A stretch of DNA of 17,519 bases from Octopus sinensis (GCF_006345805.1 NW_021824804.1:1-17519), one strand, 5' to 3'. Numbered from the stretch's first letter, positions 1 to 17,519 are shown. Notes: a model not told the origin generated them from the sequence alone. Made by a program: numbers and translations.

Positions 1-629
1 ATATCTGATGTGAACTTACCCACTAGTATTATATATAAGTTATATATATATTTTTTTCTTACTATTCTCTATAATTTCTTATTATTTTGTTTTCTCATTT
101 TGATACTTTTACCTATTAAACTCTTATCTCTTATAAGTTATTAATGTTCTTAAAGTGATGTATAAATTTTCTAGTTACCGAAGTCTATGAGAATTGATTA
201 TAACATACCCATAATAAAGAACAAATATTTGTGTATATTTGCATGTGTGCACATAGCTAAATATGTGTATGTATCTATGTACAACTTATTTTTTCCGATA
301 TTTTTTCTGATTCTTAGCTTATAATTAACATAAAGATAGCATGCTTTATCGCCCCAATATTCCATAAGTAAATACCCAGAGCAATCTTCATAGAAATCAC
401 CTAATAAGTAAATGATTAAGAACGGGAATGAATATTGAAATAATTCTATGTAATCTTCCATTTCTAATGTTGAAAATTGGTATATATACATATTTTATCT
501 ATTCTGGTTATAATATCACTTTTAGTAATCTTAAATTTTATCTTTATACATCATAACAATATTGTTTATATACAGTCATCCATAGTACCCCATGACTATT
601 TCTTCTGCATTAATATCATAATTTTTATT

Positions 630-1140
630 AACGTGTTGCCCCTTTAACTGGTAATTAACATCGTGATTTGGGGTCTTCCCTTACCCAGCCTCCTTTATCA
701 ACAATTATTTATAGAAATCCTAAAATCCTAGCTATATTTATAACCATACTCAACTATAAACTCTCAACTCACTTCTGCCCTCTATTCTAAACAGACAATG
801 TCCTCTAGCTTTGGATTTGGTATTTGATTTAAAAAAAAAGACTAATAAATTATAAATGAACCACAATTCTTTACAAGCTATGACTCTAACAAACTTCATG
901 CTGTTCTTAGAAGTGTAGTATATTCTTATTCTTAGCTACATTAGTAGCAACATGGACTTCTTCCCTCTTCTTGCTCTATTGGAGAAATTGGGTAAAATCA
1001 TATTAATGTGTCCAACTGATCAAAAATTCTGAGGATAGCCCGGGATTTAAATTGATGCAATAGTTGCATTGTTCAATTAAATGGAGCCGCTTGAAACGGT
1101 AGTACTGCAACACCTCGATATCCTGTTGTTTATTTTGATT
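630..1140 (+). mobile_element. Putative decayed Penelope-like element 3' end (GIY-YIG C-terminal relic followed by a hammerhead-like terminus)
   Basis: Manual translation across frameshifts and stops gives, in order, C-(fs)-PLTGN (637-655), IYNHTQ (736-753), KQT..SSF/VFDLK (789-834), SYDSNK (876-893) and MLFLEV*YIL (898-927). This order resembles Penelope endonuclease motifs CPLxGxC...RxxNH...TxLSxxxWxLK...YxxxxKxCxLCLxE. CTGAGGA...GAAAC.GGTA.GTA follows at 1029-1104. The GIY/YIG residues themselves are not recognisable. Confidence 0.4.
1029..1104 (+). ncRNA. Hammerhead-ribozyme-like core, stem I not evident
   Basis: CUGAGGA 1029-1035; stem II AGC/GCU enclosing AUUUAAAUUGA/UCAAUUAAAU and UGCAA/UUGCA; GAAAC 1093-1097; GGUA loop; GUA triplet 1102-1104. 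Confidence 0.45.
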
Positions 1141-1148
1141 ACATATGT

Positions 1149-1170
1149 TGTGTGTGTGTATGTGTGCGTG

Positions 1171-1230
<60 letters not shown>

Positions 1231-1259
1231 CAATACATACATACATACACATACATACA

Positions 1260-1290
<31 letters not shown>

Positions 1291-1293
1291 GTA
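1149..1293. repeat. Compound microsatellite (TG)n-(TA)n-(TACA)n
   Basis: Directly visible. Confidence 0.97.
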
Positions 1294-1451
1294 TATACTT
1301 ATTTCGATAGGTGAATGAATTGTCCTATGTTTACCGTCAGCATGGAAAATTCGATGAACCGATACCAGGGTAGCAAATTCACGTCAGAAACATGGTTGAA
1401 GCGACCTGTCCAAGGGTAGAAACTCCGGGTTCGTGTGCAGAAATTTGTGTT

Positions 1452-1688
1452 ATATATGAATAAATAAAAGAATGGAGTCGAACATTTTGTTTACCATGTA
1501 GGCAGTCATCGAAATTTTTGTTTGTCTTGTTGTTGAGAGAGGCTCCCTTTCTTTCCTGATGAGAAGATTGCATCTTGCACCCTTTATTCCTTTGGAATGA
1601 AACTATGTTGTCTTCGAAACATATGCCGAGAGTAAAGGAATTTTGCTAACATCTCCGTTCGACTCCATTCTTTTATTTATTCATTTAT
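1452..1688 (+). mobile_element. Short element with perfect 28-bp inverted termini and an internal hammerhead motif (Penelope-derived/retrozyme-like)
   Basis: ATGAATAAATAAAAGAATGGAGTCGAAC (1456-1483) is the exact reverse complement of 1657-1684; hammerhead core at 1546-1638. Confidence 0.65.
1546..1638 (+). ncRNA. Type I hammerhead ribozyme motif, one core substitution (GUC to GCC)
   Basis: Stem I CUUUC (1551-1555)/GAGAG (1628-1632), extendable by CCUUU/AAAGG; CUGAUGA 1556-1562; stem II GAAGAU/GUCUUC with inner hairpin UUUAUUCC/GGAAUGAA; GAAA 1616-1619; palindromic stem III CAUAUG; GCC at 1625-1627 where GUH is expected. Confidence 0.65.
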
Positions 1689-1724
1689 GTATATACTTAT
1701 GTACCAAGCTTTAAAAAAGTACTA

Positions 1725-1800
1725 GATTCGATTTTTTCGACTGAAACCCTTCAAGGCAGTGCCCCAAATTGGCTGCAGTCCAATAACTAAAACAAATAAC
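1725..1800 (+). mobile_element. 3' tail fragment related to SINE family B
   Basis: TCGACTGAAACC...GCAGTC...AAACAAATAA resembles the family B tail at 3586-3637 and the reverse-strand tail at 15992-16055. Confidence 0.5.
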
Positions 1801-1930
1801 ACACACACACCACACACACATACATATATATGTACTATGTATTTATACTGTATGTGTGTGTATATATGCATATATATGTATACATATATACACACACAAA
1901 TGCACACGCACACGCACACGCCCACATACA
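1800..1930. repeat. Compound (CA)n/(TA)n/(TG)n microsatellite
   Basis: Directly visible. Confidence 0.9.
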
Positions 1931-2093
1931 GAGTTTTCACAGTTTTTTCTTTCTATGCCAACGTCATATTATTATCGTGCTATGTCGCACCCTCACAAAG
2001 AAGATTAACCGGGTGGATGACTGAACTAAAGCTTCGAATGATCGGGTGGGAATCGGGTTTATGAGAATTAAACCTTTTTGAAAGATAATTAGA

Positions 2094-2270
2094 GGGCGGT
2101 GAGATCGTAGAAATGTTAAAGCATCGCACTAAATGCTTTACAGACTTCGTTCTTCACAGCTTTGTCTTTAAATTTCATTAATATTGGGTCGAGGGTGGGA
2201 GGCGATAGAGAGTAATTAAATACCAGTTATACATTGCGGTTTGTTGCAAGCTGCCTTTCTCCTCTCCTCT
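2094..2270 (+). mobile_element. Old, highly diverged SINE related to family A
   Basis: GGCGGTGAGATCGTAGAAATGTTAAAGCA...AAATGCTT matches the family A head; TAAATACCAGTTATACATTGCGGT matches AAGTACCAGTTACGCACTGGGGT. Confidence 0.5.
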
Positions 2271-2299
2271 TATAGAAAGTCATACGAAGTGTACTTATC

Positions 2300-2478
2300 G
2301 ATGTTGTTAGCCCCTGGCCTGTCATAGTCGTCCAGATCTATGACTAAAGGCGTTCCCGCCGTGACCAACGCATTTATTTTGCATATTTATGGTTATAGAA
2401 TCCGTAACGTTTCTTCAGTTGTGAGGTGGGACATTCTATTTCTAGAAGGTCGAGAGGAAACGTGTAGAGCCTACCCTC
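2300..2478 (-). mobile_element. Old dispersed repeat, family D
   Basis: TATGACTAAAGGCGTTCCCGCCGTGACC matches units at 13283-14630; CTATTTCTAGAAGGTCGAG (2436-2454) matches 14404-14422 at 18/19. Strand inferred by treating the (GTT)n flank as an (AAC)n tail. Confidence 0.5.
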
Positions 2479-2689
2479 CACCACCACCTCCACTATCAGC
2501 TGTTGTGGTAATGTGTGTGTATCGGGTTTGATACACACACACGCACACACACACATACTTATCTCTTCTTGTATATCCCTTCTTTCTCCTCATTTGTATG
2601 CAAGCCCATCCTCCTAAAATAGAAGCCGACTTTTACTGCTCTCGGCATATATATTGGAATATCTCCATCTGTTGCTTCATATTTTGAAA

Positions 2690-3030
2690 TACATTATTTA
2701 CAATGAACGGATAGGTGTCCTCACCTTGTTTGTTGTTATCACAGCGCTTCGGCTGGTGTACTCTCCAACCTTCATCAGGTGTTCTGGTGGAATTTTGAAC
2801 CCAGCCTTTTACTTGATATCATTTTCCAAGTCCCTGCCTGGGATTGAACTTAGAATCCGCTGACTACTAACCCTCGGATTCTAAGTTCAATCCCAAGCAA
2901 GGACTTGAAAAATAATATCAACCGAAAAATACTATCTGCAGCATACCTTAGGAATGAGAACTATGTACTCCATTAGTCAAAGCATTGTAAATAATGTACG
3001 TAATTCCTCATCTCAATAATATAGAACAGT
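2690..3030. mobile_element. Head-to-head inverted dimer of an element with a tRNA-like (B-box) head and a hammerhead-bearing body
   Basis: 47-bp inner inverted repeat 2813-2859/2875-2921 (4 mismatches) containing B-box-like AAGTTCAATCCC; perfect 16-bp outer inverted repeat 2690-2705/2983-2998; hammerhead-like core on the minus copy at 2738-2783. Confidence 0.65.
2738..2783 (-). ncRNA. Minimal type I hammerhead-like motif with variant core
   Basis: Minus strand reads AACAC-CUGAUGA-A-GGUUGG-agaguaca-CCAGCC-GAAG-CGCU-GUGAU: stem I CAC/GUG, 6-bp stem II, palindromic AGCGCU in the stem III position. Confidence 0.55.
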
Positions 3031-3177
3031 ATATCTTGAAATGTTTTAAATGAAGAAGATCTTAAGTAATGGATGCATTTCCAATTATATGTTACGTACA
3101 AAATTATTTCAGAATACTGCTATATGGGTTCACTTCATTAACATAACTTATATACATGCATATATGTGTGTGTGGGG

Positions 3178-3335
3178 GGGTGCGTGGTTGTGTGGTAAGA
3201 TGCTTGTTTCTCAAACACATGCAGCTGGAGTTCGGTCCCATTGCATGGCACCTTGGGTAAATGTCTTATACTATAGCCACGTATTGATCAAAGCTTTGTG
3301 AGTGGATTTGTTAGAGGTAAACTGAAAGAAGTCCG

Positions 3336-3397
<62 letters not shown>

Positions 3398-3640
3398 ATG
3401 TACATATGTATACAGGTATGTATCTTGTGTGTGTGTGTGTCGTTGTGTCTGTGTTTGCCCCCTCCCCCAATCACCGCTTGACAACCAGTGTTGGTGTGTT
3501 TACGTCCCCGTAACTTAGCGGTTCGGCAAAAGAGATCGATTGAATTACTACTAGGCTTAAGAAATAAGACCTGGGGTCGATTTGCTCGACTAAAATCCAA
3601 CAAGGGCGCAGTAAAGCGTGAAACAAGTAAAAGAATAAGA
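3178..3640 (+). mobile_element. tRNA-derived SINE family B, near full length, with internal (TA)n(TG)n tract
   Basis: A-box-like TGGTTGTGTGGTAAG, B-box-like GAGTTCGGTCCC; body TGTGAGTGGATTTG..AGA.GGAAACTGAAAGAAG shared with copies at 4956, 15546, 16340 and 16768. Confidence 0.85.
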
Positions 3641-3643
3641 CAA

Positions 3644-3712
<69 letters not shown>

Positions 3713-3713
3713 G

Positions 3714-3796
<83 letters not shown>
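3639..3796. repeat. (AGAC)n-(AGAT)n microsatellite
   Basis: Directly visible. Confidence 0.98.
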
Positions 3797-3797
<1 letters not shown>

Positions 3798-4105
3798 TAA
3801 AATAGAAATGAAAAGGCAAACGGTCTGGCAAGACTTGACGACGACATTTAATTTAGCTATATAATAAAGCTATATAAAGCTGTGTGTATACCTTTTTATT
3901 ATATAGCTAAGTTAAATGTCCTTGTCAAGTCTTGCCAAACCGTTTTCCTTTTCTGATTTAATCTATAAGTAGCTGCTCAACGGGAAGCCACTTCTAGCCG
4001 CTTTAGAAAGGCGGTTGCAAAATCACCCGTTCAACTGCAGTTGAAACCAGAAATATAGAGTGCATACCTATTAGTTTGAGCCACCCTGACGAATTCTCCT
4101 CGTAT
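3793..4105. mobile_element. Fold-back element (about 72-bp arms) with structured extension ending in a truncated CUGACGA box
   Basis: 3793-3868 is an imperfect reverse complement of 3895-3965; then hairpin AACGGG/CCCGTT, palindrome 4030-4045 and CTGACGAATTCT at 4086-4097. Confidence 0.55.
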
Positions 4106-4109
4106 CTTT

Positions 4110-4280
<171 letters not shown>

Positions 4281-4426
4281 ATTAAGGTTCAGCAACGATT
4301 TGCTTCACCATATTATATAGTATTACTTAAACTTACCATGAAATGGTCTTTTTTCATGCTGAATTCTACTTGGTGAAATTATTGATTACTTCTTAATTAA
4401 TTAATTTCACCCTTTGTTATTATTGA

Positions 4427-4439
4427 TATATATATAGAT

Positions 4440-4498
<59 letters not shown>

Positions 4499-4545
4499 CA
4501 CACACACATGTGTGTGTGTGTGTGTGTATGTGTGTGTGTGTGTGT

Positions 4546-4584
<39 letters not shown>

Positions 4585-4608
4585 TTATGCATATATTTAT
4601 ATATATAT
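4427..4608. repeat. (AGAT)n-(TG)n compound microsatellite
   Basis: Directly visible. Confidence 0.96.
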
Positions 4609-4955
4609 TCCGCATTCCGCAGTATGGAAGAAACACTTTTTTGTTTAACAAAAAATATATACAACAAAAATACCCCGAAAATAACCAAATGTCTTCGACA
4701 ATATCAGCCGACGAGTTACTGTGGTTCTCTTGGGATTAACTGAAATCAATACCTTACAAAAACTGGTATTTCAGGATGTAACAATAGCAAGTATTTTGAT
4801 TAATATTTATGATTTAACTAATGTTGTTGGTATAAATAGAATGGCAATTGCTCAGTAAATGAAAAAATCGTAAAAAAAATTCAACTGCATTGCAGTTACA
4901 CAACATGGTACTGTTCTGTTTATCTTCTTCTTCTCCTTCTTCATCTCCTTCTTCT

Positions 4956-5104
4956 TCTTCTTTCAGTTGCTGTCTACCAAATCTACTCACAAGGTGTCGT
5001 CGGCCCGTGGCTTTAGTCGAAGACACTTGCCCCAGGCGCCATGCAGTGGGACTGAACCCGGAACTATGTCATTGAGAAACAAGCTTCTTACCACACAGCC
5101 ACTA
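4956..5104 (-). mobile_element. SINE family B, 5' half
   Basis: Reverse complement reads TGGCTGTGTGGTAAGAAGCTTG...CCGGGTTCAGTCCCACTGCATGGCGCCTGGGGCAAGTGTCTT...TGTGAGTAGATTTGGTAGAC. Confidence 0.85.
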
Positions 5105-5264
5105 TGAGAGGTCGATTTCTCATCCCAATAAATAAGTTTTTTTCTTGCTTTTTTACACTTGAGCGTCTAGAACTTTGTTCATTTGCTACCAGGCTTTCAT
5201 TGGTGTCGCAAACCGTTTTCAGTCCCGTAAGTTATCTTCCACCTCTATACAAGGTGTATCGTGG

Positions 5265-5690
5265 AGACATAACTATAATATCGCATTTAAACTCAAAAGT
5301 AGTACAATTTGCCAAAAAAGATGGAAACTAAGCAGCAGAGAGAAACATTGAACCACCATGTACCGAGAAGATGATAATCACAATGGAAGAAGAATCTTCG
5401 TATAGTACCAGTAAAATGGCCATACTTAGAGGAATCTTCAAAATATGGATATTAGGCTAAAGAAACTTCGAACTTTCGGTTACTATTTGAAAGCAAGAAA
5501 GTTGGCAGCAAACATAGAAGTGAATTTTTTCAGAGGAAATGGTCGTTGATGTTTCCGTTTCAGTTTTCAGACAAGAACGAAGTTTGCTCAAAAAGTATCA
5601 GCTGAAACAAACAGAAAAAAACATTAGATTTCCATTGTTTGGTAATTTCGCTCAACGACAGATATGAACATTCAAATGATTTGCCCGCTA
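5265..5690 (+). pseudogene. Decayed pogo-family (POGK/Tigger-like) transposase: Brinker-type DNA-binding domain plus CENP-B HTH
   Basis: Across frameshifts and stops: RHNYNIAFKLK/VVQFAKKDGN*AAERNIEPPCTEKMI; KWPYLEE/KIWILG*RN; ARKLAANIEVNFFRGNGR*CFRF; TRTKFAQK; LDFHCLVI. This matches the pattern YxxxFKLKVVxxAxxxGNRAAxRxFxxxEKxxRxW...KWPxLE...WxxRF...RxxTxxAQK. Confidence 0.75.
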
Positions 5691-5806
5691 ATTTTCAATA
5701 ATAACAGGCATTTAGCGTGTGTTCGCCAGACACTGCCCGATTGTGTGGATGAGGCCTTCATAAATACATTTTTCTTTTTTTGTTCTAAGAATTACAATTT
5801 CCAAAC

Positions 5807-5823
5807 TAGGGTTAGGGTTAGGG
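5807..5823 (+). repeat. Short interstitial telomere-like (TTAGGG) run
   Basis: TAGGG-TTAGGG-TTAGGG. Confidence 0.6.
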
Positions 5824-5861
5824 TATTCTTGTCATGTAGCGTCTACGCTGCAAAATAAGAT

Positions 5862-5985
5862 GTATGTGTGTGTATACATATATGTATACACACACACACT
5901 ATATATATATATATATATAGTGTGTTTATACATATATGTATAAACACACACACTATATATATATATATATTATATATATATACTC
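5862..5985. repeat. Palindromic (TG)/(TA)/(CA) low-complexity tract
   Basis: Directly visible; contains serial perfect palindromes. Confidence 0.85.
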
Positions 5986-5987
5986 AT

Positions 5988-6246
5988 ATAAATAAATAAA
6001 TGCGCCCTTTTAAAGCCTAGCCAGGCACATGGGCCCGGTTTCCCGGTTTCTATGGCGTATGTGTTCCCCAGCTGGACAGGACGCCAGTCCTTCGCAGCGT
6101 TACTCATTTTTGCCAGCTGAGTGGACCGGAGCAACGTGAAATGAAGTGTTTGGCTCAAGAACACAACGCATCGCCCGGTCCAGGAATCGAAACTACAATC
6201 TTACGATCATGATGCCGACACCCTAACCACTAAGCCACGCGCCTCC
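5988..6246 (-). mobile_element. tRNA-derived SINE family C, apparently full length
   Basis: Minus strand: GGAGGCGCGTGGCTTAGTGGTTAGGG (A box), GTTTCGATTCC (B box), CORE-like TGTGTTCTTGAGCCAAACACTTCA, then GGACTGGCGTCCTGTCCAG and a (TTTA)n tail. Confidence 0.85.
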
Positions 6247-6252
6247 ACACAA

Positions 6253-6254
<2 letters not shown>

Positions 6255-6305
<51 letters not shown>

Positions 6306-6490
6306 TTGAATATATATGTATACGATATATATATATGTATGTATATATATATATACATACATATGCGTGTGTGTATATATATATATACGTGTATGTGTGT
6401 GTGTATGTCTATGTATCTATATGAGTGTGTGTGTATGTATGCATATGTACGTACGCATATGTATGTATATGCATATGTATATATGTACCA
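6255..6490. repeat. (TA)n and degenerate (TATG)n microsatellite
   Basis: Directly visible. Confidence 0.95.
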
Positions 6491-6744
6491 ACTACATGTG
6501 TCGTTTCCTGTTATGTCTTGTCTTGTTCTTTAGTTGTTTATCGTTTGTTTGCTTTTTGCCAACGTCCTCTTCGTTCGCTCATTCATCCTCAAGAGCCTTT
6601 TCCTGTTGACGCGACCAAAGTGAACAATCTTATCGTTAAAGGCGCGAAATTATGAATCTTGGACAACTGATAAGAGAAGAACATGACCACGAGTTGTGTG
6701 CCACTTTTCTGTGTCTTCCTTTGTCATCCTCCTATGTAATATCT

Positions 6745-6869
6745 AACACACACACACACACAAACATATTGTATGTATTTATGCATGTATGTATATTTGT
6801 ATGTATGCATGTATGTATGTATGTATGTATGTATGTATATGTATATATATAAATAATATATATACTTAT

Positions 6870-6934
<65 letters not shown>

Positions 6935-6952
6935 TATATATATATATATAAC

Positions 6953-6989
<37 letters not shown>

Positions 6990-6995
6990 ATATAT

Positions 6996-7054
<59 letters not shown>
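6745..7054. repeat. (CA)n-(TATG)n-(TA)n compound microsatellite
   Basis: Directly visible. Confidence 0.96.
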
Positions 7055-7058
<4 letters not shown>

Positions 7059-7181
7059 TGTTAATTATAGCACACATAGTCTTCAAAAAAATTTTTTTAA
7101 ACCTTTAATGGATAAACAATGTGTCACCAGCAAAGTCAAAACTAAACTCCACTCCCACCCGACTCCTACCCACCTCCTCTA

Positions 7182-7222
<41 letters not shown>

Positions 7223-7589
7223 CACCACCTTCGTCATGTAATTTCTGTAAAACGACTTTCGTCGAACAAATATTTCAATTTCATCAGCAGTCGTCGTGTG
7301 TGGTTGCAGTGGAATTCTATATAAACAGTCAGGTCTTCTCCTCTGCGACATTGGTAAATGTTTCGTGGCACCACCACCGCCACCACCACCCTTGCCCCCC
7401 TCCCCCATCCCACCCCCTGCGCCACCCCGCCGCTATTAATACAAATGATATCATGAAAACAGTGTTGATTAATTTGGTAACGATAAGAAAGGGCAGCGGT
7501 TAATTGAATCAACAATTCTCTGACAGCAAGCTCACATCTTTTAGACTTTTTACTTGAAATCTGTCATTCTCCTTGTACTCTATGAATGG

Positions 7590-7621
7590 TATGTATATAT
7601 GCATGCGATATATATACATGT

Positions 7622-7667
<46 letters not shown>

Positions 7668-7737
7668 CATATATATATATATACGCATGCATATATACAT
7701 ACCATGATATGCATGCGTATATGTATATATGTATATA

Positions 7738-7777
<40 letters not shown>

Positions 7778-7786
7778 ATATATATA

Positions 7787-7867
<81 letters not shown>

Positions 7868-7999
7868 TTATAAATACATATATGTAAGTATGTATATGTG
7901 TATATATTTATGTATATATATATATATATGTGCATGTATATATGTATATATATATATATATATATGTGCATGTATTATATAGATATATATATATGCATG

Positions 8000-8032
<33 letters not shown>

Positions 8033-8112
8033 ATATATATATATATAATAATATATATATGAAATGTATATATATGTATACACACAACACCACACACATA
8101 ATATATATATAT
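7590..8112. repeat. Long interrupted (TA)n tract
   Basis: About 520 bp, almost entirely alternating T/A. Confidence 0.97.
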
Positions 8113-8158
8113 AATAAAAAGTTAGCGTACAACATGTACCTGTTTGCTTGAAAGAGTT

Positions 8159-8768
8159 AAAACCTTCCAAAACCGGGCATCTCTCATTATATATTAACAC
8201 GCACGGATCATATAGCAAATATTTTTTCTCCAAAACAGTTCTCCCAATTTGTAAGATACATTAAGTAGTAAAATACAAATAAGATCATAGACAACCTAGA
8301 ATCAATTGATTTCGCTTTCTGTGTCAGCTAGGATTACTACATAAACTATTTCAAAAAACATAGTTACCTCTCCGTGCGCGTTGTTCAAATGAAGGTTCCA
8401 CGGCTTCCAGACGAACGTTAGTGAGTAAGTATAAATTTTGAATTCAAATAAGTCATCATTATCTATAAAAAATAATGATAACGTGGCCAGCAAGCATAAT
8501 TCAAATACGCAAAATATATAATTATAAGTCAGGGTACAAGATGTACTTGTTCGCTTCAAAGAGAAGTAAATGTGTTTTTTGAAATAGTTTATGTAGTACG
8601 CCCAGATGACGTGCGCGAAATCAGTTGATACTACGACGTCTATGATCTTTTTTCTATTTTACTAAATGTATCTTACAAGTGGGAGGATTGTTTCGGAGAA
8701 AAAAATATTTGCTATATGCCCCGTGAGAGTTTACACATAGTGAGAGATGCGTAGTTTTGGAGGGTTTT
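8159..8768. mobile_element. Fold-back/MITE-like element with about 210-bp diverged inverted arms
   Basis: 8159-8371 is an imperfect reverse complement of about 8560-8768, including a perfect 26-bp match 8335-8360/8573-8598 and blocks CATATAGCAAATATTTTTT, TTGTAAGATACATT and AAGATCATAGAC. Confidence 0.8.
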
Positions 8769-8840
8769 TGACAACGCCCGCTACTTTGGGAAGCTATGAA
8801 CTTACTCTCAATAAAATCATTTCGATATAGTACGAGCCAA

Positions 8841-9220
8841 AGGCGGCGAGCTGGCAGAATCGTTAGCACGCCGGGCGAAATGCTTAGCGGTATTTCATCT
8901 GCCGCTACGTTCTGAGTTCAAATTCCGCCGAGGTCGGCTTTGCCTTTCATCGTTTCGGGGTCGATTAAATAAGTACCAGTTACGCACTGGGGTCGATATA
9001 ATCGACTTAATCTGTTTGTCTGTCCTTGTTTGTCCTCTTTGTGTTTAGCCCCTTGTGGGTAGAAAAGAAATAGGTATTCCGTCTGCCGCTACGTTCTGAG
9101 TTCAAATTCCGCTGAGGTCGACTTTGCCTTTCATCCTTTCGGGGTCGGGGTCGATATAATCGACTTAATCCGTTTGTTTGTCCTCTCTGTGTTTAGCCCC
9201 TTGTGGGTAGTAAAGAAATA
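8841..9220 (+). mobile_element. tRNA-derived SINE family A, 1.6-mer, with perfect 17-bp TSD
   Basis: TSD GATATAGTACGAGCCAA at 8824-8840 and 9221-9237; A-box-like TGGCAGAATCGTTAG; B box GAGTTCAAATTCC; second partial unit 9073-9220. Confidence 0.93.
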
Positions 9221-9242
9221 GATATAGTACGAGCCAATATAA

Positions 9243-9283
9243 ATGGTTGGTTGGCTGGTTGTTCGGTTGGTTGGTTGGTTGGT
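9243..9283. repeat. (TTGG)n microsatellite
   Basis: Directly visible, imperfect. Confidence 0.85.
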
Positions 9284-9320
9284 AGAGTTATTGGTGGGAC
9301 TCTTTAGTCAAGTTTTACAA

Positions 9321-9666
9321 CAGGGTTTCTCAACCATTTTCTTATCTGTGGACCCCTTCGGTTGCTATTTACATTCTGTGGACCCCCATATCCATTCGAT
9401 GTTGAAAAGCAGCTTCATAGAAACTTCTTTCGAATTTCCTATTGCTTTTCACACATTAACTTGTTTCGGATAAATTATGTAAAATGTTAGAGAAAGAACC
9501 CAATCTTTTTACTGCAATACATACCAATACATACAGCTACTGCAACATTTTTTCGGGGTCTTTAAAATCCTATTGTGGATCCTCAGTTTAATATTTTGTT
9601 GCACGGACCCCAAAAAATCTTACATAGACCCTCAGGAGCCATCTGGACCCCGGTTGAGAGCCACTG
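9321..9666. mobile_element. hAT (Charlie/MER5-like) MITE
   Basis: TIRs CAGGGTTTCTCAACC (9321-9335)/GGTTGAGAGCCACTG (9652-9666), 12/15 match; 8-bp flanks TTTTACAA/ATTTACGA (6/8); repeated subterminal GGACCC motifs. Confidence 0.8.
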
Positions 9667-10078
9667 ATTTACGAGGGAGAAAGAGAGAGTTTTACCACAA
9701 GAAGTACAAGAAGAGGCCACGCTTGGTGGCAGGCAATGAGTAAAAGAACACTATTCACAGCGGACGAGAAAGAAGGGAGAAATTCAGAGGCGGTGGAAAT
9801 GACAGATTTTGCTGTGGCTGTAAAAAAGCTCTGCAATATTAAATATTTATTTTAACGAATATTTTCCACAGGCGCTTTACACGAAGCTGTTCCTCAGTAA
9901 AGGTTTTGTTTTTCATTATTCACTAGGTTATTCTCTAAACTAAGTATTTATAGAAAACTGTTTTAAATAAATATATCACTTGATTGCTACAATAATATTT
10001 TTACGTTTTTGCCACCATGGCTAACAACAGGAAATATGACATACATATAACAAATTAAAATTTAATTTGTTAAATTGT

Positions 10079-10079
<1 letters not shown>

Positions 10080-10112
<33 letters not shown>

Positions 10113-10172
10113 TGTATGTATGTATGTATGTATGTATGTATGTGTATGTATATATGTAGGCGTGTGTGTGTA
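10080..10172. repeat. (TATG)n microsatellite
   Basis: Directly visible. Confidence 0.97.
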
Positions 10173-10174
10173 TG

Positions 10175-10468
10175 AATCTTTTGAGCAAACAGCCTTGGAG
10201 TGAAAATAATGGAAACCGTCGTGTCAAAATGGTATAAGAAACTGTTCCAGCCAACATTAATGGGCTAAGGGGTGCAAAGCAAAGGGGCTGCAAATATACC
10301 TCCTGCACTGACCCGTTAAGCTCATACTTGCAATATCTGCGGACTTCTTTGCAAATCCTAGACGGGCCTCAAACGTTACATTCAACACAAGCATTTTCAT
10401 TGACAAAGGAAGTATAGGTTGTCGGTTCCTAATACGTCAAAACCGACATGGAAGTCCGTCAGAGAGAC

Positions 10469-10512
<44 letters not shown>

Positions 10513-10513
10513 C
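10175..10513 (+). mobile_element. 5'-truncated LINE 3' end (RTE-like): C2H2-finger relic, 3' stem-loop, (AGAT)n tail
   Basis: 10323-10403 translates HTCNICGLLCKS*TGLKRYIQHKHFH*; stem TGTCGGTT (10420-10427)/AACCGACA (10441-10448); microsatellite tail 10461-10513. Confidence 0.6.
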
Positions 10514-10556
10514 CAAAACAGGTAGAAACGACAAAAAAGAAAACTACTCCTGCCAG

Positions 10557-10929
10557 TGAGAGATAAATATTAATTTGATAAACAACCCAAAGACCTACAA
10601 ATAGTTTCATATTCTTATGATACTTTAAATCGCCTGCATTAATTGCGGTTTCTGCAAATAAAGGAGGACGGGACCTTAGGTTTCTTGCTTTCATTTCTTG
10701 CTTCTCTTTCCATTTCCTGCGTCAACCTTCTTCGCGTTTCTCATATGTTTTCTTATTTTCTCAATGTCCAGCTCTCTAGTTATTAAAATATATCTAACAC
10801 TTAAACAGAGCCTGAAAGATTTCTTGGAGATACCTGGCATATTTTATAAATATGCCTATTTAAAAGTATCTTAAAAGCATGAAACTATTGGTATTCGTTT
10901 CGGTGTGTGTATTAAATTGATGTTTCTCA
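10557..10929 (+). mobile_element. Old inverted-arm element with a degenerate hammerhead core
   Basis: Reverse complement of 10596-10630 (ATTTAAAGTATCATAAGAATATGAAACTATTTGTA) aligns with 10858-10893 (ATTTAAAAGTATCTTAAAAGCATGAAACTATTGGTA); CTGAAAGA at 10812-10819; hairpin 10836-10856; GAAAC...GTA at 10881-10893. Confidence 0.55.
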
Positions 10930-10998
10930 ATCTTAACTCTTTGAGAAAAAAATCTTCTCTCCAAATATTATAACTGTATCAAGGAATTTCCAAACGCT

Positions 10999-11000
<2 letters not shown>

Positions 11001-11061
<61 letters not shown>
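11001..11061. repeat. (TA)n microsatellite
   Basis: Directly visible. Confidence 0.97.
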
Positions 11062-11064
<3 letters not shown>

Positions 11065-11356
11065 CTATAAGATATATATGTATGCTATTGAGGTTCTCAT
11101 TTTGTTAAATCAATCCAACATTATAATATCCGAAAGTTGATGAACAAACTAAATTTGTTTCTCCATTTTCTTATTTGTATTATAAATTTACGGTAAAAAA
11201 AATTGTTTACCTTCACCTGTTTAATACAATAAATGAGTTAATTGCATTGCAATTAAAAACATTTATGTATTAAGAATCAGGGTACTTTACCAACAGGATA
11301 TTGGATTAGTGCTATCCCTTAGTGGGTTATACCAATAACCCTATCTTACTTTGTAC

Positions 11357-11424
<68 letters not shown>
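11357..11424. repeat. (TA)n microsatellite
   Basis: Directly visible. Confidence 0.97.
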
Positions 11425-11426
<2 letters not shown>

Positions 11427-11740
11427 CACACACAACGTCAATAACCATTATAATTCGTCACTACAAGCAGGTGTTTCAAAGAAAGCCGACAGAAATTTCT
11501 AAAAAATCCCGTTATTACCATATCGGACCCGATTTCAGAGTTAGTTCATAAGTGATAAATGCGGCAAAGAAATAAATGAAATACTTACTTACACCCATGG
11601 AAGAAGCAAACACTAAGTCATGAGCACAACTAAGTACGGATTCTGTACAATTTCTGCCTACACATTTCTCTCACAAAGTATGGGTCTATCCAAAGCTATA
11701 CATAAATTACATTTGTCCAAGATACTACAGATATATAGAA

Positions 11741-11763
11741 TATATATATATATAATATATATA

Positions 11764-11806
<43 letters not shown>

Positions 11807-11830
11807 ATATATATACATACATAATATATT
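11741..11830. repeat. (TA)n microsatellite
   Basis: Directly visible. Confidence 0.96.
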
Positions 11831-11860
11831 AGAAGGTTTGGAGATGATGTACAGGTATTT

Positions 11861-12339
11861 TATATTAAAGAAATGAGGTACTCAGAAATTCGGATGGTTT
11901 TATATTTACAGATATTTATTTGTATATTACATGTTTTTATACATCATATATCATATAACATATATAGCGATTTCGTCCATTCTAGTAGAGTTTTCAATTT
12001 GAACTAAGTTCTTGGGGAAAATTTGACTATTTTTATAGTGTATTGAGTGTGTAGTGGTGGGGAGAGATATAAGATAGTACAAGACAGTACACTTTCACAG
12101 CATTCATCACCCTCTTGTACTATCTTATATCTCTCCCCACCACTACACACTCAATAACACTATAAAAATAGTCAAATTTTCCCCAAGAACTTAGTTCAAA
12201 TTGAAAACTCCACTAGAATGGACGAAAGCCCTAATATATGATATATGATATATATTGTATAAGAACATGTAATATACAAATAAATATCTGTAAATACAAA
12301 ACCATCCGAATTTCTGAGTACCTCATTTCTTCTAATATA
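11861..12339. mobile_element. Near-perfect long fold-back element: about 225-bp arms, 28-nt spacer, inserted in (TA)n
   Basis: 11861-12084 is the reverse complement of 12113-12339 with few differences; spacer CAGTACACTTTCACAGCATTCATCACCC at 12085-12112. Confidence 0.9.
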
Positions 12340-12578
12340 TATATATATATATGTAGTATAATGGGATCGATCTCGAAATCTCGTAGTTACGAAGCAAACA
12401 TTATTTCTGTCTCGTACCATTCTTCGCATCGAACCGCTACGGGGTGGCTCCGGTAACATATCTGCATTCCTATAAAAAGAAATTGCTGACCCCACTCACA
12501 CAACGTTTCTGCAATTTCTCGGAGGAATCGACGGTGTAATTGCTCTCCCACGGCCCTTCTCACAGTGCAACAAAACGC

Positions 12579-12619
12579 GTATGCGTATGTATGTGTGTGC
12601 GTGCATGAGTGTGCGTGTG

Positions 12620-12663
<44 letters not shown>

Positions 12664-12678
12664 CGTGTATGCGTGCAT
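12579..12678. repeat. (TG)n microsatellite
   Basis: Directly visible. Confidence 0.95.
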
Positions 12679-12762
12679 GCAATAATTTCCATAAATTTGC
12701 ATATATTTGAATTAATGAATGAATCAAATCTTAAAGTAGCGTTAAAAAAGACTACGTCATCT

Positions 12763-12765
<3 letters not shown>

Positions 12766-12817
<52 letters not shown>

Positions 12818-12861
12818 ATGTGTATATGTATATGTATATATATGTATATATATATGTATGT

Positions 12862-12901
<40 letters not shown>

Positions 12902-13143
12902 GATATGATATATATATGTATATATATATACTATATATGTATAATGCAAAATAAGAAAATGGAATATATATATGTATGTATATGTATGTGCGTATGTATG
13001 CACGTTTGTGCATATATACACATACAAACATACATACATACATACATACATACATGCATGCATACATACATACATGCATGCATACATACATACATGCATG
13101 CATACATACATACATACACACATACATACATACTTGCATGCAT
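12766..13143. repeat. (TA)n, (TATG)n, (TACA)n/(TGCA) compound microsatellite
   Basis: Directly visible. Confidence 0.95.
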
Positions 13144-13282
13144 AGTTGTGACACAATCACTCGAGATGACTTACGAAACATAAATAAGAAAGTCTAAGCA
13201 AAATTCCGTTTGTGTCAGAAATGGTCAACAGACCCCCTCAATGGTTACAAGTCCAGACATGGTCACTTATGGTCTTGCTTAG

Positions 13283-13642
13283 TTGCTGTTTAACCACAGG
13301 CAAACTTTGAGTCAACAGGCAGGATAACTCATCAAATGTGTTCCCTTGCATGACCGTTCTCCCTTTTTATTCAGGCATCGTATAATCTAACTACTTCGGT
13401 GTAGTAGTAGTAGTAGGCGAGCTGGCAGAAACGTTAGTACGCCGGGCGAAATGCGTAGCCGTATTTCGTCTGCCGTTACGTTCTGAGTTCAAATTCCGCC
13501 GAGGTCGACTTTGCCTTTCATCCTTTCGGGGTCGATAAATTAAGGACCAGTTACGCACTGGGGTCGATGTAATCGACTTCATCTGTTTGTCTGTCCTTGT
13601 TTGTTCCCTCTGTGTTTAGCCCCTTGTGGGTAGTAAAGAAAT

Positions 13643-13679
<37 letters not shown>

Positions 13680-14630
13680 TGCTGTCGTTGTTTAAAACCC
13701 AGCTTTGCTCTGATTCAGTCGGCAGTCCTGTGATCAAAGGCATTCTTTCCGTGACCATTCCATCTTTTATTTAGACATGGTGTACCTTACTGTTATTGTT
13801 GTTCATGTTATTTTTTATGTTGTTGTAATTGCTCTTGTTCTTGTTGTCTTTGTTGATGATGATGACGATGACACCGTTGCCATTGTCATTGTTTAGTTCA
13901 GTTCTGAATCAATACGCAGAATTAAGATCAACGTCGTTCCTTCCGCAACCATCCCCATAAATTAACTTTTTCGTCTCTAGCACTACGCTTTTACCACCGT
14001 TACTGTTGTTGTTGTTGTTGTTGCTAAGCAACAAGACGGGTAAGGGTGATTAGGTGATGGTCTAGGGCTTAGGGGCGGGAGACCCCAGACCTTGGGAAAA
14101 AAAATCTTTGGTCGTCTTGTAGTCGAGGGCTTTTCGTTGACGCCCGACACCACTGGGAAGTGGCCCTCGAAGTCGCTGGAAATGGAGATCTCCAGGTCCA
14201 AATTCTTGAACGGCTGCTGCTGCTGCTGTTGCTGTTGTCGTTGTTATTTCGCCACGAGTCAGTTCTGATTCAGTAAACCTAACTGATCGAAAGCGTTCCT
14301 GCAATGACCATCACATCTAATACTTATATCAGGGTCAACGTTGTTTAATCTACCTTTTTATTTCTTTAAGATAGTCGGCTGCGAGGTAAGGGAAATTTAG
14401 CAGCTATTTCTAGCAGGTCGAGCAACCACGGAAAAGCTTCCTGGCTTTGGTTTGTCTTCTTTCGTGATTCAGTTTATATTCGGTTTATATTGTTATTGTT
14501 GTTATTACTGCTGTTGTTACTGTCTTGTTGCTGATGCTGATGCTGATGATACTGCTGATGCTGTTGTTTTAAACCCATTTCCGCCGGAGTCGAGCTAACC
14601 TATGATTCGTATGCATTCATCCAATAACTT
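13283..14630 (-). repeat. Cluster of about five diverged family D units, each preceded on + by GTT-rich sequence
   Basis: Units at about 13283-13375, 13685-13790, 13888-13960, 14240-14445 and 14563-14630 share GTTGTTT...TGATC/TGATT...CRTTC...(G)ACC. Confidence 0.55.
13416..13643 (+). mobile_element. SINE family A monomer inserted in a (GTA)n tract
   Basis: High similarity to 8841-9072; (GTA)n on both sides. Confidence 0.92.
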
Positions 14631-14776
14631 GGTGCGTATTTCATCACGTGCGTCTTTCCTTCACGCTCTCGCTACTACAGCTGTTTCATAAGCCTCTGTT
14701 CTCCAAATCTTTCGCGCCTCTTCATAGATATGGATATTTATATATTATCCTGTGTAACACGATATTTTGTCCTTGG

Positions 14777-15030
14777 ATAGCAACTGTTATTTCCTATTTG
14801 CTTACCCTTAGAAAGTATGAAAAATGGCCAATATTTCTTTCAAACTTTGCCTTTGTTACATTTATTCAAATCCCAAAGAATCCCTCTCTACACATGGTTA
14901 TGATGCTCCCTCACTACTCCTGCACATGATCGGAGATGTGCATATTGTTAGCCACTAAAGGGCATGCTCAAGTGGTTAAGGTCAAGCAAATGACAAGCAA
15001 ATCTGTGATACTGAGCAGAATATCTGCTAT
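14777..15030. mobile_element. Possible MITE-like dispersed repeat
   Basis: Weak inverted ends ATAGCAACTGTT/AATATCTGCTAT and internal hairpin TGCACAT/ATGTGCA (14921-14942); single copy in this window. Confidence 0.3.
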
Positions 15031-15545
15031 AATGATATTTCTGCTTCAGCATTTCAGCGCTGAATCTGTCTGAAATGTAATGGAAAATAGGTCGGCTAGG
15101 AAAATATTGATGTCCAGGTTACAAAAGCAAAGTTTGAAGGGAACAGTAGTCATTTTCTTTGATTTCTACATAGAAACAAATAGGAAATACGACTTACTGG
15201 CCAAAAAAAAAAAGAAATTAAAATTTCGTTACACAGTGTTATGTGCGTGCATTCCCTCGATTTCCTGTAATTCACACCGCCTCATAGTCACAGCAGACAA
15301 AACGGAATAGGCGTTGCCCCGGAGAATGGGGAGAGAAATGTTCGGAAACAGCCATTCTAACTCACGGTGCTCGCACTTGCAACCATATGATTGTCTGTAG
15401 TACCTGTATATAACAACACACACACACTGTCTTTCTCTCTCTCTCTTTCCTTATCTCTTCCTCTCTCTCTGACACACAAACACATCCATACATACACACA
15501 TACATGCATACATATATGCATACATACATTTTATATATATATATC

Positions 15546-15706
15546 GGAGGCTTTTTTCAGTTTCCGTCCACCAAATCCATTCACAAAGCTTTGGTTGGCT
15601 CGAGACTATAGTAGAAAACAGTTTCCCAAGGGACCGCACAGTGTAACTAAATCCAGCATCATAAGGTTGAGAAGCAAACTTCTTACCATAGTCACACCTG
15701 CACCTA
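15546..15706 (-). mobile_element. SINE family B, diverged 5' half
   Basis: TTTCAGTTTCCGTCCACCAAATCCATTCACAAAGCTTTGGT...CTTCTTACCA matches the other B copies. Confidence 0.8.
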
Positions 15707-15815
15707 CGACTCACAAAAGGTTTTGTAAAAAATACTGAATGCAGTCACAATATTTAAAGAATGATTTTTTAAACGTTGTTATTAACTATTTTCAAAGAAA
15801 AATTTCAGAGAACAG

Positions 15816-15949
15816 AACCTTGGGGGAAGTAGATTCGTAAAGTATGTATTTTCTGTGTAAGCGCTTTCAAACGTATGTATGAAAAGCTGAACAGCGAAAA
15901 TGCTTACGCACAAAATAGACGCAATACGAAGAGTTCCTTCCCAAAGGTT
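15816..15949. repeat. Old short fold-back (about 54-bp diverged arms)
   Basis: AACCTT.GGG...TTCGTA...TATTTT.TG.GTAAGC..TTTC pairs with GAAA..GCTTAC.CA.AAAATA...TACGAA...CCC.AAGGTT. Confidence 0.6.
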
Positions 15950-15991
15950 TGTGATATTCTGTTGTCTTTGACATTCTTTTGATATCTTTTA

Positions 15992-16606
15992 TCTTTCATC
16001 TTTCACTTGTTTCAGTCATTAGACTGCGACAATGCTGAGACACCACTTCGAAGGACTTTTATTCGAATGAATCGGCAGCAGTACTATTTTTTTTAAGCCT
16101 GGTACTTACGGCGAGCTGGCAGAAACGTTAGCGCGCCGGGCGAAATGCTTAGCGGTATTTCATCTGCCGCTACGTTCTGAGTTCAAATTCCGCCGAGGTC
16201 GACTTTGCCTTTCATCCTTTCGAGGTCGATTAAATAAGTACCAGTTACGCACTGGGGTCGATATAATCGACTTAATCCGTTTGTTTGTCCTTGTTTGTCC
16301 TCTCTGTGTGTAGCCCCTTGCGGGCAGTAAAGAAATAGTTACTTACTCTATCGGGTCTTTTATCAAACCGATAGGTTACGGGAACGTAAACACACCAACA
16401 CCAGTTATCAAGCGGTAGAGGGGTCCAAGCTCAGACACAAAGACACACACAGATATGTGTGTGTGACGGGCTTCTTTCAGTTTCCATCTACCAAATCCAC
16501 TCACTAGGTTTTGGTCGGCTCGAGGCTATCATAGAAGCCAGTTGCCCAAGACGTCGCACAGGGGGACTGAACCCGAAACCATGTGGCTAGGAAACAAACT
16601 TCTTTA
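15992..16606 (-). mobile_element. SINE family B, near full length, interrupted by a nested family A copy
   Basis: Tail 15992-16109 and body/head 16338-16606 join into a sequence colinear with 3178-3640. Confidence 0.85.
16110..16337 (+). mobile_element. SINE family A monomer nested in family B
   Basis: Near-identical to 8841-9072; flanked by GGTACTTAC (16101-16109)/GTTACTTAC (16338-16346). Confidence 0.92.
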
Positions 16607-16620
16607 CGGACTTTCTGTGG

Positions 16621-16644
16621 CATATATATGTGTGTGTGTGTGTA

Positions 16645-16687
<43 letters not shown>

Positions 16688-16723
16688 GGATACATACATA
16701 CATACATACATACATACATACAA

Positions 16724-16757
<34 letters not shown>

Positions 16758-16765
16758 ATATATAC
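16621..16765. repeat. (TG)n-(TACA)n-(TG)n microsatellite
   Basis: Directly visible. Confidence 0.96.
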
Positions 16766-16767
16766 AA

Positions 16768-16988
16768 GCGTGGTAACTAGCTTGCTTAGGAACCACATTG
16801 TTCCGGGACCAGTCCCACTGCGTGGCACCTTGGGCAAGTGTCTCCTGCTATAGCCTCGGGCCGACCAAAGCCTTGTGAGTGGATTTGGTTGACGGAAACT
16901 GAAAGAAGCTCGTCGTATATATGTATATATATATATATGTATGTGTATGTTTGTGTGTCTGTGTTTATCCCCCAACATCGCTTGACAA
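16768..16988 (+). mobile_element. SINE family B, 3'-truncated
   Basis: GTGGTAACTAGCTTGCTT...AGTCCCACTGCGTGGCACCTTGGGCAAGTGTC...GGAAACTGAAAGAAG...CGCTTGACAA. Confidence 0.88.
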
Positions 16989-16989
16989 G

Positions 16990-17320
16990 ATAGACACAGA
17001 TATGTGTGTGTGTGCATATGTGTGTATAGATATACACATACATATATATTGTGTGTATATATATAATAATATATATATATATATATATAAATGCATATAC
17101 ATAGACGTACACATATATAGATACACATATATATGCATATATATATATATAGCCCATTGTTTGGTATTATAGTGCATTGTTGTACCATTCAAACTTTTTC
17201 TTCTTTATATATATATTATTTTAATCTGACACCTGCTCTTGATTCTCAGCGCGTATATAATATATATATATATTATATATATATATATATATTATATTAT
17301 ATATATATATATATATATAG

Positions 17321-17356
<36 letters not shown>

Positions 17357-17362
17357 ATATAC
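16990..17362. repeat. Low-complexity (TA)/(TG)/(CA) tracts with a short unique spacer
   Basis: Directly visible. Confidence 0.9.
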
Positions 17363-17519
17363 TTTTATTATTATTTGAATGAATGCCACGCATCCATTTC
17401 AAATAAGTAGTTTATCTTATATGTGTGTGTGTACGGTGATTGCTACTTTTGTCAGAAGAGTGCCATCTCTTCACTGAACATTGCACCCTGATGTGCATGT
17501 AGGTGGCGTTTCAGCCCAG

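What the first reader, a model, noticed from the sequence alone, without database searches (positions are those of the whole stretch)
1452..1688. 237-bp element: perfect 28-bp inverted termini around a nearly complete type I hammerhead
The best-formed example. All three stems can be drawn, stem III is the palindrome CAUAUG typical of dimer-acting minimal hammerheads, and loop II carries an extra hairpin. The only core defect is U16.1 to C (GCC for GUC at 1625-1627). It would be classed as a MITE by structure alone; the ribozyme points to an RNA intermediate.
Basis: partly seen in the sequence, partly recalled or inferred. Interest (0 to 1): 0.75.

Follow-up and report, generated by a model that had tools for sequence, protein, structure and literature searches.

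The report
Penelope-like retroelement stub with hammerhead
This stretch is the inner part of a 383-base insertion made of two oppositely oriented tail pieces of a Penelope-like retrotransposon; it carries that family's hammerhead ribozyme motif with one private base change that likely disables it, so it is an ordinary member of a known kind of repeat, not a new MITE-like element.

Summary
The described features are real: 32-nt inverted arms (28 perfect), a CUGAUGA...GAAA hammerhead core, palindromic stem III, and GCC in place of GUC. It is not a 237-bp unit, though. Only 2 places in the genome carry this arm/unit junction. 38 of the 40 best copies match only 1485-1688, and most run on upstream into a ~3.4-3.7 kb element. 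[quoted passage not shown]

In the window the left arm reaches back to 1303 (inverted 149-nt tail plus 32 nt). The right arm is a tail-less 3' fragment. A 15-bp target duplication brackets 1303-1685. This is a head-to-head, dead-on-arrival insertion of the kind described for PLEs.

T at 1626 occurs in 40 of 40 aligned copies, and exact 29-mers count 468 (GUC) against 3 (GCC). The hammerhead stems covary across sister subfamilies (9 of 21 pairs). So this is a genuine PLE hammerhead, likely inactivated in this copy.

It is a known kind and of modest interest. Cleavage is untested. A sister lineage with core U4-to-C reached at least 427 copies, so catalysis may be dispensable for spread.

The parts
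1200..1287 (.). (AT)n/(ACAT)n microsatellite, the target context of the insertion
   Evidence: Direct-repeat families D1/D2. Most copies of the family also abut (TA)n.
1288..1302 (.). Left copy of the 15-bp target-site duplication TATGTATATACTTAT
   Evidence: Exact direct repeat D3, 1288-1302 = 1686-1700. The neighbouring bases differ on both sides.
1303..1451 (-). Inverted 'tail': the last ~150 nt of the element's long 3' end (end of the pLTR)
   Evidence: Its reverse complement aligns with the sequence that follows the unit in 18 of 30 copies, up to the shared end ...CACCTAT.
1452..1483 (-).
   Evidence: It is contiguous with the inverted tail.
1484..1484 (.). Junction base between the two arms. 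Both arms would give G here; the A is possibly a decayed CpG (inference).
   Evidence: Comparison of the arm end and the unit start with other copies.
1485..1685 (+). Direct 3' fragment of the element (hammerhead unit), ending at the short, tail-less 3' end
   Evidence: 38 of the 40 scored genomic copies match only query 30/34/35-236/237. 12 of 30 copies end at this short end.
1546..1555 (+). Hammerhead stem I, 5' strand
   Evidence: Pairs with 1628-1638. MFE folds and pair counts.
1556..1562 (+). Core C3-A9 (CUGAUGA)
   Evidence: Across 14 aligned rows, C3, G5, A6, G8 and A9 are invariant, U4 is C in one row (L053), and position 7 varies U/A/C.
1563..1615 (+). Stem II: 12-position helix 1563-1574 with 1604-1615, enclosing the 8-bp hairpin 1583-1590/1594-1601
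   Evidence: 7 of its 12 pairs show changes on both sides among subfamilies. The hairpin appears.
1616..1619 (+). Core G12 A13 A14 A15.1 (GAAA)
   Evidence: Invariant in all 14 rows.
1620..1625 (+). Stem III, self-complementary CAUAUG (too short for a stable hairpin in a single copy)
   Evidence: Self-complementary in every subfamily, counting G-U pairs: CAUAUG, CAUG, CAUGUG, CACGUG.
1626..1627 (+). C1626 (U16.1 mutated) and C1627 (H17); the predicted cut is after 1627
   Evidence: T at 1626 in 40 of 40 other aligned copies. 468 GTC against 3 GCC exact 29-mers genome-wide.
1628..1638 (+). Hammerhead stem I, 3' strand
1686..1700 (.). Right copy of the 15-bp target-site duplication
   Evidence: D3.

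Best explanation
Window 1303-1685 is a 383-bp insertion, flanked by a 15-bp target duplication, made of two oppositely oriented 3'-end fragments of a Penelope-like retrotransposon, and the 237-bp 'element' is only its inner part. It was likely laid down in one integration in which reverse transcription was primed from both cut DNA strands. Its hammerhead motif, which likely self-cleaves only as a dimer in intact copies, is predicted to be dead here because of a private U16.1-to-C change.

Shown:
- The parent element is ~3.4-3.7 kb. [quoted passage not shown]
- In a sister subfamily it has pseudo-LTRs that each carry the hammerhead.
- Copies show variable 5' truncation and frequent inverted 5' arms.
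- There are two alternative 3' ends ~150 nt apart, both abutting (TA)n.

Inferred:
- The nuclease nicks TA-rich DNA on both strands.
- One cDNA started at the long 3' end and stopped after 181 nt; it became the left arm.
- The other cDNA started at the internal AUAU site and stopped after ~201 nt; it became the right arm.
- The two cDNAs were joined at a CG microhomology.

In the parent RNA the hammerhead sits 58-61 nt upstream of the short 3' end. Following the published proposal for PLEs, it would trim multimeric or read-through transcripts when two copies pair through the palindrome ACAUAUGU, probably helped by the element's protein. The window copy has no ORF and only one ribozyme, which is mutated. 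It is a fossil.
For: 1. Not a fixed unit. 38 of the 40 scored copies match only query 30/34/35-236/237. The arm/unit junction occurs at 2 places in the genome. Arm lengths range from 32 to 607 nt, or there is no arm.

2. Continuity with a long element. Flanks are conserved upstream in 24 of 30 copies. 5' ends are scattered over at least 1.7 kb.

3. ORF.
- YRDD and DKT motifs, and an IYQ...YIG...R...H...E...N nuclease pattern with CxxC and CxH.
- AlphaFold model of the 787-aa ORF: the RT core has pLDDT ~90 and the top 7 PDB hits are all telomerase TERT, best 3du5_A at E=7.7e-9.
- Pfam RVT_1 E=8.9e-4. Pfam GIY-YIG matches 4 of 6 ORF C-termini, best E=5.7e-4.
- Atlas neighbours carry HTH_animal/DUF8422/GIY-YIG.
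- The RT family has at least 8075 first-look candidates, with open frames up to 923 aa.

4. PLE layout in sister copy L050. Inverted arm, direct 442-bp pLTRs 98.4% alike, and a hammerhead in each pLTR.

5. Window anatomy. The inverted tail aligns to the family's long 3' end, and there is a 15-bp exact duplication.

6. Head-to-head bias. Among the first 100 of 468 places, 15 neighbour pairs lie within 3 kb: 11 (-,+), 1 (+,-), 3 same-strand.

7. Hammerhead.
- T at 1626 in 40 of 40 copies; 468 against 3 exact 29-mers.
- 92.8% of cells paired against 35-57% with slid partners; 9 of 21 pairs changed on both sides; covariation 0.358 against 0.216 +/- 0.021 shuffled, 0 of 500 shuffles as high.
- The MFE folds of four diverged copies all give stem I plus a long stem II.

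8. Literature.
- min-HHRs in PLE repeats, often single or paired on opposite strands, with a palindromic helix III and weak activity as dimers (PMC4209133, parts 1-2 of the text read).
- Inverted 5'-truncated copies, the tail, and the Hydra clade with (TA)n targets and HHRs (PMC8557442, passages and section 11 read).
- Both strands cut and extended, two internal RT start sites, and a protein-assisted HHR (PMC11167929, main text read).
Against: - No Rfam hammerhead model matches the window, L020 or L052, even at E<=10.
- No Pfam family reaches its cut-off, and three intact or long ORFs give no RT or GIY-YIG hit at all.
- PDB sequence profiles find nothing.
- The optional 3' piece is ~150 nt here, not the 30-40 bp 'tail' of the literature.
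- Hydra-clade hallmarks are only partly present: RWK reads RWL, and the CxCx5C linker is absent.
- L002 has nearly the same arm length and junction as the window. Two independent events would rarely give that, so a copied composite is not excluded.
- Fold energies of the window's own family are not unusual (z -0.39 and -0.81).
- RNAalifold on the closer set prefers another fold.
- A two-copy cofold does not pair the palindromes in its MFE.
- A sister lineage with core U4-to-C has 427 exact copies against 91 with U, and has intact ORFs. So ribozyme catalysis may not be needed for spread.
- Cleavage has not been tested for any copy.
Confidence: 0.85

Rival explanations
1. A MITE: a non-autonomous DNA transposon of 237 bp, defined by 28-32-bp terminal inverted repeats and moved by a transposase. 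The hammerhead-like letters would be incidental.
For: The inverted arms are real, and the size is MITE-like.
Against: - 38 of 40 scored copies lack the left arm.
- This junction occurs only twice in the genome.
- The left arm continues for 149 nt more as inverted element sequence.
- The 15-bp duplication lies outside 1452-1688, at 1288-1302 and 1686-1700.
- The unit is continuous with an RT-nuclease ORF in other copies.
Confidence: 0.02
2. A small non-autonomous retroelement in its own right. Either the 204-nt hammerhead unit is made from its own sub-genomic RNA (retrozyme- or SINE-like), or the 383-bp composite was itself transcribed from the minus strand and copied again through its tail. 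The window and L002 would then be sister copies.
For: - 6 of 30 copies begin within 4 nt of the same unit start.
- L002 shares the window's architecture, with junctions 3 nt apart.
- The minus-strand RNA of the composite would end in an intact tail (inference).
Against: - 5 of those 6 copies carry an inverted arm, which points to a junction hot spot rather than a separate RNA.
- No tandem arrays: 1 (+,+) pair among 15 neighbour pairs.
- Only 2 composite copies exist, and they share no flanks.
- Other junction hot spots exist inside stem II.
Confidence: 0.08
3. The insertion is as described, but the hammerhead-like fold is not a working ribozyme in this family. It would be kept as a structured 3' element (for protein binding or RT positioning), and cleavage would play no part in the life cycle.
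For: - The sister lineage with core U4-to-C has 427 against 91 exact copies and intact ORFs.
- No Rfam match.
- Published PLE hammerheads cleave poorly in vitro (PMC4209133). In the anole PLE, catalytic mutants did not change insertion in vitro and no RNA-seq reads ended at the cut site (PMC11167929).
Against: - Apart from U4 in the L053 row and U16.1 in the window row, the core positions are invariant in the 14 aligned rows, while the one position that hammerheads leave free (7) varies U/A/C.
- H17 is C or A in the 14 aligned rows, never G.
- Stem III stays self-complementary through four different sequences. A mere protein-binding stem would not require that.
Confidence: 0.25
4. Two separate insertions: one fragment landed first and a second fragment later inserted next to it in the opposite orientation.
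For: The family is very abundant and prefers (TA)n, so repeated hits at one microsatellite are conceivable.
Against: - One 15-bp duplication brackets the whole composite, and neither arm alone has one.
- The arms meet 5' end to 5' end with no target DNA between them.
- Neighbour pairs are (-,+) in 11 of 12 opposite-strand cases. Independent hits would give both orders equally.
Confidence: 0.04

Closest known systems
Minimal type I hammerheads of Penelope-like elements (Cervera and de la Pena 2014, PMC4209133; Lunse et al. 2017 seen only as a title in reference lists)
   Same: - Type I topology with an open helix I.
- G10.1-C11.1 pair and a long helix II.
- A tiny palindromic helix III that points to action as a dimer.
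- Location in the element's terminal repeat.
- Mostly single motifs in truncated copies, or pairs on opposite strands 100-700 bp apart.
   Different: - No extra nucleotide between A9 and G10.1.
- Helix II is far longer: 12 positions plus an 8-bp distal hairpin, 53 nt in all.
- Helix I is long (10 pairs).
- The window copy has C at 16.1.
Hydra clade of C-terminal-EN Penelope-like elements (Craig et al. 2021, PMC8557442, section 11)
   Same: - Single ORF with RT followed by GIY-YIG.
- DKT instead of DKG.
- CxxC and CxH around the nuclease E and N residues.
- Canonical hammerhead present.
- Insertion into (TA)n.
- Aquatic-invertebrate-type relatives at 31-39% identity that carry RWK and CxCx5C.
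   Different: - RWK reads RWL.
- The CxCx5C linker is replaced by an N/S-rich low-complexity stretch.
- Elements are 3.4-3.7 kb, not under 3 kb.
- No phylogeny was made here.
Anole Poseidon PLE (PAc) studied in vitro (Frangieh et al. 2024, PMC11167929)
   Same: - Two alternative cDNA start sites downstream of the hammerhead.
- AT-rich targets.
- Both DNA strands cut and extended, which would give head-to-head copies.
   Different: - The two 3' ends lie ~150 nt apart here; PAc's tail is the sequence between its two RT start sites, and that paper and Craig et al. give the PLE tail as 30-40 bp.
- Both ends here sit at UAU(AU) next to (TA)n, so microhomology with the target is possible. PAc initiates without homology.
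- Nothing was tested biochemically here.
Metazoan non-LTR retrozymes (Cervera and de la Pena 2020, PMC7229834, passages; Li et al. 2026 preprint, abstract only)
   Same: Type I hammerhead in a short AT-rich repeat, probably derived from PLE terminal repeats.
   Different: Retrozymes are head-to-tail arrays of 150-450-bp monomers that give circular RNAs. This family is dispersed, continuous with an ORF, and head-to-head rather than tandem.
MITEs
   Same: Short, non-coding, with inverted ends in this one copy.
   Different: The inverted ends are not a family feature, there is no DNA-transposon-type duplication at the arm ends, and the origin is a retroelement.

Membership tests
Hammerhead ribozyme, type I | Conserved core C3 U4 G5 A6 N7 G8 A9, G12 A13 A14, A15.1-U16.1, H17, in the family at large | tested here: met
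   Across 14 aligned rows, C3, G5, A6, G8, A9, G12-A14 and A15.1 are invariant. U4 is C in one row (L053), U16.1 is C in the window row only, and position 7 varies. 468 GUC against 3 GCC exact 29-mers.
Hammerhead ribozyme, type I | The same core in the window copy | tested here: not met
   C at 1626 where U16.1 is required; private to this copy among 41 aligned. That U16.1 is required is recalled knowledge (the NUH rule). A search for a source found none in the library.
Hammerhead ribozyme, type I | Three helices around the core, helix I open, supported by covariation | tested here: met
   92.8% of cells paired against 35-57% slid; 9 of 21 pairs changed on both sides; 0 of 500 shuffles reach the score. 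MFE folds of 4 copies agree on stems I and II.
Hammerhead ribozyme, type I | Match to a curated Rfam hammerhead model | tested here: not met
   0 hits at gathering score in the window. No hammerhead hit at E<=10 in window 1400-1750, L020 or L052. The 53-nt helix II and the 6-nt helix III are probably outside the models (inference).
Hammerhead ribozyme, type I | Site-specific self-cleavage | not testable with these tools
   The runs found are contigs only, and their RNA status is a guess.
PLE-type minimal/dimeric hammerhead | Palindromic positions 15.2-16.2 and loop 3 | tested here: met
   CAUAUG, CAUG, CAUGUG and CACGUG are all self-complementary, counting G-U pairs.
PLE-type minimal/dimeric hammerhead | Unpaired nucleotide between A9 and G10.1 | tested here: not met
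   CUGAUGA is followed directly by G10.1, which pairs with C11.1 (pair 26-82 is GC in 10 rows and GU in 4 of 14).
Penelope-like elements | Telomerase-like reverse transcriptase | tested here: met
   The first 7 Foldseek PDB hits are all TERT, best E=7.7e-9. YRDD motif. Pfam RVT_1 is only E=8.9e-4, below its cut-off.
Penelope-like elements | GIY-YIG endonuclease in the same ORF | tested here: inconclusive
   Pfam GIY-YIG matches 4 of 6 C-termini, best 20.6 bits against a cut-off of 22.6. The motif pattern aligns with the homologues. The nuclease-only model had pLDDT 50.8 and was not searched.
Penelope-like elements | Pseudo-LTRs, an inverted 5'-truncated copy at the 5' end, and heavy 5' truncation | tested here: met
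   L050: direct 442-bp repeats plus an inverted arm. L052: 379-bp inverted arm. Scattered 5' ends. (-,+) bias of 11 of 12.
Penelope-like elements | Optional 30-40-bp 'tail' at one end | tested here: inconclusive
   Two alternative 3' ends exist (12 short, 18 long of 30), but they lie ~150 nt apart.
Hydra clade of PLEs | DKT motif; CxxC and CxH in the nuclease; (TA)n targets; hammerhead present | tested here: met
   DKT in 5 of 5 ORFs that cover the region (L041 starts downstream of it). CxxC and CxH in 6 of 6. (TA)n flanks.
Hydra clade of PLEs | RWK motif, CxCx5C linker, length under 3 kb | tested here: not met
   RWL in the 3 ORFs that cover the site. No CxCx5C in 6 of 6 genome ORFs, although 6 of 7 database homologues have it. 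Units are ~3.4 kb (L052) and ~3.7 kb (L050).
Hydra clade of PLEs | Placement inside the clade in an RT phylogeny | not tested
MITE | Terminal inverted repeats shared by all copies, with uniform length | tested here: not met
Metazoan non-LTR retrozyme | Head-to-tail arrays of 150-450-bp monomers, each with a hammerhead | tested here: not met
   1 (+,+) and 2 (-,-) neighbour pairs among 15, with irregular spacing of 256, 766 and 860 bp.

The most novel reading that the evidence does not exclude
The fixed 5' end at the 1485-equivalent position, seen in a fifth of the copies, marks a dedicated short RNA made from a promoter inside the pseudo-LTR. The element would then make its own ~200-350-nt hammerhead-bearing, tail-ended template. 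Two such RNAs, held together by the palindromic stem III, would be copied from both cut strands at once. Head-to-head stubs like this one would be the normal product of a dimeric template rather than an accident.
Probability: 0.1. Interest if true: 0.55.

Novelty: new member of a known kind. Interest (0 to 1): 0.25.

Why it matters
For annotation: repeats of this shape should be masked as truncated Penelope-like insertions, not called MITEs or new ribozyme elements.

For PLE biology, this genome offers a large, young family: at least 468 near-identical hammerhead copies and at least 8075 RT candidates. It has clean head-to-head insertions, two well-defined 3' ends at (TA)n, and a sister lineage that spread with a non-canonical core (U4-to-C). 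That material bears on two open questions: what the PLE hammerhead is for, and how inverted PLE structures arise. The window copy itself is a dead fragment.

Tried and rejected
- Rfam: nothing at gathering score; no hammerhead at E<=10.
- Pfam on long or intact ORFs: no RT or GIY-YIG hit, and none on the 6 database homologues scanned.
- PDB sequence profiles of the ORF and of its C-terminus: nothing useful.
- Nuclease-only AlphaFold model: pLDDT 50.8, too poor to search.
- RNAalifold on the closer 14-row set gave a different consensus fold. I kept the hammerhead because the wider set supports it and single-sequence MFE folds give stems I and II.
- Two-copy cofold did not show the stem III duplex.
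- Expression: no RNA holder listed. All 22 runs are Logan contigs and their RNA status is a guess. Laying 4 of them gave fragmentary repeat contigs and no table of molecule ends. Nothing is concluded from it.
- Earlier notes of this scan: none for this genome or sequence.
- A source for the U16.1 requirement was not found in the library.
- Rejected readings: MITE, retrozyme array, two separate insertions (see rivals).
- One search failed on a gap wider than allowed and was replaced by a script. That script found no second convincing hammerhead in the window.

Full report
**Observation.** The window holds inverted arms at 1452-1483 and 1657-1688 (32 nt, 97% complementary, 173 nt apart). The one mismatch lies near the outer end, so the perfect part is 28 bp.
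- CUGAUGA at 1556-1562.
- GAAGA (1563-1567) paired with UCUUC (1611-1615).
- GAAA at 1616-1619.
- The palindrome CAUAUG at 1620-1625.
- GCC at 1625-1627 where GUC is expected.
- A 10-pair stem I, 1546-1555 with 1628-1638.

'Loop II' contains an 8-bp hairpin.

**It is not a 237-bp unit.**
- A search of the window's own 2.7-Gb genome gave at least 2005 first-look candidates. Of the 40 scored, 38 match only query positions 30/34/35 to 236/237, that is window 1485-1688 without the left arm. Only the window itself and one other place (L002) match end to end.
- The junction between the 32-nt arm and the unit start occurs at exactly 2 places in the genome.
- Other copies have no inverted partner, or partners of 122, 131, ~195, 204, ~326, 379 or 607 nt.
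- In 24 of 30 copies the sequence upstream of the 1485-equivalent position is also conserved. Pairwise comparison shows 5' ends scattered over at least 1.7 kb. This is the 5'-truncation pattern of a retroelement.

**The parent element.**
- Upstream of the unit lies an ORF with a YRDD motif and a C-terminal IYQ...YIG...R...H...E...N pattern.
- Pfam sees it only weakly: RVT_1 at E=8.9e-4, and GIY-YIG in 4 of 6 C-termini, best 20.6 bits against a cut-off of 22.6. Three intact or long ORFs give no RT or GIY-YIG hit.
- An AlphaFold model of the 787-aa ORF of L052 has an RT core at pLDDT ~90. Its first seven Foldseek hits in the PDB are all telomerase catalytic subunits, best E=7.7e-9. A telomerase-like RT is the hallmark of Penelope-like elements (PLEs).
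- The RT family has at least 8075 first-look candidates in the genome, with open frames up to 923 aa.
- Seven database homologues (31-39% identity) carry RWK, DKT, CxCx5C, CxxC and CxH. Craig et al. 2021 list these as the marks of the Hydra clade of PLEs, together with canonical hammerheads and insertion into (TA)n (PMC8557442, section 11).
- The genome's own ORFs keep DKT, CxxC and CxH. They read RWL for RWK, and they have lost the CxCx5C linker to an N/S-rich stretch.
- A sister copy, L050, shows the textbook PLE layout: an inverted arm, direct 442-bp pseudo-LTRs 98.4% alike, the ORF between them, and a hammerhead in each pseudo-LTR.

I therefore file the family as a PLE, probably Hydra-like. 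The clade is untested by phylogeny.

**Anatomy of the window copy.** The family has two alternative 3' ends. The short one ends in ...TTCATATAT. The long one is ~150 nt further and ends in ...CACCTAT. Both usually abut (TA)n. Of 30 copies, 12 are short and 18 are long.

In the window:
- The reverse complement of 1303-1451 aligns with that ~150-nt tail up to its end. The left arm is therefore 181 nt of element sequence (1303-1483), with its 3' end facing left.
- The right arm, 1485-1685, is a tail-less 3' fragment with its 3' end facing right.
- An exact 15-bp direct repeat, TATGTATATACTTAT, lies at 1288-1302 and 1686-1700 and brackets the whole.

The insertion is thus 1303-1685, 383 bp, at the edge of an (AT)n/(ACAT)n microsatellite.

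**How it likely arose (inferred).** Each arm has its own 3' end joined to target DNA. The arms meet 5' to 5', and one duplication flanks both. This fits one integration in which cDNA synthesis started on both cut strands.

Frangieh et al. 2024 showed that a purified PLE protein cuts and extends both strands, and that it starts reverse transcription at two internal sites whose spacing explains the 'tail' (PMC11167929, main text).

The orientation bias supports a mechanism rather than chance. Among the first 100 of 468 hammerhead places, 15 neighbour pairs lie within 3 kb. Of these, 11 are (-,+), 1 is (+,-) and 3 are same-strand.

[quoted passage not shown] Cervera and de la Pena 2014 noted paired min-hammerheads 100-700 bp apart on opposite strands, and many single motifs in truncated PLEs.

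**The hammerhead.**
- T occupies the 1626 position in 40 of 40 other aligned copies.
- Genome-wide, the exact 29-mer around the site occurs 468 times with GTC and 3 times with GCC, the window included. The defect is therefore private and post-dates the family's consensus.
- Across the 14 rows aligned from this family and its sister subfamilies (alignment A4), C3, G5, A6, G8, A9, G12-A14 and A15.1 are invariant. U4 is C in one row (L053), and position 7, the one free core position, varies U/A/C. U16.1 is changed only in the window, and H17 is C or A.
- The named stems pair in 92.8% of cells, against 35-57% when partners are slid. 9 of 21 pairs show changes on both sides (30 cells). The covariation score is 0.358, against 0.216 +/- 0.021 in shuffles, and 0 of 500 shuffles reach it.
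- Stem III changes from CAUAUG to CAUG, CAUGUG or CACGUG and stays self-complementary. That is expected if two copies pair there to build a stable helix III.
- The MFE folds of four diverged copies all give stem I and a long stem II around an open core.

**Against the hammerhead as a working ribozyme.**
- Rfam's hammerhead models do not match.
- The window family's fold energies are not unusual (z -0.39 and -0.81).
- RNAalifold on the closer set prefers another fold.
- A two-copy cofold does not pair the palindromes.
- A sister lineage with intact ORFs carries C at core position 4 in 427 exact copies, against 91 with U. Either C4 is tolerated, or catalysis is not needed for spread. The second reading fits the in-vitro result that catalytic mutants of the anole PLE insert normally.
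- No cleavage data exist for this family.

**What is unresolved.**
- L002 has the same architecture as the window, with junctions 3 nt apart, unrelated flanks and only 93% identity. This is either a recurrent junction or a copied composite; I could not tell which.
- The 5' junctions cluster at the unit start (6 of 30 copies) and inside stem II. The cause is unknown.
- The runs found are contigs whose RNA status is a guess, so nothing can be said on expression or RNA ends.

**Verdict.** The sequence features are real. The MITE-like look is an accident of a head-to-head PLE insertion. The ribozyme motif is a genuine family feature that is likely dead in this copy. This is a new member of a known kind, of modest interest. 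The family as a whole, rather than this copy, is useful material for PLE mechanism.

Noticed in passing
L053:3721-3835 and L054:3950-4064 (sister subfamily); genome-wide counts: The sister PLE lineage has CCGAAGAG (core U4-to-C) in 427 exact copies, against 91 with CUGAAGAG, and has intact ORFs of 778 and 854 aa. It is a natural test of whether the hammerhead core is needed for spread. CpG decay could also turn CCG into CTG, so the direction of change is open.
   Followed up: partly
L032 (G000:C2:173505105-173512104), e.g. from 1840 on the + strand: A different hammerhead-like motif (CUGAUGA ... GAAAC GUAC GUU, with a palindromic 4-nt stem III). One form occurs 4 times in the locus, first seen on the + strand; a one-letter variant occurs twice, first seen on the - strand. 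It may belong to another PLE or retrozyme family.
   Followed up: no
window 8844-9076, 13416-13647, 16109-16341: Three copies (92-94% alike) of a ~232-bp repeat whose start looks tRNA-like, probably a tRNA-derived SINE. A partial fourth copy sits at 9073-9225.
   Followed up: no
window 11861-12339: A 487-bp near-perfect palindrome (91%) that ends in (TA)n. It has no hammerhead letters. It may be another head-to-head insertion of a different repeat.
   Followed up: no
L002 (G000:C2:165527178-165527417 and flanks): The only other copy with the window's architecture: inverted tail plus ~30 nt, then a tail-less unit. Its junction differs by 3 nt, and its hammerhead has GUG (H17 = G).
   Followed up: partly
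ORFs of L041, L048-L052, L055: A long asparagine/serine-rich low-complexity stretch (modelled at pLDDT below 50) sits between the RT and the nuclease, where database homologues have a CxCx5C zinc-finger linker.
   Followed up: partly
L061, L062, L064 (G000:C3:127275300-127276900, C2:69001800-69003700, C1:47893800-47894700): Head-to-head and more complex arrangements whose inner junctions fall at about the same place inside hammerhead stem II. This is a second junction hot spot besides the unit start.
   Followed up: partly
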